Positions 1-64,000 of a stretch of 64,000 nt of DNA are shown piece after piece. Source of the DNA: Gracilinanus agilis (taxonomy: Eukaryota); assembly GCF_016433145.1 (NCBI RefSeq), contig NC_058132.1, positions 251,306,911-251,370,910 on the forward strand, given 5' to 3'. The position numbers and the translations under genes are program-made. The notes beneath the pieces were generated by a model. It had not been told where the DNA came from. It was given only the letters and a program-made list of their open reading frames with translations, and did no database searches. Within the stretch, counting starts at the first letter, position 1. Each line of letters opens with the position of its first letter.

Positions 1-789
1 AGGCTAGAATTTACAGTGAGCCTCAATTTACCCATCTGTAAAATGAAGAGTTTGAAATAGTTTATCCCTGGAGTCTTGCAGTTCTAAATTCTTCTGTGCT
101 TAATACATTGATTCATATCAGTGTAAAAGCATGTTGAACTTCATGGAAGTTGACTGAACTAACTATACAGTTGGAATAAAGGCTAATTGGGGTCAGGTGT
201 ATTCATAAATAAATAATAATTCCATGCCCTATCCAAGTTAATTCTTCTTCAATAATCTACTCCCAGAAAGTTCTATATCCTGTCTTTCACATATGAAAAT
301 GATGTTCCTAATTCAGGGTTAATAATCTATCTAAGACTACAGAATTTGTCGACTATTTTTTCAGTAATAAATTGATTAACTTAGGTAAACTCTCATAATC
401 AAGCCTTCTTTGGAACAAATGACTGGCTAGCATCTTCCCCATGGCAAGGCAAAATTGAATCTATGTGGGGCCAAATCCTTTCCCTTACTGACATTAAAAA
501 ATACTTTAATATCTGACTTTACCAATCAAGACTGATTTCTAGGAAACAGCTTCTTTACCATGTTTGGACAGAATAGGGGAAGGGTGCTGAATCATAGCAT
601 CCTTAAATACAATAGCACCAGTTGGTCAGTTATCCTCAATTAGGTTAGAGGGTTTCACAGGTATAGTTTCTTGCCACCACAAGTGAGAGTTGGATGATAT
701 GAGCATATCTAGAATATCAGTAAACTTTCACACAGAGGTGTTAATTCTTCCTGAATATCTCACCCCATACATCCCAATAGGTTAATATC

Positions 790-792
<3 letters not shown>

Positions 793-848
<56 letters not shown>
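793..848. repeat. (CA)28 microsatellite
   Basis: Uninterrupted CA run, read directly. Confidence 0.97.
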
Positions 849-850
<2 letters not shown>

Positions 851-2104
851 GCTATTGAAACTATGTTGTAAAAGGGAAGAAACTCAGATCTTTCCCAACA
901 GCTCTAAGTATATTAAAACATGCATGAGGCAAAACTAGGCACTTATGTGTGGTCCCTCTATGTTCTTCCTGTGTAAAGCAACAGGCCAGGCATACCCCAC
1001 CCTAAGACTAATATGATCCTACAAAAATAATAAATCCACTTGATTTTGGAAGAATTAGGCTTTCATAGATAGATATGACAATTTAAAACAATCTGAAATC
1101 AAAATTCCTTTGACATTAATATATTCCACTCAACTACATCTATATAAAGATTTCTGACATCAATAAATTAAACCATTACTTCTCACCTACTTCTTTATTC
1201 ATCCATTGATTTGAAAATGCAAAAAAAAAAATCAAATGATGGGCTTAGGTTGCAAGCTTTTAGAAGGCTTGGACAACATCTGGGTTCTTTTCTTGATGAA
1301 GAATCCAACAAAGAGGCATTTATCAATATTTTAAAAATATTGTTCCTTCTATTGGAATTATTCTTATTTTATTTCAATTATTTCTTTTATTAATATTAGC
1401 ATTAGTATTAATATGGCCTTCTATTTTTTGAAATGAGATTTTATCCTTTTTGTAGATTTGTTGGGGAGTAGATATATTAAAGCTGGAAAAGGCCTTATAG
1501 TGCAATTCAATCAACCCCCACTTTCTTCAGATGGAAGATTTAGACTCAGACAAGTTAAATGAACTGTGCAAGGCCACACAGGTGACTGGCATTTATATAG
1601 CATTCTACAAAGTACTTCCATTATCTCAGGAAGTAGAAAAGCCAAGATTCAGCTCCCTCTTCTCTCCAACCCAACTCCAAATCTAATACTTGTTATGCTA
1701 TATTGAGTAACCTCTCTCTTACCCTTTACAAATTAAAAAAAAAAATCTTTGATCCCTTTCACATATTCAAAAATAATTTCTCCCTTCTCTTGACTATGGT
1801 ACCACTTGGTCTTCTTACTGCTTTATCACATTATACTTGATCCTATAATTTCTTATACATTATACATATGCAAATTAGATTTCATATCATTTAAGCTTCT
1901 TAAGTCAGGAACAGTGTTTTCTTCTTCATATGCCTTTTGGTGCCTATATACTCCTTGGGATATAACAGTAAATTATTACATATTTATTTAATGAATAAAT
2001 TTTATCATTATTATACATACCGATGGAATATGTCTGTGTCCTCTTAGGAAATAATTTTATATTTTATGTATTTTATATATATATATATATATAATATGAA
2101 ATAC

Positions 2105-2275
2105 ACTTACTTTCTGTCTTAGTATCAGTTCTAAGATAGAAAAGCCACAAAGGCAAAGCAATTGGAGATAAGTAACTTGCCCACGGTCACATAGCTAGAA
2201 AAGTTTGAGGGCAGATTTGAACTCAAGTACTCCCAATTCCAGACCTGGCTCTCTATCCACTACACTACCAAGCTT
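2105..2275 (-). mobile_element. Older marsupial tRNA/CORE SINE (SINE-1-related)
   Basis: Reverse complement of the CORE motif (gtaacttgcccacggtcacatagctag...gatttgaactc) plus the family tail cttactttctgtcttag. Boundaries approximate. Confidence 0.75.
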
Positions 2276-3049
2276 TCCCTGGGAATAACCTTAATTTCTT
2301 TCCATAACTGTGTCTCTATAAATTCAACTAAAACATAGTAAATTGGGCCAAATACTTCTTGCCTGACTTCAATGAAATCAACTTTAAAAGATTCCAATAC
2401 TGCCAGTTTCCCCTAAAATTCTACAGTGTAGGCCAGGAAGAAAAGGCCTAGCTGTGGAAAGCATAAAGGAACCAAAATTGGATTTTGGCTCTGAGTCTCT
2501 ACCTTTTTATAAGAAATCACGTTTGATCATTCCAAGCCTATTGAAACATGAACTCCTGATTAGGAAGATTTTCTTATTCCTTTGGGTCATTTCTGTGGTC
2601 TTTTTTTTAAGGGCTGCTTCTCAGATTTCCAGGTGATACACCCATTTAATGAGGATTATTCCTTTTTTTTTTTTTTTTGTAAGCACAAAGCCTTTCCAAA
2701 GTTCTCTTTGTTACACTTTTCATTCAGCTTGGAAAATATGACATCACTGGGTTTCTTAATTTTCTTAGGTTTGGAGCTTTTCAAGATCTCTGTGTAATGT
2801 GGAACTTTCTGATGAGAAAATGCCCTTTACTAATGCAAGTCAGCACTTTCTCTGAAACTTATAGTCTTAGGGATCTGCCTAGAGCACTGAGAGCATTAAA
2901 TGATATGCCGAGGGTGGCAAAACCAGTATATGTAAGGGATAGGATATGAACCCAGGTCTTCCTGGAACCAAGGTTGGCTTTCTATATTATGCTATTCTGC
3001 CTGGGAACAAGAAAGATGAGATAGATAATTTGATAAGGTTTTGTTTTTG

Positions 3050-3270
3050 TTGAGTCCTATCCAACTCTACCTGACTCCATCCAGGGTTTTCTTGGCAAAG
3101 ATACTTGAGGAGTTTGCCATTTCCTTCTCCAGCTTATTTTACAGAATAGGAAACAGAGACAAAAAGGGTTAAATAACTTTCCCTGGGTCACACAAAGTAA
3201 GCGTCTAAGATCAGATTTGAATACAGGTTCAAATCTTCAGGTCTAGTGCTCTGTCCACTGGCCACCTAAC
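3050..3270 (-). mobile_element. MAR1-type SINE (CORE body with RTE/BovB-like tail)
   Basis: ggttttcttggcaaagatac...tttgccatttccttctccagc (RTE-like tail, reverse) joined to a CORE segment. Confidence 0.75.
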
Positions 3271-4211
3271 CACCCATAAGGTTCTGGGTTTAATTCAATT
3301 TTCTTCAATTCCTTTTGTTGTGTTAATATTTCCCTGCTTGCCCTATCTTTATTACCTTCATGTTGCAACTCCACAAAGATTTTTGGAACATCCTGTATTC
3401 TGTGTATTACTTAAATGTATAGGAGTAAACACCCTTAAGGGCAGAGACATTTTAATTGTCTTTATATCCTCAGAGTTGAACATAGAGCCTAGAGCTGTCA
3501 GTGCTTAATACATGTTTATTGACTGAATTACCTTTAGACCTCTCTTCAGATCCAAATATTCTGTCTATCACAATTCAATAGACTGATACTCTCTCTCCTC
3601 ATTTTAACATATTCAGTAATGCAGTTGTGGACAAGTCAAATCCCATTTCCAGTAACATAGCAATAATAAATAGTAAAAGCCTAATTATAACACAGTTCAC
3701 AATCTCTATGTTAATTTTTTTTCCCCCTCCAACATCAGTTTTAGAAAAGAATTCTGTAGTATTTCAGGCTTTGTCTTTGTAAGAACTTACTGCTTCCAAT
3801 TAAGATTACATACTTGGTATCCTTTTCATTTTTCTTTTCAGTTCACATTTCTTTATTTTTGCATTAACTTTTAGATATATTGTGATTTGTAAAACTTTTA
3901 ACTAGGTCTGTCTGAGAAATTAAAGATCTAATTCTTCTAAAGAATGTCATAATTCTTCCAAGATCTTACTGCTCTGAGTTGTTATAGTAATGTCTTATGT
4001 GGTTGGGGCCTAAATTCACCTTCATAACCTCCTCCAGAAAATGGACAGGTCCTTTTTGGATATAATAGGCATGAAATAATTTGTTTGAAATGGAATTGAA
4101 TACTCATTTATAGGATAAATTCAAATCATAGGAAGATTCCTTTCTATGTGGTAAAGTTAGCTTGGTATACTCTATTACTCACTCAATTTTCTCCCTTTTT
4201 TTCCAGAAGGG

Positions 4212-4213
<2 letters not shown>

Positions 4214-4295
<82 letters not shown>
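4214..4295. repeat. Compound (GT)n(GA)n microsatellite
   Basis: GT run 4214-4260 followed directly by AG run 4261-4295. Confidence 0.97.
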
Positions 4296-4298
<3 letters not shown>

Positions 4299-7200
4299 TA
4301 GAGAGAACTATACCTCTTCTTATATTTGCTGAAATATTTTACCTTCAGCCAACATAGCAAGAGACTCCCAATAATTATAACACCAGTCAACCAAATTATT
4401 TATTTCTTGTAATCTCCCTCTCCCTAATTTTGAGAAGGAAATAATGATTTCCAAACCTCTATTCTAATCTCCCTCCTAAGAGTCTCCTGAAAGTAGAGAG
4501 GTGTTGCTCTCAAGGACAAATGGTTGGACCAACTAGGTTGCTCAGTGAATAGAGAGGAGGTTCTGGGTTCAAATCAGCTATGTGATCCAGAGCAAGTTAC
4601 TTAACCATAATTGTCTAGCCCTTGTGGCTCTTCTATCTTGGAAATGATATTAAGATAGAAGGTAAGGTTTTTTTTGTTTTTTTTTAAAGATGGTTAAATT
4701 TTCAATGAGCATTTACACATAGAAAGTCAGCAAATGCTACAAATCAGGACTTAATTTTTAGTTTTGTAGATTTTCTAGACTTAAGACAGTGATTGAAAAA
4801 ATGTTAAAAATGAAGATTAAATTTAGAAGTATATCATGATTACACCCCACCTCCCACTCCCCAGAGTCAGTTCTTAAAACATTTACCAGCATACCACTGC
4901 CTGGAAGCTTACTTTGGTGCCAGGAACAGCTCTACTCTAAAGGCTTGGTCAGAACAGTTGGAAAAGCTTTTCTTTTTACTTTTAGTCAATAGGATGAGTG
5001 TTTAAAGTGATCTTAACTTCTCTGGCTCAGACTTCAGATGATATTCCAAGAATGAAATTATGCCTCTGTGGCTTTGGATAGAGAGTAATTTATCAGCATA
5101 ATTTTCTCTTTTCAGTTTCACAAATAATGCCTATGAATTATACTAGGAAATGGGGTATGGAATGGTCACTGGTACTCACTCTTGTGATATTTCCCTTATT
5201 GTCACATGCCAGAGAAAGCCCCTAAAAAGATAGATAGTGCATTAATAGCATTCTCCACTACCTATCACTGCTGGAAGGGAGATTGCTAGTGCTATAAGTA
5301 CTAAAAAGCCCTCATATGGGCTTGACCTGAGGACTTTTCTTTTTCAAGGGAATGAACTAGATATATTTCTCTCCCTTTGCAATGAAAAGTTGTACGTCCA
5401 AGAACATCCAGTGTTAGTGGGGTGGGAGGAAGCCTTATGGATGAATAAAGATTATTTGCTGTCCCCTGCCCCAATTTTTAAAAAATCTTTCTACATGAAC
5501 TTAATGTCTGATCAAAGCACAATTTTAGATCCCAGGCCACTAAACAATAACTTCAGAAAGGACCTTCTTGTCCCCAGTTAACTACAAAACAAATTTATTT
5601 TTTCTATATCTGGGAGCTCTTTCATTGCCCCTACCACACCCCAGTTTGGAATGTTTAAGTAAGATTTATGTTGTGGACTATGGCTTCTAAGCATATTATT
5701 TCTCAGTACTTTCTTCTTCTCTCCATAACTTTACATTATATGTCTCCAGTCACCAGTTTCTATACTTTTCTTTAAAATGCTAACCTTTCATCCTGGAATC
5801 AATATTTTGTATTGGTTCTAAGACAGAAGAGTGGTAAGGGCTAGGCAACGGAGTTAAGCAACTTGCCCACAACTAGGAAGTATCCAAGGTCAGATTTGAA
5901 CCTCCTGTCTCTAGGCCCAGCTCTCTCTTCTTACACATTTTATAAAAATATCTTTAGCCAGCATCCTTTCACCACTTGGACCATTTTTTACTAGGTCTGT
6001 CTGAGACATTAAAAATCTAAACCTTCTAAAGAATTTCATTTTCTATGTTCTTGATATTCTGCGTTGTTTGATAGTAATATCCTATTCCTATTCCTCAGCC
6101 TTATGCTTCTTACATCCAAACAGAAACAGTCCCAGATGAGACCACCACAGGACAACCGGATTCAACACCAGAAAGAGATTGTTTTATCACCCAAAGGAAA
6201 AAGTTTTATTGCATAATATTTCTCTGACTTCTACAGGACCAGTAGCTAGAACAAACCTTATTCTTCCCCAAACAATACGAAGCCAATCAAACAGAAATGT
6301 ACTTGCCCAAAGCAATTACTTTACTTTGAACTTGACCTCTCTGGGCTTCAGTTTCCTTTTCTATAAAATGAGGGGGTTAGATCAGATGACCTCTAAGATC
6401 CCTTCCAGTTCTAAAACTATGATCTTATGATGCTGTTATCTCCCAGGAACTGCTGTGGGAACTGTCAGACAGTACTGTACGTCGGTCTGCGTTCAATCAT
6501 TGCCCAAAAGGAAATTATGAAAGACGGCAACAACTCAGCCCTTGACTACATACAACATAGACAAAGTAAGGATTAAACCTTCCAATTACACATGGAGTCA
6601 AGCCTGACAGACTTGGCAGTTCTCTCAGAAGTTTTAATGGAGCTCAAATGATTTTTTTTAAAGGAGCTCAGAACTAAATCAAATGAGCTGATTTATCACG
6701 TTACGGGATAACCTCATATATTGTTCTGACAATGTGTCACTGATGTAAAAGCTTTTTCAAGACCTGGACCCCGCCCCCGACTTTACCAGACACCTCCCCC
6801 ACCTCTTTCTGCCTCTCTTTCCCAGTCAGCATCTTTCTCCCGACAGTGAAAGTTAGGGGCGCCAGAAGATGGTAAGTCAAAGGAAGTGGAGAAAATCAAC
6901 CAAAGGCAGGGGCGAGGCTAGATCAAGAGCAACCCTCAAGCACTTTGGGGTGCTCCTAGGTAAGGGGAGAAACGCCAAACGCAGAAGCATTGCACCTCTA
7001 TCCCTCACCCTACCCCACCCTCCAGCTTCGATCTCTGATCTATGTCTGAAGATCTCTTTTGCTTCAAACAGTTTAAGTTCAACCCAAGATACTCAGTCTC
7101 AGTCCCAGGCAGCTCCCTCTCCCCCCCTCCCCTCCTCGCCACCCGTTCTGGCTCAGTCTCCTAACTGTTCTCGGTCCCAAGACAAACTCCTAAACACACT

Positions 7201-7515
7201 CGCCTCTCTCCTCTGGAGCCCCTCCCCAAACCCTCCAGTGCTGCTTCCCAAGTGTTTTCTCCTCTCCTTTTCCAAAGCAACAGCTAGTTTTTCCCAGGAC
7301 TGCAGTGGGTGTTGTGCAAACTTTTGCTCGCAGTATCCCTTGTGCCAATATCCCTCTCAAGCACCCCTCCGCGTTCTCGCTCTGGCCATAACCTCATGAA
7401 ACCCAGCATGGAGCTTCCCAGCGCCGTCCCCGCCTCGCCTAAGTCCCCGCACGTTCTCTCCAGGACCGTGTCCTTCCTCACCCCCAACCCTGCACCCCCG
7501 CGTAACTTCCAGTAC

Positions 7516-7711
7516 CGAGGCCCTGGATGAAGACGAAGCCGGTGATAGTCAGCACCGGATGCCAGTTAAACTCCTGGGAGCCCCCGTCCCAGCCGAGCCC
7601 CTCCCGATAATGAAGGACCCAGACGAGGGTGAAGAGCACAGCCAGGAAGCCGACGAGCAGCGCGGACACTAGCAGACCCAAGAAGCCCAGGTATCCCTCC
7701 ATGGCCTTCAT
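7516..7711 (-). CDS. CYBRD1: Cytochrome b reductase 1 (Dcytb), coding exon 1
   Basis: Translates [65 protein letters not shown]. This matches recalled human [21 protein letters not shown]...FNWHPVL, including the heme-ligand His. It is 65 codons + 1 nt with a phase-1 GT donor, as in human. A second in-frame ATG lies at 7702. Confidence 0.97.
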
Positions 7712-7821
7712 CGCTCCATGCCCCGCGCACCCGCCTGTGCCAGTCACGGGAACCCGGGCACCGGGCAGGACAGAGAAGTCGTAGAGTGGAAGAAGAGGCC
7801 TCAGAGGCTGGTCACTAGACT

Positions 7822-7838
7822 GGGTGGCGGGGCGGGGG
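7822..7838 (+). promoter_or_regulatory. CACCC/GC box (Sp/KLF) upstream of CYBRD1
   Basis: GGGTGG followed by GGGGCGGGG (7829-7837), ~120 bp upstream of the start codon. Motif match only. Confidence 0.6.
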
Positions 7839-9043
7839 CAGCTTCTTCTTCTTCTTGGGGTTGTCCCCGCCCGGGGGAGGGGCCCAGCAGCAGCTCTTCT
7901 TCCTAGCCCTGGGATGTCCTGCCTCTTTGGGGGAAAGATGGAAGGTGATGTGGGCAGAGAAGAAAAGGAACTGGGCGCCTGGCCCTTAAAGAGAATTTCC
8001 TCCAAGGGAAAGGAGAGCCACAAACTCGCGGGCCTTTCTGCTCCTCAGGGCTCCTGTTTCTTCAGAACCTTTGCACTCTTCTCCATCACCTTAGAGATTG
8101 TCCTAGTGTTTGATTTCCTTATATTTTTCTAATTTTAGTGTATTCCTCAGAGCAGAAGCTCTCAGGGTTTAGGTCTGAATATTTTTAAATTTTCCATTTT
8201 TTTGCCCTAGTTCCTTTTTTCCTCTCACTGAAAGTGGGGCAATATGGGGATAGACTGGGTGGAAAGAGAGATAGGGAAGAAGGACAGCTGGGACAGCTGG
8301 ATAGTGCAGTAGAAGTCAAGCTAGATTTGAATTCAGAGTTTGAATCCTCATTTCATTTACTATCAGTTTGACTTTGGACAAGTCGTTTAACCTCTTTGGG
8401 CCTCAGTTTCCTCATCTGAAAAATGATAGGATTTGACTAGATGACCCTTTCAAGCTCAAAGATCAAATTGCATGTTTGATGTGGTTGTGTTATATAAAAG
8501 TTTTTTTTTTTTAAATGGGCCCCTGGCCTTTCAAATCTGGACCAGTCCAAATGGATAACTTGGGATCTAGCCCCAAGCATCAGCAACCAAAGACTAGGAA
8601 TTTCAGTGCCCTGGATGAGAGCCTGTCATGTCAGGACTTTAGCTCAAAACCAAGTATGTGGATTCCAGGCACTTGTTTAGTGAGGTTAAGATCAATGTCT
8701 AGCTCCCCTAACTTAATAATGGGTTAGGGCTAGCTCTAAGGCTTCCTTTGTAGGAAATAGAGAGATTCCCCCCCCAAAAGATCAATATCTTCAAATTTTC
8801 TATTCCAATAATGAGTTATGGGGAGGTACAATTGTCCCTATCTACTAATATGGAAGTTTTAGCTATTACCATTATTTGTGTATCCAAAGTAAACCACAAG
8901 TGTCAGCATTTTGTCCATGACTTCCTATTAAAATGTGCTTATCTTCCTTAGGAGAGGAAAAAATAGTACCCACTCTGAGTGGCATAAATGGAATATGCAG
9001 ACTTTTCCGAACAGTCTCTTATTTTAGCACATTCCCATAGATG

Positions 9044-9281
9044 AGGCAGTTAAGTGGTACAGTGGATAGAATGCTGGGCCAAGACTTAGGAAGTCTTAAA
9101 TTCAAATCTGGCCTCAGACACTTATTAACTATATATGATCCTGGGCAAGGTACTTATCCATTTGCCTCAGTTTTCTTATCTGTCAAATGAGCCGGAGAAG
9201 GAAATGGTAAACCACTCCAGCCTCTTTGCCAAAAAAACCCTAAATGGTTTAAAAGTCACAAATGACTCAACAACAGCAACA
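9044..9281 (+). mobile_element. MAR1-type SINE
   Basis: tRNA-like head (ggcagttaagtggtacagtggatag...ttcaaatctggcctcagac), CORE, RTE-like tail (ggagaaggaaatggtaaaccactccag) and (caa)n end. Confidence 0.8.
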
Positions 9282-11404
9282 GAGATGGCAATTGTAGGAT
9301 TTTGAGCTAGAAGGAATTTAAAATCGGTGAAGCAACTTTCCTAATGACTTATAAACAGTAAGGACAAAGCTAGAATTCCAACCTAGAATTTCTTTCCATT
9401 CTGCCTCCCAAATTAACTACAAGTATTCCTTCCACATCATGTCTTTTCCCATTGCAGTTTCAATATATCTTGGGTCCACATAAGAAAGTAAATGGGAATT
9501 TCTGGGGAGTCTTGTAGAAATAGAGTTATAGAATGGACACCTGTATGTGCCGCCTTGGACATTTCCTCTGCTGGAAAACAAGCTCCTTAAGGTAAAGAAT
9601 TATTCTGATTGCTTATATTTGTATGCCCATTGCTTAGCACAGTGCCTAAGGAATATAAGTCTTTATTAAATGCATTAAAATTTTTTATTTTATTTTTCAC
9701 TTATTCATTTCATTTATTCATTCTAGGGAAAGGAATCATGGCAGGGGCAGACTATAGGTAGTTGGCTAGCACCTTGCCCAGTGAGAAAGGCAAGATCCTA
9801 TCACTACAAGGTCTGTATCCCAAAGAGAAAAAAGAAAGAACTGTAAGTTCTCAAAAAAAAAAAAAAAAAAAAAAAAGAATGCTAAAAGTTGTTTTTACAT
9901 GTAATTGGGGAAAAGTAAATTTTTTTTTAAAGAGAAAGAAGAAATCCCAGTAGTGGGTGGAGGGGTAGTGAGGGAAGAGGAGGGGGAAGAAAGAGAAAAT
10001 GAAAAAGGAATCTTGGACCTCAGAGTTAAGAGAGATCTCAAAGGCTAAGTAGCCCAAGGAAGAATCATCAATTTCAAGCTACAAGAGATCCTTTAGCCTA
10101 ATCCTTTCATTTTATAGGTAAGGAAAGAGGCTTAGGGAGATCAAGTGACTTGCCCAAGACTGCACAATGGAAAGAACACTAGATTTGTCTGGATTCAAAT
10201 CCTGCTCCAGAAGTTTAGTATTTCTACAATTCTAAAATTAAGGGGCTAGACTAGATGACTTCTGAGATCCCTTCCAACTCAGGAGCTATGTATGATCCTA
10301 TGAGCTCAAGACCTATGGCTATAAAATAAGTACCTCTACTCTCCCATCTATCTTCTGAAAAATTTCTACCTATTTCACAGTTGCCTAAATCTGGACTTGA
10401 AAGCTGTAAAGGGACTTTGAGACTAGGTCAAAGGTGTTAAAGTAAGCCCTCTTTTTTGGTACTGATATCTTCCTTTCATTTTTATGCCTCTGCCTCTTTC
10501 CATATTAATAATAATACCCTTTAGGTTTATAAAGTACATTGTACCCCAAACCTATGAAGAAAGCGACACAAGTATAATGCAAGAATTTGAATCACTATTT
10601 TGTGTGGAACAACTGAGGCCCAAAGACATTAAGTTACTTGCACATCGCTAGTAAAGTGCCTAATGTCAGTCTGGACTGGAATGTTGTTCTTCTGATAACA
10701 AGATCAGTGCTTTTATTACTATACCATTTACCTTTTCTACATGGTATTAACCTGCATTAGAGAGGATTACCAAAGCAGCAACAACAAAGGTTCTTTAATG
10801 GAGGCAAGGAGATTGCAATCCAGGTAGCCACAGGGTACAAGAATGCTTCCTGGGGGTCAGATTTAAATACATTTCACCAAAGAGAGATATCATGGAAGGC
10901 AGAGCCTGAAAAAGCTGTAACATAAGTTAATTTGCATAATAACTGAAAATCCATAAAGAAAGCTAATGAAGTTAAACAACAAGGAAGGTTGCTCAAAAGG
11001 GTTAAGATTGTTTTTGTTTTTGTTTTTAAACCCTTACCTTCTGTCTAAGAATTGATATTAAATATTGGTTCTAAGGCAAAAGAGAAGTAAGGGCTAGGCA
11101 ATTGGGGTTAAGCGACTTGTCCAGGGTCACAGAACTAAGAAATGCCTGAGGCCAGAGTTTAACCTAAGACCTCTTGTCTCCATGCCTGACTCTCTATCCA
11201 CTGAGCAACCTAGATACCAGTTTGGATTTACATTGTTTTACAAAATAGTCAGAGGCTGGGAAGGCTGGGAAATGGTAATATCTGGTCAGAATAGCCAGAT
11301 CTAGGCACAACCAGTATGTTTTTTTTTTAATTTGTTTGTACCAGCTCAACAAGTTAGCTCTGGGATTTGGGCAAGGTCATATCATAGTCTTGTGCATTTA
11401 ATAA

Positions 11405-11620
11405 GAGCTAAGTGGTATAGTGGGTAGAATGCAGACCTAAAATCAAGAAGACTCATCTTCCTGAATTCAAATCTGGCCTCAGACACTTGCTGGCTGGGTG
11501 ACCCTGGGCAAGTTACTATAAAATGAGCTAGAGAAGGAAATAGCAAATCACTCCAATATCTTTATGAAGAAAATCCTAACTAGGGTCATGACGAGTCAGA
11601 CACAAGTGAAAAATGAATGA
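11405..11620 (+). mobile_element. MAR1-type SINE
   Basis: Same head/CORE/gagaaggaaatagcaaatcactcc tail architecture. Confidence 0.75.
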
Positions 11621-13690
11621 ATAAATTCTCTAATACTAGAATTCATAATCAGGAGCTAATCAATGTTTTGCTTAAAAATGAATATGAGAAAAGAGGTGGA
11701 GCCAAGATGGAGGAGAAGAGATACAGAAAGTTCAAAACCTCTCTGAGAATCCTCTTCAATCAATCTTAAAATCATGCTTCAAAATGAATACTGGAGTAAC
11801 AGAACCACCACGGAGATGGAGTGAAGCAACTTTCCTACAGAAAACTACTTGAAAGAGAGAGTCTGATTCCCTGGGGTGAGAGAGGAGCATAGCTTGCAGT
11901 AAAGTCATACCAACCAGCCAAGCCAACCACTCCACGTTCACTATTCCAGTTCTGAATCTGGGACCAAGCCAATTTTGAGATCCTGAGACTCTGCTTAAGC
12001 CAACATCAGAGCCCTCCAATTTTCATTCCTTGAAGTTCCTAACCTTAATACAAGCCTGCAGTGAGCCCTGAAGTCATTGCACAAGACAGTCCTCAATGTG
12101 CCTGGCTGGTGCAAGCCTAAGATCAGAGCCCATTCCTAAGCCTGAGGTGAGGCCCTTAGCCCCAGGACAAGGTAGCTAACAGTGCTCTGAGCCCTACAAG
12201 CCATCAACAATCCCTGGAAGAGACAGAATCAATAGTGGGAGGTGGCTTTCAGAGTTAACAGCCCATAGGCCATGATACCACCTTGGAAGATGTGAAACTT
12301 GCAGAAACTTGGAACTAGAGCTGAAGGTTGGAGCAAGAAAAAACTGAAGTTTAAGAGAATGCCCTCTCTACCCTGAGAAAAGAGCCCACCTTTAAGATTA
12401 AAATAAAAGTTGAGAACAAAAGCTAGGAAAATAAGCAAACATAAAAAAAACAGCTAATCATAAAAAAATATTATGGAGTCAAAGAAGAGCAAGACAGACT
12501 CAGAAGGAGACAGTGTGCAAAACTTCAGGGAATTAGTCTCAGGCTCTGAAATTACTCAGAAAGGATTTCAAAAATCAAATAAGAAAGGCAGAGGAAAATG
12601 GAGAAGAGTAATGAAAGCAGTGCAAGTAGAAAATATCACCTTAAAAAAAGCAGAATTGGCTAAATGGAAGAAGAGGTACAAAAATCTAATGAAGAAAAGA
12701 GTTTTCTAAAAAGTAGAATTTGCACAATGGAAAAGGAGGTTCAAAAGTTTACAAAAGAAAAGAATTTCTAAAAAAATTAATTGGATAAGTAGGAGCTAAT
12801 ACTTTCATAAGACATCACGAAACACTAAAACAAAATCAAAAGAATGAAAAAAAAATAAAATATTTCTTTAAAAAAACTGACTTCGAAAATAGATCCAAGA
12901 GAAGCAATTTAAGAATTATTGGACTACTTGAAAGTCATAATAAAAAAGAAAACTAGACATCATATTATAAGAAATTATCAAAGAAAACTGACTGATATTC
13001 TTGAACAAAAGAGTAAAATAGAAATGGAAAGAATCTAACATAACCTCCTGAAATAAATCCCAATGACAACTCCCAGGAATATTATAGCTAAATTCTAGAA
13101 CAGCTATGCCAAATAGAAAATACTGCAAGCAAACAGAAATAGTTCAAATATCATGAAGTCACAGTCAGGATTGCACAAGTAAACAAGAAAGAGAAAATAA
13201 GGTCAAACTTTAGATTCCTACATGAAAAGATAATATTTGTAACTCAAAATTTTTATCATTATCAGAGCAGTCAGAGAATTGTGAGGGGAATAATGAAAAA
13301 GTGGAATAATAGAAGGGAGGGGGAAGAGTGAGGATAGTGATTAAAAGCAAAACATTTGTAAAGAGGGACTGAGTGGAAGGAGAGAGACAAAAATAGAATA
13401 GAAAGGGAAAATAAAATGGAAGGGAATATACAATTAGCAATCATAACTGTGAATATAAATGAGATGAACTCATCCATAAAACAGAAGCAGATAGCAAAGT
13501 AAATTAAAAACCAGAATCCTACAATATGTTGTCAATTAAAAAAAAACATTCAAGGCAGGGAGCCATACATAGAATAAAGGTAATAGGCTGGGCAGAATTT
13601 ATTGTGCTTTAGCTGAAGTAAAAAAAAAAAAAGTAATCATGATCTCAGAAAAAGCTAAAGCAAAAATAGATCTAATTAAAAGCGATAAGA

Positions 13691-13887
13691 GGGGGCAGCT
13701 GGGTAGCTCAGTGGAGTGAGAGTCAGGCCTAGAGACAGGAGGTCCTAGGTTCAAACCCGGCCTCAGCCACTTCCCAGCTGTGTGACCCTGGGCAAGTCAC
13801 TTAACCCCCATTGCCCACCCTTACCAATCTTCCACCTATGAGACAATACTCCGAAGTACAAGGGTTAAAAAAAAAATTATTAAAAAA
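13691..13887 (+). mobile_element. Young SINE-1 (didelphid type) inserted in L1 ORF2
   Basis: Intact A box (TAGCTCAGTGG), B box (GGTTCAAACCC), A-tail and a 13-bp TSD AAAAG(C/T)GATAAGA at a TT/AAAA site. Confidence 0.93.
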
Positions 13888-14850
13888 AAAAGTGATAAGA
13901 AAAGAGACTACATCTTGATAAAAGGTCCCATAGAGAGTGAAGTAATAACAATACTAAACATATATGCATCCAGTGATATAGCCTCCAAATTTTTAAAGAT
14001 GGAATTAAATGAGCTTCAAGAGGAAATAGATAATAAAACTATACTAATGGGGGACTTCAACCTTCCCTTCTCAGAATTAGATAAATCTAACTAAAAAATC
14101 AACAAGAAAGAAGTGAATGAAGTTTTAGAAAAAGTTAGATTGAATAGATCTCTGGAGAAAATTGAATAGGAATAGAAAGGAATATACCTTTTTTTCAGCA
14201 ATAGATGGCACCTATACAAAAATTGACCCTATATTAGGGTATAAAAATTTCACAACCAAATGCAGAAAAATAGAAATAATAAATGCATCATTTTAGATCA
14301 TAATGCAGTAAAAAATAGAGCCAATAAGGTCCATGGAAAGACAAATTAAGAATTAATTGGAAACTAAATACTCTAATTCTAAAAAAAGGGGTGGGTCAAA
14401 GAACAAATTATAGAAACAGCAATTTCATTAAAGAGAATGACAATGAGGAGACAACATATCAAAATTTATGAAATAGAGTCAAAGCAGTTCTGAGAGGAAA
14501 TTTATACCTCTGAACACTTACATCAATAAAATAGAGAAAAAGCAGATCAATTAATTGGGTATGCAACTAAAAAAACTATGAACTAAAAAAAATGAACAAG
14601 CTAAAAATCCTCAATTAAAGACTTACTTGGAAATACTAACCATTGAACTAATAAATAAGACTAGAAGTTGGTTTTATGGAAAAAAAATAAATTAGACAAG
14701 GCATTGGTTAATTTTATTTTAAAAAAGGAAAGAAGTCAAATTACCAGTATTCAAAAATGAAAAGGGTAAATTCACTACCAATGAAGAGGAAATAAAAGCA
14801 ATCATTAGTAGCTATTTTACCCAATTATATGGTAATAAATCTGATAATCT

Positions 14851-15384
14851 CACAGGGAAAGGGGAGGACTTATTTCTACACTAACTTAGTGACCTAAACA
14901 GAAAGGGCCCAACGAGTTGTAATGGAGTCTCTGTGTGACTGCCTCAGACCTGGACCTGCCAGGCTTGAGCACAGCTAAGGGCTAATGTGGCTTTGGGGTT
15001 CTCACTGCAATCCACTGATGATCTCTGGATGCCAAGAGCCAAGGTGGTCTTAGGTACCAAGTAGGGAGGGTGTGCTTAAGATGCTGCCCACCAGACCTCA
15101 AACTTCTCCTCTTTCCTTGGCACAGCACTGAAGATCTTGACCTCTTTGCTAGATGCCACCACCACACAGGATCCCAGGGGAAAATCAGGATGCAGGATGT
15201 CCTTTTACTCTGAGTTCTCCCAGGGCTAACCACATTTTTTGCTAACCCCTAAAGGAGTCCCACTCAGAACACAAGTCACTTCTTCCTGCTCCTTCATTCC
15301 ATCTTGGAATTCCCAGCTCCAGCTCCTTCCTGCTATATACACCTTAATTCTTAATTACTAACTAATCTTATCTTCCTCACAACA
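14851..15384 (-). mobile_element. Putative truncated LTR inserted in L1
   Basis: Non-L1 534-bp segment. On the minus strand it starts TGTTGTGAGG exactly where L1 resumes and has a TATA-like GTATATAGC. No terminal CA or TSD at the other end. Confidence 0.5.
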
Positions 15385-16039
15385 CTAAGAAATAGAATGG
15401 AGGATCAATGGAATAGATTGATCCATGACTTTAGCAATCTAGTGTTTGATAAATCCAAAGATTCTAGCTTTGGAGAATTGTTTTTGTCTTTTTTTTTGGT
15501 TACTATTTCACAAGGACTACTGGAAAAATTAAAAAGCAATATGACAAAAAATAGATATAGACCAATATCTCACACTTTATACCAAGATAAGGTCAAAATG
15601 ATTTAGACATAAAGGGTCATATCATAAGTAACATAGTATTCATTTTATATCTCATAATATTCTCTCTCTCTTGTTTGGTCAAAATTTTTTCCCTTCCCCA
15701 TAGACCTGACATGTAAACTATTCTATGTTTAAAAGATAAAATATGTTGATAATATACAATACTATCCATGTATTTTATGCATTTCTGAGTTTCTAAATTT
15801 TTCTGTCATCTGTTGGTTTTTGTGTTTCATCTGTGGCTTCCACAAAATTCCTCCCAAATTCCCATTTAATTTCTTATACTGGCCTGCAATACATTGAAAC
15901 TGAGATAGGGAAAGTCACAATGTGGAAGGGATACCTGTATATATACATATTACTCTAAATTTAGGTTTCTCTGCAGAAGAGATGATTTCAGAGAAATCTA
16001 GGAAGCTTAACTTTATTCAAAGGGCAACCACTACAGTGA

Positions 16040-16240
16040 GGAGTTTGAAGACAAAGAACAATTGAAGGAATTAGGAATATTTGACCTCTAGAAAGAGAAA
16101 AATTGGGGGAAAATAATGGTAAAGGATGCTCTGTACAAGAGGGAATAGATTTATTCTTTTTAGGCCCAGAAGGCAGAATTAGAAAACTAAATGAAGTCAG
16201 GGAATAGATTTCAATTTCACATAAGAAAACCTTTCCATCT
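16040..16240 (+). mobile_element. L3/CR1 3' fragment
   Basis: Resembles the CR1/L3 3' region (ttgaaggaattaggaatatttgacct...gggaatagatttattc...ccagaaggcagaattag...agatttcaatttcacataagaaaacctttc). Confidence 0.6.
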
Positions 16241-16599
16241 TGGTTTACAAGTAGAATATCAACTGAGTGAAGAAAAGAAGTGTGAAGGTAGTATGGGAAA
16301 AGAGAAAAAGAAAATCAAAACCCATATTTTATGGGAATAGCAACCACATTTTGTGGATGTTCTTTTTTTTAAAATCTTACCTCCATCTTAAAATCAATAC
16401 TGTGTATTGGTTCCAAGGCAGAAGAGTGGTAAGGGCTAGGCAATGGGGGTGAAGTGACTTGCCCAGGGTCCTTTTCCACAGCTGGGAAGTGCCCGAGACC
16501 AGATTTGAACCCAGGACCTCCCATCTCTGAGCCTAGCTTCAATCCACTGAACCACCCAGCTACCTCCCGATACTCTTCTTTCTTAATTTTTATTATTAT

Positions 16600-17600
16600 T
16601 TTTTAAAAATCCTTATTTTCTGTCTTAGAATCAATATCGTATATTTGTTCCAAGGCAGAAGAGTGGGTGAAGAGTGAATCAAGCTTTCTTTGTCTATCAA
16701 TCAGCAACTTTAAAATTAATCAATCAAAAACTTAAGCACCCCTATTTAAAACTAAGTAATAGTGTTCTCAATAGTTGCTAGAGTGGGTGATGACTCCATA
16801 GGCCACTGGCCTGCCCCTGGGCAGTGCTAAGCAAATTGAAAGACTGCAATTTGTTCCCGTGAAGTGGAGGAAGGGACAGGAAATGATATAGAAAAAGGAC
16901 TATAAAAAGTCCTGAACTTCCTATCTGGGTTTCTTCTCTTTCAGGACTTTGCCTTGTAACTTCGCTTAGATTTCCCTTTTGGACTTCTCTTTTTAGACTT
17001 GTCCTTCAGTCTTCTCCTTTGGAGTTTGTCTTGGAAGATTCTGCATCAGTGAGTTGGAAAGAAGGAGGAGATTCTTTCTCTGAATCCTGCATTGGATTTC
17101 TGGGTGAGTAGTTGACCTACCTTTCCTGGCTTCTGAAGAGATTGATTCTGGAGAGGTCTTCTTTTCCTAGAGAAGACTGCATTGGTGGAATGCTTGCTGA
17201 AGACACCACTAGGTCCTCTGGCTGAAGATTATCAAGGTCTGATGAGACTGAGCCAGACACCGAAGCAACACTTAGGGTGATAGGCTAGACATTTCTCTAC
17301 CCTTTTCTTTCATGTCTCCACTTTCACTCTTTCTACCTCTTTGTAAATAAATCTGCTACTAAAAGTCATTTTGACTTAAGCTATAATATTTTTAAACTGG
17401 TGACCACAATACTACTTTAGAATTTTCATATTAGCATAAAAACCTAAATTTTATATTCTTACAGTGTTAAGGCTAGGCAATAAGAGTTAAGTGACTTGCC
17501 CAGGGTCACACATTTAGGAAGTATTTGAGGTCCAATTTGAACCCAGGACCTCCCATCTCTGGGCCTGGCTCTCAGTCTACTAGGCCACCTAAACTGCCCC
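16600..17600 (-). mobile_element. SINE-1-related element split by an LTR
   Basis: Left half ends ...ccaaggcagaagagtggg; right half resumes gtgttaaggctaggcaat...gcccc. Joined, they restore one SINE. Confidence 0.85.
16668..17463 (+). mobile_element. Solo ERV LTR (796 bp)
   Basis: TG...CA termini, TATAAAA at 16901-16907 and AATAAA at 17346-17351. Flanks GTGGG/GTGTT are each one change from the host-SINE GTGGT (degenerate 5-bp TSD). Confidence 0.85.
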
Positions 17601-17760
17601 CATGGATGCTCTTTTAATTGTTGCATTCCTAATAGGGAGATGTTGGGTTTTCTTTAATCTATTCCTCCCATCTTGTTCTGATTGACCAGAGATCAGTTAA
17701 TACAGAGTAACCTCTAACGTCCTTTCCAACTCTAAATTTATGATCCTATGAAATTGAGAA

Positions 17761-18010
17761 GGGGCAGCTAGGTGGCACAGTGGATAGAGGACCAGTTGGA
17801 GTTAGGAAGACTCATCTTTCTGAATTCAAATCTGGCCTCAGACATTTACTAGCTGTGTGATTCTGGGTAAGTCATTTAACCCTGTTTGCCTTATTTTTCT
17901 CATCTGTAAAATGAGCTAGAGAAGGAAATGGCAAACCACATCAGTATCTTTGCCAAGAAAACCCCAAATGGGGACATGGGGTTGGATACCACTAAAACTA
18001 ATTGAACAAT
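17761..18010 (+). mobile_element. MAR1-type SINE
   Basis: ggggcagctaggtggcacagtggatag head, CORE, gagaaggaaatggcaaaccac tail. Confidence 0.8.
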
Positions 18011-19921
18011 GCAAATGGATCCAATTCCTTTCTCTTTTGCCTACTCCATCCTCATCCTCACTTCAAAACTTTCTCCTTCAGCACTGGTAATAAACAGAAT
18101 AGATGTATAATAAAATCTGGTTTTTTTGGGAGAAATAGAATAACTTAAACAACAGAAATAGGGCTAGAGAGGGGTATCTTCTCAGTTGCCCAGATCTTCT
18201 TATAAAGTTTTGTATGGGGAAAACAAGTTAGAAGAGGGAGAAAGACAACTATGAGCAATCTACTGGGTACTACATCATTTTTTATAATGGGAGTTTTAGA
18301 CACAGGGTTTCTCTGAGAAAATTAGGGCAAACCAGGAGTGGCCACAGAAGAAAGCTCTAATTAAACGAGGCTTTATGACATATAAATGAAACTTTGAAAT
18401 AATGTACTTGGGGCGACCCTGTTTAGAAAGTATCATAATGCATAAAGTAATGCTATTTATAGCCAGTCAAAAACATTTGTAGAATTTTATTTGGCTGTCT
18501 CCTATGTTGAGGTTTGCTTTATAGCCACAGGATGAGGGGGTGCAATTAAAATTCTCTGTCACATGTGTATTTTTAAAGGCTTTTGTATTTAGTCATTGAG
18601 AATTTCTGAGTTCAGGCATCCTGGTTCACAGGGTCCAGGAACTACATATACTGCATGAAGGGAGCTTATCAAGCAGAATAAAACTGAATCTTATCTTGGA
18701 AATAGGAAAGGGAAGATTGCTTTATCTGTGAAAAAGAGTTGTACTAGGTAAAGAGAATTCTCTATGAGAATAGCTTAAGTAGATCTCAGCCTATCAGTGG
18801 AAGGTGGGCTCTGTTTATGTTGTGCTTATCTTGTGGAATCTTTTATTTTCTTCACTGAAAGTGAAAGAGAAAAGTGGGGGAGAGAAAGAGAAAGGAGGAA
18901 GGGGAGAGAAAGACAAACCAACAGTTCAAGACAGATACACAGAGAGAGGGATTGCACAAATGTTCAAGTAGAGCTAAAATATAGCATGAATCCAGAATTT
19001 GTTTCACATAGTCTATCTTCATTTTCCTATTTTAGATGCTGTTGAACTGACTTGTAGCCTAGGCCTTGGAGTCCAAGGGGGGAAAAAATCTACATTGTAA
19101 ATGTTAGAAACCTAAAGTAAGAACTCTTTATTAGTCAGCTCTCATCATTAGACATATACTGGATGATTGAAATCCAGAAACCATCCTGACACATCAGGAA
19201 AATTTTTTAACAATTCTCTGGGTATACCATATGTCTCTTGATAATCTGACTGAAACATACTCTTTATCTTCTTAATCTTACGCTATTGTTAAACACTGAG
19301 TTGCATCACTGCTTCAAGAAATGTTTTGCTTTTGGACTGATCTCTTCCTGTTGCTTAATTTTTGTAGCATGTCTATGAGCAATGAACGAAATGCCCTCTT
19401 CCTTATTCTATCTATCCCTAAATAACCAAGTGCTATAATGAAATGGTAAGTTTGTTTTGAGCACTCCCCACCCCTATCACTTCCCTTTTAGCTTAATTTT
19501 TCCTTTATTCCTATTCATTGCCAGGATGCTGCTTCCTGCTTGCCCATCACCACCACTCAAGTTAGTTCTCCACAGGCGGTGATCTATGCTTGAAACTCAT
19601 CCCTTTCTCTATTACATCAAAATTTATCAGTCCTGTGTTCCAGTCCTTTTCAGCAATCAACAACCTTTGGAGAGCTCAGTCCCCATAGGTGCTGCCAACT
19701 GAAAATGGCTTAATGTGTCACCATTTCAGAGGTATTAACATTTAAAAAAACAACAATAAAAACAACTGATTTTCTACTTCTTGACAGAGAAGTGATAGAC
19801 TAAATATGCAAAATGAGATCTATATTCTCAGACATACACACATTTATATTTGCTGAGATATATATACACACACAAAATACATGCATACATATATATATAT
19901 TTGTTTAAAAAAGTAGGACTT

Positions 19922-20101
19922 NNNNNNNNNNNNNNNNNNNNNNNNNNNNNNNNNNNNNNNNNNNNNNNNNNNNNNNNNNNNNNNNNNNNNNNNNNNNNNN
20001 NNNNNNNNNNNNNNNNNNNNNNNNNNNNNNNNNNNNNNNNNNNNNNNNNNNNNNNNNNNNNNNNNNNNNNNNNNNNNNNNNNNNNNNNNNNNNNNNNNNN
20101 N
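19922..20101. other. Assembly gap (180 N)
   Basis: Run of N. Confidence 1.
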
Positions 20102-21587
20102 TCAAAGGAATGATTTTCTAACATTAGACTTTCTGGCACTATGGTAGTTGGAGAGAGTTTTCAGGAGAGGAGCTTTCTATTAGACTGCAAACTTTGAAGA
20201 CAGGGATTGTCCTATGGTCTCATTTTGTAGTTTCAGTACGTAGCCTGGCACCTAGTAGGTGCTTAGTAAATGTTTATTTGTTGATGGGCCCTCTGCAAGT
20301 CCTATTTTCCTTTGGTTACGGATAAAACTAGCATTTTTTATAAGAGAAAGACAAAACAAAAAATAGAATTACTGTACCCTGCCAGATCCAAGCTTCAAGA
20401 AGCTGAGCAATTTCTGTTTTTTTCTGACCCATTTTCCCCACTCTTAGACTTGTTTTCTATATCTAATAAACAACTAAGATTGTCAAAACAAACAAAAGGA
20501 AATATCTCATTGATATGGTGCTTTATGGCTTTCAAACAAATTCTAAAGTAGAGCTATAAAAGATGATTTTGTAGCAGTGTTAAGTCAGAAAAATAAAGCC
20601 TACTTCTGGGGGCCTTGACAAATAGAGGCATGGATATTGTGCCCCTCGTTTAATTATGCCAATTCTCAGCTCCTCCGTGACAGTTCTGTGGAAATATGCC
20701 ATTCAAGTTTGCATTTTTTAGAGTTCACCAGCTTGGCAATGCAAAGAACTGTTAATATGAGGAAATAATGCTGAAAAAGAAAAGGATCCATCAATCCTGA
20801 CTCAAATTCCCAGCTTACTATGGAATGCACTAATCAAAGCTGGACATTGTTCAACATTGCATTGAAGCTTTCATTCAGTTGTGCTTATACTGACAAATAC
20901 ACAGGAGGCTCAAGTAACTTGAGATTGCAAAATCAAGCCATCTGTAGTAAAAGAGGCCAATGTGGGGGGAAATGAAAGCAGTGTTTCTGGAGGGTTCATG
21001 AGGTTGCTTCAGAAATGCATCTATTTTGTATCAGATTTAGTGTCAAGCTAAACATGTATTTGAGAACATTAAAAAATTAATTTCTATGGGTACATTTTGT
21101 TCTTGTATCACCAACATTCCCCAACATATCCTCTAAATATCCCACTGAACCATTCCTTATGGCAAAGAATAAAAAGGAAAAAAAGAATTCAGCAATTTTT
21201 TTAAATGGTTTTTTCCAGCAGAACTGGGAGAACATTGTACAAAGTAACAGCAATATTGGATGATGATTATCTGTGAAAACTTGGCTACTCTCAGCAATGC
21301 AGGACAATCCTGAAAGATTTATGATGGGGAAGGCTATCTGCCTCCAGAGAAAGAACTGTTGGAGTCATCCAACACATCAATGTATTTATGTTTTTATTTG
21401 GAGGTTTTGGTTATGTATGAATTTCCTCTTACAACAGTGATCAATATGGAAGTTGTTTTGCATGACAATAAAATGTTTTTTTCTTTGACATACACATTAT
21501 GCTAATTTATAAAAAAGTTTTATACATATATATTTTTTTTCCTTTAGATGGGTACCAAAAGCTCATTTCTTTAATGCTTCATTTTTT

Positions 21588-21789
21588 TTTAATTTTTTTT
21601 TATTTTTTTTTAAATAACCTTTAACTTCTGTGTATTGACTTATAGGTGGAAGAGTGGTAAGGGTAGGCAATGGGGGTCAAGTGACTTGCCCAGAGTCACA
21701 CAGCTGGGAAGTGTCTGAGGCCAGATTTGACCCTAGGACCTCCGGTCTCTAGGTCTGGCTCTCAATCCACTGAGCTACCCAGCTGCCCC
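21588..21789 (-). mobile_element. Young SINE-1 with TSD
   Basis: Full reverse-complement body with T-tail. TSD AATGCTTCATTTTTT at 21573-21587 and 21790-21804. Confidence 0.92.
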
Positions 21790-22364
21790 AATGCTTCATT
21801 TTTTAAAAAGCCTATTACAATGTGGGGGCAAATGGGATTAATTGCTCTTATAACATTTCCCCCATTATTGATTTTTATGAAATTTCTTTTTTATTATAAA
21901 TGTAATCTTCAAAAACACAAACCTTTCAATACACAAAAGAATAAGAAAATTGTGTAAGAAATTAAATTTGTTAGTTTCTAAGATATATAGATATATGTAT
22001 ATTATATATATGACTTAAAGTAGTAACAGAATTGCTGTGTGTTCCATATTGCAGTTTTTGTTGTTTTTGTCAACCTGAAAAAAACACAGAAGCTCTAAAG
22101 CAGTTTACAAAAGAACACATCTTTAATCAGGACAAAGGAGACAATGCTCTTGTGAACACTATGCAGAACCAAGCGTAGGATTCTGGGAACACTGTCTCAA
22201 AATGGGAATTTCCATTGAATTGTAGAACTCAGTGTTTTATATATACTTTAGGGAGTACAAGAAAGGAAGGACACCTGATTAGTTTACCTAGAGGCTAGAC
22301 TACCTGAGAAAAGGCTAGATACAATGAGAGAAACTAAGATTAAAAAAAAAAAAAGGCACTTAAA

Positions 22365-22545
22365 GGGGGCAGTTGGGTAGCTCAGTGGAGGTCCTAGATT
22401 CAAATCTGGCCTCAGACACTTCCCAGCTGTGTGACCCTGGGCAAGTCACTTAACCTCCATTGCCTAGCCCTTACCACTCTTCTGCCTTGGAGCCAATACA
22501 CAGTATTGACTCCAAGATAGGAGGTAAGAGTTTAAAAAAAAAAAA
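22365..22545 (+). mobile_element. SINE-1 with a ~25-bp internal deletion
   Basis: Flanked by GGCACTTAA repeats (22355-22363, 22548-22556). Lacks the segment between the A and B boxes that sibling copies have. Confidence 0.88.
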
Positions 22546-22566
22546 GGGGCACTTAAGATTTTATTA

Positions 22567-22723
22567 TATCTGCTAATCCTATTTAGAGTGATCAATAGAT
22601 TTGAGGGTTTATTGTTTAGCCTTGGAACAAACCTACTAATTCTATCTGCTAATCCTATTTAGAGTGATCAATGGATTTGAGGGTTTATTGTTTAGCCTTG
22701 GAACAAACCTACTAATTCTATCT
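22567..22723. repeat. 76-bp tandem duplication (2 copies, 1 mismatch)
   Basis: Units start at 22567 and 22643. A third TATCT at 22719 closes the period. Confidence 0.95.
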
Positions 22724-22959
22724 AGGGTACTTGAGGGTTTCATAAAACAAGGTTGCCATTTTCTTCTGTGCATTTTGGAGAAAGTTTTATTAATGAGATC
22801 TCTTTGTCTCTTTTTCTTTTTCTTACCCTTTGATATTCTGTAACTTATTTCTATCAGCTAAAAAAAAGCCCTACCTCATGAAAAAATATACATACATGCA
22901 TATATATTTGATATATATGTATATATGGTCCAGCAAAGCAAATTAGATATTGATCATGT

Positions 22960-23410
22960 CTGAGAATATAGATCTCTTGATGCAGAGTGAAAAAAGCAGA
23001 ACCAGGAGAACATTGTACACAGAGACTGATACACTGTGGTAAAATCAAATGCAATGGACTTCTCTACTAGCAGCAACAGTGATCCAGGACAATTCTGAGG
23101 GATTTATAAGAAAGAACTCTATCCACATTCAGAGAAACAACGGTGGGAGTTGAAACACAGAAGAAAAACAACTGCTTGAACACATGGGATGGTGAGGATA
23201 TGATTTGGGATGTGGACTCTATAAACAACCACCCCAGTGCAACTATCAATAATATAGAAATAGGTCTTGATCAATGACACATGTAAAATCCAGTGGAAAT
23301 GCACATGCTATGGGTGAGGGGGGGTTGTTTGGAGGGGAGAGAAAGAACATGAATCATGTAACCATGGAAAATTTTTCTAAAAAAAAATCAAAATGCTATA
23401 AAAATAAAAG
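22960..23410 (+). mobile_element. L1 3' end (marsupial type)
   Basis: gcagaaccaggagaacattgtacac...cagcaacagtgatccaggacaattctgagg...G-rich stretch and A-rich tail. Confidence 0.8.
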
Positions 23411-23484
23411 AATACTCAAAAAAAAAAAGAATATAGATCTCATTTTATACCTTTAGTCCAATATTTCTCTTTCCCCAGAAATCA

Positions 23485-23852
23485 TGTACTGGGGTCGAAC
23501 CTGCATCCCTGCACTGCATTCACTACATCACATAAGAACCCTCCAGTGTGAGTCACAAGACAGTGAGGTAAGCATGTGGACTCAGAAAGGATCAAGTTAA
23601 GATTGGGGTTAAAGAAGAAGAAATAAAAAAGGGGGTTCCAGGAAGTACACCCTCTCTATTCCCTTGGATGGCAGAGTTGCAGGATGCTGGCTGGGAACCA
23701 TGAGGCCATGTGGTAGAGAGACACATGGCTGGTTGGCTGGTTAGCTGGTTAGAATAGGCTTCAATCTCTATCTGCTTTCTCTATTCAAGTAATATTAATA
23801 AACTTTATGGAAATTAAGGACCACAGAGTGTTAATTTAATTTAGTTTTTACA
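23485..23852 (+). mobile_element. Putative short solo LTR (~370 bp)
   Basis: TG...CA termini, AATAAA at 23797-23802, and a 3' end resembling that of the 16668 LTR (accaca...ttttaca). No TSD found. Confidence 0.5.
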
Positions 23853-24198
23853 TTAGTCTTCTAAAATCATGAATGATTACTGTTTTGATCAGAGTTTTGA
23901 GGTCTTTGAATGAAAGTTGTACATCATGTTATATTATTGTTGTATGTAAGTTCCTGAGTAATCATTATGTAAGTTCTTTTTTTTTTAATTTTATGCTACA
24001 TTAGTTTATAGAAATCTTTTGATCTTTCTCTGAATTCTTCATATTTTTCATTTCTTATGGAATAATAATATTCCATTCCATTCCATACCACAGCTTTATT
24101 CATCCTTTTCCCAATAGATAGAAAACATTTTTTAGGAAACCCAGATTGTTTCCAATTTCTTTGCTACAATAAAAAGTGTTACTATAAACACTTTTGTA

Positions 24199-24667
24199 CA
24201 GTGATGGTGAACCTATGGCATAGGTGCCAAAAATGGCACTCAGAGCACACTCTATGGGCACACAGGCCACCTTCCCCCACAACTCCCCAGAGTTTGTTAC
24301 TAGAAGGGTAGAGGAATTTGGGCAGAGCTGCTCCCTTCCCCATCTCCACCATGCCTAACAACATTTTTTTCACATCCCCCGACCCTCTGCTCAGTGGCCT
24401 AATGGGAGCACACAGGGGGTAAAGTGGGTAGCTCACAGGCAACAGAGCTGGAGGGGAGCAGAGCATTTGGGCTACTCCCCTCTCCCTTTCTACTCACTGA
24501 GGACATTCCTCACTTTATCCACCCCCTCTGTCCAGCAACCCAATGGGAGTGCTTATTCTCACCCTTGTGTGGGGAAAAGCACTTGGTGGGGGAGAGGGGC
24601 ACATGGTTTTGGGGGGCAGGGAGGGGAAGGGCCAGGCACTCTGTCTCTAAAAGGTTCCCCATCAATG
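24199..24667. mobile_element. Non-autonomous hAT DNA transposon (469 bp)
   Basis: 16-bp TIRs CAGTGATGGTGAACCT / AGGTTCCCCATCAATG (14/16 complementary). Flanks CTTTTGTA / CTCTAATA match 5/8. Internal diverged duplicated module. Inserted in an L1 fragment. Confidence 0.85.
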
Positions 24668-26317
24668 CTCTAATACTTATTTTTTCCTCTTTCCTTCTTC
24701 TCCCTCTTTCCTTCTTCTCCTTGAGTAGGGACTAAGAATAATATCACTACTTCAAAGAATAGGTATATTTTAGTGACTTTGGGGGAATAGTTCTGAATTG
24801 TTTTCCAGAATACTTGGTCCAATAGACTTGGACCTTGAATATGTAACCTCTTGGTCCACTCAACTGGAAAATCTCTAAGGCCTGTCCCCTTCTCCCACTG
24901 ATGAGTTCATTCCAGGGTCTCCATTTTGGAGAGTGGTCTTCTCTGGCCAATCTTATTTTTTGTTTTTCCTGGCTCTGCTTTTGATTTTCAAGATTTGAAT
25001 ATCACTAACTTCCCCTCCTCCCCTCTTTGTTTGAGTCATCATTTTTATCTCATACAACAGTGATATAGATTATGCATGTAGGTTAGTGGCATTAATACAG
25101 AAAAGTGGTTCAAATGCTAACTGAATTCACAGCTGGAGTAAGAGTCAAATACAGCAACTTGAGTTAGAAATAGCAAATTTGAGACTCTTGAAAGCTAAGA
25201 ACAAGTTAAAAAGTCACTCTTTAGTAATATGATTAATTTTTTTATTATGCATCTTTGAAAGTACTTCAAAATAGATTCTATAATTCTATAATAAAGACTA
25301 AGTTCTAGGGTAAAGAGACATGCTTGAGGGATTTTATTTTGATTTCCTGCTTTCCCTACCTTTCTGAATACTAGAATTTTAATTTACCTAAGGAAAAGCA
25401 TTCCAATGGACTTTTCTAATATCTAGTTCCAGATGGCTATGAAAGACCAGGCATTTTCCTTTTGCCACTATTAATTTGGAAAATAATTTTGAAGACAAAA
25501 TTGGCGTTAAAATCAGAGTGGGACCAAGGAGACAAAGAACAGGGTTTTTTAAAAGATTACAATCATACACAGGAAGGGGATGAGAGCTTCCAGGATCAGT
25601 TGAACAAGATATGTCAGAAGTAGAAGGGATTAGAGGTGATTGCCTATCAGTGTTAAATGTTCATTTGCATATTAGCTATTCAAGGGAGGAAACCCTTAGG
25701 GTTCCTTCTTCAGAATATCTGGTTGAGTATTGTCTGTTCAACTAATGTCATCAGGGTTGTAAGAAATATGTATTATCATATAACATATGATAAAATATAT
25801 TGTTATACAATATAATATTATAAACTATTAAATGTAAAGCATTAAATGTATTATATTTTAAATATCCACAGTTAATACCACAAAAATCAATTCAAAATAA
25901 CAGTGAATGAAATATTTTTCTTTTTTGGGAGACTAAGACAACACAACATTCAGAAGCAAATAAAGCTAGTGGCTTACTATTTGATAAACCCAAAGAGCTG
26001 AGCTACTGGTTAAAAACACACTATCTAAAAACAATTGCTAGGAAAACTGGAAAGTAGTTTGGCAAGAACTAGATATGGATCAAAATCTTAGGTCATATGC
26101 TAATAAGTTCCAAATGGATAAACAACTTAGATACTAAAGGTGACATCATAAACAAATTAAACAAACAAGGAAGTAATTGCCTTTCAGATCTATGGATAAG
26201 GGAAGAGTTTATGAACAAACAAGGAGATAGAGCAGATTACAAGGTGATAAAATCAACAATTTTGATGACTTAAAATTAATAAGTTTTTTTTGCATAAACA
26301 AAATCAGTGCAGCTAAA

Positions 26318-26744
26318 CTCTTCCCCCTCCTTGACCTGTTAAAATTCTGGATTTCAAAACCCTGCTTTTAATGTTGTGTCATCCTGGATCTTCCTCCATG
26401 CCAAGGGTCTCCTCCCTTTGGTACACCCAATTACCCCTGAGGCCAACTCAACCAGAAATGTCTTTCAGAGAAGGTTTGCCCTCTTCTCCCATTGCTGGCC
26501 CTTTCTGGCCAACTTTTATTCCTTTCCTGGCTTTGCTTCTGACTTTGCAGACTTGAACACCATGACCTTTCCCCCTCCTTTTTTCCCCTCTGATTTTTAG
26601 CTTCCTTGTTGTGTGTTATTTTCCTCTATTAGAATATAAGCAGCTAAAGGGCCTGCAGGATTTTCTTTTTGCTTATATTTGTATCTCCACATCTTAGCAC
26701 CATGCACATTGGAAGTACTTAATAAATGTTTCTTTTTTTACTTT
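26318..26744 (+). mobile_element. L2-tailed element nested in L1
   Basis: Ends in an L2-type tail (ttgtatctcc...cttagcac...gtacttaataaatgttt). Flanked by CTAAA repeats. The L1 frame rejoins across it. Confidence 0.65.
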
Positions 26745-27150
26745 CTAAAATAAGAAAAGAAACAGGAAAAATCTTTGGAATACGTTTGGCCAATAAGGAC
26801 CTCATTTCAAATATAAGGAAATGATTCAGACCTGTTAGGTTAAGAATCCAATTGATAAATGGTCAGTGGATATCAACAGGAAGTTTTCAGAAGAAAAGCA
26901 GTCCAAACAGTAGCAATAGGAATGAATGCTCCAAATCACCAAAAGAAATATAACTTAAGGCAAATCTGAGGTTTTGTCTAATACCATCAGTTTGGCAAAG
27001 TTGACAAAAAAGAAAATGACAATATTAGAAGAGATGCAGGAAAGTGGGGACACTAAGGCACTGTTGTTGGAGGTGAGAATTGGTTCAGCTATTCAGAAAA
27101 GCAATTTGGAACTATGTCAAAAAAGTTACTGGATACCTTTGACTCTCTAC

Positions 27151-27860
27151 TGTTATAATGAAATCAGGGAAAGCAGGAAATACCAGGCAGAGGCAGGGAG
27201 AGAATTCCAGAGCCCTGGAGACAGTGACTCTCTGAGGAGACAATTGGTTGCTGGACTTGCTCTCTAGACCTAGTCTGTGTGGACTTATTTTTCAAGCCTT
27301 TCGCCTGTCAGGAAGTAGTTGCGTTTGGTTTAAGCTACACAGGTGGACTGTTAGTAAGATCCTTACTCCCTTTCCTTGTGGATTTATACCTGCTGCTGTG
27401 ATTCAACTGGATTCCTGCCAGACCCAAAGGACAACAGTTGTGAGATCTCCCCTTGCTGACCCAGTGGACCTGGTATACCTTCCAGCTTTCCCTACTCTGA
27501 ATTATTAGCAAAGGGGGTTGGGGTGGGGATTCTGGTTAGGTTATAGCTTAGGCAGACTGGGGATCTTGAGGTAGAGATAAGGGTTGTACCATCTATTTGA
27601 ATCCTGTTGGACTTTGGTGGGAGGGATTTAGTTTTAATCCCAGTTAGATCATCCCACTCCCTTTCCTTATTTGTCCTAGTTTTATAATAAACCCTGTTTA
27701 ACAACTTAGAGTTAACTTGTCAGTTTCTCCCTAGAATCCTTCCCAAATCTAAAGGACTTCTGAATAACTGGCCCAAAGGACTATTTCATCAAGTGACTAG
27801 AAAAGCCACCGAAAATTCTAACCATTATTACCTACTAATATTCATTATTTACTTATTTCA
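27151..27860 (+). mobile_element. Solo ERV LTR (710 bp), 4-bp TSD
   Basis: TGTTATAA...ATTTCA termini, perfect CTAC TSD (27147-27150, 27861-27864) and AATAAA at 27686-27691. The L1 resumes on the right. Confidence 0.88.
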
Positions 27861-29639
27861 CTACCAGGTACAAGTCCAGAGCAACCTCCCTCCTAAATGT
27901 TCTGACCAACCACCATTTGTGCCAATCTAAATTAGGGCCTTCCAAACTCATTCATTAGCTATGGCTGAACACATTATACATCGACTTTAGTTTTGTGATG
28001 TCATTGGTCTTATTTGAAAACAAAAAGATAAACAACAGCAATAGCTAGTTTTATGTTCCAGAAATCCTAGATGGAAGAAAAGGACCTATATTTGCAAAAA
28101 TATAAATTTTTGTGGTAGCAAAGAACTGGGAATGAAGGGGAAATCTATCAGTTGGGGAATGGCCAGACAAATATGAGTCTATTGGAATGCTATTTTGCCA
28201 CAAGAAATGAAGGGGCTGTTTCCAGAGAAACCTGGGAAGACATATGAAATGACACAAAGCGAAGAGGATGATTTCAAAGAAACCTGGGAAGATTTGTATG
28301 AATGGATGCAAAATAGAGTTAGAGATAGGAGAACTATTAATAGAACAGTCACGCTATTAAAACTAACAACTTTTTTTGAAAGTCTTTAGAACTCTAATCA
28401 GTGCAATGACTGTTGATAATTCCAGGAGGCTGATGACAAAGCACGTTGTCTACTTCCTCACAGAAAAGTAATGGACAGGCAAAGTCCTAGTTTAAAGTAT
28501 AAACTAACTTGAATGGTATTTATAGAGAAAGATGGTAGAAAACTATGAGGAGTGTTGCCTCATAAAAGCGAGAAGCAAAGGAGGAAATAATAAGTTTGCA
28601 GAAAGCTTGGCAGGAGGCCTAAATTATACGAAAATCATATGTATTTAATCCAACCCCTCCCTTTCAGTTGAAATCTGTCAGATAATTTATTAACATACAG
28701 GCCTTTCTGCGTGGAGAAATGTTAATAGTTGGAAACAACCCTGGAAATCAGAATACCTTCTCTGACCTAAGCAACTTCCAATTGATATTTATAGTGTGAA
28801 ACAGAAGATGAAATTACATCACAAAGATTCATGTTTAGCTTTTTAAAAATTTTGTTTTTTTTTTATTTACTGGCTATGTTGTACAGTGGATAGAGGACTT
28901 GACCTGAAGTCAGGAAAATAAGTTCAAATTCTGCCTCAGACATTTCTTAGCTAGATATGTGACCCTGAGCAAGTCACTTAACTTCTACTTCCCTCAGTTT
29001 CTTTATCTGTAAAATGAAGATAACAGCTCCAGCCTCCCAGCATTGTTATAAGGATACATTTTTTTGTAAAAGTTTTGCAGACAGACAAAATCTACTCCCT
29101 CTTCCATGTGATCTTTTTCAAATACTTGAATGTTTAAGATCCTATCCTCCCCAAGTCTTCTTTAGGTCTAATTTCCCATTCCCCTCAACTGATCATCATA
29201 AGGCAAGATTAAATATAGGACTTCACCAGGCTATCTTAACATTTTCTTGTAAAACACCGAGAGCCTGAGGGAATATGATGCAAAATTGTTAAGTTTTTTA
29301 AGAGAGAAGGGAGAAATGAGAGTGACAAATCTTTGGATGACTTAAGATGACAGCACAGGGACCAAGGAGGAAGGGAAGATCAAGGGGACATTCTAATGCA
29401 GCCAGTAATCTTAAAGCACAGTATAAATGCTATTATTATTACTAAAGGGAATAGTTATATGTTTGGCGAATCCTTAAAAGAAAAAACCTTCCTAAAACCA
29501 CTCTTCCCCTCTCTTTATTATTCCTAATGATTCTCTTTCAGTTTGGTCCAGGGCAAACAAAGGGATATCTCTCTTAACTGAATTAAACAAAAAGTCTTTT
29601 CCCCCCTGTAGGTGGGATTTTATTTATTTTCTTAAATTA

Positions 29640-29990
29640 TTTTATTTTTTACTCATTAAATGTAATAACAAATTTCCACATAAGTTTTCTGAAGTTATGT
29701 GGTCCAAAGTTGTCTCCTTTGCTCCTTTCCCTCCCCCGGTCCCCTTGAGCTGGCAAACAATTCAATTTGGTTAAATGTGTATTATCGTACAAAAATATTT
29801 CCATGTCGTTCATTTTTTTTTTTGTGAATAATCTTATAAAACCAAAACCCCAAAACATAAAACCCAAATAAACAAGTGAAAAATCATATGCTTTGATCTG
29901 CATTCCAACTCCAACAGTTCTTTCTCTGGAAGTGGACAGCATTCTTTGTCATATGTCCCTCAGGATTGTCCAGGCTCATTGTATTCCCCT
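29640..29990 (-). mobile_element. L1 3' end, reverse
   Basis: Reverse complement of the marsupial L1 3' region (ttccaactccaacagttctttctctggaagtggacagcattc). Confidence 0.75.
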
Positions 29991-31150
29991 GCAGCTTTTA
30001 ACAAAGTTAACCTCGCAATTCTCCTAGACACTCTCTTCTCTGGGCTGTCATGACATAGCTTCCTCTTTGTTCTTTTATTTGTTTGACTGTTCCCCCTTGG
30101 TCTTCTTTATAGCATCATCACCCATAGGACATCCCCCAGTTCTAGGAGTGTTCTGAGGCTTTCTCCTGGAGTCTCTTCTCTTCTTTCTCTATACTTTGAT
30201 TTCATGCCCTCATCAGCCCCCATGAGTTGTCATAATCTCTATGCACATGACTCACAGCTCTATGTACCAGCTGTCCCTCCTCTCTTCTGAACTCCTGTCT
30301 TGTATCACTAACTAAAACTCTTCACTACCTGACCCCCTTCCTACTTTCCAGTCTTTCATCCCATCCACACACTGTAGAATCCAGCCTACCTAATGTCTCT
30401 ACATTAACATGTGTGCCCAAACTTGCGGACAGAGCTGGATCTACATGTTAATAGAAGAGATTGTGCATATGAGATGATTTGAGAGAAGCCAGAACAAAGC
30501 TGCCAGATGCTTAAAGTATGCATCTCGTAAGTCTGGAACCTTAGACCAACCCCTTAGCCTTTCCTCAAACCTCAAATTGCTAGGATTGTTGAAGGATCAA
30601 ATGAGATAATAATTGTCAAGCACTTAGCATGCTGCCTGGCACACAGTGGGTGCTTAAGATATGTTGTTTAATTTCCTAAAATGTTACCTGAAAGGTGGAG
30701 TGAGGGGAGGGTTACCTGCTAGCCTGCTCCCATTAGTTCCTTGGTTTCATGGTACCTGAGCATCACAGAAGCTATTTAGTCCAACCTCTCTCTACCTGAA
30801 CAAGAATTGCTTCTATTGCAAGTAGGAAAATAGATTGTTGGAGTTGTGCTTATAGTTAGCCTGATTTGGCCTCCCTATAATTTCCACCCCTTGCTCCTAA
30901 TTCTGCCTTCAGTCAAATACTGACAAGGCCAAAGCACAATTGGGACATCCAGTCATCTTCATCAGATGCTCTGGATTACCACTGCCCTTCCTCCCAGAGT
31001 GTTTCCTTTACCCTGCAAAATAATTCATTTTATTTCATGTAAGCTTTGGTAATGCAACCACAAAGGACTCTCTGCACCCCACCCCCCGACAAAAACAACA
31101 GATCCTCCCCCAAATCACCAACTGACATCATTTTAAAAAACATATAAAAT

Positions 31151-31156
31151 TTTATT
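31151..31156 (-). terminator. DCAF17: Candidate distal poly(A) signal of DCAF17
   Basis: AATAAA on the minus strand followed by U/GU-rich sequence (ttttatatg...gatgtcagttgtggtg...tgttgtttttgt). Implies a ~3.3-kb 3'UTR. Inferred, no transcript data. Confidence 0.5.
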
Positions 31157-34100
31157 AAAACCATATAACGACCCTTTAGGTCTTCAAATACAATTATTAT
31201 ATAAATACAATACCAAAGACAACATTTTCATTAAACAGATTGGCTAAATGGATAGGGACTCTTTATTATATCTGCACATAGGATTCTTCAGTCAACAGAA
31301 TTTGTTGTATCCATATCAGATTATGATAATATTCATTAAAATGTGGTTCAATTTGGTTTTGACTATGTATAGAGCTATACATACATACACATATGTGCAG
31401 ATATATATATGTATGTCACAGTATCATAGATTTAGAGCTAGAAGAAACTTAAAAGGCCATTTAGGTCAATACTCTCATTTTACAGAAAGGGAAACCAAAG
31501 ACTAGAGAGGTTAGGTGAGTTGCTCAAAGTCATGCTGATAGTGTTACTGTCACAGGTTAGATTTGAACTGAGGTTTTCTGTTTTCAGAACCAGCACTATT
31601 TTCACTCCAAAGTATTGATTTACATTAGTATTAGCTTACCCTAAATCAGCTTGAGAATTACAATTTCAGGACAGAGCCAAAGGAAATAGGTTTGGACTGT
31701 TCTATAAAGCACTCAGCTTAGATAGAAAGAAGAAAATTCAATTTTGGTTAGAGTTATTACACTTTGATGTCAAGAAGTCAAGAAAATGATCTCAGAAAGG
31801 TGAGGGAATGGTTACTAAGTGACTTCTTATAGTCTTTTTTTCAGTCCAGTAATTCTACATTCTTTAGATTAATGTCAACCGTTTTCAAAACAAAAAGCCT
31901 ACATAAAATCTTGCAAAAACACTTTTTGCAAAATAACAATTAAATTTCATTGAGAGAAAGATTTGACTGTGAGGTTCTTGAAAGCAGGCACTGTTTTATC
32001 TGGAGAGGGTTTTGGTCTTTCTTTGTATCCCTAGCACTCAGAGTCTGACACGTAGTAGGTGCTTAATAAGTAGTAAATAAATGCTTGTTGACTTTGAATT
32101 CAGCAAAGACTTTGAAGCCTAGCTAGATCCATCTGTGGTTCCATGAAACACTCTTGAGAAAAGGATTATGGTCATAGTCAGAGTTCTGTTCTTGAATATG
32201 ATTCAAGGTAATCAAAACCCTAGTCTCTTTTCCCCTGGCATTTCATGCTTGCCTTTCCCTTGGAGATATTCTCATCCTATTCCTTCTTGTATTTTCAGTC
32301 TGTAAATTCATTGGGCTGGTCTGTGCTTAGATACAGTTTACATTTAATTATATTTAGGATAGCACCAGCAGACAATACATCACTGCTTCATAATAATCAT
32401 AATCTTGACCTATTGCTACCAACAAAACTATGTCTACAAAGTACTCTGAGGTCCTCAGAAGCTATATATTAAATACTATTATATATTACACTGTGTGAAG
32501 AATGGTTTCTTCAATTAGCAGATACAGGAGAATATTACAATTCAACAATACATGTTAGTTTTTATAATCTCATTGAGTAAAATTTACACAGGAGTCAATC
32601 ACTCATGCTATTTCAGAGAGTTACATATTACTACAACAGTATATAGGGCCACAAAGACTTTTTTTCCACTCTTCTTCTTGTTCTTAATTTCAAAACAAGT
32701 CAGATAATTATTTCCTTTTCTATTTAAGAAAGGACAATTTTTTTTTTACAATGGGAGTTAGCTTTTTATCTAACCTCCAAGTTCTATTACCTACCCCATT
32801 AAGCTGGGAGTATTTGACACCTGTCTTTCCTTAGCCCTGTAAATGCTTGTAGGTTTGGTTTTTATTTTCAAATTTCTAAAGGTGGAATCTAAAGGCAAAA
32901 TGGATATCCTTTATCCATGGGAGTAGGCTAAATCTGAACAAGAAGAATGTTAAAGGTATTCATTTAAATGACCAAAGCTGAACTCTCATATTGAAACTCT
33001 CCTGCACTTGAATATATTTATGATTCTACTGGTTATTTCCTTCCCTTCTGTGTTTTCCAATACTAGTCTTTGAAGCTGAACAAGGGAAATATGTGGGACA
33101 TGTGGATGGCAAGCAATTGGGTCTCTAAAACAGGAACCATACAAAATTCCTCCCTTTACTTAGAATACCTTTTATTTTACATCCTGAACAAAGGAGAGTC
33201 TTGACTCAGATCTGTTATGACACAGAGAAGGATGAATGCTCTACTATCTCAGTCTAGAAACCTTGCAGAAGGCTCATTCTCTCCAGCTATTCAGGAACTT
33301 ACCCAGATCATTCCTGGACTTTCATATATGACATCTGAAGTAAAAAGAGCTGCTGGTATGAAAGGCATATCCAATCAACTGCATTAGTGTGAAGCAGTTG
33401 TTTACAAAAGAATTCTGACAAAATGGGGGCCAAGGATGATCCACCAAATGTGGAGATGGCAAAGGTCCAAATGTTCCATCTGCGACAGCAACATTTTACA
33501 ATGTATTTATCAAGATTAAACTTGATTATATGATCAGAAAAAAAGAGACCCTATTTCTCCAAATCCAGATTCATAACAAAACTTGTCAGAGCAGCCTATA
33601 GTACAAATAATTAGCACCCTGTGAGAAACGAAAAAAAATACAAAGATTGTGTATCTAGGAATTAGCACCTAATCTGGATAATGTATACAAATATAGCTCC
33701 TATAAGACAAATGTAAAACTTTTTTAAAAATTCCTGACAAACAGGCATTTTTGGCTCAAAAATAAGTCTTTACTCATAGCTATCCATCTCCTCCATCTCA
33801 GGACACAGAGGCTAGAAGAGGTATGCTTGATCATTTCTAATATATTTTGTTTATTCCTGGGTTGTGGGGGACTTGGGGGGGGGGTAGGAGGGAGGGATGA
33901 GTGAGGCAGGTGGGTGAGAGAGGAAGGGAAGATGGGGTACATAGTTTCCATGTGAATGGAAGCTTTGTTATACTTTCTCTTTAAGGCCTTTGCAGAATTG
34001 TATTAAAGATCTAAATCTGTGGATGGCAAAAACCCAGCTTGTGTCTGACTGTTGGGTTGGTCCCTCTCTGTTCTAGGCTGTGCCTCTTTTGGGTTTCACT

Positions 34101-34418
34101 GGGGCAATGTAGTGGTATAAGAGATGCTGGGGTGGTAAGTGGCATGTATGAGAGCATGGAAGGGTACAGCATTGCTTCCTGCTAAAGATATTCTTTCCTC
34201 TAGTTGCCATCAAGGAAAGAAAAAACTGGGCTCATAATGCAAGAAAGTCAGCTAGAACTTTAAGCTCAAGTTTGGGCTTAATCATGGCTCCATGCTTTGT
34301 CAAAAGTCTCAGGAGCTTCAACTCGAAGAGTAAAATTGTTCTCCGTTCCTTACCCCAACATCACCATTATCATCTTAATCTTCTTGTCCTTAAAAAAAAA
34401 TCTTTTTTTAACAACTGC

Positions 34419-34544
34419 TCATTTCTCATCCTCTTCCACAGCATCACATACCATCTGGTAAACATAGCAACTGAAGACTCTGTTGGGTTTCTGTTCTATG
34501 TGCAAAACTAAGTCTCTGTCGAAGTAAACTTCATGGCTGTATGT
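34419..34544 (-). CDS. DCAF17: DCAF17 exon 14 (last coding exon)
   Basis: tatag|TYSHEVYFDRDLVLHIEQKPNRVFSCYVYQMVCDAVEEDEK*; TGA at 34421-34419. Confidence 0.97.
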   Translation of the reverse strand, partial: TYSHEVYFDRDLVLHIEQKPNRVFSCYVYQMVCDAVEEDEK

Positions 34545-35595
34545 CTATAATTGAGAAAACAACATGAATGGAAATTTCATTTGACAGAGCCCTATTTAAA
34601 GTGCCACAAAACATCTTTCCATTAAAATCTCAACAGAAGAGACCAATGAACAGAATATCCAATATAATTATATATTTAATGATCAAATCCAACAAATATT
34701 TATATAAGCACTTACTACACATTATAGAGTTACAAAGCCCTTGTATAAATTATTCTGCTTAATTCTTAAAACAGTGCTGTGAGACAGGAAGGGAAGGTGC
34801 TATTCCCATTTTAGAGACTAGGAAATTCAGATTATAAATTGTTAAAGTGACTTGCCCAAGGTCACACAGCTATTCAGTGTGCTGTCAGAACTCAAATTCA
34901 GACCCTCTGAATTATAGTGAAATACTCTTTCTGTTAACAAGTTGCCATTCAAATATGTACTTAGCAGCAACCATGCTACAGGGAAAAGACAACTTTTTCA
35001 ACATTCACAGATACAGATCAGAAAGTCATCAAATAAATCATAGAGATGGTCAAGGTCCCTGCCTCAAGACACTAGTGTTTTTTATTTTTATTTTCCTCTA
35101 TATCCTAGTAACAACTCCCAGACAGAGGGGGTAAGAGCTAGGGAAATGAGGTTAAGTGACTTGCTCAGGGTCACAGATAGGCAATGTCTTAGGCTAGATC
35201 AGAACCCAGGTCTTCATAACTGTAGGCTTAGTGCTCTGTGCTACTTAGCTGCCCTCAAACTCCACACCCCCAACCCCTTTTTTTTTTTTTGCTTGTGTTT
35301 TAAATGAAACCCAAAACAATGGAGAGTGGAGAAAAGTCAGGTGATAATGTAGAGGACCAGAAAGTTATATGTTAAGTGTGGGGGGGAAAAACACGACTCT
35401 CTCTTTAGAAGGGGGTCCCCATCTGGGAAAAAGTAATTGCTGTACTCTTCCTGCAGGATTTTAGATCCCATTCATGCTTTCATTAGTCACTGGAAAGAGT
35501 CTGGCTTGTGCACAACACTGTGGCAGACACACCTTGCCATAAACATCAGACAAAGGGAGAGGTTGTCAGACTTGGCTTTAGTGGCTTTTACTCAC

Positions 35596-35751
35596 CACAT
35601 CCCACGACTCCACTAATGGAATGCTCTTGAGTAATGTCCCATGTTCGTTACAGTGGAAATCCAGGTGAGCTTTCCCTTCAGTGTCCAGTTGAGTGACTGC
35701 CACCACTGAGAGCAAATCCAACTCATCTTCATAGTCCACAATTTTGAAAGT
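35596..35751 (-). CDS. DCAF17: DCAF17 exon 13 (156 bp)
   Basis: TFKIVDYEDELDLLSVVAVTQLDTEGKAHLDFHCNEHGTLLKSIPLVESWDV; AG/GT (gtgagt). Confidence 0.97.
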
Positions 35752-36496
35752 CTTGATTGCAAAGAGGGGATGGGTAGTGTGTAAGGGAGAAAAGTTAACT
35801 CTAGTTATTTAGATGTGATCACTGTGTTACTTAAAAGTATTCTGTTTCTAATGAGAAATAAAGAGGAAGGACAGGCAGGAGGGAGAGGGATGGGGCAGAC
35901 AGGCATACCCATTCTTGCATCAAGGAATATATCATAATCATAAGATATTTCACAGTTAAACAACACCCTGTAAAGATCCTGCTGGGATCTCAGGATCTAC
36001 AACTCCCTGTGCATGTCAACAAGAAAATAATCAAATTTCTCTGTGTTGACAGCAGGCAAGCATGAACAAGCTCGGGAAAGAAGGAACAGAACAATTTATA
36101 GACATTCTAAGATTCTGGCTGTCAAAACTAGCTCTTACCCCCACCTTGCCTATTTTATTAATGACTGATTGGATTAACTATACACTGAGGTCAATTCTCT
36201 CTAGGTTATTAGTAGAAAGATGAAAATGCTCTGAAGGTTCATTCAAAGAGAACACATATGGATGTGCTTTTCCCCAGCATGTCTTTTCCTTGCATTCATT
36301 GTCCTTCTCCTGCAATGGCTAAGTAACATCCTTTTGTCTCATGGGCTACAAGCATCTCATTTTATTCCAATTCTGAACCTAGGTTGGCAGCCTGACCTGG
36401 TGAGTCCTGTCTCTTACACTAGGAGCACAAATCTATAAAATCAGTATGTTATGGCAAACCAGTTCTTCTATTCATCACTTGTGGTTAAATTCTTAC

Positions 36497-36580
36497 CTCT
36501 TGTTCTGGGTCATCATCCAACAGATTAAAACGTCTCTTCACCACTCGTCCAGAGGCTGTAACAGTTAATAAGCCTTTGGT
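36497..36580 (-). CDS. DCAF17: DCAF17 exon 12 (84 bp)
   Basis: TKGLLTVTASGRVVKRRFNLLDDDPEQE; AG/GT (gtaaga). Confidence 0.96.
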
Positions 36581-36895
36581 CTAAGATTTCAGGGAAAGAA
36601 ACAGATATGATGGACTTTAGACACATGCACTGAATAACTGTATCAATCTGCATTTAAAAAAATGAAATACCCTCACACTGTATTCAACAAGCAATAATGT
36701 CTCAAATCAACAAAATAAAGAAGTCAAGGGTTTTTTCACTTATATATTTAACATGAAAAGGTTAATTATCCAAGAGTTTGCAAATGTTTTTCTTTTTTTG
36801 CAATCCATCATTGCCAGCAAAGGAACAACCTGCACAAGAAAAGCAATCATATGATGAGTTCCTCACTGATCTCTTTCTTATTCATTACTCTGGCA

Positions 36896-37158
36896 TAGTG
36901 TTTCTCAAACATTTTGGTCCTCAAAACTCCTTTATGCTCTTAAAATCATTGAAGATCAACCAAAGAGCTTTTGTTTGTATGTGCTATATCTACCAATATT
37001 TATTATATCTGAAATACAATACTTACTATATTAGAAATACAGATATCTTCCAAACTAGAAATGGAAAAGTTTTATTATAAAAACAATTCTGACCTCACAG
37101 ACCCTTTTGAAGAGCCTCAGACAATCTTAGGTTCCCAACTACAGTTAGAGAACTGCTG
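36896..37158. mobile_element. hAT-Charlie MITE (MER33-like)
   Basis: Degenerate TIRs (tagtgtttctcaaac / gttagagaactgctg) and 8-bp flanks CTCTGGCA / CTCTAGTA (6/8). The 5' part resembles recalled MER33. Confidence 0.75.
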
Positions 37159-37702
37159 CTCTAGTATAATACAGGTGAAATGTATCCACTTTTAGGCATT
37201 TTGTCTCTTTTTGAAAGTTCCACTTAAGTGTGTATAACAACAGAAAGGAACACGGCACTCTAGGACCAGATCTTACTATGTGGCTCTTGAGAACCACTAA
37301 GCCTAAGGTCACTCAAGGATAAAGAACAATGGGATATGAAGGGCAGATGTTCAACAGTGAAAACAAAAATTCCATAATTCACCCTTTTTTAAAAAAGACC
37401 TTTACCTTCTGTCTTAGTATCAATTCTAAGACGGAGAATTGCAAAGGCTAGGCAAAGGGGGTTAAATGACTTGTCTAGGGTCACATAGCTAGGAAGAATC
37501 TGAGGCAATTTAAACCCAAGTCCTCCCAACTCTAGGCCTGGTGCTCTATTGACTTTGTTACCTACCTGCCCCAACAATTAGCTTCTTAAATTACCTCTGT
37601 GTGTATATTAAATATTCATCTTTGAAATCCAAAGGAAAGATTATTCCTATAAATAGGAGGAAAAGGTCTACAAACCATACTCTGATTTTTTTGGCCAGAC
37701 TC

Positions 37703-37735
<33 letters not shown>

Positions 37736-37791
37736 ATGATAGTTCTATAAAAAAGACAATTACAAAGAATTTTCTAGTACTACTGACTCAC

Positions 37792-37879
37792 TTTTTCCTC
37801 TCTGTCAGCTACAATGACAAAATCCTCAGCAACTTGATGTTGAATCTTGTTATTTTCTATTTCTTTTAGCTTCAAGATT
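37792..37879 (-). CDS. DCAF17: DCAF17 exon 11 (88 bp)
   Basis: (K)ILKLKEIENNKIQHQVAEDFVIVADREEK; ttttcag| and |gtgagt; phase fits both neighbours. Confidence 0.94.
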
Positions 37880-38916
37880 CTGAAAAGGAAAAAAAAGATT
37901 ACAAAATTCTAAGGCTCTACCTAAGTGTCAAAATCAATTTAGGTCAGCAAATGAAGATCACAGTAAAACACATCAAACTGTTTATAGTATTTTCCTGTTT
38001 CCTTCTGTAATACAATCACAGATAATGTTCATAGGCCCCTTCAAAATTTGAAATGTTAATAAATACTAAATGTGGAAAGGAGGTGCTACTGAAATATTTG
38101 AAAACATAACCATTTACTAATACTGCATATAACTGGGGAATGTGCCAAACTGAGATGAGAAAATTTACTCTGAAAACTGTATTATTTCCATTTTGCCTAA
38201 GATTTTTTCCTTTGATAGTGGCACTACAAAGGATTTTTGAGGGTTTATTTCTTAGAGATTTGCAGATAAAGTGAGATCTGGAGGAGTGATATTAATAGAT
38301 TAATTTTAAAACATGAAAAACAATAACTAAACTGAACCAGAGGACTTGTTTTTTAAGTGCTGAATGTTAAAATGAAAAGACAATGTTTAAACTGTATCTG
38401 ACTCATTCACTTTTTTTTACATGTATCTAACCCCTTGTGGGTTAGATACATGTAAAGATTAGAGTATGCAATTTAAGTTTTCTGAGTGTAGATAGAATTA
38501 TGAGTAGAGCTGATCAAGTAACAACAAAAAAAAATATTAAGTTTTCATCAACACCTATAAAATTCCAAAAGTCTAAGCTAAGGGAACAGAATAAGAACCA
38601 GGGAGAAGAAACCAATACTAAGTGGCACAGTGGATAAAAATGTTGGACTTGGAGGAGTGAGGAAATCCTGAGTTCAAATCCTGCCTCAGACCTTTATTAG
38701 CTCTGTGTGACCCTGGGCAAGACACTCAGGATCAATTTTTTCAGCTGTGAAAATGAGGATATGTTGTGAAGATCAAATGAAATAACCTGTGCATAGTGCT
38801 TTGCAAACCTTAAAGTGTTACATAAATTCTAGTTTTTCTATTATATATATATATCATATATATATGTATATATATGTAAATTCTATTATTATTATAAAAG
38901 AACTACAGCTATTCCC

Positions 38917-39022
38917 ACTACTACTACCTGTACTACTACTACTATTACTACTACTGCCGCCGCTGCCACGGCTACTACTGCTACTACTACTACTACTGTT
39001 ACTGCTACTGCTACTGCTACTA
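38917..39022. repeat. Interrupted trinucleotide tract (CTA/CTG/CCG)
   Basis: Read directly. It explains the poly-Ser and poly-Leu ORFs in the track. Confidence 0.9.
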
Positions 39023-39264
39023 GCAGCTAGGTGACATAATGGATAGAGTGCTGGACGTGGACTCAAGAAGAGGATTCTTCTTGAGTTCAAATTTGGCCTT
39101 GACGATTATTAGCTGTGTGACCCTGGGAATGTATGCCTCAGTTTCCCCATCTATAAAATGAGCTAGAGAAGGAAATGGAAAAGTACTCCAGTATTTTTGC
39201 CAAGAAAACCTCCAAAATGGGGTCATGTAGAGTGGGACACAATTAAGTGAAACAATTACAACAA
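39023..39264 (+). mobile_element. MAR1-type SINE
   Basis: gcagctaggtgacataatggatag head, CORE, RTE-like tail; CTACTAG on both sides. Confidence 0.82.
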
Positions 39265-39887
39265 CTACTACTACTAGTACAATATCTCAACCAATTACAT
39301 TTTAATAATTGGCAGTTTTTTAAAGCCTAGAAAAGGTCTATGATCTTTTCTTGGGCTTTATAATATCTTCACCACAAATAAACAAATTTTAAATAAGTTG
39401 AGGACAAAGAATAAGAGGTGCATTTTCCACCAGATAATATATCTTATGGGACCCCAGTGAAACCAATGAAAAAAAGAAAGCTCATTACTCTGTTCCCCCA
39501 CCTACTCACCCACCCCCATTGCATCTCTTCTTCTATCTTTTAGAAGACAAAGAGCAGCAGTGAAGTTAGCCTAAAGAATGTGGAATTAGAGTATGCAAAC
39601 AGCATAAGCTTGTTTCTCCTCTTAATTTCAAACCATTTACAATTAGGGACATTTTTCCTTGCCAGAAAGAAGTGGTCAAAGATCCATCCATTTTAAAGCT
39701 CTGCAAGAGTGTTTTGGGTCCAGAAAGCAAGAACACATTATAGAAAAGGGGTTTTTTTTTGTTTTTTTTGTTTTCCTTTCAAAGAGGCTGCTCCCTCTCT
39801 TTGGGCCAATATGACCTTTTCCCTCCAATTATAAAGCTAACTCGGGTTTGTTTGTTTTCTCTCTTTTCAAAAGGATCCGCTAAATCC

Positions 39888-39997
39888 ATTGGAGAAGGAA
39901 ATTGCAAACCAATCCAGTATCCCTGCCAAGAATACCTCATGGATAGCTATGGGTCATGGAAGAGTTGGACAGGACTGAATGACTGAACAACAACAAC
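39888..39997 (+). mobile_element. RTE/BovB-like 3' tail fragment
   Basis: ggagaaggaaattgcaaaccaatccagtatccctgccaagaatacc...gactgaatgactgaacaacaacaac. Confidence 0.7.
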
Positions 39998-40488
39998 TTC
40001 TCTTGTTTTGCACAATATTCTAAAGTTAATCTCCACAGGCAAAATTAAATATTCCTCCTTTATAAATTCTTATTTACAAGAGAAAACAAGCAGGGTCTTA
40101 TTAACAAAGAAGTAAAAACAACAAAAGTAAGTATTTCTATCCCAGACACCATACTAAGAACTGGAACTACAAATACAAATAAAAAGAAACTCAATCCTGG
40201 TCCTCAAGGAGTTTATATTCTAATGGAAGAAGACTGAACCTAAATGGAGCTCAAAGTAGAGAGGGGTGACAAAAGGAACTACAGAGCAAAAAAGGTTGCA
40301 AAATGGTTGAAAATGAGGAAGGCTGAAGGAATAAAATCAGGTTTTCTTAAGGTCTGTCTCTGTTTAGCATAATACCAACTCAATTATTTCTACAATTTCC
40401 TTAGTTGGTTACCTCATAAAAACAGAGATACCAATAAATGCTCTGAAAAGCTATCTTTAATTTTTTGATGACTAAAGACAATACTCAC

Positions 40489-40598
40489 TTGACCTGATTT
40501 GGACCCACATGAATTATTCTCCCAGAGGCATCAGGATGGAAATATATCCAGTCAGATTCTAGCGAACAACAGTTCATTTCTTGGATCCCATTTTTTGC
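40489..40598 (-). CDS. DCAF17: DCAF17 exon 10 (110 bp)
   Basis: AKNGIQEMNCCSLESDWIYFHPDASGRIIHVGPNQV(K); AG/GT (gtgagt). Confidence 0.97.
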
Positions 40599-42435
40599 CT
40601 AGTTGGAAGAGGGAAATTAGGGGAAAGGGCAATACATTATAGAACCTCCTCACAATTATCTTCATGTACCTGTTCATAGATCAATTGTTACATGCCAGCA
40701 TGGAGACATCCAACTGCTGCTCATTAATTAATGAATTCTTAAGTAAAAGACACATGGGAAAGAAGGGACACTGTAGTAGAACCAGGATTAATGCACAGGT
40801 CCAAACTGAAAAGAAACAAATAAAACAAAAACCTAGACTTGAGAAATTCCCAGATTATTTGCTATGTGGTTTCATACATATTTTGCATACTAAGTAAAAC
40901 AAGTCTAAAAAAGAAAAGAGCGAGAATGAAACCACGTGTTTTTCACTGAGATAGTAATAGAAGGTTTTAATAGATTCTACTGGCAATATCCATTATAAAA
41001 TTATAAAACACAAACTGAGTAACTGTATATAGCAATGCTTTCAAAGGCATTAAAGTATTATTTAAAAAAAATTTTAAACCCTTACTTTCTGTCTTAGTAA
41101 CAGCTCTAAAACAGAAAGGCAAGGGCTAGGCAAACTGGGTTAAGAGATTTTCCCAGGGTCATAGAGCTAGGAAGTGTCTGAAGCCAGATTTGAACCCAGC
41201 TCTTCCTTACTTCAGGTCTGGCGCTCTATCCACTGTGCTACCTAGCTGCTCTACTATATAAATATTAATTCCTACCTCTTTACCCACCTCCAGTGACTTG
41301 CTCTATATAGTGAAGCTAGTATCCAATCCATGATTTGTGGTCTATAGTTGCCTGGAGTACTAAGATAAGAGGTGTCTAGCCCAGGTTCAAAAGTGGGCTT
41401 GAACTTACATCTTCTTAACTCTAAAGCTAGTTTCACTTTCATTGTGTTATGGTTGCCTCTCAGCAATTATTGTTATGATAATTTTAACTATGATGATGAC
41501 AATATTAATGTTTAGTATAATTATTGATGATTACCTATAATAATGCCTAAATGTCAGGAAACACTGACCACGCAGGTCTAAAATACCTAGATTTGAGTCA
41601 CACATTCAATACTTTCTGGAAACACTTTCTCTCATTGTTGTATTACACTTAGTTACTGTGCTAAGAGTAGGTATGCTCCATATAAACATGCCCACAGATG
41701 AGCCAGAGATGCCTGCAATCCATCCCAGGTTGAGTACCAATTAATTTCTGTGGCTTCGCCCAAGACATTTAGCTGCTTTCATCTCCTCATGTGTAAAATG
41801 GAGCAACATCTTTCCTGTCAAAATTATTGTCTAGTACATCAATGTCCATAACATTCTTGAAGGTTAGAAACTATGAAGAATGATGAGTCCTAGGCAGAAG
41901 TCATTAAACACCAAAAAGGTTCTGGAAATAAAAATAGCTTACTACAGCGCTGATGTCATGTGTTAGTAAGGAGGGGAGGAGAGAAAAAACAGAACACTAA
42001 ATCCTATTTGAATAATTTTTAAAAGGAAAAAATTTAAGTAGTAAAGAAGTTCCCTTTAGAATCTGCTCCTGCACACCTGCTTTAAAAAAAAAAATCTTCT
42101 TTAAAAATGCAAAAGTATGGTCACCCACATTTTATGTTCTCCTCCGGGAGGCAAGATATAGCAAGGACAGAGGGGGTGAAGGAAGTCTCACCCCAAAACC
42201 CTCTCTTCCCAGCTCTGCTGCAGATCCCAGGACTATCATTAAGAAATCCCAGCAGTGTCAGGCACTCTGTTCTTTGCTGAAGGATTGGTGAGTGATAAAA
42301 TGATTAGCAGTGCCTTGGGATCCAAGAAATGGTTTTCAGGATTGTATGTGTGTGCACATGTGGGCACCCGGTGGGAAAAATTCTGACACTGGCTTGCTTA
42401 TTCTAGGAAGGCCAGATAAAATAAGTCCTCAGTAC

Positions 42436-42578
42436 CAAGGAATGATCTTTCAGTGCGCAAATATGGAAGACGCCTTTCTGTTTCTTCTTGTTAGGGGTGA
42501 TGATGTAGTGCCAAGGATAGCCTCCAATCTGAAACGTGTTCTCCAGGGAAGATACTTCAAAGAGGAGTGGAGGTGTAT
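42436..42578 (-). CDS. DCAF17: DCAF17 exon 9 (143 bp)
   Basis: (D)TPPLLFEVSSLENTFQIGGYPWHYIITPNKKKQKGVFHICALKDHSL; AG/GT. Confidence 0.97.
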
Positions 42579-42825
42579 CTGCAGAGGTAGGACAACAAGA
42601 ACAATACTATGTCACCCTAAGTATGAGTTTTTAGACTACCTAGATCCTTCAACTTGGAATTTTTGTTGCATGCAGCCTTACAAAATTCTATTATAATAAA
42701 TGAGGGGGGTGGAGATAGAGAGCAGTCAGAAAGACCAGAGTGCAGGCCTCACCTCAGAAATAAATAGCTTTGTGGGCCTGCTCAAAACCCAAAACCTTTT
42801 AGTGCTCTAGGCAACTCTTTTATAA

Positions 42826-43010
42826 CAGGATTCTTAATCTTTTTGTGTGTCAAGGATCCCTTTGGTAGTCTGATGAAGCCTATGGATTCCTAAGAATATT
42901 TTTAAATGCATAAAATAAAATATAAAGGACTACAAAGGACAATAATTTTACTGACACAGAGTTAAGTGAAATATCAAAAAAGTTCAAGATCATAGCTTTA
43001 AAACTCCCAC
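42826..43010 (+). mobile_element. hAT-type MITE, copy 1
   Basis: caggattcttaatctttttgtgtgtcaaggatccctttgg...; similar to the copies at 44046 and 44427. Right end approximate. Confidence 0.65.
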
Positions 43011-44045
43011 TCCAAGACTACAGATTGCAGAAAAGTAAGTATATGCATTGGTAGAGAGGATTTAGCATTCCTAGAACTAGCAATTATGCAGGGATTCAAG
43101 GTGCACAAAGCAAGTTGCACAAGTTACGTCATTAACAACAATCCCAAGAGGTCAGTGCAATTATTATCCCATCATACAGATAAGGAAACAAAGGATAAGA
43201 GATGTTGAGTGACTTGCCCCTGGTCACAAAACCAATAAGGGTCTGAGGCAGGATTCAAATTCAGGTTTTCCTGACTCCCAGTCTAACAGTATTATACACG
43301 GAGTCACCTAGCTAGCTGCCTTCTAGGTTTAATAACAAGAAGTTTCTTACACCAAATAGAATCACTAGTCCATAGCTTCCCAGAAAAAAAAATAATAAAA
43401 GAATACCACAGTGAAGTCATTACCTATAAGGAAACTCTCCCCCCAAAGCCCCAAATACAAAAAAAGCCTAATTTAGAAAGAGGTTTATTGATATAAAGAA
43501 GAAAGGCAGAAAGAAATCTACCTTTGGATATAAGGCAGTCTCTGAGCTATCTCATCTTTAAAAATTACTTCTCTAAACTACATCAGAATGAAGGTAAAAT
43601 ATAATCAAAGACCTTCAAAAAGCTATAGCTAATTTTTTTTATTGGAGTGTAATGGGGGAGTGTATGTGAAGGAGATTAACTATAGCCCTATAAATTAATA
43701 AATTATACCAAGAAACCTTGGTACATCAAGAGAAGGAAAAGAATCAAAGAATTCTAAGGGGTCCAGAAAACACATAAAATTAAAAATCATGTTATACTAT
43801 TCTTTATAAAATGGCAGTCATGTTCTGCAAAAGCAATAATAGCTTTTTAAAAAAATCATTTGTTAGAACAATTTTGTGATATCATATTGCTTGCCCTCTC
43901 AATGGGTGGAGGACCAGTGAGAGGGAAGGAGAGAATTGGGAACTCAAAATTTCAAAAAAATTAATATTAAAGGAAAACATTTTTTAAAATGTTAAAAAAG
44001 GAGAGTGTAAGAATTTAGGAGTGCAAATTAGGTGTATTTCTAAGA

Positions 44046-44262
44046 CATGAATTGTTTACCTTTTTTTGGTGCTATGGCCCTCTTTCAGCAATCTGGAGAA
44101 GCCTATGATATAATAGCTTGTTTTTTAAAATTAAAAATACTAAACTTTAATTAGAGATTAATTAAAGATATAATTTTTCCCATCCAATTTCACAAACCAC
44201 ATCCTGAAATCTATTCATGGAACCCCTTAGGAATTTAAGGACCTTAAGATAAGAATCACTGT
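44046..44262 (+). mobile_element. hAT-type MITE, copy 2 (217 bp)
   Basis: Perfect 8-bp TSD TTCTAAGA (44038-44045, 44263-44270) and degenerate CAGGGGTTCTTAACC-like TIRs. Confidence 0.85.
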
Positions 44263-44426
44263 TCTAAGATGAGTTAATATGAGGATATTTTTTTCTTATA
44301 GAGAATGGAATAAAATATAATGTCTTTGGCTGCCTTCCATTGTCTTCTGCTTAATTGGGCAGAGCAGAAGAGATAAGCTGTTGGAAATATTTAAAGAAGG
44401 CACCAGACTGTAGAAAAGCATCAAAT

Positions 44427-44630
44427 CAAGAATTTTTAACCTGGGGTCCATGGATGGATTTGGAGGGCTGTGAACTTGGATGGAAAAAATTACATCTTTA
44501 TTTCACTGTAATTGGTTTCCTTTGTAAATTCATATGTTTTACCTTATGAATTAAAAAAATACTATTCTGAGGAGGGATCTATACATTTCACTGGACTGCC
44601 AAAGGGATCCATGACACACGCAAAAAAGAA
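44427..44630 (-). mobile_element. hAT-type MITE, copy 3 (inverted)
   Basis: Reverse complement aligns with copies 1 and 2 (tgtgtcatggatccctttggcag; aaagatgtaattttttccatccaagttcaca). Confidence 0.75.
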
Positions 44631-47201
44631 AGGGAGAATTTATATCTTAGAAACAGGGGTGGGAGGGAGGGAAAATGTTTTTAAATTATTAATTTCTTGT
44701 TGAATAAGAAGGTTTTGAAAAGAGGTAGGGTTAATGAAAATCATATCAAAAAAGAAAAAATAACACTGATGAATCATTTAAAAAATAGAAAAAGAGCAAA
44801 AGAAAATGCAGAAGGGGATCCACAAGCAAAGCAGTGTTTACTATGCAAAATTTGAAAAACATAGGTTTTAAAAGTTGTATGTAATGGAGATTCACAAATT
44901 CACATGTGGTCCTCTTTTTTTCTGTCTTTTGAATGTGAAATTGTTCATATTTGTTAAGTTTGTAGTAATAAAAAAAGAAAATTAAAAAAAAAGAAACATT
45001 TCATTTACAAGGAGACTAACATGTGCCCTCATTATCTCTTTTTTTTTTCTGTACATCTTATTAATGCTCTACTTACAGGTTTTTTACAAGTTTAGGAATT
45101 ATTCTTATTAGATAGGGTATTCTGCCTTAGAGATACCACTCAAGTAAGACTCCATCTCACATAAGGGTGTATTTAGTTGGGTTGTTTCAGGAGCCACCAA
45201 TTAGATTCCTCCAGATACTTGATTTATAAAAGAAAAACTTCAGTGTTAAAAGTTGAGTTCTGAAGTTGCCAGTCTGATTGAGCAAAGAGAAAGGGAGGAT
45301 TATAAAATAGAAACATTGTCTCTCAAAAGTAAGTGTGCTACAATGTCTAGAATAGTGCTAAGGAAAATACTATTGTAGACATTGTAGCACATTTAACTTT
45401 TTTTCTCTTTTGTGTATCTAAGGACTGGAGGAATAGAATCTGCAGCTCCAGAAACAACTTGGGGCAGAGGTCCTTAGGGTATTGCTGTGGATGAAATCCA
45501 GTAAAGGTAGCCTGGGAGGGAGAGATCAGTCAGGTAGGAGGAGAAGCAGAAGACATTACTATCATGAAAACCTCGGGAGAAAAATATCAAGAAGATAAGG
45601 GTGATCAGCACTGACAAGTGCTGAAGAGAGGTCAAGAAGGATGAGGACCAAGAAAAGCACATCAGATTTAGCAATTAAGAGGTCACTTTGGGGAGAACAG
45701 CTTCAGTTAAATGACTGGAGTTGAAAGTCAGATTTCAGAGGAAAGCTTATAACTAAGTTTTTCTTCATCAGAGTTCTCCCTAGAGTAGTTTATCTGGATC
45801 TCTCCTTTTCCTCTCTTATATTTGACACTGTATTATGCTCATTCTTGTTTATGTCATCATCCCCTAAACTTTTTGAAGAAAAAGGTTGTCATTTTTGTAC
45901 TCCTGGTGCTTAGCACAGTTTCTCACATAAGAAGTACTCAATAAATATGTTGAATTGAAATGAAGTGGCCCCCTGAATAACTCTTACTATCCACATTCTC
46001 CATTTTGATACTAGAACTTTGCTTCACTGATTGGTACATTCAGTGAAATCATGGAATTCTCAGAGGATCAAAGGGGTCCATAAACCTGCTAGCCTAGATC
46101 CTGCAGAAAGGCCTGCAAGGATCAAAGCATACCATTTTCCACTTTATTTACTTCTATTCTTTTTTAATATCTTCTTCCTCAACGGCAAATATGTAAATAT
46201 GTTTTGTATGATAGCATCTGTGTAGCCTATATCAAATTGCTTACAATTTCAAGGAGAGGAGGAAGGGAGAGAATTCAGAATTCAAAATGGCAGAAATGAA
46301 TGCTAAATATTATTTTTACATGTAACTAGAAAAAAATAAAATAGTACTGAGAGAAAAAAAAAGATGGGCTGCAAGGCTTTGTTTTCAGCAGTGTGGAAAT
46401 GTATGTTAGGAGTGTGTGGATTCGAACAGTCAGGGATGCCATCAGAAGCTTTCTAATACTTTCATGAATTCAGTCAACAATAGTCATGATATCTAAAAGC
46501 ATGGCTATGATCCTCAGGGGGAATTTCAAATCTTTTGTCAGGAGACATGTCCTTCTACCTCTGTAATCAGGGATGCTTGAGAGAAGTCAAAGGACAGAAG
46601 GATCCTGGAGCCCAGGGAGCTGAAATGAAACAAGAAGATCTCTAACAGGGAAGGTACAAGCTTCTGTTGGTCATGTAGGAATTATAATGAGAACTAAAGC
46701 AGGCATGGAACAGAAACATCCTAGCTGAGAAAGGACAAAAGCCTCTCTCCCTACCTACACTCCTTCTACTTTCCATTTCCAATTCCTAAATGCTACCACG
46801 GCACAGTGGGGCTTTGAACATAACTTCAAAGGAGGCACCACTGCAGTGAAGCATTGAGATTCTTGTTGACATGTTCTGAAAACCAGAAAAAGTTCTGTGG
46901 GAAAGAAGGTGTTACAAGTACATCAGTATCTGATGGGCTAGCATTCATGTGTATTCTCTGGACTTGGGAATATGTGACTATGAGTAAGTCACCTAAATGT
47001 TCTCATTCTTGGTGTCAACATCTGTAAAACAGGCGTAATAACATTTGCACCACCTATAGGTGAGTTGTGAGGAGAGCATTCTGTTAAAAATTTTCATGAT
47101 TACTATTTTTACAAATGAACTACTTTGATCAGCAACATTACTAAGGACTCATTGCCATTTATTCTTTCAAGATGGAGAACATAACCAAGGAGAGACCATA
47201 C

Positions 47202-47307
47202 CTGTGATTTTAATATTACAAGGAATGCCAAAAGGTGACTCTCCAACTATCCCAGATGTCCCACCCCATCTGCATGTGCGCCCCAGGTCAAGTTTCTGCT
47301 GCATGAA
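47202..47307 (-). CDS. DCAF17: DCAF17 exon 8 (106 bp)
   Basis: FMQQKLDLGRTCRWGGTSGIVGESPFGIPCNIKIT(D); AG/GT. Confidence 0.97.
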
Positions 47308-47645
47308 CTAAAAATAAAACAAAAACAAAAAAGCATCTTTAGCACATACTTCTATCATTCAGAAAAGAAGTTTTTGTTTCTAATTTTTAAAATTCACTTG
47401 TATGCAAAATGAAATATATGCATATTTCATCTAACATTTAAAATTTTCTATTAGGGTCTTTTCCTTCTCCTCTTCCCTGTTTTAAAGGTTACATTTACTT
47501 CTCAGAGGTTGCTCAGTTTCTCCAACTTGAAATCCATACATAATGTGCCTGTCCTCTTGATGTAAAAGCATGTTATTAAAAAAGAGTCAACCTCAATTCA
47601 TTCCCTCAAGTTAAGTTCAGAGTGGTAAATTTCACATTTCATTAC

Positions 47646-47753
47646 CTGTTCAGTGATGGCCTGGAAGCTATAGAGTCTGATCAGTCCTGAGTTATGCATC
47701 ACAATCAGCATTCCATGAGAAATCGTAGCATCTGTGACACCATTTCCAAAAAT
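47646..47753 (-). CDS. DCAF17: DCAF17 exon 7 (108 bp)
   Basis: IFGNGVTDATISHGMLIVMHNSGLIRLYSFQAITEQ; AG/GT. Confidence 0.97.
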
Positions 47754-48675
47754 CTAGGAAGAAAAGATGGAGCTCACCTATGAGAAACCCCAGAAAAAAC
47801 ACTGCCCCTAGCATTGTGACTATAAATGCATCACACAGCTTTGACAGGCTTTTGTTTATCATTCAAATTACTCATCTAGACCTGCTGCCCGTTGTTTTAA
47901 TTTCTGGATTAAAAAAAAATAATTCAGCACTTCTTAGTAATCTATGGAATAATAGGTCTGTGACAGCAAAGAGCTGGAAAATCAGCTACAGAGCTGAGGT
48001 GTTATTAGGGGTGAACTACTGGAGACTAAGGCTCAGAACACTAATGGGATCAGCGTGTGCACAATGAGTGGAGAACATACTCCTTAATGATGCAGCTGCA
48101 TTCATTTGGTTCAGAGAGCTTTGTGCATATCCATTAAAAGCAACCCTACTCTCCATGGAAATATGAATACATTTTGTCCATCTAATTCCTAATGGATACC
48201 ACTCTATCATGCAGGTGCCCATTCTTTATGCTAAAATGTTCTTTATAAAGAGAGATTTTTATTTAGCTAATCAATGGTGGAGAGATTGGATCTAGAAAAG
48301 TAATTCAAATGAGAAACAGCCAATTCCAGAATCTCACCCATCCTTTTGTTCTCTAAATCTCTAATACTCTGGTTTTTCAATCAACCTTATGGGGACCCAA
48401 GACTATTTCTCTAAATAGTCATACTAAAAACCACCAACTGAAGCTTACAAGGAAACACAGCATGAATAGAACTAATCTAGGATTTAGATTTCCATGAATG
48501 TCTTTCCATTGGATTCCATTTCCTAAATTCTCTATGAACAAACTAGATTCTGTGTGTGTATATGTATATGTATATTTATGTGTGTTTAAAACAGTTAAAG
48601 GCCAACATGGGATAATATTCACAGAAGGGAAGAACAGTTTGAAATTAATAAATTTCTACCTTAAAAGTTGATTAT

Positions 48676-48920
48676 GGGGCAGCTGGGTAGCTCAGTGGAG
48701 TGAGAGTCAGGCCTAGAGACAAGAGGTCCTAGGTTCAAACCCGGCCTCAGCCACTTCCCAGCTGTGTGACCCTGGGCAAGTCACTTGACCCCCATTGCCC
48801 ACCCTTACCAATCTTCCACCTATGAGACAATGCACCGAAGTATAAGGGTTTAAAAAAAATACTAGAAAATATATGAATAAAAGGGCCTTTCCTCAAAATA
48901 ATAAACTTATTTTAAAAAAA
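48676..48920 (+). mobile_element. Young SINE-1 with 3' extension inside the TSD
   Basis: Body 48676-48859 differs from the 13691 copy at ~5 positions. 13-bp TSD AAAAGTTGATTAT at 48663-48675 and 48921-48933. Confidence 0.93.
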
Positions 48921-51547
48921 AAAAGTTGATTATGTTTGCTTAGTTAAAATTATTTGCTTTAGTGGTATGGAAGAATTTGAGTCTCATTTCCTGGTATGAA
49001 CTATAACTCTTGTAGAAATTAAATATACATTTGTGTGTATGTAAACACTCATGTATGTATATATAATATACAGAAAACCTATTTCTCTATGCATGTGTGT
49101 ATACAAATATACATACATGCATACATACACATACATATATATACACTCAAATATACATATACCACATAAATATATCATCTAGTCAGAAATGAGTCTCCTA
49201 CTATTTAATTGTTCCTTTTTCGCTATTCAAATTAACTCTACCTCTGGTACTTCAATTTTTGGTTTTATTTTTAAATTTTATTTAATTTTTTAAAAAACCT
49301 TTATCTTCTGTCCGAGTATCAATTCTAAGACAGAAGAGCAGGAAGGGCTAAGCAATTGGGGTTAAGTTATTTGCCCAGGGAGACATAGCTAGGAAGTATC
49401 TGAGGCTGGATTTGAACCCTCTAATTTTGTTTTTAAAGATAATTCTGCACTTCTTATTAAGGAGTGGAAAAATATTTCTTAAATAGGTACTTAAGTGTTT
49501 ATGGAATAATTTAACTTAAATTTAATTTAATTTAATCTTAAGTAGGTACTTAAATGCTTATGGAATCATTTAATACACAGAAATCAGACTGCTCATTCAG
49601 GGTGAATAGCAATTTATATGAGGGGAGTTTATGTCTATTGATTCTCTATAACTTGAAGGGAAGCTGCAAAAAAAAGTTGTTGGTTTTCTTTTTCCAAGAG
49701 CAGGTAAAATTTTTGAACTTATTTACAGGGCTAATATAGATAACAATAAACTATGAAGAAGCTACTTTCAAATTAAGATAACATTCTGTTTCCATTTTTG
49801 CATTTCATCCACATTTTGCCATGCTTTCATGAATGCTCTGATAAGCATACTTCATTAATTTTTCAATATTAGAAGAGATTATTTTGTTCATTAACACAAC
49901 CACTGCCATCTGCTTCTTATGATCTATATATAAAACAAATGGAACTGTTAATTGACTTTTAGAAAGTGAGGAGTGGGACAGACTGTCTTCCAAAGTCTAG
50001 CATTCTAAAGCATTTTTGATACAAAATAGATTGTTGCCAACTCCTTTAAAATATTAAGAGGAAAACGTCCAATTATAACCAGAGTATCGTCTCTCCATTT
50101 AGCACATGCCCACTTTTTACATAATTCAACTCAGTAAGTATTAAGTGTCCACCAGTATAAGGTACAATGTGAGGTGATGGGAATAATACAAGACAAAAAC
50201 AACAAAAACAGTGACTGTCCTCACGGATCTTTCATTTTATTGGCGGGGATAAGGAATACAACATATACAATGACAAGTACAATGAGAGAAGGGGGCAAGA
50301 AAAAGATCAAATAAAGAACCCTAGGAAAATATGAATAGAGAGAAAGTGCCAGTAACTAGGAAGGAACAGGGAAAGCTCTGTGGGAGAGGTGGGAGTGCAA
50401 TCTAGGCCTGAGAACTTGGGTGAATGCACAGAAGTGGTGGTTGGATTTGTACCATGTTTCATCTAACCCTTCTCCAAATAAATTCTTATAGGTCATTAAC
50501 ATGCTGATATTTTCCCAAATTCTATTCTTCATACTTGGTACTACACCATTTCCAAATGGCAATAAGGAGATGAAAGGAAGCCACACACAGGTCATTTTGG
50601 TCATGAACGGTGGCAATGAAACTGTTTCCAGTGTGCTCTTGGCTATTAAATGAGTAAAAATACTATTTTCTCTAATTATCTTCAAACCTTGAGGTTGTGA
50701 TGCCTTTCTACACTGTTTTTCAAGTCACTAGAACCTAAATTTCTAATATTAGGATAGGGCTTGGAGGTGATAGAATAATTACACAATCCAAAGCAATGTT
50801 TTTCAATAGTACATATAGCACTGAATAGCTTATTGTTCTTGCTTTTATATCTTGAAAGTCACTGAAATTCCAATTAAAAAATACCCTTGCCATTTACTTA
50901 CCTATCCTCCTTTCATATATGGGTCAGTTATTTAGAGGGAACCACTTCTCAATCTTTAGTCAAACCAGAGACTATCTATGTGAGGGAAACACTTTATTGT
51001 GAAAGACTCTTGCCTAATGCCCTTTAATAAGCTTGATATTGGAACTAGTAGGGGGAACTGACTTTCTGCTACCAAGGCTTATACTCAGATCACGTTCTGC
51101 TTCACATCAAAATTTCCTTTTAAAAAATAAGGGTCTTTTGTTCTGAAGGAGCTTTGGAAAACAAAATAAAACGAAACAAAACAATCAAATCAGAGCAAGC
51201 AAATACTGTGAAAGAGAAGCAAGACACATTCTTGATTTACTATGTATTGGCTGTGTTATAGAGAAGAAAGGTATATTGGCAGATGTGTTGGATTGGCCAG
51301 GGAATTTATTTATGTGCCTAGCTGGGCTCATAGATTTGCTCCTTTTCATTATCAGTTATCATTGGCTAGAAGTCAAATAGTGGTTACTCTTCCCTTTAAA
51401 TGAAATGTATAGACAAAAAACTAATGAGGGTACAAATAATGGGTATGGAACTATATATTTGGCAACCAGAGAAAAGCAAGGCTTACTCTAAGCCATTTCT
51501 TATTATAGCTACTGCGGGTTATATTTAATTTAGAAACTAGCTCTTAC

Positions 51548-51637
51548 TTTCTTATTGATCTCCAGCATTCCTATAAGTGAGAGAGGTATGACTCGAAATA
51601 CAGCAAAGTACAACAGCACAGACGGTTGAATGCCCGC
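51548..51637 (-). CDS. DCAF17: DCAF17 exon 6 (90 bp)
   Basis: AGIQPSVLLYFAVFRVIPLSLIGMLEINKK; tttccag| and |gtaaga. Confidence 0.97.
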
Positions 51638-52689
51638 CTGGAAAGAAAGAGTGAAATTAGAGACAACCCACTAAGCATAGTTCCTATGCTTCAGGCAACA
51701 CTATGTTTTCATAAAGGAGAAAACGTCCATCCATCTAGAATGCAACTAAGAGGCAAACAAGTTAAATTTGACATGAAGAAATAAGTATTCAAAACATCCC
51801 CACAAAACCTTCCATCATTGGAGCATAAAATTGAAAAAATGATTGACACAAACCACAACCGTAAATATTTCTTTGCAGTGAGAGACTCTGGGTTTAGATC
51901 ATAAACTGAAGCCCAGAAAACAAACAAGCTAATCAAGAGAAGCACAGCTATCAAGGCTCAATGTATCATTTAAAATTAGCATCATGTTGATAAGAACAGC
52001 AGGTCTGCAGGAAAAGAAGGAAAAAAATGCTGCAAGAACTTGTCTGGATTTTTTTCTTTTTGAAGAAGGGACTCTGACTGGAATGACATGGTCAGGCCAG
52101 TTCCTTTACACAATACAATGAAATGCAAAAAATGTTCTCAAATGGATCTATGGGACATTACTGGGAATTTTCTGAGTTCCAAAAGATGAATCACGGAACT
52201 TTTCCATTCCTAAAGCAAGGGAAGGTGATAGGGTGGGGTAAAAAGGAAAAAAAGAGAGGCAATGATTTTTTCAGTCTTATACTTTGTAGATTATGGCAAA
52301 GGAACTAGGGACAGAGTGCTATTTTTTATAGCTGTAGGGTTGGAAGGAACATGAGAGGACAAATCCAAACTACTCCTTTTTGCAAATGAGGAAACTGAGA
52401 TTAAGAGAAGTTAAGTAACAAAGGCAGGATATAGCCAAACCGGATTCAATCCCAGGTCCTTTACCCCAGATCCAGCTCTCTTTTCACCTGTGCCACATTG
52501 CTCTTAAATCAGAGAAAGGTCCTGGAGAAAACATGTGCCAACTCTTTTGTTAACTTTAAAGTGCTATATAGAGGAGCTACTATTGTTATTCTTCAGGGGA
52601 AGATATGACTGGGCTTTGTATGTGTCAAAGACATGTTGGAGAAAACAAAGAAAGGACGGGAGAAAGCTCATGCATGGGAGGAATCAGTT

Positions 52690-53760
52690 AATAGGCATTT
52701 ATCAAGTTCTTCTTATGCATTATGCACGCTGCTAAGCCCTGGGGATGCAAAGAAATATGTTTGTCCTCAAGGAGTCCACATTCTAATAATGGAGATCATA
52801 AGTAAATAAAGAGGTGTGTGTATACAGACACACACATACAACACATCATACATATATGTGGTTTATACAGAATACACCAAAGGCACTCTCATAGGGGATG
52901 ACACTAGCCAGCTGGGGAAAGTCCTCTTTTAGGAGGTGGGATTTGAGCTGCACCAGAGAAGCTGAGGGGAGAGGTGAGGAGAGAGCTTTCTGGACCTGAG
53001 GGACAACCAGTGAAAAAGTACAGAGAAGGGAGATGGAGCATCCAGCAAGAAGGTCATGTTGTTTGAGGTGAGTAAAGTATCAGAAGATAGAAAAGAAATG
53101 AAAGGAAGGGAAGGGAAGCTTATGTATGCAAAGGATTTATGAACAGTTTTAAATATAAAAGTCCATGTTTGATTCTGGAAATAATAGGGAGCCCTGGAGT
53201 TTATTGCATGCAGGAGTAACATAGTTAGATCTGCTCCTTTGGAGCAGCTAAGTGGAGGATGGGTTGTAGTAGGGAAAAGACTTGAGGCAGGCTGGCCAAC
53301 CAGAAGGCCATCACAATAGTCCAGGTGTGAGGTAGGAGGCCCTGCATGAGGTGGGGGCCACAAGGGTGGAGAGAAGGTAACATATGTAAAGGATGCTGGA
53401 AAAGGTTCAGTTTTGGATATTTTAAGTTTGATATCCCTGTAGCATTTTAATTGGTGAAGTCCAAAAGGCAGTTGGTGATAGGAGACAAGTATTCAGGAGA
53501 CCAGGATTAGATATATAGATGTGGGTGTCATCTACAAAGAGATAACTGTGCTCATGAGAGAGGATGGGATTTGAATAGAATGAGAAGAGGGCACAGGATA
53601 AAACTTTGAGGCATGTCTACATTTAGTGAGCATGAGTTGGACAAAAAGCCAGTAAAAGAGATTGAGAAGTAGAAGAAAGCAGAGAACATGGTCTATTGGC
53701 AAGTTAAATGAAAGGGGGGAGAAAGAAATGAGAAGAAATGAAAGCAGTGTTTAGTGCATG
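52690..53760 (-). mobile_element. L2 3' portion, reverse
   Basis: Reverse L2 tail (gcatttatcaag...gctaagccctggggatgc) and purine-rich reverse ORF2 remnants. Boundaries approximate. Confidence 0.75.
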
Positions 53761-54329
53761 AAGGCTGTAAAGTCAAGAGTAAGATACACAGACCTGACAT
53801 GGAAGGTAACAGTGAAAAACTGACAGATTTTAAGAGGTGGCAAAAGAGAAGAGATTTCAAGCACTTTATTTTATATGTAAGGCACTATGCAAAGTTAGGT
53901 AGAGGCTCATTTACTGGAGTGGAGTTAATGATTTCAATTCCTGCCTCAGATACTTATTAGCTGTGTGACTCTGCCTGACTCAGTTTCCTCACATGTAAAA
54001 TGGGGATAGTAGTAGCACCTACCTCTGAGTTGTTGGGAGGATAAATTATTATTAAAGTGCCTTAAAGAACTCTATTACTATCATTATAAAAGGAGGGACT
54101 ACATGTTGTAGCCAGGGAGACTGGAAAATTCAAGCTGGAGGTGATCAAAGCTGGAACTAGGGTTATTGCTGGGCTGTTAGGGGAAGAGGTAATTTTCTTA
54201 GATATTATTGGGATCAGGAAACTGGGGGCCAATGAGGGTAGAGAGTGGGTGAAGCAATAATAAGCATGGAAAACAAGTTTTACGTTCACAGAAAAAAATA
54301 AAATGCTGTTTAATAACAGCCTAGATTGA

Positions 54330-56010
54330 CACCCTCATTTCCTTCTCAGGCCATCATGCATACAATAGCTAAACTCTCTTCCCTTCCCTACCTCAGCTCC
54401 TTGGTTCCAGGTTCCAATTTCCAGGCTATCCTCTGACTTGAGTCCCTTGCCTCCTTGTTCTATTGCCCATCATGCCTTGTCAGGCTCTAACCTTTGGAAT
54501 ACTCCCATCTTCACTCCTATTCATGTGCTGCTGAATGGAGATGTAGAAAGCTGTGAAAACGTGATGACTGGGTCTGCTACAAATTTATACATAATCTCAA
54601 CAGGGTCCTCATTGCTGTAGGACATTCTTTTTATATATTTCACAGACAATTCCCTCTCCCACTCACCACGGCAACTATTCTAAACCTTTTTCATCCAATT
54701 TCGAGCTTCCCAAAATGTTCTCAATTGCATCCTATCTTCCAAAAGATTGTTCCTTTTGACATCCTTCAATTTCTCCCTTCCTACTGGTTCCTTCCATGAT
54801 GCTACTACAAATGTGCCATTGTCTCCCTCATCCTTAAAATCCTGCATTTGATCCTACTAGTCCTGCTAGGTAACTCTGAAGCCTCTCCTCCCCTTAGTGG
54901 CTCCTCTCTGAGAAAGTCCTCTACCTTGGGTGCCTCCACTTCCCCTCCTTCCCTTTTACACTCTGAAATATAGCTTCTGACATCAACAGAAACTACTTTT
55001 TCAAATATTACCAATGTTATTTACTGGCCAAATAGAATGGCCTTTTCTCATTACTCATCCTTTTTGATATCTCTGTAGCCTTTGACACTTGCTAATCATG
55101 TTCTTCTCCAGTACACCCTTCTCTCTCTCCTAAGTTTTTTGTGACACTACTCACTCCTGGTCTTTCTCTGACCTATATGACCACTTCTCAGTCTTCTTTG
55201 CTGGATCTTCATTCAGGTCACACATGCTAACCATAAACATCCCTCCAAAACTCTGTGATGAATTCATTTATATTTATCCTCAATAACATCTCACTTATTG
55301 ATCTCATCAGCTCCCATGAATTCAGTTATTATGTCTATGCAGCTCTAATCTTTTTCCTGGGTTCCAATCTCCAAGTGCCTCTTAGACATTCTGAACTGAA
55401 TTCTTATAGGCACTTCAAACTCAAATATCCAAAGCAGAATTCAAGCCTTCCCACCCCCAAACTCACCTCTCTTCTCAACCTATCACTGTTGAGTGTATCA
55501 CTGTCTTCCAATATCACCATCCTCCTCAATAAACTTCAGTGATATCAATAAACTTCAGTGATATCCCCTAAGATAAAATATTAAATCCTGTAATTGCTAT
55601 TTAAAGGCCTTCACATCCCTCCTGACCTTTTCATCTTCTTACACTTGCCTCCCATTCAAATACTCTTATGATCCAGTGACACTGGCCTTTTTGCTCTTCC
55701 TCTGAAAGAATGCTCCATCTCCCTTCTCCATGACTCTCTACTGGCTGTCCTAGAATGTTCTCCCTCCTCACCCCTCCTCCTGACTCTCCTCGATTTCTTT
55801 TAATGCTCAGTTCAAATCCTACCTTCTGAAAGTCTTTCCCCAACTGCTACTGCCTTTCCTTCTAAGATTTCCTCTCATTTTTACTCTATCATTTGGACAT
55901 CTCCATTTTTGATCTCCCTGATTTGAATGTGAACCCCTTGAGGTCAGGGGCTGTGTTTTAGCCTTTCTTGGTGTCCTTAGCACTTAGAAATATGCTTGAC
56001 ACAGAGTAAA
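54330..56010 (+). mobile_element. L2 ORF2/3' fragment
   Basis: Pyrimidine-rich L2 ORF2 remnants ending in the L2 tail (gtgaaccccttgaggtcagggg...ccttagcac...gacacagagtaaatgct). Boundaries approximate. Confidence 0.75.
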
Positions 56011-56232
56011 TGCTGAGATGGCAAGAAAATGGTATAGAATCAGAATGAGACAGAGCTCCCCAGAGAGAAACGAGTCATCATTTGGAGACTAGAAAAAACC
56101 CATTATATATAATATGGAAAAATAAAACCAGTTACTTGTTTTGTAGTAACATTTCTTCTATAGGCCTCTGTAGACAAAACCTTACAGATCTGACTTTTTT
56201 AATCAACCAAAATGCTAAAAGTCCATATTTAC

Positions 56233-56311
56233 CTGGCGGGCAAGAGCTGTGGCTTTGCTCTGAGCAGATTTGACAACAATGACCTCTTGGGGAGTGTCCC
56301 AGTTCAAATAT
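56233..56311 (-). CDS. DCAF17: DCAF17 exon 5 (79 bp)
   Basis: (R)YLNWDTPQEVIVVKSAQSKATALARQ; AG/GT. Confidence 0.96.
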
Positions 56312-57758
56312 CTTTTTGAAAGAAAAAAAAAAAGAGGCTTATTAATTTGGGATCATCTTTTGGTATATTTTTATTCAAAGATGATGGATACATCCTTTTA
56401 CAAGGCAATGCTATTTAACTAAGAGTGGGCTGTTGGGAGGATCAAATGAGAGAGATATATTTTTGAAAATCCTTACTTTCTAAGTAACAAGTCTAAGACA
56501 GAAGGGCAAGGGCAGCCAACTGGGTTAAATGACTTGCCGAGGGTCACACAACTAGGAAATGTCTGAGGTCAGATTTGAATCCAGATTCTCCTGACTCCAG
56601 GCCTGGTGCTCTATTCACTATGCTAACTAGATGCCTCTCAAATGAAATATCTGGCTCATAGTAGGTGCTTAATCAATGTTTTCTCCCTTTTCTAAAACAA
56701 AATATTTTATTAATATTTGTAAATCACTGAAAAGTTCTGTTAGAATGTGCAAAATAGCGTCTTAAAGTGTAAATGTCTCTTCTTAATAATTTCCAAGGCT
56801 TGGTACTTTAAAATGTTGTGTTTGATCTGCCAGTATCAAAAATTAATTGGTAATAATTAAGATGAAGAAAAGCAAGCATAGACTTTTAAAATGGAAATCT
56901 TATAAAAATCCTAAGTAAACAAGTGATGTTCTATTTCAGCATTCAAATGCACATCCATTTCAAAATGTATCGAATTTGCTTAGTTGATGGTGATAAGCAG
57001 TTGTGAGCATCATCCTGGACTACCTCAGTCAGAAGTAATCCCTCCCTCCTCTGAACTAGCTTGACATTCTGTACCTCTCTTATTTCACTTTCACATTCTA
57101 CCTTTTACTATGATCACTGGCAAACACACATTGATTATCCTACTAGACTATGAGATCAATAAGTGCGGGGGGGTAGTTTCTTCTTATTTGTTTTTTTTAA
57201 TCCTCCATAGGCTCTGTCACAATGCCTTATGCATAGGACCATAGAATTTGGGTTGTAAGGACCTTTAGGGACCACTGAGCCAACTCTCTCATTTTACAGA
57301 TGAGAAAATTGGCTCAAAGTGGCGAAAGGACTTGTCCAAAGTCACAGTGGTGACTGGATTTGAACCCAGGACTTCATGACTCCAAGTCCAATAATTTATC
57401 CAGGCTGCCATTCAAGAATTCAAGGCATAAAAGGAACTAGATGAATATTTATTGACTGAATGAACAAATCAAACTTTTAGAACAAAATAGTCCTTAGAAG
57501 AAATAGCCTGAAATTTGGTGATAAATTTTTTTTAAGACTGGCTTAAATTTTGTTCTACAGTCTAAGATGTAAAGTTTATTTAAGAGACAGGCCAGGTAAA
57601 CAGGGGGCTGGTGTTATAAGTACTCAAATGCCAGTTATGTGTGGGAAACATATCAAAAGGAGAGCTCAATACATTGTAAATCATAAGTCCTGGAAAATAA
57701 GTATAGAGTACTTGCTAATAAAAAACTTGGCCTTAAAAGTGACTTCACAGTTTCATAC

Positions 57759-57895
57759 CTGAATTTGCAATAAGAAGCAAGATAAACTTTCTCTAGTACT
57801 TCTCCATTATTTGCAGATATACGAAGTAGCCAGTTATGAGCAGTGAGTGCTATGAGGGACGATCTGTAATCTGATGGATTGGGCAGTATGTCCCC
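57759..57895 (-). CDS. DCAF17: DCAF17 exon 4 (137 bp)
   Basis: GDILPNPSDYRSSLIALTAHNWLLRISANNGEVLEKVYLASYCKF(R); AG/GT. Confidence 0.97.
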
Positions 57896-59559
57896 CTAGA
57901 CAAAAAATAAGTGAGGTGTGAAAAGTCTGAATTTAGCCATGAACAAGGGAGATGGCCTAGCAGCCAAAGAAAACAGCCAAACGCATAAGGAAAAATTCAA
58001 ACCAAGATGCAGCCTGGGAGAGAGGAACATTAAATGCTCAAGTATACCAGTCCTATTCATTAGGATGGAAGAGAGCTAAGGTTGTGTGTATATAAGGTTG
58101 CATTCATTAATAACTCCTAAAAATAGATCTGTCATAGAAATATGTCTGAAATTTGGCAATTAAGTGCCACATGGAAGAATTTATCCTACTTCTTCTGTCT
58201 TGCTTTATATGACTTCTTTTACTTCAAAACTCTTGTTATATGCCTAAGAAACAAATTATACTAACTGCTTTGCTGTTCACTCTTGGTTCTATTCTAGTCT
58301 CAATCTTTAACAAAATGCTATCTGGGACTAAAAAGCAAAAGGGGAAGGAGAGGTGGACATTCATAGTGGTGCAGGGTCCTTTTACTCTTAATAAATTACT
58401 CCATCCAATAGTTTAGTTGCTGTGCCATCTGGAAGTAGCCCCTAATCTCATTGGGTAGCTGCCACAAGGTGGAAGTCTAATGCAACAAGAAGGAGTGAAG
58501 GGGGAGGGAGCCTGCATTGGGTTTATCAGATAAGAACATGATTGGAAAGATTAAGGGAAATGGGAAATTTCGGATCTAGCCAGTGTTTCCTTAGGCTGAG
58601 AAGAAAGGCTTTGCAGTGAAAAGGAAGCAGACATAGTCATCTCTTCATAAATGGTTGTTAAATAACTAAATTAGTAAATAAATATATTGCATATAGGTAT
58701 GTTAAATCCCCCTTTCACCCTTCTTCCAGATGTCAGGAAAAGTTAAAAAAAAACACAAAACCAAAATAATCCAAGCCCTTCTTGTTTATCTATTCTATAT
58801 TGAGGTTATCACTCTATACTTTAAATAATGCCTAGGTACCAATTCATTTTAAGCTATATATACAACTATACTGGCAATTTTTCCTACCCCTACCTGATTC
58901 ACTCCTCAAGTCTAAGTACAAATAACATTCCTAGACAGTAAAAAGCTTTAAAAGTAGAATATTATCAACAGAATGTTTCTTTTTTTTTTTTTTTGTCTTT
59001 GAATCTCCATTGCTTAGTATAGTTGCTTGACACATAGAAGGTGTTTAATAAATGCTTGCTGATTGACAATACACTTCTAGATATTTTTCCAAGAAAAATG
59101 TTCTTTAATTTCAAATAAAGGGAGGAAAATTGCACAGAGGCAAAGTTAGGAACTAGGCAATAACATCTTCCACTTATGCATGACTGCCCTTTATTTCACT
59201 AGTGGTTTGTCCTGGTATTGTCAAAAAATGCAATTAAATACTGAAGAGGTGGCCTTGTAACCATTAAAAAAGAACTTTAGCAGAAAAGAGCTTTATTTGG
59301 CTTTCATTCTGATACAGTGTAAATTATTTCTTGGCAAAATGAAACAAACCAAGCCATTCTTATGGTTAGAGTTTAGGTTTGCTCTCATACTTTGTACCTT
59401 TGGATGTTAAGAATGCAAAAAATACTGGCTTTAGAGTGAAAAGACCCAGAGGGCCTAGGTTTGAGGTCTAATTCTATAATCTGCTGCTAGCTGAGTGATC
59501 TTAGTCAAGTCACTTCTCTGGAACCCAGTTTCCTAGGCTTTTTTCTAAAAATAGATTTA

Positions 59560-60730
59560 TTATATATTTTTTACCATTCATTAAAAATTTTTTTTAAGTT
59601 CCACATTATTTCCCACCCTTCTCCCACTCATTGAAAAGGGAAGAAATGTGATATCAATTATGCATGTGAAATCATGTAAAATATATTTCCATTTTAGCCA
59701 TGTTGCAAAAAAAAAAAACCACAACAAAAAAAAAGAAGAAAAATAGAGTGAAAAATTATGCTTTAATCTTCATTCAGACTTCAACAATTCTCTCTGGAGG
59801 TAAATAGCATTTTTCATTATAGGTCCTTCGGAATTGTCTTGGATCACTGTATTGATGGGAATAGCTAAATCATGCATATTTGATTATCTTATAATAGTGC
59901 TGTTGGATTGTAAAGTGTTCTCCTCCTTTTGCTTATTTCATTCGGCATCAGTTCATGTAGGTCTTCCCAGAATTTTCTGAAATCATCCTGCTCATCATTT
60001 CTTATAGCACAATATTATTCCATTACAATCATATACCACTACACATGGGCATCTTCATAATTTATCACCACAAAAAGAGCTATTATAAATACTTTTGTAC
60101 AAATAGGTCCTTTTCCTTTTTCTTTGATATCTCTGAGATACACATCTACCAGTGGTATTGCTGATATTAATTTATTGCCCTTTTGATCATAGTTCCATTG
60201 TACTCCAGGATGGTTAACTCAGTTCACAACTTCATGAACAGTATTCATCAAGGTCCCAATTTTTCCATATCCTCTCCAACATTTGTCATTTTCCTTTTCT
60301 GCCAGATTAGCCAATCTGATAAGTATGAGGTTGTATCTCAGAGTAGTTTTAATTTGCATTTCTCTAATCAATAGTGATTTATAGCATTATATGATTACAG
60401 TTTTGAGTTCTTCTGAAAACTGCCTGTTTATACCCTTTGATCATTTATTAATTGGATAATGACTCATATTTCTTTATATATTTGAGATATAAGGTTTTAT
60501 CAGAGAAACTTAGAGCAAAATTTCCCCCCTAGTTTCCTGATTTAATTCTAATTGGCTGTATGTGGGTTTTTTTGTGCAAAACCTTTTAAATTTAATGTGA
60601 TTAAAATTATTCATTTTATTTCCTATGATGATCTCTAACTCTTATTTGGTTGTAAATCCTTCTCTTTTCCATAAATCAAACAAGTAAATTTTTTCATGCT
60701 CCTCTAATTTGCCTATGATATCAAGGCTAA
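59560..60730 (-). mobile_element. L1 3' ~1.2 kb, reverse
   Basis: Reverse complement of the marsupial L1 ORF2 end and 3'UTR. Boundaries approximate. Confidence 0.8.
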
Positions 60731-60809
60731 TAAATGAAAGGGAGGTTGGACTAGATGATATTGAAGATCCCTTCTTCCAGTGCTAACATTTTATTAATCT
60801 ATATCCATG

Positions 60810-61011
60810 GGGTTTTTTTGTGTTTTTTTTTTTAAATCCTTAACCTCTCTGCACTGGTTCCTTGGTGGAAGAGTAGTAAGGGTGGGCAATGGGGGGTCAA
60901 GTGACTTGCCCAGGGTCACATAGCTGGGAACTGTCTGAGGCCAAATATGAACCCAGGACCTCCCATCTCTAGGCCTGACTCTCAATCCACTGAGCTACCC
61001 AGCTGCCCCCC
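60810..61011 (-). mobile_element. SINE-1, reverse
   Basis: Full body with T-tail; ATCCATG repeats at 60803-60809 and 61012-61018. Confidence 0.9.
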
Positions 61012-61757
61012 ATCCATGTTGTTTTGAGCAAAGCTACATTTAAAAAATAAAAACAAAACTATAAATATTATTAATGGAGTAATAGAAAAAAGTTTCCAGA
61101 CTGAGCTATCTACTGGAAAAAATTATTTTATTTTACCTTTTCTCTTGATAAAGGACATAGATTCATATTATATATTCATCTGAAATATCATAACATTCAA
61201 ATAGCTGTGTAATATGATTTTCCCAATAAACAAATACTGTGTATTCATGCTGTTAGGACAGTAGATACAATAATAATTTAATTTTAAAAAAATGTATAAT
61301 AAAGGAAGTTTGATATTAAAATCTCCATCTTTGAAATTTTTGTCATTTGCTAGTCCTCAAAAGTTTTGAATACAAAAATGAATTTTGTTACAAATACTGA
61401 TTAAAAATGAAATTATTCATTTTAATTAATTATTAGTATCAAACTATGAAATCAAATTATTAAATTATGCAAATAATTTAAAATAAATTATCAAACTATG
61501 GGAATTTCCTAATGTTTATTGTTTTGTGATGACCACACAAGGCAATCAAAAGAAATAATTACTTCTTGAATTCCTTGGATTTTCAGAAGATAATCCCCTA
61601 CTGAGTTTCTCTAATCATAAATCATCTCAAATTTCTCTCCTACTTCTAACACTTTGTGATAACTGCCTTTTTGCCCCATATCAATAACAAACTGTCTTTC
61701 TAGAATGAAACAATTTTTTTTACATTTACTAGCAGATTCTGGGAAGACAAGTCTTAC

Positions 61758-61848
61758 CACAGGGCACTCCCACAATAAAGCGTCCTCTATTTTTTCTGAT
61801 TTAGAACACTTTGGCATCTCATAACGCTTTCTTGGCTCTGCTGCAACA
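61758..61848 (-). CDS. DCAF17: DCAF17 exon 3 (91 bp)
   Basis: (S)VAAEPRKRYEMPKCSKSEKIEDALLWECPV; cctcag| and |gtaaga. Confidence 0.97.
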
Positions 61849-63015
61849 CTGAGGAAAAATGATAACAAATGATCACTCTTAAGAAATTCTACAGTTGATA
61901 GGTGGTTTTATCCATTCTAACTGGTTACTGAATTACCCTTTTTATAGTTCTTCATTTTCATGAAGTGCCACCTTGACCTCAAGCCACACAGAATGAATCA
62001 AAAGATTTTCTTTTTCCTCCCAAGAAATTTTCCCTGAATAATTCCAATTTAAAAATAAGTACCATTTAAATAGGGGAAATATACTAGTAGTGGGATGTTC
62101 AGGTCCCTAATTCTGAGCCTCTCCTTTAGCTGTAAAATGGGACTGAAAAGTTCCTTCATCACAAGGTTGTTATGAACATTAGATAAGATATGAAAAGAGC
62201 TTGGAAACTTTCAAGTGCAATGTAAATCTGAGCTCTTGTTATTCTTCAGGAGAACTTTCTCTAGGACACTATCTTATTGGACAACCAGATGCCTACTTGA
62301 TTCATTTTTGTCAGTCCATCAACTCTAAGACTGAGCAGAGTAGCACAGGATTGCAAATAAGAAGTGTTTCTAATGAAAAATTTTGGTTATCACAACCTTC
62401 TAGCAAGAGAGCCCAAATCAGTACCATCCATTCATAATAATGAATGAAATGTTTTCAAAACTAACCCTAATCACTTTGGTTACTGGCTATTGTTAGTCTA
62501 TTATGTGATGTGAAACACCATCAGCATTCTAAAAAATGTTATTTCATTTATTTTTTTATTCAGGACTTCTGATTTCATTGTTAGAGGAAATTGTGGGAGA
62601 GGAAATGCCATTCAGTGTTTGCCTGGAAACTATTCTGGAACTAAACTGTTCTAGAATAAAATCTTAAATCTTGCCAGGAGGCACTCTATATTTGCCTCAA
62701 ACAGAACTGGAATCCAGGCCATCCAAACTCTTGAATTGTTTTCTATCCTGTAGTCAACCTACATGATAAGAGAATTTGCTGCTTTAATTTAGAATTTAGA
62801 GAGCTGAAACAGAACAACAAAAAATTTGAGATTCCAAACATTCAAAAATTGTTTTGCCACTAAGACTTTACCTTGAATTCTTTACCCCGCCCCCATTTGT
62901 TTCATATTGCTACCTCACCAAGCACAAGATGGTGTTTCTCTAGAAATTCTGGGGAAATTTAGAATCAGTATGAGCAAAGAGGTGTAATAAATGTGAATTT
63001 TCACAAAAAAATCAC

Positions 63016-63119
63016 CTGCTGACACAGCACCGGTAATTGTCAAAATATATTCTTCCTCTCTCATAGGCAATTGGTGATTTAGAATGAGTTGTCCAAACAT
63101 TCTTGAATTTAGTGCTTTT
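63016..63119 (-). CDS. DCAF17: DCAF17 exon 2 (104 bp)
   Basis: KSTKFKNVWTTHSKSPIAYERGRIYFDNYRCCVS(S); ctttcag| and |gtgatt. Matches recalled human ESTKFKNVWTTHSRSPIAYERGRIYFDNY. Confidence 0.97.
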
Positions 63120-64000
63120 CTGAAAGATAAAATGGATGCTGTATTTACAATTTGGTCAACAGTTTGGTCATATTCTCTCCAAGTGACAGGGAACCAACTT
63201 AAAGTTAGCTAGCCAAATGCAAAATGGATGCTCTCTTAAGTAAAGTGAAAACTTTAATTAAGTAAAATTTCAAAACTGACCTGGCAACTTGCAAATCATT
63301 CTCTACTAATACTTTTACATTGAAATGTGGTTGCATGACTATTGTGGATATTAAAATTAGTTAGCAAGGCTTTTAGAGAAAAAGCATTTAAAAAATTAAA
63401 ATAACAAAAAAGGAACAGTGACTAGATACTAAGAAATAAAACAGGCAGTTCAGTAACCAATAGTAAAGCTTCTGCCTTACTTTTTTGTCTGCTTTTTCAG
63501 CCATAGTAGATGGGGAGGGTAAGGCTGGAGACTTGCCTAAGTTCTGGTAGAAGTGGGAGTCTGCGTTTCCCAACAGGAGGGAAAAGAAAGATCTTGTGGG
63601 CACTTTGCTTGATTTTTAATTATTTTTGATCTGTATTAGTGTGCATTAATCAATCTCCTCATTTGAAGACCCTTCAGTGCCCCTCCCTCTCTTTATGTCT
63701 TCCTTAACAACTGCTCATCTAGGGAAACCACATTTAAAACAACCCAATTTGCTTCCTCCTCCAACTCCACCCACGCAACTCCAAGCAAAACCTATCACCT
63801 CTTCCAGGAGGTGGGGGGTGGGGTTGGGGAGATCTTTCTTTAGCTGATCTCCGCAGAGTAAATATTCCGATCCGTGCAAAGATCCACCCCTATTCCTGAG
63901 GCCTGGAAATGAAGCATTCAACTCACCTCCAGGAAGAAAGGTGATAGACTCAAATGGAAGATTCTTTTTTTTCAGATAAAGCTACGGTCGGAATTTGTTT

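Follow-up and report, generated by a model that had tools for sequence, protein, structure and literature searches.

Does a precursor-microRNA-sized fold-back in an intron of DCAF17 mark a microRNA gene, or is it a structure of another kind, and how did it come to lie there? We addressed these questions in a window of 64,000 nucleotides from Gracilinanus agilis, the window being the whole stretch of DNA that was analysed. Positions are those of its forward strand throughout. The fold-back in question is a hairpin at 45325-45401, made of two arms and a 12-nt loop with a stem of about 32-33 bp, and its parts are as follows:

45325-45356: left (inner) arm of the hairpin, 32 nt
45357-45368: loop of the hairpin, 12 nt
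45369-45401: right (inner) arm of the hairpin, 33 nt

The original prediction had placed the arms and the loop at exactly these positions. The right arm is identical to the reverse complement of the left arm at 30 of 32 positions, with 2 mismatches and one 1-nt indel. When a 117-nt stretch was folded, the minimum free energy (MFE) was -44.7 kcal/mol for the plus strand (z -8.53) and -37.4 kcal/mol for the minus strand, which is the host strand (z -6.84); 0 of 200 shuffles were as good in either case. The stem has 32 pairs on the plus strand. On the minus strand it spans 33 nt with 30 pairs, one bulge and two 1x1 mismatches, and the MFE fold of that strand closes two weak pairs within the 12-nt loop. 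The arms differ by a single transition, which the antisense strand accommodates as a G-U pair; on the host strand it gives A·C, a mismatch. The 22-nt core of the arm was found at two sites only in the 64-kb window (0.00 expected by chance), and the hairpin, with a G+C content of 30%, is the best short-range inverted repeat of the window when low-complexity repeats are set aside. The fold-back is real, of pre-microRNA size, and far beyond what chance would produce.

The host gene was mapped with ten public DCAF17 proteins from marsupials, aligned to the 64-kb window by tblastn; exons were located singly and not joined into a model. Thirteen coding blocks were found on the minus strand, running from about 63.1 kb down to 34.4 kb, with the best overall identity to the Monodelphis domestica protein. 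Two of these blocks enclose the hairpin:

47304-47203, minus strand: DCAF17 coding exon upstream of the hairpin intron (8th block), amino acids 256-289 of the Monodelphis domestica protein
42597-42433, minus strand: DCAF17 coding exon downstream of the hairpin intron (9th block), amino acids about 290-338

The position between the 8th and 9th coding blocks confirms the location in DCAF17 intron 8 that had been predicted. The nearest DCAF17 exons are about 1.8 kb and 2.7 kb away, and the minus-strand hairpin is in sense orientation in this intron. Intronic DNA of DCAF17 also holds a second comparable hairpin of pre-miRNA size (38404-38468; 30-nt arms, 83% complementary, 5-nt loop) and an imperfect trinucleotide array of the CTA/CTG type (38903-39027) that yields long serine- or valine-rich open frames. 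Elsewhere in the window, we noted a 76-nt unit duplicated in tandem (22563-22714; 97% identity between the copies), a run of 180 N that is either a gap or masked sequence (19922-20101), and two SINE copies (13692-13875 and 48676-48859) that are 97% identical, far closer than the other SINE copies of the window, and that therefore belong to a young family.

The hairpin does not stand alone. It is the apex of a decayed, imperfect palindrome of about 280 bp, the other parts of which are:

45181-45237: outer left arm of the palindrome, 57 nt
45238-45324: spacer on the left side only, 87 nt, with no counterpart on the right side
45402-45458: outer right arm of the palindrome, directly adjoining the inner right arm

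The outer arms are complementary at 41 of 57 positions (72%), and their local alignment score was 42, compared to 16.5 ± 2.0 for 1000 shuffles, the shuffle maximum being 27. A 341-nt fold had a z score of -9.2; in it, the 5' flank of the hairpin (45402-45458) pairs with 45181-45237, and the 3' flank forms an 87-nt, partly structured internal loop. The flanks had been described as apparently unstructured, which is not what we found, the hairpin being nested between these outer arms. The 87-nt spacer may be either an insertion in the left arm or the trace of a deletion in the right arm. At its left edge, 45236-45243 and 45260-45267 (AACTTCAG / CTGAAGTT) form a perfect 8-bp stem with a 16-nt loop.

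Arm identity is not uniform along the palindrome. The inner arms match at 30 of 32 positions and the outer arms at 41 of 57 (Fisher p 0.014), and this better match of the inner arms suggests that the apex is younger than the rest, or that it has been re-homogenised. Just past the outer right arm, at 45459-45461, the window reads TTG, and two related organisms (B and D, below) both read CCA. The CCA would extend the outer palindrome by 3 pairs, so the TTG of the window looks derived.

Relatives were compared from contigs only, and none of the runs that contain the stretch was recorded as RNA. The contigs that bear on the hairpin are these:

Run X19, organism C: 45101-45540 in one 789-nt contig, with no differences from the window (100% identical); this run may be the source of the window
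Run X1, organism A: 45099-45378, with 6 substitutions, the last at 45308, and an 11-nt deletion at 45179
Run X5, organism B: stops at 45349 and resumes at 45427; the left part carries the same 6 changes and the same deletion as organism A
Run X20, organism D: two 151-nt records at depth 2, one of which joins 45356 via 24 other letters to 45413

Divergence between the organisms was 4-6%. The full right arm is seen only in X19, because the contigs of organisms A and B stop in or beside the hairpin (at 45378 in A; at 45349, resuming at 45427, in B). The organism B contigs end just before 45350, the G that takes part in the stem's G·G (C·C) mismatch; this gap could be due to a polymorphism at 45350, to a divergent hairpin, or to a filter. 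For organism A, no change is listed at 45309-45378, a span that includes the whole left arm, all of the loop and the first part of the right arm. These zero differences across 70 nt, where about 2.8 would be expected at approximately 4% divergence, are not significant, and up to four changes may be hidden because changes near a contig end go unlisted. A protein search with a 66-aa spurious open reading frame adjoining the hairpin, aimed at contigs of the relatives, gave no candidate.

Organism D differs in the hairpin itself. In one of its 151-nt contigs, at depth 2, positions 45357-45385 are missing, namely the loop and the inner 17 nt of the right arm, and the 24 joining letters correspond to 45386-45412 with small indels. 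The left flank of organism D has 3 differences in 151 nt and does not have the 11-nt deletion; it looks closer to the window than that of organism A. Two further features follow from this short form:

45357-45385: 29-nt block without counterpart in the organism D contig, made of the loop and an inverted copy of 45340-45356
45340-45356: source segment of the inverted copy, a quasi-palindrome centred on TCTAGA at 45346-45351

Reverse-complemented, 45340-45356 agrees with 45369-45385 at 16 of 17 positions, and the 12-nt loop has no match to neighbouring sequence beyond a 7-mer. The source segment is itself self-complementary (7 of 8 pairs, with one bulge), a level reached by 1.4% of shuffles and by 0.7% of the 17-mers in the window, and this is as expected if TCTAGA was the older centre. 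With the 29 nt taken out, the sequence becomes a near-perfect palindrome that runs from TCTAGA through GTGCTAC/GTAGCAC into the outer arms. For folding, the short form was rebuilt from the window and the 24 letters of the organism D contig. The minus strand gave -30.8 kcal/mol for the short form compared to -53.3 kcal/mol for the form in the window, and the plus strand gave -36.3 compared to -64.0 kcal/mol. This difference corresponds to the sharp drop in free energy described for template-switch hairpins (PMC10710096).

On balance, these data favor the view that the hairpin is a by-product of DNA copying, left when an inverted duplication of the template-switch type rebuilt an old palindrome's apex, and that it now sits passively in DCAF17 intron 8. 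The sequence of events would have been as follows. An old palindrome of about 280 bp, with its original centre at TCTAGA (45346-45351), would have been present in the intron and would since have decayed to the 72% seen in its outer arms. In the lineage that led to the window's species and to one relative or more, 29 nt would then have been added just to the right of this centre, made up of a 12-nt spacer and of the neighbouring 17 nt copied as their reverse complement. With this addition the axis of symmetry would have shifted and the stem would have grown from roughly 8-11 bp to about 32 bp; the arms would later have gained two substitutions and one indel. The most likely mechanism would be polymerase template switching, as quasi-palindrome extension or correction, for which the existing GTGCTAC/GTAGCAC inverted repeat is a possible landing microhomology. 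The hairpin would be transcribed only within the host pre-mRNA and would most likely be degraded with the intron.

Template switching during replication is an established route to inverted copies of this sort, and it includes the correction and extension of imperfect inverted repeats (PMC10710096; PMC13100816). PMC10710096 works with two criteria, an inverted fragment of at least 15 nt and a steep fall in free energy, and both are seen here, with an inverted copy of at least 15 nt taken from adjacent sequence. However, a single switch with two jumps does not explain the whole difference between the two forms, the 12-nt loop having no neighbouring copy. With this loop unexplained, the case would fall in the 'partial' class of PMC10710096, which holds events with at least 10 nt that the switch does not account for. 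Because 3 differences already separate the inner arms, the event was not very recent and could predate the split from organism D. We infer that the 29 nt were gained, a gain appearing about twice as likely as a loss in organism D. What weighs against this reading is that the short form is one 151-nt contig at depth 2 and may be a secondary deletion in organism D, with 2-nt microhomology (GT) at its borders.

The alternative built on such a deletion is that the long hairpin is ancestral, born with the whole palindrome as one inverted duplication, and that the short form of organism D arose later by deletion in an unstable palindrome; the better-matched apex would then be due to chance or to repeated correction from arm to arm. 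With 3 differences in 32 places, the inner arms have diverged about as much as the organisms have from each other (4-6%), or more, and the hairpin may therefore predate the split of the organisms. The deleted block is flanked by GT on both sides, and the closer-looking left flank of organism D, relative to organism A, also fits. However, such a deletion would need to have taken out the loop and the inverted copy and nothing else, and to have left behind a near-perfect palindrome on TCTAGA, which is already self-complementary in the left arm of the window. The significant difference in identity between inner and outer arms (p 0.014) is a further point against it, and we consider this alternative possible but unlikely.

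The whole of 45181-45458 could also be what is left of a non-autonomous, palindromic DNA transposon (MITE) with the hairpin at its centre. Many mammalian miRNAs come from MITE-type elements, an example being miR-548 from MADE1. The long inverted arms are significantly similar, and the total size of about 280 bp is typical for MITEs. Copy number argues to the contrary. Sensitive blastn with 44500-46500 found no second copy in the 64-kb window, only the self-inverted match, and in the genome-sized run X19 of organism C (approximately 3.2 billion letters of contigs) one contig was found at a likeness of at least 85%, the range of copies that this search reaches. The stretch is single-copy at that likeness; copies of an old family that have diverged below 85% may exist. 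The original prediction had called for a check of copy number, with a high-copy palindromic MITE as the outcome that would speak against a microRNA; blastn and run X19 gave no such outcome, because the stretch is single-copy at 85% likeness or more. Moreover, we saw no clear target-site duplication beside 45181 or 45458, where the arms are old and their ends ill-defined, and arm identity is unequal between the inner and outer parts. A MITE relic is thus an improbable source for this palindrome. Some small runs (3-143 million letters) also carried the stretch. This might be taken to point to many copies or to expression, a reading that we rejected; because the search selected runs that contain the stretch, their size says nothing on either point. 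An exact scan of metagenome contigs for the hairpin arm returned no match.

Two roles for the hairpin as RNA were also weighed against its being a passive by-product of copying. In one, the near-perfect 30-bp duplex would act as a substrate for ADAR editing or would influence the splicing of intron 8. In its favor, both strands give a long duplex with almost perfect pairing. However, the nearest exons are about 1.8 kb and 2.7 kb off, there is no conservation evidence, and duplexes of this kind are common, the window having a second one at 38404-38468. Judged from the sequence, this role is very improbable.

In the other, the hairpin would be a genuine young, lineage-restricted intronic miRNA, with Drosha cutting the stem of approximately 33 bp from the DCAF17 pre-mRNA and Dicer giving products of approximately 22 nt from both arms. 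Among the features by which miRNA genes are recognised, at least 16 complementary nt between the arms together with a stem near 35 bp are present, as is an apical loop of about 10 nt or more (12 nt, 45357-45368); the stem of about 33 bp and its loop are near the preferred 35 bp and at least 10 nt. The orientation is sense in the intron of an expressed host, and organism A has no listed change in the left arm and loop. It is also documented that new miRNAs can arise from template-switch hairpins, for the most part in sense introns (PMC10710096).

Against this stand several observations. On the host strand, no basal UG and no apical UGU/GUG was found (basal junction GAAAAAAA; loop AUUUUCCUUAGC). 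A downstream CNNC had been reported as absent, and it is indeed absent at the canonical offset, the nearest one lying 27-28 nt past the base of the stem. These motifs aid processing and are not obligatory. The 5' flank pairs into the outer palindrome, the fold on the host strand is weaker than the antisense fold, and the transition between the arms is an A·C on the host strand. The G+C content of 30% counts as against or neutral. A search of the whole window with Rfam 15 gave no match at the gathering score, in agreement with the earlier view that this is not a known miRNA. The matches at E up to 10 were all below threshold and hairpin-shaped, namely the plant family MIR5200, the best of them (27 bits, where 70 are required), and mir-9457 (17, where 90 are required), and were rejected as chance. 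One arm had been thought to resemble the L2 3' tail, from which miR-28 and miR-151 derive; this resemblance found no support, since a search of 44000-47000 with Rfam models hit neither mir-28 nor mir-151 at E up to 10. Predictions of bacterial promoters and terminators were disregarded, as the locus is a mammalian intron.

Searched in DNA and in RNA letters, the 22-nt arm core was in the main text of no paper in a full-text search. In a relative there is a short and nearly hairpin-less form, known from the one contig of organism D, and the unchanged 70 nt of organism A are not significant at about 4% divergence. The base rate is also low: among primate template-switch hairpins that lie in genes and have a suitable size, 0.9% (57 of 6,054) are annotated as miRNAs (PMC10710096). 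Taken together, this indirect evidence leans against miRNA status, and we regard a young miRNA processed from both arms as extremely unlikely. The same grade, the lowest that we give, applies to the fuller version of the idea, that of a marsupial miRNA gene that a single template-switch step created where an old palindrome had its centre, that DCAF17 intron 8 would express and that only a few close opossum species would have, with the pre-hairpin form surviving in a relative.

The structure is therefore best described, with somewhat better than even confidence, as ordinary in kind, a single-copy intronic fold-back that inverted copying produced at an older palindrome's apex. If this reading is right, the locus adds one more to the many neutral hairpins that replication errors leave in introns, which are raw material for miRNAs and are not themselves miRNAs. 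It would serve as a modest worked example outside primates and mice, in which the old centre, the inverted copy and a possible pre-event form are all visible, and it could help to test how often, and in which direction, template-switch events occur in the genomes of marsupials. Only small-RNA reads with precise Drosha and Dicer cuts would give the locus greater weight.

Template switching at quasi-palindromes has a classical model in bacteria. Three groups of known systems can be set beside the locus. The miRNAs derived from a MITE (miR-548, from MADE1) and from the L2 tail (miR-28 and miR-151) resemble it in that intronic palindromic DNA gave rise to a hairpin of pre-miRNA size. In contrast to these hairpins, the present one is single-copy at 85% likeness or more and has no target-site duplication that we could see, and it has no Rfam match to mir-548, mir-28 or mir-151 at E up to 10. 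The second group is quasi-palindrome correction and extension (PMC13100816). There, as here, an imperfect inverted repeat has a centre far better matched than its outer parts, and a short inverted repeat (here GTGCTAC/GTAGCAC) is usable as the point of the switch; however, the addition of 29 nt and the shifted axis go beyond a mere correction of mismatches.

The third group is formed by the template-switch hairpins of Monttinen, Frilander and Loytynoja (2023, PMC10710096), such as hsa-mir-4713, hsa-mir-576 and mmu-mir-3086. Those hairpins share with ours an inverted copy of at least 15 nt of adjacent sequence, a stable stem that appears suddenly when compared to a related sequence, sense orientation in a host intron, and a few mismatches gained since the event. 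Unlike the miRNAs of that study, the present locus offers the hairpin stage alone, read from DNA, and either of its two forms could be the parental one. Twelve loop nucleotides are left over here, as in the 'partial' class of that study. Finally, whereas their events took place on unstructured sequence, the event proposed for DCAF17 intron 8 would have taken place on a palindrome that already existed.
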